This document shows, piece after piece, positions 1-64,000 of a DNA stretch of 64,000 bases. The translations under genes and the position numbers were made by a program. Each line of letters starts with the position of its first letter. The first letter of the stretch is position 1. Under the pieces are notes generated by a model, which worked only from the letters and a program-made list of their open reading frames with translations, searched no databases and was not told where the DNA came from. The stretch comes from the human T2T-CHM13v2.0 reference genome, Homo sapiens, in assembly GCF_009914755.1 (NCBI RefSeq), contig NC_060925.1, one strand, 5' to 3'.

Positions 1-674
1 TGTATATCAACATAGAAAATATCTGTGGAATTGAATTGATAGTGAAGAAATAGAAATGATCTTCTCTTGCATATCTTAGAATGCTCTGCTCAATATCTCA
101 TTCTTAAAAATGGAAAGGGCCACAACTGCAAAGATACACGCTATTTAGCTTGCTCCAGTGATAGCCAGAACAAAATACTAAGGAACTATGCAGAGAAGCC
201 ATTACACAGGCTTCCAGTCAGGCAGATTAATCACAGAGTTCCACCAGACCCAAGGTGGGACTGCTTCATGCTGATCCCACCTACCTTAACAAGGATACAC
301 TCTCCAGGTGGGGTGAAGCTAAGAGAAGCTGCCAAATTGGCTTTGGTACATTATTCTTACATTGGCACGGCTCACAGAATTCAGTTAACTGGAAGTTAAT
401 TTTCAGTAGGCAAACTCTGGTGTGGGCCAACTATGACATAAGCAAACTGGATTCCTTTGGATTATAAGGTCATCTCAGATATATGTTCCATTTCCTAGGG
501 GCTACAAGAGCTAGTGGTCACCAAGAATCATATTTGACTCTCCTACTAGTTTACTGTAAGCCAATCCAGAGCCAGTAGTGTCTGAGCTACAGTAATGAAA
601 GGTGCTCAGTACAAAGACAGCAATCAGCTTGAGAACTAGATTCACATCAGTACAGGATTTACTGACTGGTTTCT

Positions 675-850
675 AATAACTAGGCACCATGTTGAGTGTT
701 TTATGTTATCTTCTTTTAATTCTCAAGATAATCTTAAGTTTAAGGATGAGGAAACTGAGGCTCAGGGAGATTAAGTAGTTTGTCTGTCTTAGCTGGAAAG
801 CAGAACTAGAAATGAAACCCAGGTCCATCTGTTAACAAAGTCTATATTCT
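675..850 (-). mobile_element. MIR SINE fragment
   Basis: MIR core motif gatgaggaaactgaggctcag...ttaagt...gaaacccaggtc; boundaries approximate. Confidence 0.6.
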
Positions 851-1529
851 TTCTTGTCAGTATCTTTAGGCAATGCAACAGCAGGCAAAAGCAATCTACT
901 AGTGCCACACATTTTCAATTCATTCACATTTCCAGCCTTAATGCATAGTGAGATCAGATGCAAAACAGCAAAATCCTGAAAAATAAGTGTGTGCACAATA
1001 CTTAACTTGAATAAATGTTTATGATAATGAAAGGATTAAGGTGCACAAAGATATTAATATTTAGGGAAATTAGACAAAATTGATTTTATCTATTATAAGC
1101 AATATTGAATATTTAATGATCTTCTCTGTAATTATGCCTATTGGAGCTGCTATGGAAAGCATCACATCTCTGGAGGTGGTTTGAACCATCACCCATGTCT
1201 TACTAACAACAAATCTCTATACCCTTCCTTAATGTCTCTCCTGATCTCCATATTTATAGGTTTGACTGCAGCTGGATTCTTTTACCTGAATGCTTCAGAA
1301 GTTCTTGTGCAAAAATGGACAAATTTCTTTCCCTCACCTCAAACCTGCTTGTCCTTCAATAATACTTATGCTTTCACTGCCTCTGTGAATGGCACCATCT
1401 TCTACTTTAGCCCCTAAACAAACAACTAAGAGTCTTCCCAAACTCCTTAGGTCCCCTTTTTTCCCAATCACTAGGTCCTTCCTTAAATTCAAATTTCTAT
1501 CTTTGAAATATGTACATGTCCTTTAAAGT

Positions 1530-1866
1530 TGTCTTAGTCCATTTGTGATGCTATTAACAAAATATCATAAGCTAACTGGCTTATAAACAATAGCAAATTA
1601 TCTCTCACAGTTCTGGAAGCCAGGAAGTCCAAGGTCAAAGTGAGGGCTGACTCAACGTCTGGTGAGAGCCCTTTCCCTGCTTATAGCTGTGTCCTCACAT
1701 GGAGAAAGAGGCAGCCTCTGTTAGAAGAGCACTAATCCCATTCACCAAGGCTCCACCCAAATTACCTAATCACCTCCCCAAAGGTCCCACCTCCTATTAC
1801 CATCACCTTGGTGATTAGATTTCAACACATGAATTTTGCAGAGATACAAACATTCAGACCATAGAA
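1530..1866 (-). mobile_element. MaLR solo LTR (MLT1A/MST-like)
   Basis: tgtcttagtccattt...tctcacagttctggaagccaggaagtccaagg...ttcaacacatgaatttt...aaacattcagaccatag matches the reverse of the MLT1A/MST LTR as I recall it. Confidence 0.7.
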
Positions 1867-2929
1867 TATTGCTTATCAAATTTTGTAATTATATATTTCT
1901 TTTGTATTTATTTAAATAATATTTGTTCCCTCTATTAGACTTCCAGTTTTATAATAAGAACAAAATCTCTTTTTTTCCTCGTCATTTCATCCTCTGCACC
2001 AACAATGGTGTTGATACACAATAGGCATTCAATGATAACATGTAGATAGGATGAACAAAACGATTTCTTCCTTGCTATCCCTGGTGCCACACATCTAATT
2101 TAGACTCTTAACATTTTTTTTCACCTGGATTACAACGAATGTGTCCTAACTCATCCCTGATTCATCAAAAAAGTCATCTTCCATTCTTCTGCAAGAATAA
2201 GATTTCTCAGGTGCATATCTGATCACTGATCCTGTCCTTTTTTCCCCAAGTAAGAGCCCATTCAGTCAAACAGCTTGCAAGTTGGTATAGCCTCACCTTG
2301 TAATGAAAACCACTCTGTACTATAAAGAAGCCTTATGTCTATGTCCAGTTGTCTTCTGTAGCTTATTTAGCATATTCTAAAATTTCTTACATAACAAACC
2401 CTCTTAGGAATCAGTTGTATGATTTATGTAGAAATAATTTTAATACAATATCAATATTTTCCTAGGTGCAAAACTGAGTTCTGATCTCATCATAAGACCC
2501 CTGACTTAGCTGCATGACATTAAACAATCACTCAATATTCATGGCTGCAGTGCCCTATTCTCTAATCTTCAGCCATACCTTTATTATGCTGGTGACAGGA
2601 GCTTGGAGTTCCTGTTCAAGAGTCTCCTGTCTTCTGCAGTCTATGTTGTTGTAGATTACTCCCTGTCCCTTCCTTACATCCTACCCTTCCAGCACTCAAG
2701 TACATGAGAAGCCCCAAATTCAAAGATCTCTATACTGTGATATCCATAGCATCTTCTCATGTGGCATTTATCGTCTTAGATTAGAACAGAGGAACATGTA
2801 TCAGTCCTGTCTTCCTTAAAAGCCTGAAAATTACATAAGCATAAGGGAAATATGTTATTAATCTTTATGTGTATAAAATACCTACTACAGAGAAGGTAGT
2901 CAGTAAATATTTATTAAAGGTCATACTAT

Positions 2930-3530
2930 AAATATTTTGTGAACACTTATTATTTGTCAGGCACTGTTCTAGGTGCTTAGGATACATCAATACACAAACG
3001 AAAGATTTCTAACTTTGTGAAACTTACATCTTAGCAGGAGAAGACAGGCAATAAACAACAAATTTTCAAAGTAAATTATACATGTTCCTTTGAATATGAT
3101 AAGGCTATAACAAATGAAAAATAGAGCAGGGTAAGAGGGAGCAATAATGGTGAGGTGGACGTGCTTTGAAATTTTCAATAGGATAAGTAGGGTAGATGCC
3201 ATTGAGGATAAATAAGAGTAAAGTCAAAAGAGGTGAGGGAATTGCTATGTGAATATCTAAGAAACTTTCCAGGCAAAGGGAATAGCCAGTGCAAAGGCCA
3301 TAAGGCAGGATTGTGTCTGGCATGTTTGAGGAACAGCAGTGGTCAGTGAAACTGGATTGCTGTGAGCAAGGGGGAAAGTGGTAAGAGATGAAGTGAGTAG
3401 AGGTGTGCAGTGATGTGACTTGTGTTTTAAAAGATCATGCCACTGTGGAGAACAGACTGTGAATACAAGGGTAAAAGCAGGGGTCAGTTAGGAGGTCATG
3501 AAGTAATTGTGAAGAAAGATGGTGGTGGCT
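2930..3530 (-). mobile_element. L2 LINE 3' fragment
   Basis: caggcactgttctaggtgc...ccaggcaaagggaatagccagtgcaaaggcc...gcatgtttgaggaacagca, typical reverse-strand L2 motifs. Confidence 0.65.
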
Positions 3531-6444
3531 CAGTTCAGTTCAACAACATTCACAGGGCATCTACAGTTTCTGGCTCTCTGAGAGTATAAAGATGGCAAAA
3601 TTGTCTCCTCCTGAAGGAACTCACAGACAGCAATATGTTCCTAACCTAATTTCCAGCCTCATCACCTAGCACAGGACCCAAGCTCAGCTCATCTTCTCCA
3701 TTCTCAGCATGCCGTATTACAGCCAGCCAAAATTGCTCATTATTTTCCAAACACACCATGCTGTCTCATGCCTTTGCAATACCCTTCCCGTTGCCAGGGA
3801 TCCATTTCCCCAGCTTGCTAAACTCACAAATTGCAACTCCTTCTTCAAGACTCAACTCAAAGGCCAATTTCTCAGATAAGTTTTCCCTAACAACCTGTGA
3901 AAAATTGGCTGTGCACCTTCCTCTTTCTTTCCCTGGCATCCTGTGCATACCATGAATCAAGGTGTATTATAAATAGATTCCTTTTAGACTGTAAGCCACA
4001 GATATATGATTTATTCAATGTCTACATCTAACAAAAGTATTTGCCTTTGGTAGCACTTTACTAAACACAGAAAAGAAGTAAGAAAGGAAGAACATTTTTT
4101 AAAAAGAGTAAGGAAGGAAAGAACTAATACAAGTCATTTATGAAAGGTTGCCAACATAGTCTAGAAAAACTACCTGCACATGGTCCTGTTTAAAGAAACA
4201 ACTGGGAGCAAGCAGGGTAAGAACCACGCAGGTTCTCGGCATATTTATCAGCAAATGTTCAGCTCCAGAAATAGCCTGAAATTAGGGTAGGATGACATGG
4301 TCAGTGGGAATCAGTCATCTGTAAAATTCTTCTGATCAGAAAAAAACATTTGCATTCCTTGATCGAATTCAAAAAAAGACTTGTCAGTATCTGGGTCCTG
4401 ACCTTTGAAGATTGCCTGAGGTGTAATGGGAACACAAATATGCTGAGCAGGACAAATGAGTAACCAGATCTGCTTTGGGAAGTGACTTGGCACTGGCTGG
4501 GGCTGGCTGTCATAGCACTAGGCCAACACCAGGGCTGGGAAGAGGCTAAGACGCCCTGGAAAACTAACCATGCCTGGTGTGAAGGATAAGGTCTAAACTA
4601 AAGGCAGGTGTGTAGGGAAAGCAGCTGTCATGCTGCAATGGGTGACTCACCCACCTTATCTAACTTAATCTACTCAATTACACCAAAAGCTAGATATAAT
4701 AATCTTTTATAGACACAAAAATTGAGGCATAGAGATATTAAGCAACTTGTCAAGAGCCATACTGATACCAGGTAGAGCCTGTCTTCACACCTGGGTCTGT
4801 CTTCATATCTATTTCAGTCCAGGACTGAAGCTACCCATGTAGCTGCTCAGCTTAGGAGTACGGCTTTGGCCTGAGAGGAGACTCAAGTCCCAGACATGGT
4901 TCTGTCCACCTTGCTTATGTGCCTCCAGGCAGATCATTTCTCCTCTCTGAGCCTTGTTTTTACCATTTGTTCATTGAGAGTTAGGGTCAGGTGATCATTA
5001 AGGTCTCTCCAAAATCTGAAAATCTATATTTAGTAAGAATTTTAAGGATGCTAGTTTCTTCTCTCCTTCCCCTTCTCCCTTACCATACACCCAAATGCCC
5101 TCTCAAGAAGCAGTGTATAAAGAATCTTTTTATACTATCCAGTTTGGAAAGAGAAGTTTAACAAAGGGTAGAGCCTCCAGAGACATTATCACTGTTGATT
5201 CACTGAGAACTACATATATCCTCCCCACATTTAGTGTCTCATCCGCTTTGTTTTTGTCAGGAAAACTCACCCTCTGCCTAGCAAAAGAGAGCTGGCTTTA
5301 TCTTCCTCAATTCACTCTTTTTAAATCTATCTTGGGGTTTCAGTTGCACTAAAGAACTCTATCCAGCACATAATTGGAGGAAATATAATGGAAATATTGA
5401 AACAAAAATAATATTCTCCCTAATATATTCATTTTAATTGTTCCTTTTCTTCTCACTAGAGTGAGTGGGAGGTTATCCCTTCTATTTCAGTTACCTCTTC
5501 TTTCAATGACTGGGTTTTATAATGTGCTATTTTGTGAGCTTATGTTTTTTCCTCCCCACCTCCAACTCCCTAATATTAAAGCACATCTGGATTCCAGTTA
5601 AATCATTTTATTCTTTCTGATATACTTGATCATAAGCCAAAGAGCAAAAAGTATTCTGTTTATGATCCAAATACCCTTATTAATTTCTTCTATCAAATTA
5701 AATATTTCTAGAATGGGTAAAAAAAACAGGTCTGGTAATAAAAGCAGACATTCATAGATTGGCCTTAGGTTCTGGAGACTATGTAGGGTTTTATGAAAAA
5801 TTAGTAAATTGAACAGTAATTCTTATAGCTACAATATTTAAGGAGGGTCATATAGCCTTAATTCTTAAACAGTAAGATTTGGAAGAAGGATATTATTGGT
5901 TCCATTTTATATCTAAGGAAACAAAGCCTCAGGAAAGTTACACAAATTGCTCAGTCGGTCAACAAGTAAGTGGTAGAACTTGGCTTCAGAAGTTGGTTTC
6001 ATAAAGAGGGATCAGGAAGAAAAGGTGAATTGCTAGGGAAGGAGTTTGTCTTCTTCAAAATTCTCTATAATAATTAAGCGCAATACTTAGGAGACTCGTG
6101 GCAGTCGAAACTCCAAGACTGGATCCTATCCCAGACCACTTTGCTAGAGATACTGTTTTTCTTCAATCTTGGAGACCCTGGGGGACCACCAGCACAACTG
6201 CCTAGTTAGCAGCAGATCATAGGGTGGAATGCAGGCTGCTACCAAGCAAGATCTGTCTCAGCAAGACTCTTTCTTTGGGAGATGCAGAAAGTGCAGTATT
6301 TAAGTGGTGTCACCAGCCTGAATCTGATGCAAAAGAGGCATATATGCAGGTGCACATACACATTACTCACTCATACACATACACATAAACCCATACATAC
6401 CACATTCACCTCACACACACATATACCATACACAGAACAAAATA

Positions 6445-6796
6445 CAGACAGTCTCTAACTTATGATGGTTTTACTTAGGAGTATTTGATTTTGTGATGAT
6501 GTGAAAATGATACAAATTTAGTAGAAACTGTATTTCAAGTACCCATACAGTCATTCTGTTTTTCATTTTCATTATACTATTCAATAAGTTATATAAGGTA
6601 TTCAACACTTTATTATAAAATCAGCTTTGTGTTACATGACTTTGCACAACTATAGGCTTTTGTTAAGTGTTCTGAGCACATTACTGTAGGAAAGACTAAG
6701 CTATGATGTAGGTTAGGTGTATTAAATGCAGTTTTGACTTCCAATGTTTTCAACTTATGATGGGTTTATCAGATTGTAACCCCATCATAAATTCTG
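6445..6796 (-). mobile_element. TcMar-Tigger MITE (MER47-like)
   Basis: ta|cagacagtc start; aacttatgatgg, ggttaggtgtattaaatgca and caacttatgatgggtttatc motifs; far end cut by an L1M 3' fragment. Confidence 0.65.
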
Positions 6797-6980
6797 GGAG
6801 GTTGGGTAAGTGGGAGTAGCTACTAATGCATACAGGTTTCCACTGGGGGGAGTGATGAAAATGTTCTAAAATTAATTGCAGTGATGGTTGCACAACTCTG
6901 GGTATATTAAAAACCATTAAATGTACACTTCAGATAAGTGAACTATATAGTATATTAATTATATCTTGATAAAGCCTTTA
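6797..6980 (+). mobile_element. Old L1M (L1MB-like) 3' UTR fragment
   Basis: gtgatgaaaatgttctaaaatt...gtgatggttgcacaactctg...aaaaaccatt motif. Confidence 0.6.
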
Positions 6981-7144
6981 TGAAACTAAAAGACAGAAAC
7001 TTGATCAGACCCACATCTGGTTGGCACATATGGAGAGATTGCAAGATTATAAACCCTAAATTCAAGGGTCTTTCTAATATTAATAATCTGAGTAACTTTG
7101 GACTCAAGAAGAATATGATCTGCATAAAAGGACTACAGAAAGTT

Positions 7145-7458
<314 letters not shown>

Positions 7459-8511
7459 TCAGAGTGTACTGCTGACTTTATGGTTTTTTGTTTTGTTAAT
7501 CATAAATAAATTTAAAATTATGAAAGCAATGATATTTAGTTTTAAATATTTTGCAGAACACACAAAAGAACACACAAAAAGAACACACAAAAAAGAGAAA
7601 AAGCACTCAAGCCACTAAAAATATTTGTTTATATCATTAAATGTATATATGATATTTAGCTTTGTTTTAAAATATTCTTTTGTTTAAAAGATTTTAATTA
7701 CTTCATCTTAGGATGCTCCAAATATATTTAACCAATCACTACTGATGGGTACTTGGATAATTTATAATTTTTCCCAATTACAATGTACACTGCCATGAAC
7801 ATCCTTAAAAACAAATCTTTGAGCATATCTCTGATTATTTCTTTCATCATCACAAATCTGAACCCCCAAATCTAGTTGAGGTAAATATCTGATCATACTT
7901 TGACTTCATAAATCACAGGGAAAAACATGGCCTTTGGAAATCCCTGGTTTCTGTTCCTGGTCCAACCACTTAATTACCCTAAAAGGTAAACATATGGCCC
8001 CAAATAAATCCAATCTGATTTAATTATCATGCTTAAAAGTTAACTACTAATTGAAAGACAATTCAAGGTGTTGATTTATAACCAAAAAGATCAGTAGAGG
8101 CCCAAAAGAAATAGACTAAATAGAGTGAATATTAATAACAACAACTGAGGCTCAGAGGGCCAAGGAAAGTGCCCAAGACTGGCAGAACTGGGATACTTGC
8201 AATAACTGGCAGAACTGGTACTCAGATTGAGGCTCTATGACTCCAAAGTCAGTACTTTCCCTATTGGACTTCACTGCTTCACATAACAGACACTGTCCTC
8301 AAGGAATTTGCAATTGGAATTTTTGATGGCAGGTAACATATGTGCACAAATAACTGTAATTTAGGCAGAGTAAGCTAAGTGCCATAAAAATGGTTCAGAC
8401 ATAGTATTTTCTGGGTAGAATTAGGAAATTCTTTATAGGGACAATAATATGTGATGTGTGCTATTAAGGATGAATTCATTCAATCATTTAATAAATATTT
8501 GAGTAAATATT

Positions 8512-8927
8512 TGAAGTAAAGCAGACTCTACCAGTTAACTACCAAAATCCATGTTCTCCACTTCTTCCTGCACACACAGCTAAATGTCATTTCACAAATT
8601 CCTTTTGTTGGATGTGGCCATTAAACTACAGGTTAGCCAATGAAATTTGACTGAAAGTGATATACGCCACTTTCAGTACTACTAATAGAAAGTTCCCATG
8701 TGGGCTGTTTCTACATTTTCCCATCTGGCTGGCTAGAATAGAGATGATGCCCAGGTGACCGTGGAAACTATGAATTGAAGATGATAGTCAGTCTGGGTTC
8801 CTGAATGATGGTATGTTTGAAAGTTGCCCTGTCCATCTGTTCATGTGGAAGAAATCAACTTGTATTTGCTTGATCCATTAGATATCTTATGGTCAATCCA
8901 ATATTACAGTTGGCCTACCCAAACATA
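8512..8927 (+). mobile_element. Old MaLR LTR (MLT1H/I/J-like)
   Basis: atgtggccat...ttagccaatgaaat...gaaagtgatat..gccactt and ctgggttcctgaatga motifs. Confidence 0.5.
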
Positions 8928-9564
8928 GGCAGGCACTGGGACACGAAAAATAAATTTGTCATATGCCCCCAAGGAACTTAACATTTGAAGGGAAGGAAGT
9001 AAATCCATAGGAAAATCTGACACAGCATTGCACTGACAGGAGGAAGGTCTGTATATGGGCACCTAATCCCATCTTGATAGTTCAAATGATGAAACTTTCT
9101 AAAAAGAAATGGTATATAAGTTGAGGCCTGAAGTATATATAGAAATCCTCTAGGGAAAAAGGAGAAGTGAACTTGAGAACATATTTCAGGCATAGGGAGA
9201 ATATGTGCAGTTTGAGGTATATAAAAGAGCATTGGTGTACAGGATGTCTACAGGTAGAGAAAGCAGGGAGATTAATGATAAAACTGATTATAGAGTATCA
9301 GTGGACTATGCCAATTTGTTTTTTGTGGCCTTTGTGTTTTATTTTTCCAGGGTCTTTTCCCTGTTTTGTCTCCACAGTTGCCTCCCTAAGTCTTCATTTC
9401 TCCCTGCTCACTCAGGAGTTGGGTAACCAATTTGTCTTGATTTTCTCCAGGGACATTCCCAATTTAAAACTAAAGCCTTTACTTCTACATCTCAGGAAAG
9501 CCCAGAGTTCCAGGCAAACTAGAAAGGTTGATCACCCTATGCATCAGGAGTAGGTAATGGAAAC

Positions 9565-9735
9565 AGCATAGCTAAGGGTCATATAAATTTGGGACGGAGT
9601 TCTGGCTCTGCCCCTGACTAGCTGTAAGACCGTTTTCTGAGCCCTGGTTTCTTCACCTGTAAAATGGTCATAACAATCTCTGATTTTTCTGTCTCTTAGA
9701 GCAACTATGAGAATATCATGATCCAAAATCATTTT
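9565..9735 (+). mobile_element. MIR SINE fragment
   Basis: ctggctctgcccctgactagctgt...tttcttcacctgtaaaatgg. Confidence 0.55.
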
Positions 9736-10728
9736 GTGACAATAAACTATTATGTAGGCTGTTTCATATTATGGAAAAACATTAGAAAGCCTGGGTTCAA
9801 AACTCATTCTTGTATAGTAGTTGGAATATTTAGACAAATACTTCTCTGTCCCTTAGTCTCTTTGTGTGCAAAATAAAGGCACTGGGGTGGCTAATCAGTA
9901 AGGCTCAGGTCCTTCCTTCCAGGATGTCAGTGATAACAGCACCACGCCCCACAAATACTAGGTTTTCTCACTCATGTTCTGGCCTGTCTGCTATGAGAGA
10001 GAGAATTTAAGCAGCACAATAGCACAATCTCTGTATTATTTAAGATTAACTAATGGTAGCTATTATTCCTGTTGCCCAAGGGCAGGAGCTAAGATTTGAA
10101 TTTGGGTTTGACCATTTGATGGCAAAGTCAGTGCTTTTTCCCTGCATCAAGTTGTCACATTTCATCCCCTTTTCTTGGAGTAAAGGCAAACAGAAGCAGT
10201 GTGAATGCATTCAGGAAAGTGATTGGCCTGCAAATCAGTCCCATGAGGGCCCAAGGCTCTGTTGTGTACTTACTTGAGTAAGCCATATATCTTCTAGATT
10301 CTATTTCCCCAGATGAAAGACTATGAATAATAATCTCTATTTTATATACAAGGTGGAAGGAAGTAGTATATCTCTTTAAATAAATTGGTTCCTATCACTT
10401 ATAAGGGGAGCAGAAAAAAGCACATCCATTCTAGTGGAAATAGAAGAGGATGGCCTACATCTTCCCTGGGTTTCTTTCTTACCCTGTACAAGAACTCTCC
10501 AGAGAGCACAGTATGAAAATCATCTAGAGTGGACAACCTCACTGTGCTCTGTGTGAAAATGGTGGCTCAGAGAGGTTAAGTTACCTTACTCCTGGCTCAT
10601 TCCATGAGTTAGTAGAAGACCCAGAGATAAAATATAAACTCAAGTCTATATTATCTCCACCACCCTACCCTATTTCTAGTTGAACATGTTTCTTTTTCTC
10701 AGGTCAAATTATTCATTTTGAAGGATTT

Positions 10729-11066
<338 letters not shown>

Positions 11067-11530
11067 TAGAGTTCTTCATTTTGTAACATCTATGGCTATA
11101 AAGGGCTCCTCTCCATGTGTCTTCTCACCCCTCATTCAATCTCTGGGAAGTCTCAGATCCTTCTGGGATTTTTGACATTCTATAAAATATTTGTATGGTT
11201 TGGGGACATTTTTGTGGAGAGATGGTAGTTAGGTGAAGTAATGTGGGTTTTATTTTGTTGCTTTTTGTTTGGAGATAATTCAAAATTCTCAGGAATTTGG
11301 AAAAATGGTTCAGCAAGGTCTTGTGAGCTCTTCACCATGGTTCCCCCAAAGTTTCCCCAAAGACTGCATCTTTTATTAGTATAGTACAATATCAAACCAG
11401 GAAATTTACATTGTTACAATATGTGTGTATAGTTCTATGTCATCTTGTCACCTGTAACCACCACCACAATCAAGATACATAATTATCCCATTACCAAAAA
11501 ATCTACCATATGCTACCCCTTTATAGTCAG

Positions 11531-12203
<673 letters not shown>

Positions 12204-12204
12204 G

Positions 12205-13740
12205 TCACTCATCCTTTTTTTCCTCAATATTACATTTTATATATATATATATATAAAACCTATCACAGTCTACTGGTGTTGACATTTACCAATTTGAGTG
12301 AGGTGTAGAAACTCTACCTTATTTTAAGTCCCTTTACCTTTCCACGTGTAATTCTGTTAAATATTTCTTCTACATATACTGAGAACCATGTCAATGTTAT
12401 AATTTTTGCTTCAATATAAGGCATATTTAGAAAACACAGAAAAAAAGGTCTACAGTATTTACCTATATTTTTATTCTTTTTGTTGTTGTTTCTTCCTGAT
12501 ATACTAAGAGTCCTTTTAAAATTTTCTTTCTGTTTGAAGAACTTCCTTTACCATTCTTTTAGAATAAGTCTGCTGGCAAAAATACCTTTAGTTTTATTTT
12601 ATCTAGAATGTCTTGATCTCTCCTTCATTCTTAATGGATATTTTTGCTGGATAAAAGGGTCCGGGTTGATGTTCTTTTAGCATTTGAAAAACATCGTGCC
12701 ACTTTACTCAGGCTTCAATAGTTTCTGTTGTGAAGTCTGCTGTATTCCATTTTATTCCTATTGATAAGGTATCATTTTTCTCTTATTGTTTTCAAGATTC
12801 TTTCTTTGTCTTTAATTTTCACACATTTAATTATGACATTTCTCGGCATGGATTTTCTGTTTGAGGTTCACCTGGTTTCTCAAATTTGTAGGTTTATGTG
12901 TTTTGCAAAATTTGGGATGATTTCATCCATTTTAAACATTTATTTTTAGTCTCACTCTCTCCTATCGTTCTGAAACTCCAATGGCATGAATGCTATAATC
13001 TTTTGTTAGCATCCCATAGGTCCCTGAGGCTCTGTTCATTTTTCTTTTAAGACTGTTCTTTTCATTTTCATTCATAGTGGGTAACTTCTATTGTTCCATA
13101 TTCAAGTTCACTTATTCTCTTCTCTGTCTTCTGTACTCAGCTATTGAGCCCATTCTTAAGTGGGTGGTGGAAGGTCACATTCCCCATGTGATCTGACACC
13201 ACGAAGAGGAAGGAGGGAATTCATTACCACCCAGCAGAACGAAAGTCCTGTTTCTTATTTTTTTCTGACACCACCTATTGGGGAGTGGGGTGGTGGCAAA
13301 GACAAAAGTCTATGCTTCCTACTAGCCCTTTGTTGGTGAAAGTAGAAATGTGGATGCAGTTTATTTATTTTCCCCATTGTGTTTGGCTGGAGTAGGTGAT
13401 CATTGTCTCACAATAATCTCTCATGCTAGACTGCCCTTTTTCTGGTCCTTCATTTAGTATGAAAATATTTTGGGGAGCACCTTTTATTTGTCTGTACCTG
13501 TGGCATTTCCAGGTTGCCAGCTTCTCCAATAACTATTTTGGCATACATGTGGCAAAAAGGAAACCCACAGAACTCACACAATACCATTTCTTAGGTCCTA
13601 AGGAACCTAAGTAGTCTTCCCTCTTTTCTCCACCTTTCAGAGTTTTCTATGTTTGTTTCATAAATGCTGTGTATAGTTTTAGCTGCGCTCTAGAAATAGA
13701 GGGAAGTATGTCTACTCCATCATGTCCCGGAACCAGACTG
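12205..13740 (-). mobile_element. Ancient L1M (L1MC/ME-like) ORF1/5' region relic
   Basis: T-rich reverse L1 motifs (ttttcaagattctttctttgtcttt, cccataggtccctgaggctctgttcattt); probably continues at ~11100-11530 left of THE1. Confidence 0.5.
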
Positions 13741-14879
13741 TAATATTTTACCTTTTCTTTTTAATGCAGAAATATTTGTTTTTGAAAACTTGATTTTAGG
13801 GCATTACATTAATGTCAATACTCTTAAGATACAAAATTGAAATAAAAAAAAACATAGATCATTTTATGGCTCCTAAAGTAACCATTTTTTAAATGCCAAT
13901 TTTTAATGCTGTCCAAATTTGCAATAAAACTGATGCAGTGATAGACCAATAGCAATATTTTAAATTGGTACAACATTTTTGGAGAACATGTATAACAGGA
14001 GTTTATAGACATTAATCTTAGAGTCTATCTCTTAGAAGCTGCTTGTAAAAAATTATTTAACAAACCTAAAACCTATGTGATATTTATTATCTATTATACT
14101 TTAGAAAAATATGGAAAATCTAAATGCCCAGCAATAGGAATATGATACAGGAAATCATGATACATTAAAAAAGTAGAAATCATTATTATTCAAACATGGT
14201 GTGATTAACACTTAGAGAAAAATATTAAAATTGTTTTTGATACAATGTCAAATGAAAAGATCAACATACAAATGAGTACATACATTTAGCTGTTTCCGTG
14301 TTAAAATGTGTGTAAGAAAAAAACTAAAAAGGAAAATGTAAAATTAAAAATAATCATTAGGTTTAGTGGAAGATACTGAATTAATTTATAAATAGACATT
14401 TATTGAATACCTGTTATGTACCAGGCATAGTTCTAGAGCTAGAAATATAGAAGTGTATAGAAATGACAAAAATCCTTACCCCTATGGTGCTTAGTTTGCA
14501 GCAGAGGGGGAGACAGATAATAAATAAATAATATATTGTAGTTTGCTGGATGGTAATAAGTGCAATGTAAAAAATAAGACAGAAAAAGAGAGTAAGTATG
14601 TGTGGAACAGAGGATGTAATTTAATTTTAAATGTATGACTTTTTTTAGCTATGAGAAAAAATTAAGTATGACTTTGTTTTACAAAATATTAATTTATAAA
14701 TTTATAATTTCTCAAGTAAAATATAAATTTTTGTTTTTAATAATAGAGTAAAGGCCCCATTATTTCAGAAAAGACACCACTAATTTCAAAATTTTAAAAT
14801 TTTGACAGGAGCGAGGCTAAACATTACTACATTAAGACTTACAGAAAGTATGAATCTATTGCTAGGTGTACATACCTCT

Positions 14880-16380
14880 ATCACTGCATTTCATTCAAAG
14901 AATGTTAAAATTATGTTTACTTGCTGTCTATCCCATAAACCTATATCTTTTTCATTTAATTTTGTAGCTAAATGTTTGAGAGAGCTGTCCATATTTATTG
15001 TCTCCATTTCTTCATACATTCTCCATCCTCCAACTCACTCCTTCATCCACATGACCTGGCTTGAACTCCTACCACCCACCAGGTCACTAAAAGTGCACTC
15101 ACGAAAGCCTCTCAAGACCTCCATGTCACTACATGCTTTAATTATCTTTGACCTAGGTAGCAGTTGGCAGTATTAGTCCCTCCACCCTGTTAAAAAAGAC
15201 TTCGCTCTTTGGTTTCATGACACTGCATTTTCTTTTTTTTTTTTTTTTTCCTATCTCTGTGGCTAGTCCCTCTCATCCTCCTTTGTGGGCCTCTTATCCT
15301 CTACCTGGCCTTTAAATGTAGGGATTTCTCAGAGCCTTATCCTAATCTCTCTTCTCATGGCCTCCCTGAGAAATCACATCTTCTCCTACCATTCTGGTTA
15401 TCACCTGTAGACTGATGACACCTTAATCCGTACTTCCATATTCCTCTCTTGAGTCTCTTACCAATATACCACACTACCTACCTGACATCTCTGCTTGGAT
15501 GCTTTCCAGACACTTCTAGCTTAATGTTTCCCAGGCTAAACTCATCATCTCCCTTATCCAGCCAAATCTTCCTAAACTGTTTCTCCTCCTATGGTCCCTA
15601 TCTTCAGTAAATGACATCATCCCTTCTGTTGTTCATGCCAGAAAATCTGGGAATCATCCAGGACTCCTCCTTCTCTTTTACTCTCCACATCTAGTCAACC
15701 ACAAAGCTAAATTGATTCAATCTTCCATTATCCCTGAAAACCATCCACTTGTTTTATCACTACTGTTACCAACCCAATCCATCATTAGCTGTAGCCTAAG
15801 GCATATTGCAAAAACATCCAAATAATTTTCATCCTCTCCAAAATATTCCCCATTCAGCAGCAAGACTGATCTTTCTAAACTGCCAATCTGATCATGTCCT
15901 GCCCCCATTTAATCATTTTAATTTATTTCCATTGTCATTAGAATCAAGTCCTACTCTTTAGCTTGGTTTATAAGGCTCACCTCAATAATCTCTCCAATCA
16001 CTTTCTCCTCAGAATTTAATGCTTCAATTATGTTGGCCTTTTCTCATCAAAGATGAAATGTTCTCTCTCATTTTTTTGGCCTTCAAGCACATTCTGTTTC
16101 AGCTCTTAGTACAAACAATACTTCCTAAGGAAGGTCTCTTATCCTTGGTGTATATGAAGTCTTAAATTCTATGTAGTATTTAAATTATAACTGTTATTAC
16201 AAAGTTCTCATTATAACAGTTATCATACTTTACTAGAGCTACATATTTAATGTTTAGCATAGTAGACTATAAGCTATGAGACTATGAAACATATCTCTCT
16301 TGTCACTGTTATGTTTTAATGCCTTGCATAGTTCCTGGTTCATTTTAACTACTCAGTAAGCATTTATTGATAAGCAGAAG
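14880..16380 (+). mobile_element. L2 LINE long 3' fragment
   Basis: CT-rich L2 ORF relic (ctgatgaca, cctgacatctctgcttggatg, aaactcatcatct, atctgatcatgtc) ending in an actcagtaagcatttattga-type 3' end. Confidence 0.6.
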
Positions 16381-17262
16381 GAGGGAAGAAAGAGAGGAGG
16401 GAGAAAAAGAAGAAATAATACTCAATCAGTCTTGGGTGAATTACAAGAAAGGAGAAAAACAGGACATTTGTTTAATAACACACTTCAGACTTTAAAAAGT
16501 ATTTACACATTCAGTTCACATTTGTTTCTTATAACAACGCTGGGAGGAAGTATTATTATGTACTTTTTACAGTGAGAAAACAGGATAATGAAAGAGGTAG
16601 CATGGCTCATCATGTTATTTCTTCCACCCGGAATCCCATTTCCTTAATTTTATCCACTTTCCATTCCTTGAGATATAGCTGAAATATCACCTGGTCCTTA
16701 GCATGTCTCCTTTTCCCCTCGTGGCCTTAATAGTATAATTTTCTTCCTCTTCTCTAATCCCACTGCATGCTTTATGTGCTACTGATTCTTAGCACAATGT
16801 TCTCTACATTGTACCTGTTTATTTTTGTGTTTCATTCCAACCTCTAAAAAAGTAAAATCTTTAAAGAAATAATCCTAATCAACTGATATTAATCACCCCA
16901 AGATCTAGCACAGAGTAGATGATCAATAAAAATATGTTAAATGGAAGCCATCTCTAACAGCTAGTCCAATCTTTTCAATCTGCTATAATGAAAAAGCCAA
17001 TCCAATAAGTTATTTCAGATTATCCAAAGGCCACACAATAGCATGCTACTCCTTGCTTCTTTTTGTCTCCTTCTTCCAACATCCCCATGCATGGAATGTG
17101 AGAGGAACAGTAAACTTGGAATCATGTGATTTCTGGCTGGTGCTACCACTTACTAGTAATGTAAATACTCCTAGCTTCAGTTTCTGCAGAGGTGAAGATA
17201 CAGTTCTTAGTTGTCTTGCAATGCCAGTTCCTAGCAGTGCCTAGCACACAGTAATGAACACG

Positions 17263-17415
17263 GTTAAGAAATATTAATGAGTTATGAGACTTGGATACTG
17301 TTAAGAAATATTAATGAGTTATGAGCATCAGAAACCTGATGCTACAGAGCCCTAACCACAATCCTTAAGAAGTCTAATATGTAATTATTTAATCCTTAGG
17401 AAGTCTAATATGTAA
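17263..17415. repeat. Two adjacent short interrupted direct duplications around an 8-bp hairpin
   Basis: 26-mer at 17263-17288 and 17300-17325; 25-mer (1 mismatch) at 17360-17384 and 17391-17415; agcatcag-aaac-ctgatgct at 17324-17343. Confidence 0.9.
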
Positions 17416-17698
17416 ATAAAATTGGAGTGAACTAAAACAGGCAGAAAACTTCTGAATCTTCCAGCTTCTCCATTTGCTGCTAGATGTCTCCTCAAGGCAG
17501 AACAGCCTTGAATGGCCACATATTTACATAATGGTTTTCCAGTTGTATCTTGTGTTAATTTGCTTTCTATAACTAATTAACTACCGGTCTATGCTAAGAC
17601 TTGAAGGCCTTGGTACCTGTTACAGCCCCCTATGAGAGGTGAAGAAGAATGTTTGTTTCATCTTGAAAAGGTGAAAAAAGGGTGTTTTCCCAATTTTT

Positions 17699-17766
17699 AT
17701 ACATATATATATATATACACACACATACATATATATATATACACACACATACATACATATATGTAT
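17699..17766. repeat. Compound (TA)n/(CA)n microsatellite
   Basis: Seen directly. Confidence 0.9.
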
Positions 17767-19937
17767 TTTAAATTATATATATAATATCCAGGAAATTTCA
17801 GATTTTTAGTGTTTATCCTAAAGTAAGAATTTTTCCATGACTTATTTGGAATATCGAAGGAGGTAATACCCTAGACAAGTAAAGTATTACAAACTTTTTT
17901 TGTTATAGTGCTTGCCTTGGTATTGGGAAAGCTAGAATTAGAAAGACACTGGAGAAGATACTATAAATTTGAGATCTACGAGGTATTTTTCAGGTTTGAG
18001 TTAGGTCATTGCCAAGATTCCTAAATTGGGATAGACTCCTTGGAGCCAATAAAATCTAATATTCTGAGAGCCCATAGCCAATTCCTTATCAAACCCTGGG
18101 AACATTTAGGATAATGGCTGCTGGGAGATAGGTTTGGGTGTAGGTAACTGACTCAAAGCATAAAAGGAAGTCCTAGACATAGAGCACCAAGGTGGAAGAA
18201 AAGATGTTCAAAATTCAACAGTAGCAAGGAGAATAACAATTATGATTTGTAGAGATTAGTTAATAAAAATTCTAAATATAAAGTTCCCTTTTGGAACAGA
18301 TCTTTTATAGCATATTCATCCTGTATCCCAATATCTACAACAGTGCATAGCACATGAAGGTGCTCAATAAAGTCCTATGAAGTAAAAAAAAAAATCTAAA
18401 CATCTGGCTTGAGGAAAGGAAACTCTGAAGCAATGTAAGTAGCTTTGTATCCAAGTTCTGGGGATGGTAAGGTAAAAAATAGGAGATATTACGTATACAG
18501 TGTGATGTGCTATGGTACCTTATGCCTAAGTGGCTTAATAAACTACAACAAACTCAATTCTGAAACTTTAGGCTCTTTCAGACCATTAGAGGAGTCCAAT
18601 GACTGGATAACGGCTGCTGCTGATTGCCTGCCAACATTGCATAAGAGCACCAACTTAATTCTAAAGCATCATAATCCAAAAGCAAGGACCCAATAAAATT
18701 TCAAAATCTTATCAAGAGCCCTAGCAGAGAAGACACAACATAGTTCATGAGAAAAAAGAAGCAAAGTGAAATAATTAAGGCTTATGCATCTTCAAAAGCA
18801 CAAAAAAGGATTCTAGAACTTAACATTTGGGAAAAATGGATGGTGATTATTATTGCTGTACAAGATCCCAACACAGAATATGGAAAAATATATACAATGT
18901 CATTTCGAAGGCCCTCATGAGCAAATCAACAGTGATGTCCTGTTACTTGCAAGGTTTAAAGTACTAATCTATATATATGCCTATTAACAGAGAAATGATT
19001 TCTATTATTATCTACTTGGGCTGGAACCAGAGACTCAAAGCAAAGGCCTACCCCTTGCCCAGAAAGACTGAGAGAAGGAGCAGCAGATTAGTTGATTTGA
19101 TACAGGAAAGCAAAAAATCATGCCCAAGGAGATATTTTCACCTTTCATAAACAGTGTTTATTATTGTCATCAAATGCCTACACTTTTATAAACCTGAGCT
19201 TCTCAGCCCAACATTAATAGAAAATTGCCAAGTATCATTTGGAGATAAAAGCGCAATTCAGTATTTATGAATTTCTAGTTTGCTATAAATATAGACATTT
19301 GGAGACTATCTTCTCACTAGTCATTAATATTTGAACAGAGATCAAAGCTATAACAATATTAACAATTCGTTGCATTTGTATAGGGTTTTATATAATACTA
19401 TTAATAATAGATGCCATTTATTGAGCACTTAGTAAGTGCCAGGCAAAACTTTACATGTAAATTCTCATAACAAATTCAGTTCATCTTAACAGGCATTCAC
19501 TTAACACCTACTGTGTGATAGATGAATAGGTTAATAATACTAGGTTTTTGTCTTTGAAGTCTTTCATTTTGTTGTACTCAATCAATACTTGCTGAATGAA
19601 TAAATGAATGAATGAATTGGCTGAAAAGGTATTACAGGGTAACATAAATAACACAGGGCACTCCCTTACTCTTTATGGTCTTAACAAAGTACTTAACTTA
19701 TCCTAGCCTCAATTTTTTCATCTGTAATATAGGGATACTTAAAATTTCCTTTGCAAAAATGTGGAAATAGTAACAACAAATATAAAGCATCTGACCCAAA
19801 TGGATTTTTAATAAGTGAGGTAGTTATTATTACTAGTATTATTAATATTATTATTACCATCATTATTACAATTATTAACCAATCCTATCCAACTCCCCTC
19901 CTCCTCACTATAGCAATGGTACAAATAGAACTTTAAA

Positions 19938-19939
<2 letters not shown>

Positions 19940-19976
<37 letters not shown>
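19940..19976. repeat. (CA)n microsatellite
   Basis: About 18 CA units, seen directly. Confidence 0.95.
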
Positions 19977-19979
<3 letters not shown>

Positions 19980-20449
19980 CACAAAAACCATGCAAAGCAA
20001 GAGAAAGCTACTGAACTGTAGTCCCTAATGTCCTCCTAAGTTACTAAACATAATCTATGCTTAGGCTAGGAAAAAAAAAAAGAACCAACTTTATTTATGT
20101 TTCCAAAGATACCATAATAAAAGCCAAACAGGACAGGAAGCTTACCAAATAACAGACTGCCTTTTCTCATAATTGAATGCTGGTCATCCCAAGCACAGGA
20201 CCATGTTTCCAACATTCTCAAGAACAGTACCCAAAGAATGGCCATACAGAAACTCATCCTCATTCTTCTCAGTGACAGTAAGTCTGATCCCCAGCTGTAC
20301 AGCAGATAAACTAGAGTTCTGGGTAAAATTTTCTTTTAAAAATTTTTATTTTTAATTTTTTTTGGGGGTCCATTAGTAGGTGTGTATATGTATGGGGTCT
20401 GGGACAAATTTTCTAACCAGGAAGGGGTCCCATTCTGTAGATCACTTAC

Positions 20450-20544
20450 CATTTTGGTCTGCTGGTAGATTTCACCATAGGGGCCATCCCATCTCTATAG
20501 AGACTCTTGGTTTTACTGAAGTTAACAATGTTGAAAATGACCCT
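20450..20544 (-). CDS. AGBL4: Internal 95-nt coding exon of AGBL4 / cytosolic carboxypeptidase 6 (probably exon 4); phase 0 in, phase 2 out
   Basis: Minus strand: polypyrimidine cttctccctctttctttttcag|AGGGTCATT...CCAAAATG|gtaagt, canonical acceptor and consensus donor. Translation RVIFNIVNFSKTKSLYRDGMAPMVKSTSRPK(W) matches the CCP6 N-terminal region as I recall it. Not listed in the ORF track. Confidence 0.95.
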
Positions 20545-20714
20545 CTGAAAAAGAAAGAGGGAGAAGTTCATCTTTATGCTATGCAAATTGTAACTTCCTG
20601 ATAATTAAGACAGGAAATAAGAAACAGGGTTAAAGAAAGCCATATGGACTAGCAGGCAACTGTATAGTGAGAGTACACAGTGCTCATGAGAATGTAATGT
20701 GTTTGTGCCAGCTA

Positions 20715-20955
20715 AGCATAGCAATTAAGCATTAGCTCTGGAACCTGGAAACTTGAATTTTAGAACCAACTCTACTGCTTTTCAATTGTGTGGCCTTGCC
20801 AAGCTACTAAAGATCTGTTTCAGTGTCCTGATCTGAAAAATGTGAATAATAACAGTACCTACTTCACAGGACTCTGATGATAATTAAATTAATATATGTA
20901 CAGTATTTGGTACCATACTTGGTACACAATGAATGTCACATAAGTTTTAGTTATT
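20715..20955 (+). mobile_element. MIR SINE
   Basis: ttaagcattagctctgga...tgtgtggccttg..caag...tctgtttcagtgtcctgatctgaaaaatg..aataataacagtacctac. Confidence 0.65.
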
Positions 20956-22989
20956 AAGTGTATCCTTTCTCTTGGCTGACCTAGAATTTACATAGAAGTA
21001 AATCATATTATCATCAGGGTAAGAGTAGTACATTTAAAGTTCAAAAACACTAAAAATATTAACTAAGAACAAAATTGCTATTAAAACATTCTACAACTAC
21101 TTGAAACCCCTTTGACTAGAACTGAAGGATATACATCCTCTTTCGTACCCTCTTTGTTATTTTCTACTAGGGGTCGGGGTACTAGGCTCAACTATAATCT
21201 CAGCATACGTTTATAGCGCCATAAGTACTTGGGTAAATCTCTCCCCATCTCTGGGTCTTATCTTTAAAATGAGTGATTATGACATTCTAGATGCCTTTCC
21301 AAGAGGATAGTATAATTTTAAAAGCTCAGATCTTTGTTTCAGCAAACAACTTTGTTATAAGAGGGGAGGGAAGATTGTGAAAGAGAAGAGAAATATGATA
21401 AAAAGACACTTCAAACCACTGAAATAGTCCAAAGGAGAGATGATGAGAGCTACGGGTAGAGCAGCCAGAATAGCTGGAGAGAAGAAAAGATTTCAAGAGG
21501 TTACCACAGGCTAGCCTTTCTTTCCAGGGACAGTGAAAAAAACAAAACCATCAAAATTCATGTATTATTTTATTCAACAAGTATTTACTGCGTGAGGTAT
21601 TATATAGTATCAAGTGACAGTAATTGTACATACTTTTTTAAACATTGGAAATATTCTTCTATAACCATAAAAATAAATATTAACACCCTCATTTAATAAA
21701 TGTAGACACTATGGCTCAGAGAGGTTACCTAACTTGATTGAAGTCATACTAGTAGATGACAGAATTGATACTTGAATTCAGGGGATAAACAGATAAGATG
21801 TCCATGATTTTTACTCTTGAGTTAATCACTAAGATTCCAAAATTCCATAACCCTAAACAAGTCTATTTTCCAAGGGCAAAAAATAAATTTAATGGTAATT
21901 ATTCAAGTCTTTAAAATTTTGTTTTGTTAAAAAGAGAAAATCAAAAGTATATCCTCTGGCCTCATGTTTAGGACTATAATAAAATGCTTTGTTCCATGAA
22001 ATAAGCTTTTAGGGATAACTTGTGTTTTCCTTTCTCCTCAGAGACCAGCCATTTACCGCATCTCTAGGCCTTTTGGTTTCAGACCTCTCTTCTGTCATTA
22101 AATTAAGTCATCAAGAATGTCCAAGGCTGTTCCATTATTAATAACCTAGACTTGCCTTTTGTCAATTCAATTACTTCTCTCAGGGTCTTGGCTAGTATCT
22201 GATTTAAGAAAATCAATATTGAGGGGACAAATGGCCTTTGAACCTCAGAGGGCATAAGCCCCCCCTTTTTTTTCTGAGATTCCAGTTGTCAGATCCATTT
22301 CCAGTGAACCTGGAAGCCATACTGCACTTTCAGGTTCTAGATTATTGATAAATACAGAGAGAAAGCTAATAAAGCAATGATGTAAATATGTGAAGCTGGA
22401 ATAAAGAAATGAGAAATAAAGTGAAACATGCACTGATCATTAACATCCTACTGTGTGCCTAGGAAATTTCCCAGGTATTTTAAATATGCTACATTATTTG
22501 TTTACTCCATTTATAAACAAAAGTTGTTTATTTTAGCCCGATTTTAGATGTGAGGAAATTGACACTTAAACAAAGTGGCTTGCCCTCCAAAAATCCCCAA
22601 ACTATTGGTAGAGCTAGGACTTAAATCTTAGGTGTTTTGGCCATAAAGATCATACCTTCTCTATAATATTACATGGAAACAGTAACATCATTTCTTACCA
22701 TTCCCTGTTCAAGTATTTTTTATGTTTTCCAGCCATTTAGCAACATCGCTTGTGGTGGAGAGATTCAAAATTATAAGAAAGCAGACAGCGCAGGAAACCC
22801 TGAATTTCCATATTTTGTACTTAATCATTAGTTTTTACTCAAAATGAATAAGAAGATGTGGCATCCATAAGATAATGGTAACCACGAAAATAATAATAAT
22901 TTCTGAGCACACACTATGTACCATATTCTGAATTAAACACTTCATTCACATTAGAACAATGTTTTATATATTAGAATAACCTAATTGTA

Positions 22990-23060
22990 AATTAGAATCA
23001 CTAGTATAGCTTTTAAAATGACAGATGCTTGGGCCCCACCCCAGATATTCTGATATTGAT
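22990..23060. mobile_element. MER5A-like hAT MITE fragment
   Basis: attagaatcac...cttttaaaa...cagatgcttgggccccaccccagatattctgat. Confidence 0.55.
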
Positions 23061-23911
23061 GCATTATCTCATTTGTTTTGAGGATAATGAATTTTTTGAG
23101 ACAGGAACTATTTGTCACCTCTTGTTTACAGATGAGGGACTGGTAATGTGATTAAGTAAACTAAAATCATATAACTAATAAGTAGCAGAGCTAGTATTTA
23201 AACCAAGTCTGTTGCCTCAGAGGAATAAGATTATAGACTTTTTAGCCAGTTACCCTTGAGATTGAATCCCAGTTCCCTACACGTTCTGCGAGTTTAGGAA
23301 AGGTAATTATTCTTTTTTTTTTGGACATTGTTTACATCCAAAATTGAGATGGTGACAGTATCCTACCACAGTTGTTGTAAGAATCTGTAAGATTATATAA
23401 GTAAATCACCTGGCATATTGTATCTAGATCTAAACAGGTGTTCAATATTTATTGAGCGTTTCCTCTTCTCATCAATAAAGCCAGATCTTTTGGTACATTA
23501 CAATGTCTTTCCTTCTTTCTTTTTATTTTTTCTTTAGATTTAAATTTTTAACCTGAGCTTCTTGTTTCAGTAATACGGTGCTCTATATCAGAGCTCTGTA
23601 AATAGTGACCACAGTACACTGTTAGTCTAAGAGTAGGTATAACCTTCAAGGCAGTCATATGTGAGGAATGGAGTACTGCCCATCCTGACCAAGGGGCTCA
23701 TGGTGCTACTGAAAATGTGAAAGCTCCATTCCAGGTATAGGCCAAAGAGTGGTCCAATGTGGGTAAAGGTATCGTGAACAGCCTGCGTGCAGTCCTAAAG
23801 AGTGGCCTTGATTCTGTCTTGTCATATATGCAATACTTTTGTCCAATCATAAGTACATTTCCCATTTAATATTGTTCACGTTAGTTGCAGGGACTATTCT
23901 AATGGGATTAT

Positions 23912-24936
23912 AACAAGCTAAAAAAGCTTATGCACAGCAATGAAAACCACTAACAAAATGAAGAGACAACCTCCAGAATGGGAGAAAATATTTGTAGACT
24001 ATCCATCCTACAAGGGATTAATAAACAGAATATATAAGGAACTCAAACAACTCAATAGCAAACAAAAAAAATTAAAAAATGGGAAAAAGACCTGAATAGA
24101 CATTTATCAAAAAGAAGACATATAAATGGACAATAGGTATATGAAAACATTATCAACATCATTAATCATCAAAAAATGCAAATCAAAACCACAATGAGGT
24201 ATCATCTCACTGCAATTAGAATGGCTATTATCAAAAAGACAAAAAATAAAATATGTTGGTGAGGATGTAGAAAAAAAGGAACACTCATATATTGTTGGTG
24301 AGAATGGAAAGTAGTACAGGCATTATGGAATACTGTATACAAGTTCCTCAAAATACTAAAAAGAGAACTGCCATGTGATCTAGCAATCTCATCACTGGGC
24401 ATTTATCCAAAGGAAAGGAAATCAGTACATCAAAGAGGTATCTGCACTCCCATGCTTACTGCAGCATTATTCACAATAGTCAGGATATGGAATCAACCTA
24501 AGTGTGGATCAATGGATGAATGGATAAAAAATGGAATATTATTCAAAAATACATACACAATGAAATGTTATTCAAAAAACAAATTAAATCCTGTCATTTG
24601 CAGCAATGGAATGAAACTGGTGGTCACAACATTAAGTGAAACAATCCAGGCATAGAAAGATAAATATTGCATGTTTTCACTCAGATGTGGGAGCTAAAAA
24701 AGTAGATTTCATAGAGGTAGAGAATAGAATGCTGATTACCAGAGGCCAGTAAGGAAGTTGGAGGATTAAGAGAAGTTAATTAATGGGTACAAAAATACAG
24801 ATGGATAGAAGGAATAAATTTTAGTATTTGATAGTACAGTAGGAAAATTATAGTTAATGACAATTTATTATATATTTCAAAATAGGTAGAACAGAATTAT
24901 AATGTTCCCAACACAGAGAAAAGAGAAATGTTTGAG
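23912..24936 (+). mobile_element. L1MA-like 3' fragment (left part; resumes at 30874-31010)
   Basis: End of ORF2 plus L1MA 3' UTR, broken at aaatgtttgag by the younger L1. Confidence 0.8.
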
Positions 24937-24937
24937 G

Positions 24938-30873
<5,936 letters not shown>

Positions 30874-31010
30874 AAAAGATAAATGTTTGAGGTAATGTAT
30901 ATCTTAATTACCCTGATTAGATCATTATACATTCTATACATATATCAAAACATCACATATACAACCAAAAAATGTACAGTTGTAATATATCAAATAAAAA
31001 ATTATATAAA
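30874..31010 (+). mobile_element. L1MA-like 3' end (right part)
   Basis: aaatgtttgaggtaatg..atcttaattaccctgatt.gatcattatacatt...A-rich end. Confidence 0.75.
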
Positions 31011-31014
31011 ATTC

Positions 31015-31859
31015 AAAAAGGCATTTATTGATACAAAGTCAATACTTAAAAATCAATTGTATATCTATATACTAACAGTAAACAATTAGAAAATAAAATT
31101 TTATTGTGATACCAATTATGATAGTATCAAATATCAGATACCTATAAATAAATGTAATCAAAAGTGCAAGACTTCAAAACGCAAAACTATAAAACATTGT
31201 TGAGACAAATCAGGGTGTTAAGTAAATGGAAAAATCTATCATAGACATAGATCGAAGATTCATTATTAAAATCTATGTAATTCACTAAAAACCCATTGGA
31301 AGTGTCTGTGTCTATGTGTGTTTATGCATGTAAAAGTTGATAATTTAATCAGAACGTTTATATAGGAGTGCAGAAGGCCAAGAAAAGCAGCAACAGAGTT
31401 TTAGATAGCAAGACTTACTGTAATGTTATAGTAATTAAAACAATTTAGTTTACATTGCTGTGGATTTGTATAGCTAGACCGATGGATCACAACAAAGAGC
31501 CTGGGAATAGACGCAATACATATTAAAAACAATATCGTAGATCAGATGAAAATTTGAACTATAAATGAATGGTCCTGGATCAATGGGTCATCCATATGGA
31601 ACAAACCAAGCTGGGTCTCTACCTAGCACCAAATACAGAAATAAAACCCAAATAGATTAGGAAATAAAATGCACAAAGCAAAACACAGCAGATTAGTTTA
31701 TGGACTCAAAGTATGTACAGTTTTTTTTTTTACAAAAAGCACAGAAGCATTAATTATGAAGGAAAAGATAGACATATTTGAGTATTTTACAAAAAAAAAT
31801 ACTATGCAAAACGATACCACAGAAAAATGAAAATGAAAGTCAATGATTGAAAAAAAAAT
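31015..31859 (+). mobile_element. Ancient L1M ORF2 relic (host of the L1PA3; resumes at ~38051-38990)
   Basis: Degenerate ORF2 3' motifs run collinearly across the L1PA3 insertion. Confidence 0.6.
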
Positions 31860-32499
31860 AGAACCACTGCTCTCTTCAAAGCTGTCAGACAGGGACATTT
31901 AAGTCTGCAAAGGTTACTGCTGTCTTTTTGTTTGTCTGTGCCCTGCCCCCAGAGGTGGAGCCTACAGAGGCAGGCAGGCCTCCTTGAGCTGTGCTGGGCT
32001 CCACCCAGTTCGAGTTTCCTGGCTGCTTTGTTTACGTAAGCGAGCCTCAGCAATGGCGGGCGCCCCTCCCCCAGCCTCGCTGCCGCCTTGCAGTTTGCTC
32101 TCAGACTGCTGTGCTAGCAATCAGCGAGACTCCGTGAGCATAGGACTCTCCTAGCCAGGTGCGGGATATAATTCTCCTGGTGCGCCGTTTCCTAAGCCCG
32201 TCAGAAAAGCGCAGTATTCGGGTGGGAGTGACCCGATTTTCCAGGTGCTGTCACCCCTTTCCTTGACCAGGAAAGGGAACTCCCTGACCTCTTGCACGTC
32301 CCGAGTGAGGCAATGCCTCGCGCTGCTTTGGCTCATGCACGGTGCGCTGCACCCACTGTCCTGCGCCCACTGTCTGGCACTCCCCAGTGAGATGAACCCG
32401 GTACCTCAGATGGAAATGCAGAAATCACCCATCTTCTGCGTCACTCACGCTGGGAGCTGTAGACCAGAGCTGTTCCTATTCGGCCATCTTGGCTCCTCC
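31860..32499 (-). promoter_or_regulatory. Inverted CpG-rich L1 5' UTR: sense promoter on minus strand, antisense promoter on plus strand
   Basis: L1 start GGAGGAGCCAAGATGGCCG with intact YY1 motif reads on minus from 32499; many CpGs kept; plus-strand ORF0 ATG at 32053 stops early at TAG 32152-32154. Confidence 0.75.
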
Positions 32500-32633
32500 A
32501 GCACGGAGCTGGAGATCTGAGAACAGGCAGACTGCCTCCTCTAGAGGGTCCCTGACCCCTGATCCCTGAGCAGCCTAACTGGGAGGCACCCCCCAGTAGG
32601 GGCAGACTGACACCTCACACGGCTGGGTACTCC

Positions 32634-32754
32634 TCTGAGACAAAACTTCCAGAGGAACGATCAGACAGCAGCATTTGCAGTTCATGAAAATCCACGGTTC
32701 TGCAGACCCCACTGCTGATAGCCAGGCAAACAGGGTCTGGAGTGAACCTCTAGC
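32634..32754 (+). promoter_or_regulatory. L1 5' UTR segment corresponding to the ~129-bp ZNF93-binding region
   Basis: 121 nt present here and absent at the equivalent site (57979/57980) of the other young L1; identity as the ZNF93 region is from established L1PA3 biology. Confidence 0.75.
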
Positions 32755-32879
32755 AACAGACCTGCAGCTGAGGATCCTGTCTGTTGAAAGGAAAACTAAC
32801 AAACAGAAAGGACATCCACACCAAAAACCCATCTGTACATCACCATCACCAAAGACCAAAAGTACATAAAACCACAAAG

Positions 32880-33896
32880 ATGAGGAAAAAACAGAGCAGA
32901 AAAAATGGAAACTCTAAAAAGCAGAGCGCCTCTCCTCCTCCAAAGGAACGCAGTTCCTCACCAGCAACGGAACAAAGCTGGATGGAGAATGACTTTGATG
33001 AGTTGAGAGAAGAAGGCTTCAGACGATCAAACTACTCCGAGCTACAGAAGGAAATTCGAACCAAAGGCAAAGAAGTTGAAAAATTTGAAAAAAATTTAGA
33101 CGAATGTATAACTAGAATAACCAATATAGAGAAGTGCTTAAAGGAGCTGATGGAGCTGAAAGCCAAGGCTCGAGAACTACGTGAAGAATGCAGAAGCCTC
33201 AGGAGCCGATGCGATCAACTGGAAGAAAGGGTATCAGTGATGGAAGATGAAATGAATGAAATGAAGTGAGAAGGGAAGTTTAGAGAAAAAAGAATAAAAA
33301 GAAACAAACAAAGCCTCCAAGAAATATGGGACTATGTGAAAATACCAAATCTGTGTCTGATTGGTGCACCTGAAAGTGACGGGGAGAATGGAACCAAGTT
33401 GGAAAACACTCTGCAGGATATTATCCAGGAGAACTTCCCCAATCTAGCAAGGCAGGCCAACGTTCAGATTCAGGAAATACAGAGAATGCCACAAAGATAC
33501 TCCTTGAGAAGAGCAACTCCAAGACACATAATTGTCAGATTCACCAAAGTTGCAATGAAGTAAAAAATCTTAAGGGCAGCCAGAGAGAAAGGTCGGGTTA
33601 CCCACAAAGGGAAGCCCATCAGACTAAGAGCGGATCTCTCAGCAGAAACTCTACAAGCCAGAAGAGAGTGGGGGCCAATATTCAACATTCTTAAAGAAAA
33701 TAATTTTCAACCCAGAATTTCATATCCAGCCAAACTAAGATCCATAAGTGAAGGAGAAATAAAATACCTTACAGACAAGCAAATGCTGAGAGACTTTGTC
33801 ACCACCAGGCCTGCCCTAAAAGAGCTCCTGAAGGAAGCACTAAACAAGGAAAGGAGCAACCAGTACCAGCCACTGCAAAATCATGCCAAAATGTAA
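32880..33896 (+). pseudogene. L1 ORF1, full 338-codon span with premature stops
   Basis: ATG 32880 to TAA 33896 = 1017 nt; in-frame stops at 33267-33269 (CGA>TGA) and 33561-33563. Confidence 0.92.
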
Positions 33897-33935
33897 AGAC
33901 CATCGAGACTAGGAAGAAACTGCATCAACTAATGA

Positions 33936-37782
<3,847 letters not shown>

Positions 37783-39218
37783 ACAATGAGAACACATGGA
37801 CACAGGAAGGGGAACATCACACTCTGGGGACTGTTGTGGGGTGGGGGGAGTGGGGAGGGATAGCATTAGGAGATATACCTAATGCTAAATGACGAGTTAA
37901 TGGGTGCAGCACACCAGCATGGCACATGTATACATATGTAACTAACCTGCACATTGTGCACATGTACCCTAAAACTTAAAGTATAATAATAAAATTAAAT
38001 AAATAGACAATTAAATGAATATTGATGACTTTCTGAAAAACAAAAAAAGATGAAAAAATAGAGTAATCCTCACAATGGTTTAATATGCAAATTTATAAAG
38101 AACTATTATAAATCAAAATATAAAAGACCAACAATACAATAGAAAATAGGCCAAGCATATAATCAGACAAGATATAGAAGGAGGAATATAAAGGTTTGTA
38201 AATTAAATATATGAATAGATGATTACTCCACTAGCAGTTGAGGAAATATAAATTAAGAAAATAATGAAATTTCTCATCCATCATATCAGCAAAAAAGTAA
38301 ATCTAATATCAAGTATTAGCAAATCTAATATCAAGTATTGGTAATTATGAAAGAACAATGATTTTGAACATTGCTGGTAAGCATGTAAAATAGAAGAGCC
38401 TCTTTAGAGGGGTACTTGACAATAAAGATGTTTATAACCTATAACCTAGCAATTCCACTTCTATGTGTTCTCCTTAAACAAATTTTGCCCATTGTATAAG
38501 GAGACACATGCAGAGTTGTTCACTGTATCAGTATTCATTTATAATAGGAAAACAAAAAAGTAACTAAAACCGCTTAATTTAAAAAACTGGATAAATTGTG
38601 GTTCATTAGTACAAAATACTTTTGAGCATTTAAAATGAATGCATTAGAGTGACATTTATCAACATAGAGAAACTTCCAAAAACTATGTTTAATGAAAATG
38701 GCAAGCATTTTAACACAAAACAGTAGTATATTTGTATACTTATATATAATCCAAGTATAATAAAAATACAAAATTATACATGGTAATAATAATTTCAGAA
38801 ATTTGGTAACTTCTGATAGAAAGAAAGAGGTAAGGAGAGAGGATGTTAGGTATATCCGTAATGACTTATTTATCAAAATCAATAAAAGCAAGCAGGATCT
38901 GAAAGATGACAAAATGTTAATATCTGCTTCATTTTATTGAGTGCTTTTATGTTATTTTATGTATATATGAAATTTCCCTAATTTAAAATTTAAAAATTTA
39001 AATAACTTTAATTCATTTGACACTTTAGTGTAAAATATGAAGTAGAATAATGTAGTTTTTTCCAAATGGTTAGCAAGTTGTGCCAATATCATTTATTGAA
39101 TAAGTCATTCCTTTCTAATTTTAAATGCTACCATTTCCATATAATAAATTTTTATATGTTTGGGTTTATCTCTGGACTTCAATTTCTGTTCCACTGATCT
39201 GTATGTTTATCCTAATGA

Positions 39219-39533
<315 letters not shown>

Positions 39534-42038
39534 TAATTTTGATAATTGTAGTTTCATGATATTTTTCAATTTATATTATGGCAAATCTCTAGTGAATGTT
39601 TTCCTTTTAAGATTTATTTGGTTTCAATCACACTCAGTGATCTTTTCTTATCTTTTATGGTTATTTTCTTTCATAATTCATTTTGTTTATGCTTCCTCAC
39701 TATGTTTTAAAATTTTTTGTTATACAACATTTCCTTAAAATATTTTCATGTTTTTCCTTCTTTATTTAGTAATTTCCATATCATTCATCCTAGTTTTATA
39801 TTACAAATGGTTATATTTAAACTTAAAAATGAATTTGAGTCCATAACTTAGGTATGAGTAGTTTTTATTATGAATGATGTCAGTAACTCCTTTGAGACTA
39901 ACGCTTGGCACTTAACCTCCTCTGATAATACAGAAGGTTTATAACTCAGTGGGGAAAAGCTCTTTGGAGTACGTCTGACAACATGTTCTAATCATATTGC
40001 ACCATGTACAAAGGTTGGTGTGAAATGGGCAGAACTACACAGGAGTTTAGGATCAATCTGCCTTGGTGTCATGACATATCAAAGGTTATATAGATAATAT
40101 GGTATGGGGCTGAGTTGGGGATAAAACCTAGATCTCTATTTGTTCAACCAATCAGCTCCTTTACTTCGGAGCCATATTCCCAGTTTTTATATTACTTATT
40201 GGGAGTGCAGCCTGATTCCCAGCATTGTGGAAAGAAATGCTGGAGTTTCAAGCCTACTTCTTACTGTGTGATTTATCATCTTTCTGAGCCTGTTATTTGT
40301 AGGGAGAAAAATCATACCCATCTGGTAGAGTTCTTAGAATTAAATATAATTGCCCAGACAATGTGTTTAGGGAACAATAAAAGACTACATATATATGTAT
40401 ATAATGTACATATATACGTACATGAACCTATACAACTATATACATTACATACAATTTATAGATATGTTTCCTATATATGTGTAGCTTCATGTACATATAT
40501 ATGAATATGTACGTGTGTATAGACACATATGTATACATATATGTGCATGTATGTATGTAAGGATATAGAGAGACAGATCATATGTATGATTATGCTAAGT
40601 CTCCTGCCCATGAAGAACCAAAAAGTTGCCACCTAAAGTCTTCAAAAAATGCTGAACAATCCTGGGCCTCATATATCAAAAGCATGGAGTCTGGATAATC
40701 ACTATGTGAAAAACGAATCCTTATCTATTATAAGTTGATGTTGAAGAGTCACAGGGAATCAACAAAGTTTGTTAATTAGCTGCACCTGTGTCTTGTTAAC
40801 TGGAAATTGTCAATCTTCACACAGATACTGCAGTCTGACAGAGATGGTAAAAAAAAAATGGCTTGCAGATTGCACATTAGAAGATTCCTCTCCCTCACTG
40901 AAAACTTGTGAGAAGGCAGCCAAAAGAGGTAAAAGGGGAATGGAGCAAAACATTCTCATCAAGGGGAGTTTAGCATATCAAACAAGGGCATTTGTAACAT
41001 GACAGAAAGAAGAAAAAGATCTTTCAGGGAGACTCTTTCTTCTCCCTTCTCAAAATAAATATCCACCAAGATACAGACAAAAAAAAAGCCTCTCTTTTCC
41101 TCAATCTGACAGCATTTCCTACATGGAATTTTGTTCTAAATTTTAGCACTAATTCAAACATATTCATTTAATCATAATTTTAATATTTATTAAATAAACA
41201 GTTATGGGTTTCCTACTCTGCTATGTGCTGAGATTATATAAATTAATAAGACTGGGCCCTTTGCCCTTAAGTGAGGAAAATAAACCTGTAACACACACAC
41301 ACACACACACACGCGAAGGTAGAGTCTGTAGCCAGCCTAAGGGAAGAAGAGGTGAATTTTTGCTGAGGAATAAGGACTGGCCAGGCAGTAGAGAACACAT
41401 GGAAGACATTTCAGTCAGAGGGAGCAACAAGAACAAAGGCTAAGTGGTAATTCTGGGGCTGGGTAGGGCAAGAGATCAGACTGTGTCATTAAGACATATG
41501 AGCATGTTAAAAAGTTTTAACTTTCACTGAAAGCAATATGAAGGGCCTATTGAAGGGTTTTAATTGTAGGTGTGAAAGGTTCAGATTTGTGTTTCAGAAA
41601 AAGCACCTAAGGCTGCACTGAATGACTGTTCCAGGGTTTATACTGGTCTCTGTAGAGTCAGCTGAATAAGTAAATGCTCTACTCTGAGGAAACGCATACT
41701 GTTATGGAGAAAACAAGCAAGTAAACAAGTTATTGCAAACCCAGTGTCATTAATGCAAAAATAGAAGAATATGTCAAGAACTCTTGGAGCTTTGGGTATA
41801 GTGCACAGAGGACAGTGATCACATCTGCCTGAATGGGAAGAGTACACTTTCTTTTGAGCCACTTCCCAAAAGATGATGTGTAGTTCTGAGTCAAATCACT
41901 TTGAAATTAGTACCATAGTACATTTCCCCTCCTAGTTGTAGCTATGTATGGTTTGTAAGATGACTGAGATCAGGGCAAAATCCTTCACATCTTTTGTAAC
42001 TGCAAAGTAGGTACTGACAGGGCTGAAGTCAGAGTGTA

Positions 42039-42702
<664 letters not shown>

Positions 42703-43077
42703 GTGTATATTAAATAAAATCTGATTTATTAGGCTTTCTTTAAACCTATTATTTATTAAACAGGTTCTCCTTCCTGCGTGATGGGAAAGTCAAGGATAAT
42801 AAATAGAAAACCAGCCGAGTGGATGGCTTCAATACTAGGCCAACCTATAATGCACCCCATGAATGAATTTCCACCTATACTCACTTCATGTTTCCCCTGC
42901 ACAGAAGTGCTACGGAGTTAATAGGACAGATGAAATAACAGGTATATACATCTGTTTTTTTAAATGGGCTATTCATCAGGCACAGGGGAAGAAGCTATAG
43001 GTTTTCTCAGTGCTTCTGAAATTCTCAAACAGGAATGCATAGGTTTCTAAACTCAGGCAAAACCAAAATTCCTTTCC

Positions 43078-43089
43078 TTTTTTTTTTTT

Positions 43090-43140
<51 letters not shown>

Positions 43141-43283
43141 TACAAGATCTCACTCTATTGCACAGGCTGGAGTGCAATAGTGTGATCATGGCTCATGCAG
43201 CTTTGAACTCCTGGGCTCAAGTGATCCTCCTGCCTCAGACTCCCAAGTAACTGGAATTATAAGTACAAGCACAGTGCTTTGCC
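43078..43283 (-). mobile_element. FLAM (Alu monomer) with a (CA)n array grown in its tail
   Basis: Single reverse monomer 43140-43283; (CA)~22 at 43093-43137 between poly-T and body; flanking ttccttt repeat. Confidence 0.8.
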
Positions 43284-43527
43284 TTCCTTTTAAAAATTTC
43301 TTCAGTACATCCCTTGAGGGGGCCTTTCTACCTGCTGCATGATTTCTCACACTGCTACCCACTTCTGGCTTCCATTAGGTATATACTTCTATTGGCTTTT
43401 GTTATCATTTTATAATAAAATGAGGAAGGATGTGAGTCCTAGATTACCTTGCTTAATGGTGGCACAGCCTTTTCTTGATGAGACATTTAATGGTAGTCTA
43501 TTTTCTTATAAATGCATACAAATCATA

Positions 43528-44010
43528 TGTGCTAGACTGAAAATTGTTCAGAACTATTCTGCTTACTCTGTATCCATATTCTTTATACTATGATTTTGCT
43601 GCTCCTCCCATCAAAAGGTGACACCTTTGAATTTGGGCTGATCTGGTGATTGGTTTTGCCCAATAAAACCTGGTAAAACGATGGTACAGCAGCTTTAAGC
43701 CAAGACCTCAAGAAGCCTTGTGTAGTTCCATATTCTCTTTGAAATCCTACTATCAGCATTTGATCAAATCTAGGGTAGGGTGACAGTGGATGAGACTACA
43801 TTGACTAAAGCCCAATGATTCCAACTGAATCCATCTTAGACCAACATATAGACGGTTGACTTCCAAATATATGAGAGCACCCAGACAAGATCAGCAGATT
43901 AATCTACAGTTGATCACTAATACAGAAAAACCATCCGGTTGGCCCATGGACTTAACGAGCATTAATAAATGTTTCCTGTCTTAAGCCACTGGTTTTTGGT
44001 GCTTTGTTAT
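43528..44010 (+). mobile_element. MLT1 (F/G/H-like) LTR; last ~25 nt displaced to 51661-51688 by the ERV
   Basis: gctcctcccatcaa...ttgaatttgggctg; aataaatg...ttaagccact...tttgttat | ttagcaatagc. Confidence 0.7.
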
Positions 44011-44587
44011 TGAAAGAAATCAAAATATTTTATCCAAAAATATATTTATTTGACATATTTTGAGATGGCTGTTCAAAGAGCCAACAAATAGAAATAACCC
44101 TGTAAAGCTGTATTTTGTGTGGGAAATCTGTGTCTGCAGAGAATTTGAATTGATACAACCAGGCCTTTCCTTGCCCAGATCCAGAAAAGATTAACTGAGA
44201 GTCTGACACTTTTAAAGGTCTGATAATAACATTTACTATCTATTCTCTCTGAAGGCTACTACCTGTGAGGTTTCATTTACATAAAAGACCATGTTGTTAG
44301 TCAAGTCCCCTCTTCTTTCTCTCCCATAAGCTGTCTTGCCATCATGTCCTGATTTACCACCATAACCTGTTTTGGCCATGCTCTGAGCTCCCATTCTTCC
44401 CATAAGCTCAAGGTGGTATATAAGGTTCTGCATCCCATTGGGGGTTAGGGTAATCCTTTTGTGATTTTTCCTCTATGTACACGTTAATAAATTTATAATC
44501 CTTTTCTCTGATTAATCTGCCTTTTGTGAGTTGATTTTTCAAAGAAGCTTTAGAGAGTGAAGGGGAAGTTTTCCTTTAATCCCTACA
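44011..44587 (+). repeat. 5' LTR
   Basis: TG...CA termini; tatataa at ~44417; AATAAA at 44486; about 12% different from the 3' LTR over the first ~155 nt by hand count. Confidence 0.9.
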
Positions 44588-44591
44588 ATTT

Positions 44592-44609
44592 TGGCACTGT
44601 GAGCAGAAT
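44592..44609 (+). other. Primer binding site, tRNA-Ser(CGA)-like
   Basis: tggcactgtgagcagaat vs TGGCGCTGTGAGCAGGAT (complement of recalled tRNA-Ser-CGA 3' end plus CCA), 16/18, starting 5 nt after the LTR end. Confidence 0.75.
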
Positions 44610-45718
44610 ACCAAAACGCCACTCTTCTTGAACCTGCAGTTAAGGGAACCTAGGACCTCATAAACTGATGAAAAAATATGAATTTCTTAACAGCTAGGCT
44701 CCAACCTCTCTCTGTGCAATCTGGTCAAGCAGATGGTAAAAAATCACTGTCTCTTTTTCCTCTGCAAAATTTTGATTAACGGGAGAAAAGGATTTCTGTG
44801 ACTAGTCTTGGGGATAGTGACTCTGGTGTACTTTTTGGTGCTTTCTGGCATGAATATTCATATTGTTTGGTCTCTCTTCTCCCAGAAATAGTTTTTCCTT
44901 GTCCTTGTTTTTCTGTGCTATTCTGTCATAAAGAGGGGTAGTGAGTGAGATTCTCTCTCATCTTGTTTTATGTCCTTGAAAGCTTCCTTGTGACCAAGTA
45001 GGAGCTCTCTCTCTTGGTTTCCACCATCGGGGGGACATGATTTTCAGGTCACGTCAGGTGGCCAGTCTCAAATTGGCTGGGTACCCAAACACACTGTTTA
45101 TTCCAAGCATGTTAAGCTCTCAGGGGGATATTTTTTTTTTTCTCAACCTTTGTTGTTTGGTTAGTTCTGGGAAAGTCTAATCCTAGGAGGCTCTACATGG
45201 TGTTACAAATTAACAGGTCTGTCACTGGTGGCTCCTCACAAATTCATGGGTTACATAAACACCAACCTCAACTGTCTGTGACAAGATCCTTTTGCCTACT
45301 CCTGGGAGTAAAATTTTTTGTGGGGTGGGGGATCTTTAGGATTGCCTCTTCTATTCCCTCTCTAGAAAACACCTATTTTTCTAAACCTAGAAAATTACAT
45401 CCTGGGCTTTCCATAATGAAGTTATTAAACTGAGTCACTACTGGAATAAGTACATCATTGGGAATTCTAATTATCAATGGCAAAAAGATAGGTCCTTTAA
45501 GTTTGACTCCTGAATTTTAAAAAAGGAGAGATTTCTTATTCCAAACAATTGACGAGAATATCAAACTAAAATAAAAACATAATAGTGCCATGATTAGTCT
45601 TAAAATTCTCTTTACAAAATTAAAGAACAAAAATCTAAACTAAAATAAAGTTAAAGTCCTTTGAAAGCTCAAACTGCCAGCTGTGGGTTTCCTATGGGAT
45701 TCGCAATGAAGGCTACTC

Positions 45719-45793
45719 CACCTTGTAGTCTAGTAGTTAAAATTCCACACTTTCACTGCCATGGCCTAGGTTCAATTCTTAGTCAGAGAACTA
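45719..45793 (+). pseudogene. Degenerate tRNA-Glu(TTC) copy in the ERV internal region
   Basis: Ungapped 52/72 match to recalled tRNA-Glu; TTC anticodon at 45752-45754; followed by cta at the CCA position. Confidence 0.75.
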
Positions 45794-46202
45794 GTCTCTT
45801 TCAGTTGATATTTATGTAACTTTTTATTTTTGAAGGTAACTATTTATTAATCCTGTCCTTCCATGAGCAGCTTTTGATTTCTTATATTCTTCCATCTATG
45901 GGGACATATGGGACTTTTGGGACTTTGTGAATAGATGGTCAGTTAAGAAGCTGAGACCCCAGAAAATATGGCCAGACAGATGTGGGTTGTACACCATTGC
46001 ACATAAAACTTTCCTTTCTGTAAACTCTCTTTGGGGTGGTTCTAGATCTTATGAGGTAGAAGGGTACTTTCGATTTAAAAAAAAAATTCAAAAGCCAGAA
46101 ATTTCAGCTGTTTGTCCTGGCTAAAATCTGATAATAAGAGATTTCAAAGCGTTGTGTTTTCTCTAAGAGCTCCATAGTTCAAAGTCAACTCAATTAAAAG
46201 AT

Positions 46203-46204
<2 letters not shown>

Positions 46205-46243
<39 letters not shown>
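46205..46243. repeat. (CA)n microsatellite
   Basis: Seen directly. Confidence 0.95.
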
Positions 46244-46245
<2 letters not shown>

Positions 46246-48361
46246 ACATATACATATCTAAAATACTTTTGACGTTCTCTCTTTTCTGATTCTGTTTTTA
46301 GATTTCTTAGTTGACTAAAACCCTTTTTAAATTATGTATTTGGTCTGTCTGTTCACTTTCTTTCTTACAAAATATTCTACCATTTACTTTTATTCCTCCC
46401 TACCCCTCCTTCTTCTCCATCTTTGGTACTACATAAAAAATCTAAAAGAGATGTCCAATGACTCAGACGTCTTAATGCAGAAAAAGGTACCCCTTCACCC
46501 CATTTGTGGGGCCTTCTATTTTCCTTCTAGTTTCAAGAGTCATGGAAAGGATACTCTCAGGTCTAAAACTCTGCTGTCTTTTATAATACATTATTTCATC
46601 TCTTTGGCTTTTGAGGGTACCAAAAGTTACTTCATGCTGTGACAGAAAACTTGGCCTTTGTGTGTACAATGGATGTGAGGTCACTGGTGAGAACTACAGT
46701 TTTGGAAGTGGCTGGCAGTGGTACAATGAATGTTATTTGTTACATTGTCACACTAATGTTATTACTACAGGAGGCCACTCATTTCTTTGTGCACTTAGTT
46801 TTAAAAACATGCAGTTTAAATACTTAGAAAACTGTCTTTATAACGGAGTAAAATATAAAACTGTTGTGTAGCCCAGTCCCATGGTGTTTCCCTCTTTTTG
46901 GAGACCCAGGATTCAGTGTAAAAATAAAATCCTTGATTTTAAAAAATCTAAATTCTCTGCCTCCTAGCTGTGTCTACTTTTCATCTATCTAAATTATTAG
47001 GCTCTAAACATGACAAATGCTAATAATTTAAATTATTGGGCCATGTTCCTTAATGGGCTCCACCCTGAGCACAGTGGTCCAATTAAAAAACAAAGACTAA
47101 ATTAAAAATTACTTATCTAAATAAAATTAGTCTTCTTATAAAATCCAGTGGTAAATTCCTATGATTTTATGTTACCTTGACAAATGTTTTTAGTCTTCTT
47201 ATGTCTAACACACCTAAAATTTTTATTTAAAAAGTTAAAATTGTCTCTGTACTTTACATATATATTTACTACCCTGTTTTCTCTAAATCTCAGTAAGGGG
47301 CTTTGGCCATGTGTGACAGATAAACATTAACATTTCCCATTTAAAAAGACACAATTTAAATCCAGCTATCCTTTTATATTAGTGACTTATACCAATCTCA
47401 TAACTAAAATTTTAAAATAAAAACTGGAAAGTCTTTATGTCTATATACACACATGTATATGTCTGTTTATATACTGTCTGTCTGATACCATTGACTTATA
47501 AATAAATACTCATTAATAAACCAGCCTAATACTTGTCAAGTTCATATAATTTTAATAATCTATAGTAAATAAAGATAATTTTAAAAATTGTTAGTAAAAT
47601 AAAATACATCTTAAGAATTTAGTTTACACATTTTTCCTGGGTATTTTAGTCAGACGAGTTTATACTGTCTCTACTAGATGTTTTAAAGTTATAAATGTAT
47701 TACTTCCATAATATTTTCAAATACTTAATTTGTCTGTGAGCTTATGTCTTCAAATGTGAGCCTTTAAATCCTAAGGTCTAGAGAAGTGGCTATGGCAAGG
47801 CTGGGGACACTCATGGGCAGTATTCTCACAGGTCCAGAGCAGTGCCTCCTGGAAAAAGTTAGATCCACCAGACGTTGTCTTTATTACTCTAACTTTGGTC
47901 ATTGGCTCTAAATCTGGCACATGATTAAAATTACCCACTTCCTAGATTTTTCACCAGAAAATAAGGGTTACTGAGAGTTAACATCATAAGTAATATACAT
48001 AATAATTAAAACTACTAAATATAAAATAGTCTATATACAAAGTATATTAAAAATAAAAACATTTTTATAAAAGAATATAAACGTGGTTTTTGTTAAAAAA
48101 TAATTTTGTCTAGTTTATAAATTTTTATGTTACTTTCAATAAAAAATAAAACTAAATATAAAAAATTTAAAAATTATAAGAGGTTATACAAGAGTTTATC
48201 AAAATCTCTTGTGTATATTCAAAACTCATTAAAATTAAATTTGTTTATAAGATTTTATTAAAATTAAATTTAATATTAATAATATAATATGAAGGAAAAA
48301 TCTAATTTTCTATTTTAAGTAACATTTTCATACAATATTAAAAAGATTTTTGTTTACTTTT

Positions 48362-48672
48362 TATTTTATTTTATTTTTATTTTTCGAGATGGAGTCTCTC
48401 TCTGTCACTCAGGCTGGAGTGCAGTGGTACAATCTTGGCTCACTGCAAGCTCCACCTCCCAGTTCACGCCATTCTCCTGCCTCAGCCTCCTGAGTAGCTG
48501 GGACTACAGGCACGTGCCACCATGCCCTGATGACTTTTTGTTTTGTATTTTTTTAGTAGAGACGGGGTTTCACCGTGTTAGCCAGGATGGTCTCTATCTT
48601 CTGACCTCATGATCCGCCTGCCTCGGCCTCCCAAAGTGCTGGGATTACAGGCATGAGCCACCATGCCCAGCT
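48362..48672 (-). mobile_element. AluY-like SINE inside the ERV
   Basis: cactgcaagctcc..ttcacgccattctcc..accgtgttagccaggatgg; 17-bp TSD gatttttgtttactttt at 48345-48361 and 48673-48689. Confidence 0.95.
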
Positions 48673-51092
48673 GATTTTTGTTTACTTTTAAATAAACGCC
48701 CAAAAAAGAGAGAAGAGAGACAGATTTAGTTTGCCTCATGCTGTCTTTACTAGGTCTTTTGATTATTTGGGAAACAGCCTCTTCTCTATTAATAAAGTTG
48801 TTGCTGTTTAAAATGTCTGAATTATCACTTTGGCTAAATGAATATTTTACAGTGACCTGTGCTCCTATTTTGATATCAACTGTTTTAAATCTTTGATATT
48901 TGACATACTTCTCACAGTCATATTTCAAATTCTAAATTCAGTCTTTAGACCTGAAATTAACTTTTCATATATTAAGGCCCAAGAGAGTCCAAGAGAGATA
49001 TATTGGAATTATATAGTATGTTATAATCATATAAAAAATTGTCAAATAAAAAATGATATTTAACTTTTTTTGAGTTGTACTTGTAAAAATGTATTATCAA
49101 TATGTGTTCTAAAATTGTATGAGATTACTAACATACTGATGTGTTTTGGTATATGTTAACAGTAACAATTATGATTATTATGTCAAATTGTATGCCATAG
49201 AAATAACAAAATCTCATTGTCAATTGTTATGATTATTCTAAGACTTTTTAAATCCACAGACAAATTATTGTTTTACTTTGATTCTTCCTAAAAAGTAATT
49301 TGTAATCAGATACAGTACAAAATTTGCTTATTTTTCAAAGAAATTCATAATATGGACCTTGACAAGTACTCTTAAATACATGCTTCTGATAACTTTAGAA
49401 ATCATACTATTGGAGTAGGTAAAAAATTCCAGGACTCTAATTAAAAAGCTAATACATTCATGACTATTGCTAGCTCAACATCAAGCAGAACAAGAGTTAA
49501 TTCATGGGGCTAAACTGATAAAGGACTCAAATGATTTTTATAACTTTTTAATTTAAAACATTGCTGATTCCTTTTATGTTTTGTTTTCCAGCATTAAGAA
49601 AACTTTTTTGAACTATTTAGAGCTTGTAACAATTGGGTAAAGTATATATTTGTGAACAAAAATAAAACATTTATCTTTCTCACATAATTTCTCCAGAATT
49701 TAAAAATTATTTGTGAGTATTCTTAATTAATGACAGCACAGTTATTTACATTCGTTCCATAAGAATCTGTTTTCTTTTGTCACAGGACATAATTAATGAC
49801 ACTAGTTATTTTACCAAGACTTTGACTGGAATGATATATTTTCAGATATGGCTAAACTACTCTGAGAAGTTGAGATTAACTTCACAGAGCTAATAAAAAG
49901 CTCTTGAAAAAGAGTGGCCTGATGTCTTATCTACATGGTTTCTTTATAAGGTTCTAGACCTGTGGAAAATAAAATATATCACTTTCTGACAGGCCCATGC
50001 ACCCCAAGATTTTGGGGCCTCAAAAAGAGAGAAGTTCACCAGTTTGTACAGGTATTACAGGCACACTCTGATGACAAATCCTTGGCTTGGTTTCTTAGCC
50101 TCAAGGCTTTTAAATGTCTAATCTGAGATTCCTTATTAAAAAGTTCCAACAAAGTCAACTTTAAAAGAGCCTATATGGCCAATCACTATTGTTACTACAC
50201 TTTATGCAAATAGTCATGCCAAGAATAATAAGACTAAAAGTTACTTTTAATTTCATAACTAAATTAGTCCCATTATAATTTAACCTTAGTAAAAATGGGA
50301 ACTAGAGAGAGAAAAAATGTTTCAGAAAAAACCTATAGTATACCTGTTATTACATTCTAGCCTTGCCCATAGTTTTTGAGTTTTTATTGTTTTCCTATAA
50401 TTTACACTGTATCCTAAATTCTTTCTTGACTACAAGTCTCCAAACAATTTTTTTCAAGTTATTCTCTGATTTTTCTCAATTAAAATCACTAAAAATTAAA
50501 ATTACTTTTCTTAAAGCCCTATAAACTAAAGTTAAACAACTTGATATAAACTTTGGGGAAAATCACCACAATAACATGTATTACCAGTCATTATACCTGC
50601 TGATGTGTAAACTACTCCGGAAAGCTCACTTGAACATCTCAGTCAAACTATAACCCAGAAAAATCTGTTAGATTGCCACTGCAATCTGAAGATATTTCAA
50701 AGTCAAATCTGGTCTGTAGACTACTCCAGACATTAACCTTCACTTTCTTTTGTTTCCATAGAAATGCCTCTTATTATAGATATTCTCCTACATTATATAT
50801 ATACATATATATACACACACACACACACATATACATATGACTAGCTCATCTACAAGATCACCTCCTAGAAGGAGATTCAATTATTTAACCAAACTAATCT
50901 ATTATCATGACTAAGAGACTGATTTAAAAAGCCATGAGATGATATATTTAAATTTACTCTTTTCTGCTTATTCCAGTTTGTTTTCTCCCGCTCCTTTGCC
51001 TATCTGTACCTAACAATCTCTAAACCAAAACTCTCCAAAACTATCAACTTGACTTTAAACTGTGAAACTTTTCAAAGTTTCAAAGTAGAGAC

Positions 51093-51660
51093 TCAAGGAT
51101 ATCAAAATATTTTATCCCAAAATATATTTATTTGGCATATTTTGAGATGGCTGTTCAGAGACCCAACAAATAGAAATGACCCTATAAAGCTGTCTTTTGT
51201 ATAGGAAACTTGTGTCTGTAGACAATCTGCATTGATACAGCCAGGCCTTCCCTTGCCCAGATCTAGAAACATTAACTGAGAGTCTGACACCTTTAAAGGT
51301 CTGATAGAAACACGTACCATCTATTCTCTCTGAGAGCTACTACCTGTGAGGTTTCATTTACATAAAAGACCATCTTTGCTAGTCAAGCCTCTTCTTTCCC
51401 TCCCATAGCCTGTCTTGTCACCATGACCGGATTTACCACCATAATCTGCTCTGGTCATGCACTGAGCCCCCATTCTTCCTAAAACCTCAAGGTGGTTTAT
51501 AAGGTTCTGCACCCCACTGGGGGTTGGGGTAATCATTCTCTGATTTTTCCCCATGTGCACATTAATAAATTTGTATGTCTTTTATTAATCTGCCTTTTGT
51601 GTGTTGATGTTTCAGCTAAACTTCAGGGGGCAAAGAATGAGTTCTCCCTTGGTCCCTACG
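51093..51660 (+). repeat. 3' LTR
   Basis: Collinear with 44011-44587; termini mutated to TC...CG. Confidence 0.9.
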
Positions 51661-52356
51661 TTATTTAGCAATAGCCAAAGGATATACTATTTAATGTTTC
51701 AGTAATCAAACCATGCAGAAAAAAAAGACTAAAAGAAAGAAAAACTGAAAAAGGGAAAGAAAATAAGAGAATAAAAAGTAAAGAGTCATTTACTTTCCAT
51801 TGTAGTTTATAGTCCCAATATACTAGAATATTCAGTATTAAACTGAATTTGATATTCTTCACTATCTTCATAATTATTTAACATAAGCTTATCCTTGCTC
51901 ACATATTAAATCTAGCTATTTTAATGTACCATTTGAATTTGATCATACTAACATATATTTTTTGATCAATTGTTATCCTTTAAATTTCAATTTCCCACTT
52001 TTGTTAATGAGGAAAAGAGCATTTCCTGTCCTTGAGAATTTTGCAGTTTGGCTGGGTTCATGGGGTGTGACATGATATGTTACAAATCAATTTCAGTTTC
52101 TTTTCTTGATTTATTTGTTAAATGAAGAATTTGGACAAACAAAGTCTTAGGAGGCATAAACCTGAGTTCAAAACTTGTCTCCACCACTCACTATCTTTGC
52201 AAACTTTAGTATGTTATTTTACCTTAGTTGATCCATCCATAAAATCAAAATAATAATACTTTACTGGTTGGAAAGCTAAATATTCCACTAGATAGCTAAA
52301 GAAAATACTCTTCTTAGGTTTTTTTCAGCTCCAAAAAATATGCTTCTTTCAATCTA

Positions 52357-52622
52357 TTTAGAAGTGGGAAAATTGAAGATCAGAGACAGCAAGTAATTTT
52401 CCTAAGGTCAAATAAGTTGGCATAGCTGAAAAAAAAAAAAAAGACGGGTGTTCTTTTTCCCAGCCCAACTGTCCTCCCACTCCAACTTGCCCCATACCCT
52501 GCCCAAAGATAGGCATTTTCCCATATTGTTTTCTCTGTTTGTTTCCAGAATCCACTGAATGGTGTTCAATAAAGCAAGCACTACTTTTTAGTACAAGTCA
52601 ACCTTTTTCTAATTGATTTTTC
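52357..52622 (+). repeat. Left arm of a 266-bp inverted duplication
   Basis: Reverse complement of 54078-54343; about 12 substitutions and 2 small indels by hand count. Confidence 0.95.
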
Positions 52623-54077
52623 GTTCTATTTTGTTCTGTTTTGTTCTAAGTACTTATTATATCCCAGGCACTTTACCTACAAAATCTCATTTAACAATCA
52701 TAACAACATGGCAAGAAAAGTATTCATATTTCCATTTTACAGAAGAGGAAACTGAAGCTCTCACAGAAATTAACCATGAGAAGTTGCCCAAGGGCACAAT
52801 ACTGACAATGTGGTAGAAGCAGCATCCAAAATCAGGTTTATTTGACTCTAAAGCTGTAGCTCTATATAACAAACCATTCTGTGTCCCTCTTTTTTTTTTC
52901 ATTTTGAAAATTATTCTCTAAACAAAAAAGTAGAAAATTTATCTCCTCTCCTTTGGAATCACGTCCCAGGTTAAAAGGAAATACTAAAACAGCCATGCTT
53001 TCAATTTGCTTCTCAGGACAGACGAATATTTTTTTATTAAAAGCTTTGGTGGATAACAAACAGGGCAGTAAATCTAAGAGAGAGAGAGCAGCACTTGTTC
53101 ATAAGAAACCTTTCCCTTTCTCAAAGCACCTGGGAATTACAGGACGACTGATCTACTTTACAGCTGTATGGTACTGCTTTTTAGGGCAGAGATCAAGTCA
53201 TCAGGTACTGTCAGACCAGATGCTTGAAGCTATCTGCCTGCAGGAGGTAAACCAACCATATTCTTTCATCCAGTTTTCCTGAAGCTAATGGCAAATATTT
53301 ATGAGCTATTAATAGGTAGAGGTCTAGGTTCAGTCTCAGTCTCAGTCAGTATCCAGGCTATAACCAGGCCCATATTGAATTTTGTTGCTGGCGTCAGGGA
53401 TAGAGCCAAGATAAGAGCCAAGAGTCCTTCTTCAGATGGACTGAAGAAGGAATCAGTCACTCCACAACCAGAGGACAATAAAAATAAATATTTATTTATT
53501 AAAAACCAAAATATTTATAATTTGCAACATCAAATAAGCATGTTTAGTAAAGCTGATGTAACATTATCCTAATTGTATTTACACCATTAATCTGCTATGT
53601 TTAGCTGAGACATTTTTCATCACTAATGCAATGCTCAAGTTGAACTTTTATAAATGTCAGATTATTAGAATCCACATTCATGAAGCTTCACCTTACAGCA
53701 GTTTTCCAAAGCTGAGAATTGGAATAGATCAATTTTAAATGAAAAAAAGAGAGAATATATTGTGGATTGCAAACAGCAGATAAAATATTTTCTTATTAAA
53801 GGCTGCTCTCTCCAATGAATTTTAGAGAACACTGAGATCTCCCCTTTGTTTAAAGATAATCACGTTTTTCTCAGAGTGGTTCACCTAGGGTTTTACCTTG
53901 GGCATGAATTTTTCATGACTGATTGATTGAAAAGACAATGCCAACAGAGCATAATATAAGCGTGGGGACCTGTCTTACAAGGTAGAGTTAAATTACTCCA
54001 AGGATTAGGATGACAAAGCCAGGCGCTGTCTTCAACTCAGCAAGTAAATTAACAATTACAAATCTGTTGAAAAATGA

Positions 54078-54343
54078 GAAAAATCAATTAGAAAAAGGTT
54101 GACTTGTACTAAAAAGCAGTGTTTGCTTTATTGAACACCTTTCAGTGGATTTTGGAAACAAACAGAGAAAGCAATATGGGAAAATGCCTGTCTTTGGGCA
54201 TGGTATGGGGCAAGTTGAAGTTGGGGGACAGTTGGGCTGGGAAAAAGAAGACCCGTCTTTTTTTTTTTCAGCTATGCCACCAACTTATTTGACCTTAGGA
54301 AAATTACTTGCTGTCTCTGGTCTTCAATTTTCCCACTTCTAAA
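54078..54343 (-). repeat. Right arm of a 266-bp inverted duplication
   Basis: See left arm; spacer 1455 bp. Confidence 0.95.
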
Positions 54344-54373
54344 ATGAAGATAAATGACTAATTCCAAACCTGC

Positions 54374-55106
54374 TAAAACCATTTTTTGAAAAAATTATGT
54401 CACTGAGAAAATTATGGTAATGGGGGAGATCTGATCTAGCCAACTCCTATCTTGCCTTTAGCCTTTAAGCTGCACTTAATTATTCCTGGGCTTAAGCCAA
54501 ACTAACCTTGGGGGACATTTAGTTTAGTAAATAGTTGAAATGATGATATTCCATCCCCAGAACTCAACTGCCTTTGCAAAGCCAATGAGAAACCACCATG
54601 CTAGGAGGATAGCGAAGCCTGAATGCTGCTAAAGCATAACTATAATAGATTTCCAGCCATAATTTCAGAGGTCACAAGATATGTAACTTCCCCAATTACT
54701 CCTGCAGATAACATTACTATTGTAGAACCTAAGATTGGCCTTTCGAGATATCTTTTCAGGATTTTTTTGCATGTCTGGCACCAATGGCTCCACTTGGACC
54801 TGCCAGCTACTACTGTGGCCCCACCTAGAAGGGACTCAGCACGCAGAAGGACCATTTCCCACACCCCTATGATTGCACCCCCAACCAGTTAGCAGTAAGA
54901 ACCCATTGCCTAGCCACCCTCACCACTTACCGCAAACTACTTTTGAAAAACCCCAGCCCCCATGTTCTCTGAGAGATTGATTTGAGTATTAACCCCATCT
55001 CCTAAATGTTGTGGCCATTTTTGTGTCAGTTAAACTGTTTCTTTACTGCAATGCCATGGTCTCTGTGAATTGGTTTTGTTTGTGCAGCAAGCAAGAAGAG
55101 CCCATC
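54374..55106 (+). mobile_element. LTR8-family (ERV1) solo LTR
   Basis: attcctgggcttaagccaaactaac...atttagttta; ccagccataatttcagaggtcacaagat..aacttccccaattactcctgcagataacat; ttaaactgtttctttactgcaat. Confidence 0.7.
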
Positions 55107-55870
55107 ACTCACTGCCTAAGGAGGGCAGTGAGTGAATGTCAGTCACGGGGCTACAGTCAAATACACATTCTAGAGAATGGGTCCCACTAGAAATAAACCA
55201 GAGGACTGAGTGCCAGGAGTTTAACAGACAAAAGTCTTTAGGAAGAAGGAAAGGAGAGGATTCTAAAAAGTTCAACTCCAAATGTCAAGTTCAAGGGCCA
55301 GAGGTAGATATTAAGGTCCAGAGCAACGAATTAAGGAGTATAGACAAAGTAACACAGTTAATTGAGGTCAAGGTGAAAAAGGCAGCTCTAGATTCTACAG
55401 ATACCTGGCTGATTAATTTCTTTATTTTTAAAAAAATTGTTTATTGAACTCTGCTTATACGATCTAAACTGTTTCATGTGCTGAGGTTACACAGATCAGA
55501 CATACATTGTTCTTGTCTTCAAATACTTTACATTTTAGTGGGGGAGATAAATAAAAAACCAGTAAATAAATAGACCTATAATTCAATGTCAGATAGCAAT
55601 AATTACAACGAAGAAAAAGAAAACAGTAAAGGGTAAGAAAATAGAATGGGAAATAGGCTATAGTTTATTTGGCTTTAAGTTATTATTACTGTATATATAA
55701 TTTGTTGAACACTAAGTTCCAAAGAAATAATTAGGCACTTTTACATTGCACATTATTTCTAATCCTCAAAATAAGTATTACAGGCAGACATTATTTCTCA
55801 TTTTACAGATTTGGGAACTAATAAGAAAAAAAGACCCTAAAAGATCAAGCAACTTCTTGTTTTGGTCACT

Positions 55871-56266
55871 TTCACAGATGAGATGGGCTCTCTCACACAA
55901 AATTTGGTTTGGATGTTGAGAATGATGATGCCACATATGCAAAAAGAGTACGAAAAAATTAATTACTCACATGATGAGACTTTCTGGCAAGAGTAGAACA
56001 GTCTCTCAAACTGGTCTGACAATGACTCGAGAGAGCAAGAAAGAAGGCTGGCTTGGGGGTTTATGGTGGTTAGGAGATGAAGCCATCATGAGGATTCCCA
56101 TGTGCACACACCAGGACTTGTGTGGTTTGAACATTCTGCCAGTGCTAAAGGAGGATGCAGTGTGCTTTCCTGTCTGTTTGCTCAGACATGCAGAAGGAGA
56201 AGGAAGGATAGGGCTTAAAAGGTGTTAGCAGTCAATGTCAAAAATAGAGTCAGACTCTTTACTCAA
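55871..56266 (-). mobile_element. ERV1 MER4-group solo LTR (MER93-like, tentative)
   Basis: Reverse starts tgagtaaagagtctgactctattttt.acattgactgct. Confidence 0.45.
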
Positions 56267-56297
56267 CTTTCCAATGATAATACAGCTGTATGTGGCA

Positions 56298-56936
56298 ACA
56301 CGATACTGTGATTTATAATAAATACATATTTGGCTTTGTCCTCAGTTTCCTGGCATACAGCTACTAAAACCCTTGGAATCTTCAGAGTGATAAAGTCATC
56401 ACAATGGCCAATAATGAAGCATCCAAAAGAAATCTTAAAAGGACAGGATTCAGAAATCTTCTGCGCTGCTGAACAAATGGAAGTGCTGGGAGGGTTGCTT
56501 GCCCAGAAAGCACAGAAGCCCCAAACCCTTTTCTATATCTTGCCCCATATATTTCTTCATGTGGCAGTTATATATGTTTCCCACAGTTCTGTGAGCTGCT
56601 TTAGCAAATTAATGAAGCCTGAGGAAGGGGCTGTGGAAACTGCCAATTTATAGGCAGTTGGTTAGAAGTATAGATGGCATCCTACTACTTGTGATGGGCA
56701 TCTGAAGTGGGAGGCAAGCTTGTGGAACTGAACACTTAACCCCTGGCATCTGACTATCTCCAGGTAGATAGTCAGAATTGAATGAAATCATAGGCTACTC
56801 AGTTGGTGTCCATTGGAGAATTGCTTGGTGTGTGTGAGAAAATCCCCAGACATATGTTGGTTACCAGAGGCGTTCTGTGTTGAGTGTTGTATTAAAAGTT
56901 ACAGTAGGAAAACCTACTTTTTTTGTATGTCTTACA
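56298..56936 (+). mobile_element. MER21-family LTR
   Basis: tgtgatttataata...tttcctggcatacagct.ctaaaacccttggaatct; ggcatctgaagtgg; ccaggtagatagtcagaattgaat; cagttggtgtcc.ttggagaattgcttggtgtg. Confidence 0.7.
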
Positions 56937-57433
56937 GGAAGAATGAACTGCAGGTCTGCTTTTGTGTTGCTCTAAAGTCCATGCTTTTTTGTTTTACACT
57001 ATGATAACTCAAATGAAGAGATTTTGTCATTTCTCTTCAATGAGGCTCTTTGTCTCAAAAAAAGGAGTAGGGGTATGGTACTATTCAAAAGACACTACAG
57101 AGATGGTTAGATGATGGGTAGGTGGACTGATTATACTATGTAAAACAACTTAAAATGCTCTTAAAACAATGGAGAACTAACAAAATATTAAGAAAGTAGG
57201 GGGAGGACCCAAGATGGCCGAATAGGAACAGCTCCGGTCTACAGCTCCCAGCGTGAGCGACGCAGAAGACAGGTGATTTCTGCATTTCCATCTGAGGTAT
57301 CGGGTTCATCTCACTAGGGAGTGCCAGACAGTGGGCGCAGGTCAGTAGGTGCTCGCACCGTGCGCGAGCCAAAGCAGGGCGAGGCATTGCCTCACTTGGG
57401 AAGCGCAAGGGGTCAGGGAGTTCCCTTTACGAG

Positions 57434-57649
57434 TCAAAGAAAGGGGTGACAGACGCACCTGGAAAATCGGGTCACTCCCACCCGAATATTGCGCTTTTCG
57501 GACGGGCTTAAAAAACGGCGCACCAAGAGATTATATCCCGCACCTGGCTTGGAGGGTCCTAGGCCCATGGAGTCTCGCTGACTGCTAGCACAGCAGTCTG
57601 AGATCCAACTGCAAGGCGGCAGCGAGGCTGGGGGAGGGGCGCCCGCCAT
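57434..57649 (-). CDS. Intact L1 ORF0 (71 aa) downstream of the antisense promoter
   Basis: MAGAPPPASLPPCS...RFSRCVCHPFL*, 216 nt, the C-terminal part of ORF-track 57434-57718; both ORF0 donors CAG|GTGCG intact; expression not shown. Confidence 0.7.
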   Translation of the reverse strand: MAGAPPPASLPPCSWISDCCASSQRDSMGLGPSKPGAGYNLLVRRFLSPSEKRNIRVGVTRFSRCVCHPFL

Positions 57650-58104
57650 TGCCCAGGCTTGCTTAGGTAAACAAACCAGCTGGGAAGCTGGAACTGGGTG
57701 GTGCCCACCACAGCTCAAGAAGGCCTGCCTGCCTCTGTAGGCTCCACCTCTGGGGGCAGGGCACAGACAAACAAAAAGACAGCACTAACCTCTGCAGACT
57801 TAAATGTCCCTGTCTGACAGCTTTGAAGAGAGCAGTGGTTCTCCCAGCACGCAGCTGGAGATCTGAGAACGGGCAGACTGCCTCCTCAAGTGGGTCCCTG
57901 ACCCCTGACCCCCGAGCAGCCTAACTGGGAGGCACCCCCAAGCAGGGGCACACTGACACCTCACACGGCAGGGTATTCCAACAGACTCGCAGCTGAGGGT
58001 CCTATCTGTTAGAAGGAAAACTAACAAACAGAAAGGACATCCACACCAAAAACCCATCTGTACATCACCATCATCAAAGACCAAAAGTAGATAAAACTGC
58101 AAAG

Positions 58105-59122
58105 ATGGGGAAAAAACAGAACAGAAAAACGAAACTCTAAAACGCAGAGCGTCTCTCCTCCTCCAAAGGAACGCAGTTCCTCACCAGCAACGGAACAAAG
58201 CTGGATGGAGAATGACTTTGACGAGCTGAGAGAGGAAGGCTTCAGACGATCAAATTACTCTGAGCTACAGAAGGAAATTCAAACCAAAGGCAAATAAGTT
58301 GAAAACTTTGAAAAAAATTTAGAAGAATGTATAACTAGAATAACCAATACAGAGAAGTGCTTAAAGGAGCTGATGGAGCTGAAAACCAAGGCTCAAGAAC
58401 TACGTGAAGAATGCAGAAGCCTCAGGAGCCGATGCGATCAACTGGAAGAAAGGGTATCAGCAATGGAAGATGAAATGAATGAAATGAAGCGAGAAGGGAA
58501 GTTTAGAGAAAAAAGAATAAAAAGAAATGAGCAAAGCCTCCAAGAAATATGGGACTATGTGAAAAGACCAAATCTACGTCTGATTGGTGTACCTGAAAGT
58601 GACGGGGAGAATGGAACCAAGTTGGAAAACACTCTGCAGGATATTATCCAGGAGAACTTCCCCAATCTAGCAAGGCAGGCCAACGTTCAGATTCAGGAAA
58701 TACAGAGAATGCCACAAAGATACTCCTCGAGAAGAGCAACTCCAAGACACATAATTGTCAGATTCACCAAAGTTGAAATGAAGGAAAAAATGTTAAGGGA
58801 AGCCAGAGAGAAAGGTCGGGTTACCCTCAAAGGGAAGCCCATCAGACTAACAGCAGCGGATCTCTCGGCAGAAACCCTACAAGCCAGAAGAGAGTGGGGG
58901 CCAATATTCAACATTCTTAAAGAAAATAATTTTCAATCCAGAATTTCATATCCAGCCAAACTAAGCTTCATAAGTGAAGGAGAAATAAAATACTTTACAG
59001 ACAAGCAAATGCTGAGAGATTTTGTCACCACCAGGCCTTCCCTAAAAGAGCTCCTGAAGGAAGCGCTAAACAGGGAAAGGAACAACCGGTACCAGCCACT
59101 GCAAAATCATGCCAAAATGTAA
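58105..59122 (+). pseudogene. L1 ORF1, disrupted near the N-terminus
   Basis: ATG 58105; small deletion at ~58130; TAA at ~58295; residual 249-aa ORF 58373-59122 with a 3-nt insertion (LTAADL). Confidence 0.9.
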
Positions 59123-59185
59123 AGACCATCGAGACTAGGAAGAAACTGCATCAACTAACGAGCAAAATCACCAGCTAACTTCATA

Positions 59186-62850
<3,665 letters not shown>

Positions 62851-63559
62851 ACAATGAGATCACATGGACACAGGAAGGGGAATATCACACTCTGGGGACT
62901 GTGGTGGGGTGGGGGGAGGGGGGAGGGATAGCATTGGGAGATATACCTAATGCTTGATGACGAGTTAGTGGGTGCAGCACACCAGCATGGCACATGTATA
63001 CATATGTAACTAACCTGCACAATGTGCACATGTACCCTAAAATTTAAAGTATAATAAAAAAAAAAAAGAAAGAAAGTACCAGGCCAAAATTTAAGTTAAT
63101 TCTAGATCCAACAGAGAGCATTTGCTGAATCTGGTGAATCTAAGCTTGGCAAAATAGGGATTGGTTTTCAGGGATGTCAAGGCCATTGCGAATTTTAAAA
63201 ATCATAGAAAAGTGAGACCAAAATTCTGTGCAATTTTCCTTCAATTCACTTGCAAAATTCTAAGCTGCTCATATACATGGTGAAATGCTAATAAAACAAG
63301 TAGAAAGTGGTACCTATGAGGTTAAAATGCTAAGTGGAGCTTTCAACAGTCTCAAAGTGCTGCAGAAAGACAGTTTGGAGTTCAAGGCCTACCAAGTTGG
63401 AAAATTGTGGTAAATACCCAATACTGTTTGAGATGCCAAGGGACTGTGCACTTGAGATGAAGGGCTATGCCCTTGGAGTAAGGGCAAGCCAAACATATAC
63501 CTGAATTGATATATTTGAAATTCAACCTCGACTGGATAAACATGATCTTCTCAAATGCT

Positions 63560-63690
63560 GTCTGCCTGGTAAAAAAAAATTAAATCCTCTCTAGAGGAAA
63601 ATAATATACATAAAAGCCTCCACATTTTCCAAGCACAATATCCTGCATCAACTAAATTTACAGACATGTCAAGAAATAGTAACAAATGAG

Positions 63691-63723
<33 letters not shown>

Positions 63724-64000
63724 AAGAGAGAGAGAGGAAGGAACCTGACCATCTGACCCACAGGCCAATCAAATATTTAAGGTATTGACAGGGGCTTTAA
63801 AACAATTATAATGAATGTTTTTGGCAAAATAGAGGGAAGACAGAAAAATTTACTAGACAACTAGAATATAAAGAATTAAATGAAAATTACAGAATTAAAA
63901 ATATAATAACTGAAATTAAGAATTTAACAGATGGGTTTAAATAACATATTAGATCCTGAAGAAGAAAGGAATAGTGAAATGACATACATATGCTGGCATA
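63560..64000 (+). mobile_element. Ancient L1M ORF1-region relic containing (CA)n(GA)n at 63692-63737
   Basis: aaatgaaaatt.cagaattaaaaatataataactgaaattaagaatt.aacagatggg. Confidence 0.55.

What the first reader, a model, noticed from the sequence alone, without database searches (positions are those of the whole stretch)
20450..32499. Flipped L1 sense promoter and 5' UTR splice donor aim at the AGBL4 exon: candidate internal promoter
Seen: the L1 start with intact YY1 motif reads on the minus strand, the AGBL4 strand. 95 nt later there is an intact donor CTGAG|GTACCG (32405|32404), ~11.9 kb upstream of the acceptor at 20544. Known: this donor near L1 nt 97 is used in spliced L1 5' UTR transcripts. 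Inference: an L1(1-95)-AGBL4 chimeric mRNA could form. It could start CCP6 at the in-frame GGG-ATG-G (20487), lacking most of the N-terminal domain. Caveats: two short uORFs in the L1 part, a strong out-of-frame ATG 5 nt upstream, and the truncated protein may not fold.
Basis: inference. Interest (0 to 1): 0.7.

Follow-up and report, generated by a model that had tools for sequence, protein, structure and literature searches.

The report
Flipped LINE-1 promoter inside AGBL4 intron
An old, dead LINE-1 element sits in an AGBL4 intron with its front end flipped, so its two built-in promoters point the opposite ways from usual; one coincides with the start of a catalogued non-coding RNA, while the proposed new start for AGBL4 itself is possible but untested and probably weak.

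Summary
The cause is a 5'-inverted (twin-primed) full-length L1. L1 nt 1-640 lies flipped at 32499->31860 and the body (nt ~641 to the end) runs on the plus strand to about 38063. ORF1 and ORF2 are broken, and the body carries the extra "129-bp" ZNF93 element, so it is L1PA3-like. The flipped piece holds both L1 promoters. The annotated AGBL4-AS1 starts at flipped-L1 position 408 on the antisense strand, which is the known antisense-promoter site. The sense promoter faces the AGBL4 exon 11.9 kb away, whose acceptor is the best of 694 AGs. However, the donor is weak, its usual partner acceptor (SA622) is retained, and poly(A) signals lie 1.15-1.5 kb from the start. CpG retention is average, and translation would be blocked by a 6-codon overlapping uORF. 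I found no transcript evidence in print, and RNA data cannot be tested here. Verdict: a real, neat but ordinary L1 architecture; the L1-AGBL4 chimera remains an unproven, low-odds prediction.

The parts
31860..32499 (-). Flipped L1 5'UTR piece (L1 nt 1-640). It carries both the sense promoter and the antisense promoter.
   Evidence: Reads as an L1 5' end on the minus strand. It aligns over its full length to uninverted relatives at 91-94% identity.
32481..32491 (-). YY1 core CAAGATGGCCG (flipped-L1 positions 9-19)
   Evidence: The YY1 site is placed at nt 13-21 of L1HS in PMC4908685 section 7. The core is kept in 22 of 29 relatives.
32399..32407 (-). Donor GAG|GTACCG, equivalent to L1.3 G98U99 (last exon base 32405)
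   Evidence: It is invariant in 5 of 5 aligned copies and kept in 21 of 29 relatives. Rough matrix score -1.0, rank 108 of 725 GTs.
31881..31902 (-). Retained intra-L1 acceptor equivalent to A620G621 (SA622): CTGTCTGACAG|CTTTGAAG, first exon base 31881
   Evidence: score -0.27, rank 153 of 694. This is the partner of the donor in 116 genomic SpIRE97/622 copies (PMC5860796).
32495..32498 (.). Inversion junction with CTCC microhomology between the complement of the L1 5' end and the start of the body
   Evidence: Only 1 of 40 scored genomic places spans the junction, and that place is the window's own.
32499..38063 (+). L1 body (L1 nt ~641 to the 3' end plus a decayed A-rich tail). ORF1 is cut to 129 aa (32880-33269). 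ORF2 is split into 33960-36980 and 36958-37782.
32633..32753 (+). Extra ~121 nt that are absent from the second L1 of the window. This is the '129-bp' L1PA3/4 element that holds the ZNF93 site; it contains TCCAGAG.
   Evidence: alignment; PMC5860796 section 16
32092..32158 (+). AGBL4-AS1 exon 1. It covers flipped-L1 positions 408->342 on the antisense strand, which is the L1 antisense-promoter start. Its donor is CCAG|GTGCGG.
   Evidence: Hub annotation. The primary antisense promoter lies at about nt 400 (PMC4908685 section 7). The 5' end is not preceded by AG.
20450..20544 (-). AGBL4 coding exon (95 nt, phase 0). It encodes part of the cytosolic-carboxypeptidase N-domain.
   Evidence: Acceptor rank 1 of 694 and donor rank 1 of 725. 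BLASTP to a paralogue ORF gives E 3e-07, inside that ORF's PF18027 match.
20485..20494 (-). Out-of-frame ATG (20492, MGWPLW*) followed 5 nt later by the in-frame ATG (20487)
31024..31105 (-). Two AATAAA signals with T-rich downstream sequence, 1394 and 1470 nt from the flipped start. An ATTAAA also lies at 31349.
31845..31861 (.). Candidate left target-site duplication GATTGAAAAAAAAATAG. The right copy, GATGAAAAAATAG, is at 38049-38062.
   Evidence: The sequence is low-complexity, and a local alignment of the flanks did not exceed shuffles, so this is tentative.

Best explanation
The feature is one LINE-1 insertion of about 6.2 kb, L1PA3-like and coding-dead. It lies on the plus strand of a roughly 451-kb AGBL4 intron and was built by twin priming, so that L1 nt 1-640 is inverted relative to the body.

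That piece contains essentially the whole bidirectional L1 promoter, so the inversion swaps what the two promoters face.
- The antisense promoter now reads along the plus strand, into the L1's own body. It coincides with the annotated start of the lncRNA AGBL4-AS1, which splices from the L1 antisense donor at 32158 over the whole L1 body to 40825.
- The sense promoter, with its G98U99 donor, now reads along the AGBL4 strand.

Shown: the structure, the intact motifs, and the coincidence of the annotated lncRNA start with the antisense-promoter position.

Inferred: when the sense promoter fires at all (germline, early embryo or demethylated cells), most RNA is probably one of three things. It may be unspliced read-through ending at the poly(A) signals 1.15-1.5 kb downstream. 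It may be spliced internally 97/622-style. Or it may be captured by cryptic acceptors in the old antisense L1 debris. Only a minor fraction would be joined to the AGBL4 exon.

Such a chimera would behave as a non-coding or decay-prone RNA rather than as a source of N-truncated CCP6.
For: Structure.
- In 4 of 4 uninverted relatives the two window pieces map to abutting coordinates, from a 5-nt overlap to a 1-nt gap between the mapped ends.
- In 29 of 29 further relatives the body follows the 5' piece on the same strand. 24 meet my strict contiguity test. The other 5 start later only because their first body match begins later (at body position 52 or 256); four of them show no match before position 256, and all 5 were classed as lacking the ~121-nt element.
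- Only 1 of 40 scored places spans the junction, and that is the window's own.
- There is CTCC microhomology at the junction. Microhomology is typical of 5'-inverted L1s (PMC2912911).

Age and death.
- ORF1 is cut to 129 aa and ORF2 is split into 1006 + 274 aa.
- The body carries the ZNF93-bearing element.
- Identity to the nearest copies is 92-94%.

Antisense promoter.
- AGBL4-AS1 exon 1 covers flipped-L1 positions 408->342.
- All three of its introns are GT-AG, and its 5' end is not an acceptor.
- The primary antisense promoter lies at about nt 400 in L1HS-L1PA8.

Low yield of the sense chimera.
- The donor scores -1.0 against 2.0-6.5 for the 4 annotated donors of the window.
- SA622 is retained.
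- There are 7 AATAAA and 4 ATTAAA signals in the path, the first three at 1150, 1394 and 1470 nt from the start.
- Cryptic acceptors score 9.4-11.8 at 29911, 28379, 27123 and 22395.
- The piece has 27 CpGs, against 23.5 +/- 3.4 in 17 same-form relatives, 3 of which have 27 or more.
- Most unmethylated L1s stay silent (preprint 10.1101/2023.01.03.522582).
- L1-cellular hybrid transcripts are low-level (PMC2896524).

Translation: the uORFs and the overlapping 6-codon ORF.
Against: No RNA, CAGE or methylation data could be consulted, so 'low yield' is inference only.

- The AGBL4 acceptor is by far the strongest in the 11.9-kb path: rank 1 of 694, score 13.1.
- G98U99 is a proven donor despite its poor consensus.
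- The flipped piece keeps the region between nt 98 and 621, in which Larson et al. place five known transcription-factor sites. Only the YY1 core and the donor-embedded RUNX3 core were checked for intactness here.
- The sense promoter is co-oriented with the host gene, the arrangement that PMC9396940 associates with promoter activity inside transcribed genes.
- An annotated transcript start lies in the same 640-nt piece.

Other limits:
- My splice matrices use recalled frequencies, not MaxEntScan.
- The target-site duplication is not statistically distinguishable.
- The subfamily label rests on one indel and on identity levels, not on RepeatMasker.
Confidence: 0.7

Rival explanations
1. The flipped sense promoter is a working internal AGBL4 promoter. 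Transcripts start at about 32499, splice from 32405 to 20544 and continue through the downstream AGBL4 exons. They are translated from ATG 20487 into an N-truncated CCP6.
For: All cis elements are present and co-oriented. The acceptor is rank 1 of 694. The donor is experimentally validated in L1 RNAs. The annotated AGBL4-AS1 start falls in the same piece. Host-gene co-orientation is favourable.
Against: - None of my searches found a report: AGBL4-AS1, 0 papers; AGBL4 + LINE-1 + chimeric transcript, 0; AGBL4 + L1PA, 0. AGBL4 + LINE-1 gave 8 papers, none on this by title, and I opened only one of them.
- The donor is weak, SA622 competes, and poly(A) signals lie early in the path.
- The ZNF93 element is adjacent.
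- There are two uORFs in the leader, and the 20492 ATG (G at -3, G at +4) opens an ORF covering both in-frame ATGs.
- The product would lose about the first half of the PF18027 N-domain.
- From general knowledge of M14D carboxypeptidases (recalled), that domain packs against the catalytic domain.
Confidence: 0.1
2. The flipped piece is transcriptionally inert, and the AGBL4-AS1 5' end is a truncated cDNA or an exonised L1 fragment of a longer plus-strand transcript. In that case neither L1 promoter works here.
For: RefSeq 5' ends are often incomplete (general knowledge). Criscione's EST screen lists only AGBL4-IT1/L1MDa for this gene region, not AGBL4-AS1. CpG retention is average.
Against: The annotated 5' end falls at flipped-L1 position 408, where the primary antisense-promoter start is described. 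It is not preceded by an AG acceptor. It also uses the L1 antisense donor; two antisense donor sites are noted in PMC9396940.
Confidence: 0.15
3. The arrangement is not twin priming. It arose from two independent L1 insertions, or from a later local inversion.
For: The target-site duplication could not be shown above chance.
Against: - A free-standing L1 nt 1-640 piece lacks a 3' end and poly(A) tail, so ordinary retrotransposition would not make it (established mechanism; PMC2912911 background).
- The two pieces meet at the same L1 coordinate, within a few nt, in 4 of 4 relatives.
- Both pieces have similar identity to relatives: 91-94% and 92-94%.
- The junction shows microhomology.
Confidence: 0.03

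Closest known systems
5'-inverted L1 insertions made by twin priming (Ostertag and Kazazian model, as summarised in Kojima 2010, PMC2912911)
   Same: Two L1 segments lie in opposite orientation and are contiguous in L1 coordinates. There is microhomology at the junction, an A-rich 3' end and an A-rich target. Such inversions make up about 10-30% of L1 insertions.
   Different: The inverted segment here reaches the very 5' end of the L1 RNA and spans almost the entire internal promoter. The element is therefore full-length with a clean 640-nt flip. How common that subclass is could not be counted here.
L1 antisense-promoter chimeric transcripts (LCTs; Criscione 2016, PMC4908685; Pinson 2022, PMC9396940)
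   Same: AGBL4-AS1 begins at about nt 408 on the antisense strand of a young-primate L1 5'UTR. It splices from an L1 antisense donor to non-L1 exons.
   Different: Because of the flip, the antisense promoter reads into the L1's own body instead of into upstream flank, and its first intron contains the whole L1 body. It is also antisense to the host gene, the minority class (8% of intragenic LCT-producing L1s).
Spliced L1 RNAs and SpIREs that use the G98U99 donor (Belancio 2006, not held; Larson 2018, PMC5860796)
   Same: The same donor, embedded in the RUNX3 site, is intact here. Its most frequent genomic partner acceptor A620G621 is also present.
   Different: This copy is not a SpIRE, because the sequence between nt 98 and 621 is present. 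The downstream acceptors 853 and 917 of L1PA3 lie on the other strand because of the flip. Beyond SA622, the donor therefore faces host intron and the AGBL4 exon.

Membership tests
5'-inverted (twin-primed) L1 insertion | Two L1 segments in opposite orientation whose L1 coordinates abut or nearly abut | tested here: met
   4 of 4 relatives: the pieces map to adjoining coordinates, from a 5-nt overlap to a 1-nt gap between the mapped ends. 29 of 29 further relatives are uninverted.
5'-inverted (twin-primed) L1 insertion | Microhomology at the inversion junction | tested here: met
   CTCC is shared by the complement of the L1 5' end and the start of the body.
5'-inverted (twin-primed) L1 insertion | Poly(A) tail and target-site duplication flanking the whole unit | tested here: inconclusive
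   There is a decayed A-rich tail. The candidate 13-17-nt duplication differs by indels in an A run. The local alignment of the flanks scored 21, against 23.7 +/- 3.6 for shuffles.
L1 antisense-promoter chimeric transcript (applied to AGBL4-AS1) | Transcript 5' end on the antisense strand within the first ~600 nt of a young L1 5'UTR | tested here: met
   The annotated exon 1 covers flipped-L1 positions 408->342, and the primary antisense promoter lies at about nt 400. This rests on the RefSeq annotation, not on cap data.
L1 antisense-promoter chimeric transcript (applied to AGBL4-AS1) | Spliced from an L1 antisense donor to exons outside the L1 | tested here: met
   The donor is CCAG|GTGCGG at 32158|32159. 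Exons 2-4 lie at 40825-43982, beyond the L1 end. All introns are GT-AG.
   No expression data are available here. Literature searches found nothing.
SpIRE (spliced integrated retrotransposed element) | Genomic copy lacking the interval between nt 98 and an L1 acceptor (622, 790, 853 or 976) | tested here: not met
   The flipped piece aligns continuously across nt 98-621 with 4 relatives.
Cytosolic carboxypeptidase N-domain (PF18027), for the exon | Significant match to the family profile | tested here: inconclusive
   The 31-aa exon alone gives no Pfam hit. It matches CCP5 chains at E 0.067. It aligns at E 3e-07 to a paralogue ORF, within that ORF's PF18027 match (31.4 bits, cut-off 23.2).

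The most novel reading that the evidence does not exclude
A twin-priming flip of the whole L1 promoter has rewired both L1 promoters at once. The antisense promoter drives AGBL4-AS1 through the L1's own body. In hypomethylated or AGBL4-expressing cells the sense promoter acts as a cryptic internal AGBL4 promoter. Its G98U99 donor, deprived of its usual downstream L1 acceptors, is captured by the strong AGBL4 acceptor and yields an L1-AGBL4 transcript. If so, full-length 5'-inverted L1s would be a distinct, overlooked class of sense-promoter-driven gene chimeras.
Probability: 0.12. Interest if true: 0.55.

Novelty: new member of a known kind. Interest (0 to 1): 0.3.

Why it matters
L1-derived alternative promoters described so far are almost all antisense-promoter events. 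Here the sense promoter is turned toward host exons by twin priming, which would be a mechanistically different route to gene chimeras and one easy to search for genome-wide. For this locus the practical value is modest. The analysis explains where AGBL4-AS1 appears to come from (an L1 antisense promoter on a flipped 5'UTR). It also flags a precise junction (window 32405->20544; CHM13 chr1:49,136,405->49,124,544, minus strand) that can be looked up in RNA data. A truncated CCP6 tubulin deglutamylase is unlikely to result.

Tried and rejected
- **Pfam on the exon:** the 31-aa exon alone returned nothing. I therefore located the exon through a paralogue ORF instead.
- **Target-site duplication:** the local alignment of the flanks did not exceed shuffles (244 of 300 shuffles reached the observed score). 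The duplication is reported only as a candidate.
- **CpG retention as a proxy for long-term germline hypomethylation:** the copy is not an outlier. It has 27 CpGs. The 29 relatives average 26.5 +/- 4.6, and 14 of them have 27 or more. The 17 same-form relatives average 23.5 +/- 3.4, and 3 of them have 27 or more.
- **SpIRE:** rejected, because the nt 98-621 interval is present.
- **Two independent insertions or a later inversion:** judged unlikely (see the rival explanations).
- **Pinson 2022 table:** it lists an AGBL4 chimera, but by my coordinate-offset estimate it belongs to the other full-length L1 of the window (57202-63062). It has 1 read in one of 8 gliomas.
- **Criscione 2016 Table S1:** it lists only AGBL4-IT1/L1MDa.
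- **PMC11602805:** it names AGBL4 among brain genes with TE-derived regulatory sequence but gives no element, and its supplement could not be read.
- **Papers not held:** Belancio 2006, Belancio 2008 and Speek 2001. What they say is taken second-hand from Larson 2018, Belancio 2010 and Criscione 2016.
- **Census not attempted:** a genome-wide count of full-length 5'-inverted L1s was not made, because the genome search scores only 40 candidates per query.


Full report
**1. Observation**

- An L1 5' end (GGAGGAGCCAAGATGGCCG...) begins at 32499, with the YY1 core at 32491-32481.
- After 95 nt comes TCTGAG|GTACCG, with the last exon base at 32405.
- The AGBL4 exon (20544-20450) is preceded by CTTCTCCCTCTTTCTTTTTCAG and followed by GTAAGT. 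The hypothetical intron is 11,860 nt.
- The exon reads in frame 0 as RVIFNIVNFSKTKSLYRDGMAPMVKSTSRPK.
- In a 32499-32405 + 20544-20450 RNA the ATGs are, in order:
  - 32487 (MAE*);
  - 32432 (MGDFCISI*, stop one base before the donor);
  - 20492 (out of frame, MGWPLW*);
  - 20487 (in frame);
  - 20478 (in frame).

The L1 identity is not a chance resemblance. The first 200 nt match other copies of the same genome at E about 1e-84 to 1e-97. The 640-nt piece matches 39 other scored places at 92-94% identity.

**2. What the structure is**

The plus strand from 32499 onward is the rest of the same L1 in the opposite orientation.

- BLAST against four uninverted genomic relatives maps window 31860-32499 (reverse) to their L1 positions 1 to about 640. 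It maps window 32492/32498-33548 (forward) to the positions that follow immediately. The ends of the two mapped pieces range from a 5-nt overlap to a 1-nt gap in 4 of 4 relatives.
- In 29 further relatives the body follows the 5' piece on the same strand in 29 of 29. Of these, 24 pass my strict contiguity test. The other 5 fail it only because their first body match begins later (at body position 52 or 256); four of them show no match before position 256, and all 5 were classed as lacking the ~121-nt element.
- A 141-nt query across the junction finds only the window's own place spanning it (1 of 40 scored). The other 39 stop at the L1 5' end.
- The junction shows CTCC, which could come from either segment.
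- The left flank is A-rich (GATTGAAAAAAAAATAG). A similar string (GATGAAAAAATAG) follows the decayed A-rich tail at 38049-38062. This candidate target-site duplication is low-complexity and did not beat shuffled controls.

This is the textbook product of twin priming. About 10-30% of L1 insertions are 5'-inverted, and microhomologies at their junctions are the rule (PMC2912911, passages read). What is particular here is that the inverted segment runs to the very 5' end of the L1 RNA. The element is therefore full-length, with a clean flip of nt 1-640.

**3. Age and state**

- ORF1 is cut to 129 codons (32880-33269), and ORF2 is split into 1006 and 274 codons.
- The body carries about 121 extra nt (32633-32753) relative to the second full-length L1 of the window. 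These include the TCCAGAG motif.
- This corresponds to the '129-bp' sequence that contains the ZNF93 binding site and was lost between L1PA3 and L1PA2/L1PA1 (PMC5860796, section 16 read).
- Of the 29 nearest relatives, 17 carry this element and 12 lack it.

I therefore call the element L1PA3-like. That label is an inference, because no RepeatMasker or Dfam call was available. Because of the flip, the ZNF93 element sits only 134-254 bp from the flipped start site, on its upstream side.

**4. The two promoters**

The flipped 640 nt include the start site, the YY1 core and the RUNX3-embedded donor. They also include the interval nt 98-621, in which Larson et al. place five known transcription-factor sites.

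*Antisense promoter.* The hub annotation places AGBL4-AS1 exon 1 at 32092-32158 (+).

- In flipped-L1 coordinates this is 408->342 on the antisense strand.
- Criscione et al. locate the primary L1 antisense promoter at about nt 400 for L1HS and L1PA2-8 (PMC4908685, section 7 read).
- The exon's 5' end is not preceded by AG. Its donor is CCAG|GTGCGG, and all three introns are GT-AG.
- Pinson et al. note two donor sites on the antisense L1 5'UTR.

AGBL4-AS1 is therefore best read as an L1 antisense-promoter transcript. Because of the flip, its first intron (32159-40824) contains the L1's own body. An ORF0-like ATG at 32053 lies upstream of the annotated start. Its frame closes after 33 codons, just before the donor.

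**5. Would the sense promoter feed the AGBL4 exon?**

*For:*
- On a rough log-odds matrix the AGBL4 acceptor is the best of 694 AGs between 32499 and 20300 (score 13.1). The matrix uses frequencies recalled from memory, not MaxEntScan.
- G98U99 is a proven donor. It was used in 131 genomic SpIREs and in transfected constructs.
- The L1PA3 acceptors at 853 and 917 are now on the other strand.
- The promoter is co-oriented with the host gene. Pinson et al. link that orientation to activity of intragenic L1 promoters.

*Against:*
- The donor scores -1.0 (rank 108 of 725 GTs). That is below the four annotated donors of the window, which score 2.0-6.5.
- The A620G621 acceptor is retained at 31881, though it too scores weakly (-0.27, rank 153 of 694). 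It is the donor's partner in 116 of the 131 SpIREs, 53 of them L1PA3.
- ATTAAA at 31349 and AATAAA at 31105 and 31029 lie 1150, 1394 and 1470 nt from the start. T-rich sequence follows the two AATAAA.
- Four cryptic acceptors score 9.4-11.8 in old plus-strand L1 debris (27034-30680). One of them (27123) has a usable donor 224 nt downstream.
- Belancio et al. describe L1-cellular hybrid transcripts as low-level (PMC2896524, passage).
- Lanciano et al. find that most unmethylated L1s remain silent (preprint, passages).
[quoted passage not shown] An AGBL4-AS1 start in this piece therefore does not show that the sense promoter is active.
- CpG retention, a weak proxy for long-term germline hypomethylation, is average. 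The piece has 27 CpGs, against 23.5 +/- 3.4 in 17 same-form relatives (3 of 17 have 27 or more) and 26.5 +/- 4.6 in all 29.
- Having the donor, YY1 core and SA622 context intact is common among relatives: 21, 22 and 22 of 29.

**6. Coding potential**

The 31-aa exon alone gives no Pfam hit, so I placed it in three other ways.

- It matches CCP5 chains (8v3m and others) at residues 90-113 with E 0.067.
- It matches a paralogous AGBL ORF elsewhere in the genome at E 3e-07 (14 of 28 identical). The match falls inside that ORF's PF18027 hit: residues 36-144, profile positions 18-105 of 107.
- The preceding AGBL4 coding exon lies about 451 kb upstream (G000:C1:49575979-49576110). It matches PF18027 positions 8-50 at E 2.5, below the cut-off. 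That it is the immediately preceding exon was judged by eye, from the equal spacing with the paralogue.

The in-frame Met therefore falls near the middle of the N-domain profile. A product starting there would lack about the first half of that domain, plus everything N-terminal to it.

Translation is further handicapped. There are two uORFs in the L1 leader. The 20492 ATG (G at -3, G at +4) opens a 6-codon ORF that overlaps both in-frame ATGs. From general knowledge, termination that far upstream of many exon junctions would make the RNA a candidate for nonsense-mediated decay (inference).

**7. Literature**

| Search | Result |
|---|---|
| AGBL4-AS1 | 0 papers |
| AGBL4 + LINE-1 + chimeric transcript | 0 papers |
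| AGBL4 + L1PA | 0 papers |
| AGBL4 + LINE-1 | 8 papers, none on this by title; I opened one |
| twin priming / inverted / L1 promoter / sense promoter | 26 papers hold at least 3 terms; 15 listed, none about flipped promoters driving host genes by title |

- The one AGBL4 + LINE-1 paper I opened, PMC11602805, only lists AGBL4 among brain genes with TE-derived regulatory sequence. Its supplement was unreadable.
- Criscione's Table S1 has only AGBL4-IT1/L1MDa.
- Pinson's table has one AGBL4 chimera with 1 read. By my coordinate-offset estimate it belongs to the other L1, at 57202-63062.
- These searches cover only the held library. Supplements of other L1 transcript atlases were not seen and may list this locus.

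**8. Verdict**

The thing is an ordinary kind of object: a twin-primed, dead, L1PA3-like L1. It has a tidy consequence, because both L1 promoters are re-aimed. The antisense promoter coincides with the annotated start of AGBL4-AS1.

I put the chance that the junction is detectable in some public data set at about 0.12-0.15. I put the chance of a functional truncated CCP6 at about 0.02. Interest is modest (0.3). It would rise if junction or CAGE data showed use, or if a genome-wide census showed that full-length 5'-inverted L1s are a recurrent source of sense-promoter gene chimeras.

Noticed in passing
window 57202-63062 (+): A second full-length L1, uninverted and lacking the ~121-nt ZNF93 element, with ORFs broken into 249, 397 and 681 aa. 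Its antisense promoter faces the AGBL4 strand in the conventional arrangement. It is probably the L1PA2 that Pinson 2022 lists with an AGBL4 chimera (1 read in one glioma); that match rests on my coordinate-offset estimate. Its G98U99-equivalent donor reads GAG|GTATCG.
   Followed up: partly
window 32053-32158 (+): An ORF0-like frame starts at ATG 32053, upstream of the annotated AGBL4-AS1 start. It closes after 33 codons, just before the antisense donor, so no ORF0 fusion protein is expected from this copy.
   Followed up: partly
window 32159-40824 (+): Intron 1 of AGBL4-AS1 contains the entire L1 body in sense orientation. Because of the flip, the L1 antisense promoter transcribes the L1's own (broken) ORF1 and ORF2.
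   Followed up: no
window 32289 (-): A copy-specific change turns the sequence at flipped-L1 position ~211 into GAG|GTCAGG; the four aligned relatives read GGG|GTCAGG. It scores 2.36 on the rough donor matrix (rank 12 of 725), higher than the G98U99 donor.
   Followed up: no
window 27034-30680 and 23901-24414 (+); 25112-25418: Old L1 fragments (72-81% identical to the young L1) lie antisense to AGBL4 and hold most of the strong cryptic acceptors. One Alu lies with its poly(A) end on the left, so it is in sense orientation on the AGBL4 strand.
   Followed up: partly
G000:C1:49575979-49576110 (-), about 451 kb from the window exon: This appears to be the preceding AGBL4 coding exon (...WFNFTVENVKESQ). 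The flipped L1 therefore lies near the 3' end of a very long intron of about 451 kb.
   Followed up: partly

What the first reader, a model, noticed from the sequence alone, without database searches (positions are those of the whole stretch)
31860..32520. Full-length L1 with its whole promoter flipped: twin priming that reached the 5' end
Seen: 31860-32499 is the reverse complement of L1 nt ~1-640, ending at the L1 start motif. It joins forward L1 at ggctcctcc|agcacg with a 2-nt CC overlap and about 1 nt lost. At the outer junction the target site ...aataga overlaps the inverted L1 by aga. Known: this is the twin-priming geometry, but 5'-inverted L1s are usually also 5'-truncated and promoterless. 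Inference: here the bidirectional promoter is complete but reversed relative to the L1 body, which swaps what each promoter transcribes.
Basis: partly seen in the sequence, partly recalled or inferred. Interest (0 to 1): 0.8.

Follow-up and report, generated by a model that had tools for sequence, protein, structure and literature searches.

The report
Full-length L1 with flipped promoter
An old, dead human L1 retrotransposon in an AGBL4 intron was inserted with its first ~640 bases back to front, and the flipped piece's antisense promoter now starts the annotated non-coding RNA AGBL4-AS1; this is a rare outcome of a known insertion mechanism.

Summary
Window 31860-32499 is the reverse complement of the first ~640 nt of an L1. 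It joins the rest of the same L1 (32498-~37989, + strand) with a 2-nt overlap and 1 nt lost.

The best explanation is twin priming at insertion, with the internally primed cDNA running to the 5' end of the RNA. Microhomology is seen at both junctions. The repeat at the target site is only a weak match.

The element is full-length but its reading frames are broken. It keeps a 5'UTR segment that a younger copy in the window lacks, so it is of early L1PA3 or L1PA4 type.

Exon 1 of AGBL4-AS1 (32092-32158, +) starts at L1 position 413 antisense, where the antisense promoter is reported. It splices from a GT donor over the whole L1 body.

The structure is not unique. Sampling 18 short junction windows genome-wide gave six more L1s whose inverted arm reaches the 5' end. 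One, on chr10, has breakpoints within about 8 nt of this one.

I found no copies descended from this element and no convincing hotspot. Ape orthologues and long reads could not be checked. Interest is moderate to low.

The parts
31845..31862 (+). Left copy of the putative target-site duplication (GATTGAAAAAAAAATAGA). Its last 3 nt (AGA, 31860-31862) are shared with the inverted L1.
   Evidence: sequence. In one search the exact 10-nt match AAAAAATAGA is 31853-31862 against 38053-38062. The longer gapped alignment is not significant in this A-rich context (83 of 500 shuffles reach its score).
31860..32499 (-). Inverted arm: L1 positions 645 to 5, with the L1 sense strand on the window's minus strand. 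It holds the region of both the sense and the antisense promoter.
   Evidence: blastn to in-window L1 B, minus strand, 91.8% over 643 columns; position map. CpG observed/expected is 0.51, against 0.53 in B.
32053..32154 (+). Remnant of the antisense ORF0 frame: ATG at L1 position 452, 33 codons, then TAG at 32152-32154.
   Evidence: the translation starts MAGAPPPASLPPCS. The same frame is open for 71 codons in copy B. The name ORF0 comes from Criscione 2016 (PMC4908685, passages) and from my recall of Denli 2015.
32092..32158 (+). Exon 1 of lncRNA AGBL4-AS1 (NR_125988.1). The TSS is at L1 position 413 antisense, the exon ends at position 347, and the GT donor is at 32159-32160.
   Evidence: Hub annotation row; mapping to L1 positions. 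CTAGCCAG|gtgcgg, canonical AG/GT at all three introns, and AATAAA before the 3' end.
32498..32499 (.). Inversion junction: CC shared by both parts, with one L1 base lost (B 57843).
32498..37989 (+). Forward L1 body from position 647 to the 3' end: the rest of the 5'UTR, ORF1 (broken), ORF2 (split) and the 3'UTR.
   Evidence: three forward blastn blocks at 92-96.5%. ORFs 32880-33269 (129 aa), 33960-36980 (1006 aa) and 36958-37782 (274 aa). Tnp_22_trimer, Exo_endo_phos and RVT_1.
32634..32753 (+). 120-nt 5'UTR segment that the younger copies B and chr10 lack. It lies where the ZNF93-site segment, lost within L1PA3, is reported.
   Evidence: gap in the alignment to B; also absent from the chr10 copy. 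The 129-bp deletion is described in PMC7110667 and PMC5860796 (passages). I did not align the segment to a published consensus.
37990..38048 (+). Composite tail: an A-rich run (37990-38003), a 44-nt stretch of non-L1 origin (38002-38045) carrying ATTAAA at 38010-38015, and a second A run (38036-38048). It looks like a short 3' transduction.
   Evidence: sequence; the 44 nt match chr18 near 60286750-60286781 at 95.5%, the only other place in the genome within 3 mismatches of the 32-mer (reversed-pattern control 0). No L1 lies upstream of it there.
38049..38062 (+). Right copy of the putative target-site duplication (GATGAAAAAATAGA).

Best explanation
One L1 RNA of early L1PA3 or L1PA4 type was inserted by twin priming. 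The steps below are inferred from the model unless marked as shown.

1. The bottom strand of the target primed on the poly(A) tail and was copied up to about L1 position 647.
2. The 3' end of the cut top strand (...TAGA) annealed to UCU at positions 643-645 of the same RNA. It was copied to within 3 nt of the RNA's 5' end.
3. The two cDNA ends were joined through a CC/GG microhomology, losing one base.

Shown: the result is a complete L1 whose first ~640 nt, promoter region included, point away from the body.

Consequences:
- Shown by annotation and mapping: the antisense promoter, which normally reads out of an L1, here reads towards and across the L1's own body. It starts lncRNA AGBL4-AS1, which splices from the L1 antisense donor over the body to unique exons.
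- Inferred only: the sense promoter now faces the left flank, in the direction in which AGBL4 itself is transcribed.
- The element cannot code, because ORF1 and ORF2 are broken.
For: Structure:
- The two parts are adjacent in L1 coordinates (645|647), with a 2-nt overlap and a 1-nt loss.
- A 3-nt AGA microhomology lies at the outer junction. The same ...AAAAAATAGA follows the tail.
- The L1 G-run end lies at the inner junction, not the outer one. This is what a cDNA that ran off the RNA's 5' end predicts.

Recurrence. The same architecture occurs at independent loci, with arms ending at positions 2-12:
- chr10 5-637|653
- chr6 9-393|374
- chr3 5-695|684
- chr18 4-852|853
- chr16 12-765|795
- chr20 2-1433|1433
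. These show the small deletions or duplications at the junction that are described for twin priming (Gardner 2017, PMC5668948, section 12 read whole; Kojima 2010, PMC2912911, passages).

Transcript:
- Exon 1 maps to L1 positions 413-347 antisense.
- Criscione 2016 places the primary antisense promoter at ~400 bp (PMC4908685, section 7).
- Splice sites are canonical.
Against: - The target-site duplication is weak evidence. Only 10 nt match exactly, in an A-rich flank, and the gapped 14-18 nt version is no better than 83 of 500 shuffles.
- The implied endonuclease site is not clearly of the usual T-rich type.
- No empty site, ape orthologue or read-level support could be examined.
- Promoter activity rests on one RefSeq model given by the hub. 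I saw no CAGE or expression data, and AGBL4-AS1 occurs in 0 papers of the library.
- Nothing supports use of the sense promoter.
Confidence: 0.85

Rival explanations
1. The L1 inserted in the ordinary full-length way, and its first ~640 nt were inverted later by a DNA rearrangement.
For: L1 has a short inverted match that could pair: GGGAG near its start and CTCCC at positions ~642-646. The weak TSD cannot by itself tie the arm to the insertion event.
Against: An exchange between those two short repeats would leave the G-run at the outer edge. Instead the arm abuts the target directly (...TAGA|ACCACTG) and the G-run end sits at the inner junction. One breakpoint would also have to fall exactly at the L1/target boundary. 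Six other loci show arms that all end at L1 positions 2-12 with varied inner breakpoints. This fits run-off at an RNA end and does not fit random DNA breaks.
Confidence: 0.06
2. The junction is an assembly artefact.
For: L1s are repeats, and I saw no reads.
Against: This copy is 5-6% diverged from its nearest full-length relatives (39 non-self hits at 94-95% over 1 kb), which should make it easy to place. The RefSeq transcript needs the arm's antisense strand to be on the + strand, collinear with exons at 40.8-44.0 kb, while the L1 ORFs are also on +. The same architecture is seen at six other loci.
Confidence: 0.02
3. The structure arose by template switching of the reverse transcriptase onto an L1 antisense RNA, or from two separate L1 insertions.
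For: Antisense L1 RNAs exist (PMC4908685).
Against: The antisense template would need its 3' end at L1 position ~5 and its 5' end at ~645. Antisense starts are reported within the first 600 bp, mainly at ~400, and those RNAs run out past position 1. A separate insertion holding only positions 5-645 would lack a 3' end and a tail. The 645|647 fit of the two parts would then be a coincidence.
Confidence: 0.03

Closest known systems
Twin-primed (5'-inverted) L1 insertions. The model is Ostertag & Kazazian 2001, which is not held in the library. It is summarised in Kojima 2010 (PMC2912911) and Gardner 2017 (PMC5668948).
   Same: The 5' part is inverted and the 3' part, with its tail, is not. Microhomology lies at the junction between target and arm and at the inversion junction. 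A small loss occurs at the junction, and the whole is flanked by target copies.
   Different: The inverted arm runs to within 3 nt of the L1 5' end, so nothing is truncated and the promoter region is kept. The junction (position ~645) lies at the far 5' edge of the reported range. Gardner 2017 found no junction in the first 590 bp among 298 polymorphic 5'-inverted L1s.
L1 antisense-promoter chimeric transcripts (Criscione 2016, PMC4908685; Speek 2001, recalled).
   Same: The TSS lies in the antisense strand of the 5'UTR near position 400. The first exon ends at a donor inside the L1 antisense sequence and is spliced to non-L1 exons.
   Different: In an ordinary L1 the antisense promoter reads away from the element. 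Here it reads through the element's own 5.5-kb body in the sense direction, and the body becomes part of intron 1. The product is a lncRNA antisense to the host gene, with no host-gene exons in it.
L1 3' transduction
   Same: The layout is L1 3' end, A-rich run, 44 nt of non-L1 sequence with an ATTAAA signal 20 nt before a second A run, then the target copy.
   Different: The only matching locus (chr18) has no L1 upstream in this genome, so no progenitor is seen.
ORF0, the antisense reading frame of primate L1 5'UTRs
   Same: There is an ATG at L1 position 452 antisense. The frame starts MAGAPPPASLPPCS, like that of copy B, where it is open for 71 codons.
   Different: Here the frame stops after 33 codons, and the annotated TSS (32092) lies downstream of the ATG (32053). 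The RefSeq RNA therefore cannot encode it.

Membership tests
Twin-primed L1 insertion | 5' segment inverted relative to the 3' segment, with the two adjacent in L1 coordinates | tested here: met
   minus-strand match to positions 645-5, then a forward match from position 647.
Twin-primed L1 insertion | Microhomology between the target end and the inverted arm | tested here: met
   AGA is shared (31860-31862). The right target copy ends TAGA.
Twin-primed L1 insertion | Microhomology and/or a small deletion or duplication at the inversion junction | tested here: met
   2-nt CC overlap and 1 nt lost.
Twin-primed L1 insertion | Poly(A) tail, with target-site duplication flanking the whole insertion | tested here: inconclusive
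   A runs are present. There is a 10-nt exact repeat at both edges. The 14-18 nt gapped version is not above shuffles (83 of 500).
Twin-primed L1 insertion | Structure present from the time of insertion (empty site in outgroups, same form in all carriers) | not testable with these tools
   No primate genomes are held.
Full-length L1PA element | All of 5'UTR, ORF1, ORF2 and 3'UTR represented | tested here: met
   One search covers positions 5 to the 3' end apart from 1 nt. One search gives the Pfam domains.
Retrotransposition-competent L1 | Intact ORF1 and ORF2 | tested here: not met
   ORF1 is open for only 129 aa. ORF2 is split into 1006 + 274 aa.
L1 antisense-promoter transcript | TSS on the antisense strand of the 5'UTR at the reported promoter (~400; within the first 600 bp) | tested here: met
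   The annotated TSS 32092 maps to position 413. The reported position is from PMC4908685, section 7. The TSS itself comes from the hub's annotation and not from data I saw.
L1 antisense-promoter transcript | Splicing from an L1 antisense donor to exons outside the L1 | tested here: met
   CAG|GT at 32158/32159, with acceptors at 40825, 42764 and 43757.
   The element has 120 nt that B and the chr10 copy lack. This fits early L1PA3 or L1PA4 (PMC7110667, PMC5860796). No consensus library was available to tell them apart.
3' transduction | Source locus with an L1 directly upstream of the transduced sequence | tested here: not met
   The chr18 match has unique sequence upstream.

The most novel reading that the evidence does not exclude
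L1s whose whole promoter arm is flipped form a distinct, recurrent class, with roughly 20-30 junctions in the first 2 kb of L1 genome-wide. Their junctions may gather just beyond the ~590-nt junction-free zone reported for polymorphic L1s, which would point to a physical limit in the insertion complex. In such elements the antisense promoter becomes a promoter for the element's own body and for new lncRNAs such as AGBL4-AS1. When fresh, it could have given these elements a second route to expression that does not use the sense promoter.
Probability: 0.15. Interest if true: 0.55.

Novelty: new member of a known kind. Interest (0 to 1): 0.38.

Why it matters
The case shows that twin priming does not always kill the L1 promoter. 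When the second cDNA reaches the RNA's 5' end, a complete bidirectional promoter is planted in reverse next to its own body. Here that plausibly created the start site and first exon of an annotated human lncRNA, antisense to AGBL4.

The case also gives a simple sequence signature, an inverted L1 5' end abutting forward L1. With it such elements can be listed and tested for promoter use.

For L1 biology it is a minor extension. The mechanism, the antisense promoter and its chimeric transcripts are all known.

Tried and rejected
1. Hotspot at position ~645.
- A second locus (chr10) has an arm of 5-637 joined to forward 653. Its flanks differ and it lacks the 120-nt segment, so it is an independent event.
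- Sampling 17 control windows of ~27 nt found similar events at 374/393, 684/695, 765/795, 852/853 and 1433. All 40 returned loci were checked by blastn.
- That is about one event per three windows, so two events within ~8 nt is not remarkable.
- Windows before position 590 gave 1 event in 6. Windows at 590-960 gave 4 non-index events in 6, not counting the overlapping window. This agrees in direction with Gardner 2017, but the numbers are too small to be significant.

2. Progeny. If the antisense promoter had driven copies of this element, they would carry its junction. The junction pattern with up to 2 mismatches found only chr1 and chr10, plus 2 chance rows. No progeny are seen.

3. Template switching onto antisense RNA, fold-back priming, and inversion between GGGAG and CTCCC. 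All were rejected on geometry (see rival explanations).

4. Source of the 44-nt tail segment. It was found on chr18, but no L1 lies beside it. A transduction is therefore plausible but unproven.

5. One-pass census.

7. Literature.
- Searches turned up no description of a complete flipped promoter arm in the listings or in the passages I read.
- I read passages of PMC12350158, PMC2912911, PMC12016303, PMC2837659 and PMC5860796, and section 12 of PMC5668948.
- Ostertag & Kazazian 2001 and Szak 2002 are not held, so I cannot exclude that they describe such cases.
- I opened no supplementary tables of L1 inversions or of antisense transcripts. They may list this locus.

Full report
**What is there.** The window is human chr1 (T2T-CHM13), inside an intron of AGBL4 (hub annotation). 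A second full-length L1 lies in the same window, and I used it as a reference. I call it copy B. It is on the + strand, and my scripts count B position 1 = window 57198, so its opening run of five G is positions 2-6.

blastn of window 31500-38500 against B gave four blocks:
- 31860-32499 matches B 57842-57202 on the minus strand (91.8%).
- 32498-32633 matches B 57844-57979 forward.
- 32754-35275 matches forward (95.8%).
- 35431-37994 matches forward (96.5%).

So L1 positions 5-645 are inverted, and position 647 onwards is forward. Two bases (CC, 32498-32499) are shared by both parts and one base is missing.

The arm ends GGAGGAGCC read in the L1 sense, three G short of B's first base. ORF2 carries Exo_endo_phos and RVT_1 domains, and ORF1 carries the L1 trimerisation domain. 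Both frames are broken: ORF1 is open for 129 aa, and ORF2 is split into 1006 + 274 aa. The element is therefore full-length but cannot code.

**Edges.** The left flank ends GATTGAAAAAAAAATAGA (31845-31862). After the L1 tail the sequence reads GATGAAAAAATAGA (38049-38062) and then unique sequence. The last 10 nt match exactly and sit flush with both edges of the insertion.

A gapped alignment of these A-rich flanks is no better than 83 of 500 shuffles. I therefore count the target duplication as plausible but not strong. The final AGA of the target is also the first three bases of the inverted arm, which gives a 3-nt microhomology.

The tail is composite:
- an A-rich run;
- 44 nt of non-L1 sequence with ATTAAA 20 nt before its end;
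- a second A run.

Those 44 nt match one other place in the genome, on chr18, at 95.5%. No L1 lies beside that site. This looks like a short 3' transduction from a progenitor that is absent from this genome, but that is not shown.

**Mechanism.** Every testable feature of twin priming is met:
- The two parts are adjacent in L1 coordinates.
- There is microhomology at the junction between target and arm.
- There is microhomology at the inversion junction.
- There is a one-base loss at the inversion junction.

The model and these features are as summarised by Kojima 2010 (PMC2912911, passages) and Gardner 2017 (PMC5668948, section 12). The original paper is not held.

The L1's G-run end sits at the inner junction. 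This is what is expected if the internally primed cDNA ran off the 5' end of the RNA.

The rivals fit less well:
- A later DNA inversion between the short inverted match GGGAG/CTCCC would leave the G-run at the outer edge, which is not seen.
- Template switching onto an antisense L1 RNA would need an RNA that starts at ~645 and ends at ~5. Reported antisense starts lie within the first 600 bp, mainly at ~400 (PMC4908685, section 7), and those RNAs run out past position 1.
- An assembly error is unlikely. The copy is 5-6% diverged from its nearest full-length relatives (39 non-self hits at 94-95% over 1 kb; 40 of 5376 candidates were scored). An independent cDNA-based RefSeq model also needs the arm in this orientation.

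**Not unique.** A search of the whole genome with the junction region found one other locus that covers it, on chr10 (40 of 3692 candidates scored). That copy has an arm of 5-637 joined to forward 653. Its flanks differ and it lacks the 120-nt segment, so it is an independent event.

To learn whether position ~645 is special, I searched the genome with patterns that allowed up to 2 mismatches. Each pattern was an 11-nt anchor from the inverted 5' end, a gap of 4-34 nt, and a forward 14-mer taken from chosen L1 positions. This gave 17 control windows beside the index window. All 40 loci returned were checked by blastn against B (details).

Five more L1s have an arm that reaches positions 2-12 and abuts the forward body:

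| Locus | Inverted arm | Forward from |
|---|---|---|
| chr6 | 9-393 | 374 |
| chr3 | 5-695 | 684 |
| chr18 | 4-852 | 853 |
| chr16 | 12-765 | 795 |
| chr20 | 2-1433 | 1433 |

Two others have such arms but large internal losses: chr4 11-1057|1385 and chr6 8-538|5457. One row (chr12) is a young L1 next to an unrelated old fragment (73% identity) and was not counted. The remaining rows were chance matches.

With about one event per three windows, two events within ~8 nt of each other is not remarkable. I therefore dropped the hotspot idea. Scaling the control windows up gives very roughly 20-30 such elements with junctions in the first 2 kb of L1. That compares with thousands of L1 5' regions (5376 candidates).

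By region, the counts were:
- Windows before position 590: 1 event in 6.
- Windows at 590-960: 4 non-index events in 6.

[quoted passage not shown] My numbers are too small to test that limit, and the chr6 case at 374/393 is an exception to it.

**Consequence.** RefSeq's AGBL4-AS1 (hub row) has exon 1 at 32092-32158 on the + strand, inside the arm. Mapped onto L1, the TSS is position 413 and the exon ends at 347, both on the antisense strand. That is where the primary antisense promoter is placed (~400 bp; PMC4908685, section 7).

The exon ends CAG|GT. The three acceptors (40825, 42764, 43757) and the other donors are canonical, and AATAAA precedes the 3' end. Intron 1 therefore contains the whole forward L1 body in the sense direction. 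In an ordinary L1 this promoter reads away from the element.

The antisense ORF0 frame starts at 32053 (position 452), upstream of the annotated TSS, and stops after 33 codons. It is open for 71 codons in B.

For the sense promoter it is only an inference. That promoter now points along the minus strand, the strand of AGBL4, and I saw no transcript from it.

The junction pattern found no further copies. So there is no sign that the antisense promoter ever propagated this element.

**Age and type.** The element has 120 nt (32634-32753) that B and the chr10 copy lack. This is at the place where a 129-bp segment holding the ZNF93 site was lost within L1PA3 in the great-ape ancestor (PMC7110667 and PMC5860796, passages). 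That fits early L1PA3 or L1PA4.

**What is known and what is new.** Three things are established: twin priming, the L1 antisense promoter, and its chimeric transcripts.

I found no description of an L1 with its complete promoter arm flipped, or of an antisense promoter reading its own body. AGBL4-AS1 occurs in 0 papers of the library.

The two papers most likely to mention such cases, Ostertag & Kazazian 2001 and Szak 2002, are not held. I opened no supplementary tables.

I file this as a further member of a known kind, at the rare end of its range, with a tidy consequence for transcription.

**Open points.** Four checks are missing, and the first two are the decisive ones:
- ape and monkey orthologues;
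- read-level support for the junction;
- capped-RNA data for both promoters;
- a complete census of the class.

Noticed in passing
G000:C10:30978697-30984700 (loci L002, L010, L011, L046): This is an independent L1 of younger 5'UTR type with almost the same architecture. The inverted arm covers positions 5-637 and joins forward L1 at 653. Flanks differ and the target repeat is weak (GTAATAAAATCT against GTAAAAGAATCC).
   Followed up: yes
L015 (chr6:125.5 Mb), L026 (chr3:3.9 Mb), L030 (chr18:4.6 Mb), L040 (chr16:38.2 Mb), L051 (chr20:30.9 Mb); also L047 (chr4:66.5 Mb) and L048 (chr6:116.0 Mb): Five more L1s have an inverted arm that reaches L1 positions 2-12 and abuts the forward body: 9-393|374, 5-695|684, 4-852|853, 12-765|795 and 2-1433|1433. 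Two further L1s have arms that reach the 5' end but carry large internal losses: 11-1057|1385 and 8-538|5457. The chr6 case at 374/393 lies inside the first 590 bp, where Gardner 2017 found no junction among polymorphic L1s.
   Followed up: partly
window 38002-38045 and L036 (chr18 near 60286750-60286781, minus strand): 44 nt between the L1's two A-rich runs match a unique chr18 site at 95.5%. An ATTAAA signal lies 20 nt before the second A run. The chr18 site has no L1 beside it, so this may be a transduction from a progenitor that is absent from this genome.
   Followed up: partly
window 57199-63067 (+): This is a second full-length L1 of younger type, flanked by AAGAAAGTA on both sides. It lacks ~155 nt that the first L1 has at 35276-35430. 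Its antisense ORF0 frame is open for 71 codons. I used it as the in-window reference.
   Followed up: partly
window 20450-20544 (-) relative to 31860-32499: The flipped sense promoter points along the minus strand, the strand of AGBL4. An AGBL4 coding exon lies ~11 kb further on in that direction. The hub's table shows no transcript that starts in the arm on that strand, but it showed only 1 of 10 AGBL4 transcripts.
   Followed up: no
window 38296-38339: A tandem duplication of a 22-nt unit (95% identical) lies just right of the L1.
   Followed up: no

What the first reader, a model, noticed from the sequence alone, without database searches (positions are those of the whole stretch)
57434..57649. 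Intact ORF0 on the AGBL4 strand; donor 2 predicts an in-frame ORF0-CCP6 fusion if the 95-nt exon is skipped
Seen: complete 71-aa ORF0 with donor 1 after nt 106 (57544|57543, phase 1) and donor 2 after nt 191 (57459|57458, phase 2). Joined to the phase-0 exon at 20544 both are out of frame (tails EGHFQHC* and RGSFSTLLTSVKPRVSIEMGWPLW*). That exon ends in phase 2, so the next AGBL4 exon (outside the window) starts in phase 2 and donor 2 would join it in frame. Known: ORF0 forms fusions with downstream host exons, and the CCP6 catalytic domain lies C-terminal to this exon. Inference: a lineage-restricted ORF0(1-64)-carboxypeptidase chimera is possible.
Basis: partly seen in the sequence, partly recalled or inferred. 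Interest (0 to 1): 0.7.

Follow-up and report, generated by a model that had tools for sequence, protein, structure and literature searches.

The report
Ordinary L1 ORF0 copy inside AGBL4
This is one of thousands of intact copies of the small antisense gene ORF0 carried by a dead LINE-1 element in an AGBL4 intron; it could join the carboxypeptidase reading frame only by skipping a well-defined exon, and nothing shows that this happens.

Summary
A 71-aa ORF0 lies at 57434-57649 (-). It has GT donors after nt 106 (phase 1) and nt 191 (phase 2). Both donors run into stops when joined to the AGBL4 exon at 20544. I located the next AGBL4 exon outside the window (217 nt, about 200 kb further on), and donor 2 does join it in frame.

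The feature itself is ordinary. The host is a full-length, TSD-flanked L1 of L1PA2/young-L1PA3 type with broken ORF1 and ORF2. The donor-2 27-mer occurs 2,811 times in this genome at up to 2 mismatches. Of 33 close relatives, 24 have an intact ORF0, 33 keep donor 1 and 32 keep donor 2.

The frame match carries no signal, because two donors in phases 1 and 2 fit any exon that does not start in phase 0. The fusion would need an active antisense promoter, skipping of an exon with a 20/20 pyrimidine tract and a GTAAGT donor, and a 237-kb splice. Its product would lack about 60% of the CCP N-domain.

No L1-AGBL4 chimera from this element appears in the catalogues I could read. One loose hint exists: AGBL4 rises about 6-fold in DNMT1-knockout neural progenitors, where young L1s become promoters.

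Verdict: known kind, low interest.

The parts
57199..63069 (+). Full-length L1 (L1PA2 / young L1PA3 type), antisense to AGBL4, including a 12-A tail at 63056-63067
   Evidence: The 5' end GGGGGAGGACCCAAGATGG starts at 57199 and the poly(A) is at the 3' end. The 906-nt 5'UTR is 95-96% identical over its full length to 39 other copies. Pfam finds L1 ORF1, endonuclease and RT domains.
57190..57198 (.). 5' target-site duplication AAGAAAGTA
   Evidence: An identical 9-mer lies at 63070-63078 directly after the poly(A).
63070..63078 (.). 3' target-site duplication AAGAAAGTA
57434..57649 (-). ORF0, 71 codons plus stop, intact (L1 positions 236-451)
   Evidence: It is 83-90% aa identical to 149 other scored genomic copies. 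It has no Pfam family.
57542..57544 (-). ORF0 splice donor 1 (CAG|GTGCGG); last exon base 57544, phase 1
   Evidence: GT is kept in 33 of 33 related copies.
57457..57459 (-). ORF0 splice donor 2 (CAG|GTGCGT); last exon base 57459, phase 2
   Evidence: GT is kept in 32 of 33 related copies. The surrounding 27-mer occurs 2,811 times in the genome at up to 2 mismatches, against 0 for the control.
57598..57798 (-). Presumed antisense-promoter region (L1 positions 400-600); activity not shown
   Evidence: The position is taken from the literature: antisense starts fall within the first 600 bp of the 5'UTR (PMC4908685). It is 188-195 of 201 identical to 33 relatives, with 7 private changes. An ACCACA core lies at L1 position 509.
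58105..59122 (+). ORF1, broken (first stop after 11 codons; the longest piece is 249 aa at 58373-59122)
59186..62850 (+). ORF2, broken into pieces of 63, 397 and 681 aa
20450..20544 (-). AGBL4 95-nt coding exon (phase 0 start, phase 2 end). It encodes the middle of the CCP N-domain. It is the nearest annotated acceptor, 36,914 nt downstream of donor 2.
   Evidence: It aligns to AGBL3 N-domain residues (14/28 identical, E 4e-07) and weakly to CCP5 residues 90-113 (E 0.067).

Best explanation
This is an ordinary fixed copy of the primate L1 antisense gene ORF0. It sits in the 5'UTR of a full-length but coding-dead L1 of L1PA2/young-L1PA3 type, which inserted antisense into an AGBL4 intron.

Shown here: the ORF, its start context and both donors are intact, as in most close relatives.

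Inferred: the element is normally methylated and silent. If its antisense promoter fires, as in early embryo, germ line, tumours or demethylated cells, three products are expected.
(a) An unspliced or L1-internal transcript that gives the free 71-aa ORF0 peptide.
(b) Chimeras from donor 1 or 2 to the first good acceptor. That acceptor is a cryptic intronic exon or the 95-nt AGBL4 exon, and both donors are out of frame with the latter. They give peptides of 42 and 87 aa that end inside that exon, on mRNAs that should be targets of nonsense-mediated decay.
(c) At most trace amounts of the in-frame donor-2 product that skips the exon.

The in-frame ORF0(1-64)-CCP6 product is a bookkeeping possibility, not a signal in the sequence.
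For: Identity and ordinariness:
- 8,770 first-look candidates; all 150 scored copies match, and 148 have no stop.
- 5,793 first-look candidates for the 5'UTR; 39 other full-length copies at 95-96% identity.
- of 33 relatives, 24 have an intact ORF0, 33 keep GT at donor 1 and 32 keep it at donor 2.
- the donor-2 27-mer occurs 2,811 times at up to 2 mismatches and 850 times with a CpG-decay-tolerant pattern; the controls give 0.

The L1 is dead: ORF1 and ORF2 are in pieces.

Frames: both donors hit stops in the 95-nt exon, and only donor 2 with the next exon stays open. The start phases of the next three exons are 0, 2 and 0, so one of three fits a donor.

Exon definition: the 95-nt exon has 20/20 pyrimidines before its AG and a GTAAGT donor. 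The next exon has 16/20 and lies 236,929 nt from donor 2.

Literature:
- ORF0 is usually made as the short peptide, and 57 of about 3,200 genic loci showed fusions (PMC4908685 passages citing Denli 2015).
- That paper's Table S1 of 2,015 ESTs holds no AGBL4 exon chimera from this L1. Its only AGBL4 row is AGBL4-IT1, from an L1MDa.
- AGBL4 is absent from the table of L1-overlapping TSSs in PMC6639357.
Against: AGBL4 is among the genes activated in DNMT1-knockout human neural progenitors: log2FC 2.6, mean counts 2 to 77 (PMC6639357 supplementary file 4). In that system L1HS, L1PA2 and L1PA3 elements become alternative promoters (section 11).

Among the 850 matches to the stricter donor-2 pattern, this is the only copy inside AGBL4 with ORF0 on the gene strand. 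So real promoter activity of this copy cannot be excluded.

The EST catalogue is shallow. I could not read Denli 2015 or its list of 57 fusions, nor the supplements of PMC12791003. No RNA-seq, CAGE or methylation data were available here. Of the 10 RefSeq AGBL4 transcripts, only one was shown to me.
Confidence: 0.87

Rival explanations
1. In some tissue the antisense promoter of this L1 fires, donor 2 is used, the 95-nt exon is skipped, and a hominid-restricted ORF0(1-64)-CCP6 chimera carrying the carboxypeptidase domain is made as a stable protein.
For: The frame is right. ORF0, its start context and donor 2 are intact. ORF0-exon fusions exist at other loci (PMC4859970 and PMC4908685 passages; PMC6639357 section 11). 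The M14 domain lies entirely downstream.
Against: It requires skipping a strongly defined constitutive exon and a 237-kb splice.

The product would begin at about residue 70 of the 109-residue N-domain stretch, as mapped on the AGBL3 paralogue. It would therefore lose about 60% of the fold that defines cytosolic carboxypeptidases. CCP6 consists almost solely of the N-domain and the CP domain (PMC10210458 passage).

I found no transcript evidence. The prior for any fusion at a genic ORF0 locus is about 57 in 3,200.
Confidence: 0.03
2. The L1 acts as a methylation-gated alternative promoter for the 3' part of AGBL4 without making a fusion protein. Antisense-promoter transcripts splice from donor 1 or 2 into the 95-nt exon. 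ORF0 then behaves as an out-of-frame upstream ORF. The RNA is either degraded or translated at low level from an internal AUG, and this accounts for part of the AGBL4 rise in demethylated cells.
For: - AGBL4 rises by log2FC 2.6 in DNMT1-knockout progenitors, where genes within 50 kb of activated L1HS/PA2/PA3 go up. The 95-nt exon is 37 kb from this L1.
- This is the only gene-strand copy in AGBL4 among the 850 strict pattern matches.
- 92% of L1 antisense chimeras are sense to the host gene and start downstream of its TSS (PMC4908685).
- The donor-1 frame stops 21 nt into the exon, upstream of two in-frame CCP6 ATG codons.
Against: No junction reads were seen. AGBL4 is not in that paper's L1-TSS table. 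This copy's 5'UTR carries more private changes (2.9%) than any of 29 relatives (maximum 1.9%), and 7 of them lie in the promoter region. The upregulation could equally come from the gene's own promoter or be indirect.
Confidence: 0.2
3. The donors work not in promoter-driven transcripts but in AGBL4 pre-mRNA. Antisense L1 sequence is exonised, with a cryptic acceptor upstream and donor 1 or 2 as the exon end, which gives a poison exon or premature termination of AGBL4 mRNA.
For: Intronic antisense L1s contain cryptic splice sites and can be retained in gene transcripts (PMC4908685 passage citing Kaer 2011). Both donors match the consensus at 7-8 of 9 positions.
Against: I did not examine candidate acceptors, and no transcript evidence was available. 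The L1 is fixed and AGBL4 is functional, so any such use must be minor.
Confidence: 0.05

Closest known systems
L1 ORF0 (Denli et al. 2015, Cell 163:583). I did not read this paper; I know it here only through passages in PMC4908685, PMC4859970, PMC7746726 and PMC6639357.
   Same: It lies on the antisense strand of a primate L1 5'UTR, is 71 aa long, has a strong start context and carries two internal splice donors. It shows high identity to thousands of other copies.
   Different: Nothing structural differs. This copy has 8 private nucleotide changes in the ORF and is 83-90% identical in protein to the other copies. Its expression is unknown.
L1 antisense-promoter chimeric transcripts / ORF0-exon fusions (Speek 2001; Criscione 2016, PMC4908685; Jonsson 2019, PMC6639357)
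   Same: The geometry matches: a young L1 antisense in an intron, with ORF0 and donors pointing at downstream coding exons of a neuronal gene.
   Different: The catalogued cases have observed junction reads or ESTs. Here none was found, and the nearest exon is out of frame with both donors.
AGBL4-IT1, an L1MDa-initiated EST transcript in the same gene (Criscione Table S1)
   Same: It is an L1-antisense-initiated transcript on the AGBL4 strand within an AGBL4 intron.
   Different: It comes from a different and much older L1 family at window 148900 onward, and it has no ORF0.

Membership tests
L1 ORF0 | Lies antisense in the 5'UTR of an L1PA1-8 element, at about L1 positions 236-452 | tested here: met
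   The L1 starts at 57199, and ORF0 occupies L1 positions 236-451 on the minus strand. The reference position is recalled.
L1 ORF0 | Uninterrupted frame of about 70-71 aa starting at an ATG in a strong context | tested here: met
   71 aa with context GGGCAATGG.
L1 ORF0 | Two internal splice donors | tested here: met
   CAG|GTGCGG at nt 106 and CAG|GTGCGT at nt 191. The same sites carry GT in 33 and 32 of 33 relatives. 'Two splice donor sites' is stated in PMC4859970.
L1 ORF0 | Sequence homology to other ORF0 copies | tested here: met
   149 other scored copies at 83-90% aa identity, with E of 1.2e-35 or better.
L1 ORF0 | Transcribed from the antisense promoter and translated | not testable with these tools
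   No expression data were available. Only sequence integrity of the promoter region was checked.
ORF0-host exon fusion protein | ORF0 upstream of host coding exons and on the same strand | tested here: met
   ORF0 and AGBL4 are both on the minus strand. Exons lie 36.9 kb and 236.9 kb downstream.
ORF0-host exon fusion protein | A donor in frame with the exon it would normally splice to (the nearest downstream acceptor) | tested here: not met
   Both donors give stops within the 95-nt exon.
ORF0-host exon fusion protein | Observed chimeric junction (EST, RNA-seq or peptide) | tested here: not met
   There is none in Criscione Table S1 or in the Jonsson L1-TSS table. No paper holds AGBL4 together with ORF0 or L1PA2. 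Denli's own list was not readable, so this test is incomplete.
Retrotransposition-competent L1 | Intact ORF1 and ORF2 | tested here: not met
   The ORF1 frame stops after 11 codons. ORF2 is in at least 3 pieces.
Cytosolic carboxypeptidase (M14D), applied to the hypothetical fusion | Complete N-domain (PF18027) preceding the M14 domain | tested here: not met
   The fusion would start at the position equivalent to AGBL3 probe residue 70, whereas the N-domain spans probe residues 3-109. The upstream N-domain exon at C1:49575979-49576110 (weak) and the 95-nt exon would both be lost.

The most novel reading that the evidence does not exclude
This particular L1 is the methylation-gated promoter behind the AGBL4 rise in demethylated human neural progenitors. 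Through minor skipping of the 95-nt exon it also yields a hominid-specific ORF0(1-64)-CCP6 chimera that keeps the catalytic domain but swaps most of the N-domain, which in CCP5 binds CP110, for the ORF0 peptide. That would retarget a tubulin deglutamylase.
Probability: 0.03. Interest if true: 0.5.

Novelty: already known. Interest (0 to 1): 0.13.

Why it matters
As it stands it matters little. It is one of thousands of ORF0 copies, and the frame match is what chance gives.

It would matter modestly if this L1 proved to drive AGBL4 transcripts in hypomethylated neural or germ cells. That would add a tubulin-deglutamylase gene to the list of neuronal genes with L1 alternative promoters.

It would matter more if a truncated or chimeric CCP6 were actually made, because the N-domain is the partner-binding part in the sister enzyme CCP5.

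The copy carries 26-27 private changes in its 5'UTR, depending on the comparison set. Its transcripts should therefore be uniquely mappable, which makes the question cheap to settle with existing data.

Tried and rejected
- Pfam on ORF0, the 95-nt exon and the next exon gave no family, because they are too short or have no model. I mapped the exons through the AGBL3 paralogue instead.
- Pfam searches of the whole genome found only weak, below-cut-off AGBL4 exon hits.
- The PDB sequence search of the exon gave only a weak CCP5 match, E 0.067.
- I tried to fetch the whole 1.5-Mb AGBL4 span to count all L1 5'UTRs by strand and to phase every exon. The count of gene-strand copies therefore rests only on the 850 strict pattern matches.
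- Denli 2015 is not held.
- The supplements of PMC12791003 are unreadable here. The one held supplement of PMC10619931 has no AGBL4.
- The search for AGBL4 + LINE-1 + antisense gave 2 papers, both about new L1 insertions. I read passages of one, PMC5932605, which concerns mouse Agbl4; the other I saw only in the listing. Neither is relevant.
- I did not fold or model the hypothetical fusion, because that would require handing in a joined sequence.
- I rejected the idea that an intact ORF0 implies selection at this locus, since 24 of 33 relatives are intact too.

Full report
**What is there.**
Window 57199-63069 (+) is a full-length L1.
- It begins with GGGGGAGGACCCAAGATGG and ends in a 12-A tail.
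- It is flanked by a perfect 9-bp target-site duplication, AAGAAAGTA, at 57190-57198 and 63070-63078.
- Pfam recognises the three L1 ORF1 domains in a 249-aa remnant. It also finds endonuclease and reverse-transcriptase domains in two ORF2 remnants.
- ORF1 read from its ATG at 58105 stops after 11 codons. ORF2 is split into pieces of 63, 397 and 681 aa. The element cannot move on its own.

**Age and subfamily.**
- The 906-nt 5'UTR aligns end to end at 95-96% identity with 39 other scored copies, out of 5,793 first-look candidates.
- Against 29 of these, this copy has 23 private differences in 1,496 CpG-poor bases of ORF1 and early ORF2, which is 1.5% (relatives: median 1.1%, range 0.5-1.9%).
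- It has 26 private differences in 905 bases of 5'UTR, which is 2.9% (relatives: median 1.2%, maximum 1.9%).
- The 3'UTR has the GAG-type diagnostic triplet and the 5'UTR is of the short form. Both of these diagnostics are recalled, not tested.
- Together these place it at L1PA2 or young L1PA3, roughly 8-13 million years old by the recalled L1 clock. It would therefore be shared among great apes rather than being human-specific. No other primate genome was available to check this.

**The observation.**
This corresponds to L1 positions 236-451.
- Donor 1 (CAG|GTGCGG) ends the exon at 57544, after nt 106, phase 1.
- Donor 2 (CAG|GTGCGT) ends it at 57459, after nt 191, phase 2.
- The AGBL4 exon at 20450-20544 (-) is 95 nt and open only in frame 0.

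**The exon outside the window.**
I used the large N-domain/M14 exon of the paralogue AGBL3 as a probe and searched the window's own genome. The search gave a hit at C1:48924361-48924525 (-). Reading that stretch shows a 217-nt exon at C1:48924313-48924529.
- Its acceptor is tttgtttatatattttag|G and its donor is GTG|gtaagg.
- The native join of the 95-nt exon to this exon reads ...RPKWQRLPPKNVYYYRC... without a stop.
- Donor 2 joined directly to it reads ...VTRFSRQRLPPKNVYYYRC... in frame through the whole exon. Donor 1 does not.

Residue 64 stays R, because the exon's first base is G.

**Why this is ordinary.**
- ORF0 is a repeat-family feature. The protein search found 8,770 first-look candidates, and all 150 scored copies matched over residues 1-71. 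Of these, 148 had no stop.
- The 27-mer around donor 2 occurs 2,811 times at up to 2 mismatches, and the reversed control occurs 0 times.
- Among 33 close relatives, 24 have an intact 71-aa ORF0, 33 keep GT at donor 1 and 32 keep GT at donor 2.
- Passages in PMC4908685 report, from Denli 2015, about 3,200 genic ORF0 loci, of which 57 showed fusion to a gene exon. They also say ORF0 is usually made as the short peptide.
- I could not read Denli 2015 itself.

**Why the frame match carries no signal.**
With donors in phases 1 and 2, every downstream exon that does not start in phase 0 is in frame with one of them. Here the next three exons start in phases 0, 2 and 0. One fit in three is what chance gives.

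**Why the in-frame route is unlikely.**
- The first annotated acceptor, 36,914 nt downstream, is very strong: 20 of 20 pyrimidines before the AG. The exon ends in a perfect GTAAGT donor.
- It belongs to the selected RefSeq transcript, and its length is not a multiple of three. Skipping it in normal AGBL4 mRNA would shift the frame.
- The in-frame acceptor has 16 of 20 pyrimidines and lies 236,929 nt from donor 2.
- The expected chimeras are therefore the out-of-frame ones. They encode 42- and 87-aa peptides that end in the 95-nt exon, far upstream of the last exon junction, so they should be substrates of nonsense-mediated decay (inference).

**What the fusion would be.**
On the AGBL3 probe, Pfam places the CCP N-domain at residues 3-109 and the M14 domain from residue 134.
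- The 95-nt exon aligns to probe residues 36-63 (E 4e-07).
- The next exon aligns to residues 70-127 (E 3e-10).
- Another N-domain exon lies further upstream at C1:49575979-49576110 (weak).
- M14 exons lie far downstream, near C1:48.53-48.54 Mb.

CCP6 consists almost only of these two domains, and in CCP5 the N-domain mediates CP110 binding (PMC10210458 passages). A partial beta-sandwich is unlikely to fold (inference). I did not model the chimera.

**Evidence for expression.**
None is direct.
- Criscione's Table S1 (2,015 ESTs) contains one AGBL4-related row: AGBL4-IT1, initiated in an L1MDa. That is a different element, outside the window.
- No held paper contains AGBL4 together with ORF0 or with L1PA2.
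- The one held supplement of PMC10619931 lacks AGBL4. The supplements of PMC12791003 could not be read.

There is one indirect hint. In PMC6639357, AGBL4 is in the table of genes activated by DNMT1 knockout in human neural progenitors, with log2FC 2.6 and counts from about 2 to about 77. That study shows L1HS, L1PA2 and L1PA3 becoming alternative promoters and raising genes within 50 kb. However, AGBL4 occurs only in file 4 of the 9 supplementary files searched, so it is not in the L1-TSS overlap table (file 5).

Among the 850 genome matches to a CpG-decay-tolerant donor-2 pattern, two fall inside AGBL4: this copy on the gene strand, and one at C1:49,759,583 on the other strand.

**Promoter integrity.**
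- The region equivalent to L1 positions 400-600 is 188-195 of 201 identical to the relatives and carries 7 private changes.
- An ACCACA core is present at L1 position 509, where I recall a RUNX3 site of the antisense promoter.
- The 5'UTR keeps 33 CpGs, against a median of 37 in relatives, with observed/expected 0.46.

This is compatible with a methylation-silenced promoter that could still be activated, but it proves nothing.

**Verdict.**
The feature is nonetheless a routine ORF0 copy, and the proposed chimera is an unsupported, low-probability by-product.
- About 3%: a real, stable ORF0-CCP6 protein.
- About 20%: this L1 gives AGBL4-exon chimeras of any frame in demethylated cells.
- About 87%: the overall ordinary reading.

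The matter can be settled cheaply with existing RNA-seq data, because the private variants of this copy make it uniquely mappable.

Noticed in passing
outside the window, window 148900-246784 (-): AGBL4-IT1 corresponds to a single germ-cell-tumour EST (AW071649). Criscione 2016 Table S1 lists it as initiated in the antisense strand of an L1MDa. So the annotated lncRNA is itself an L1-antisense-promoter transcript on the AGBL4 strand.
   Followed up: no
whole AGBL4 gene: AGBL4 is among the genes activated in DNMT1-knockout human neural progenitors, with log2FC 2.6 and padj 1e-21 (PMC6639357 supplementary file 4). Whether an intronic L1 drives this is unknown.
   Followed up: partly
window 57199-58104: This copy's 5'UTR has more private substitutions (2.9%) than any of 29 close relatives (maximum 1.9%). 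Its ORF1/early ORF2 region is within their range (1.5% against 0.5-1.9%). Part of the excess is probably CpG decay (33 CpGs against a median of 37). The relatives were picked for similarity to this copy, so they are biased toward little-changed copies.
   Followed up: partly
window 57199-57351: NCBI's repeat masking starts at 57352, so the first 153 bases of the L1, including its promoter start, are unmasked although they are clearly L1.
   Followed up: no
window 60500-60700 (+), within ORF2: The element is 5,871 bp, about 150-190 bp shorter than the roughly 6.0 kb I recall for full-length young L1s. The 397-aa ORF2 piece seems to lack about 50 residues just upstream of the reverse-transcriptase domain. 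This was not verified against other copies.
   Followed up: no
G000:C1:49759583-49759609 (+), window about 655583: A second exact copy of the donor-2 27-mer lies inside AGBL4 but on the opposite strand. It is an L1 in sense orientation whose ORF0 would be transcribed antisense to AGBL4.
   Followed up: no
window 57800-58057 (-) and 57136-57387 (-): Two further ATG-started open frames, of 85 and 83 aa, lie on the ORF0 strand. One is upstream of ORF0 inside the 5'UTR, and the other runs across the L1 5' boundary into the flank. They are probably chance frames.
   Followed up: no
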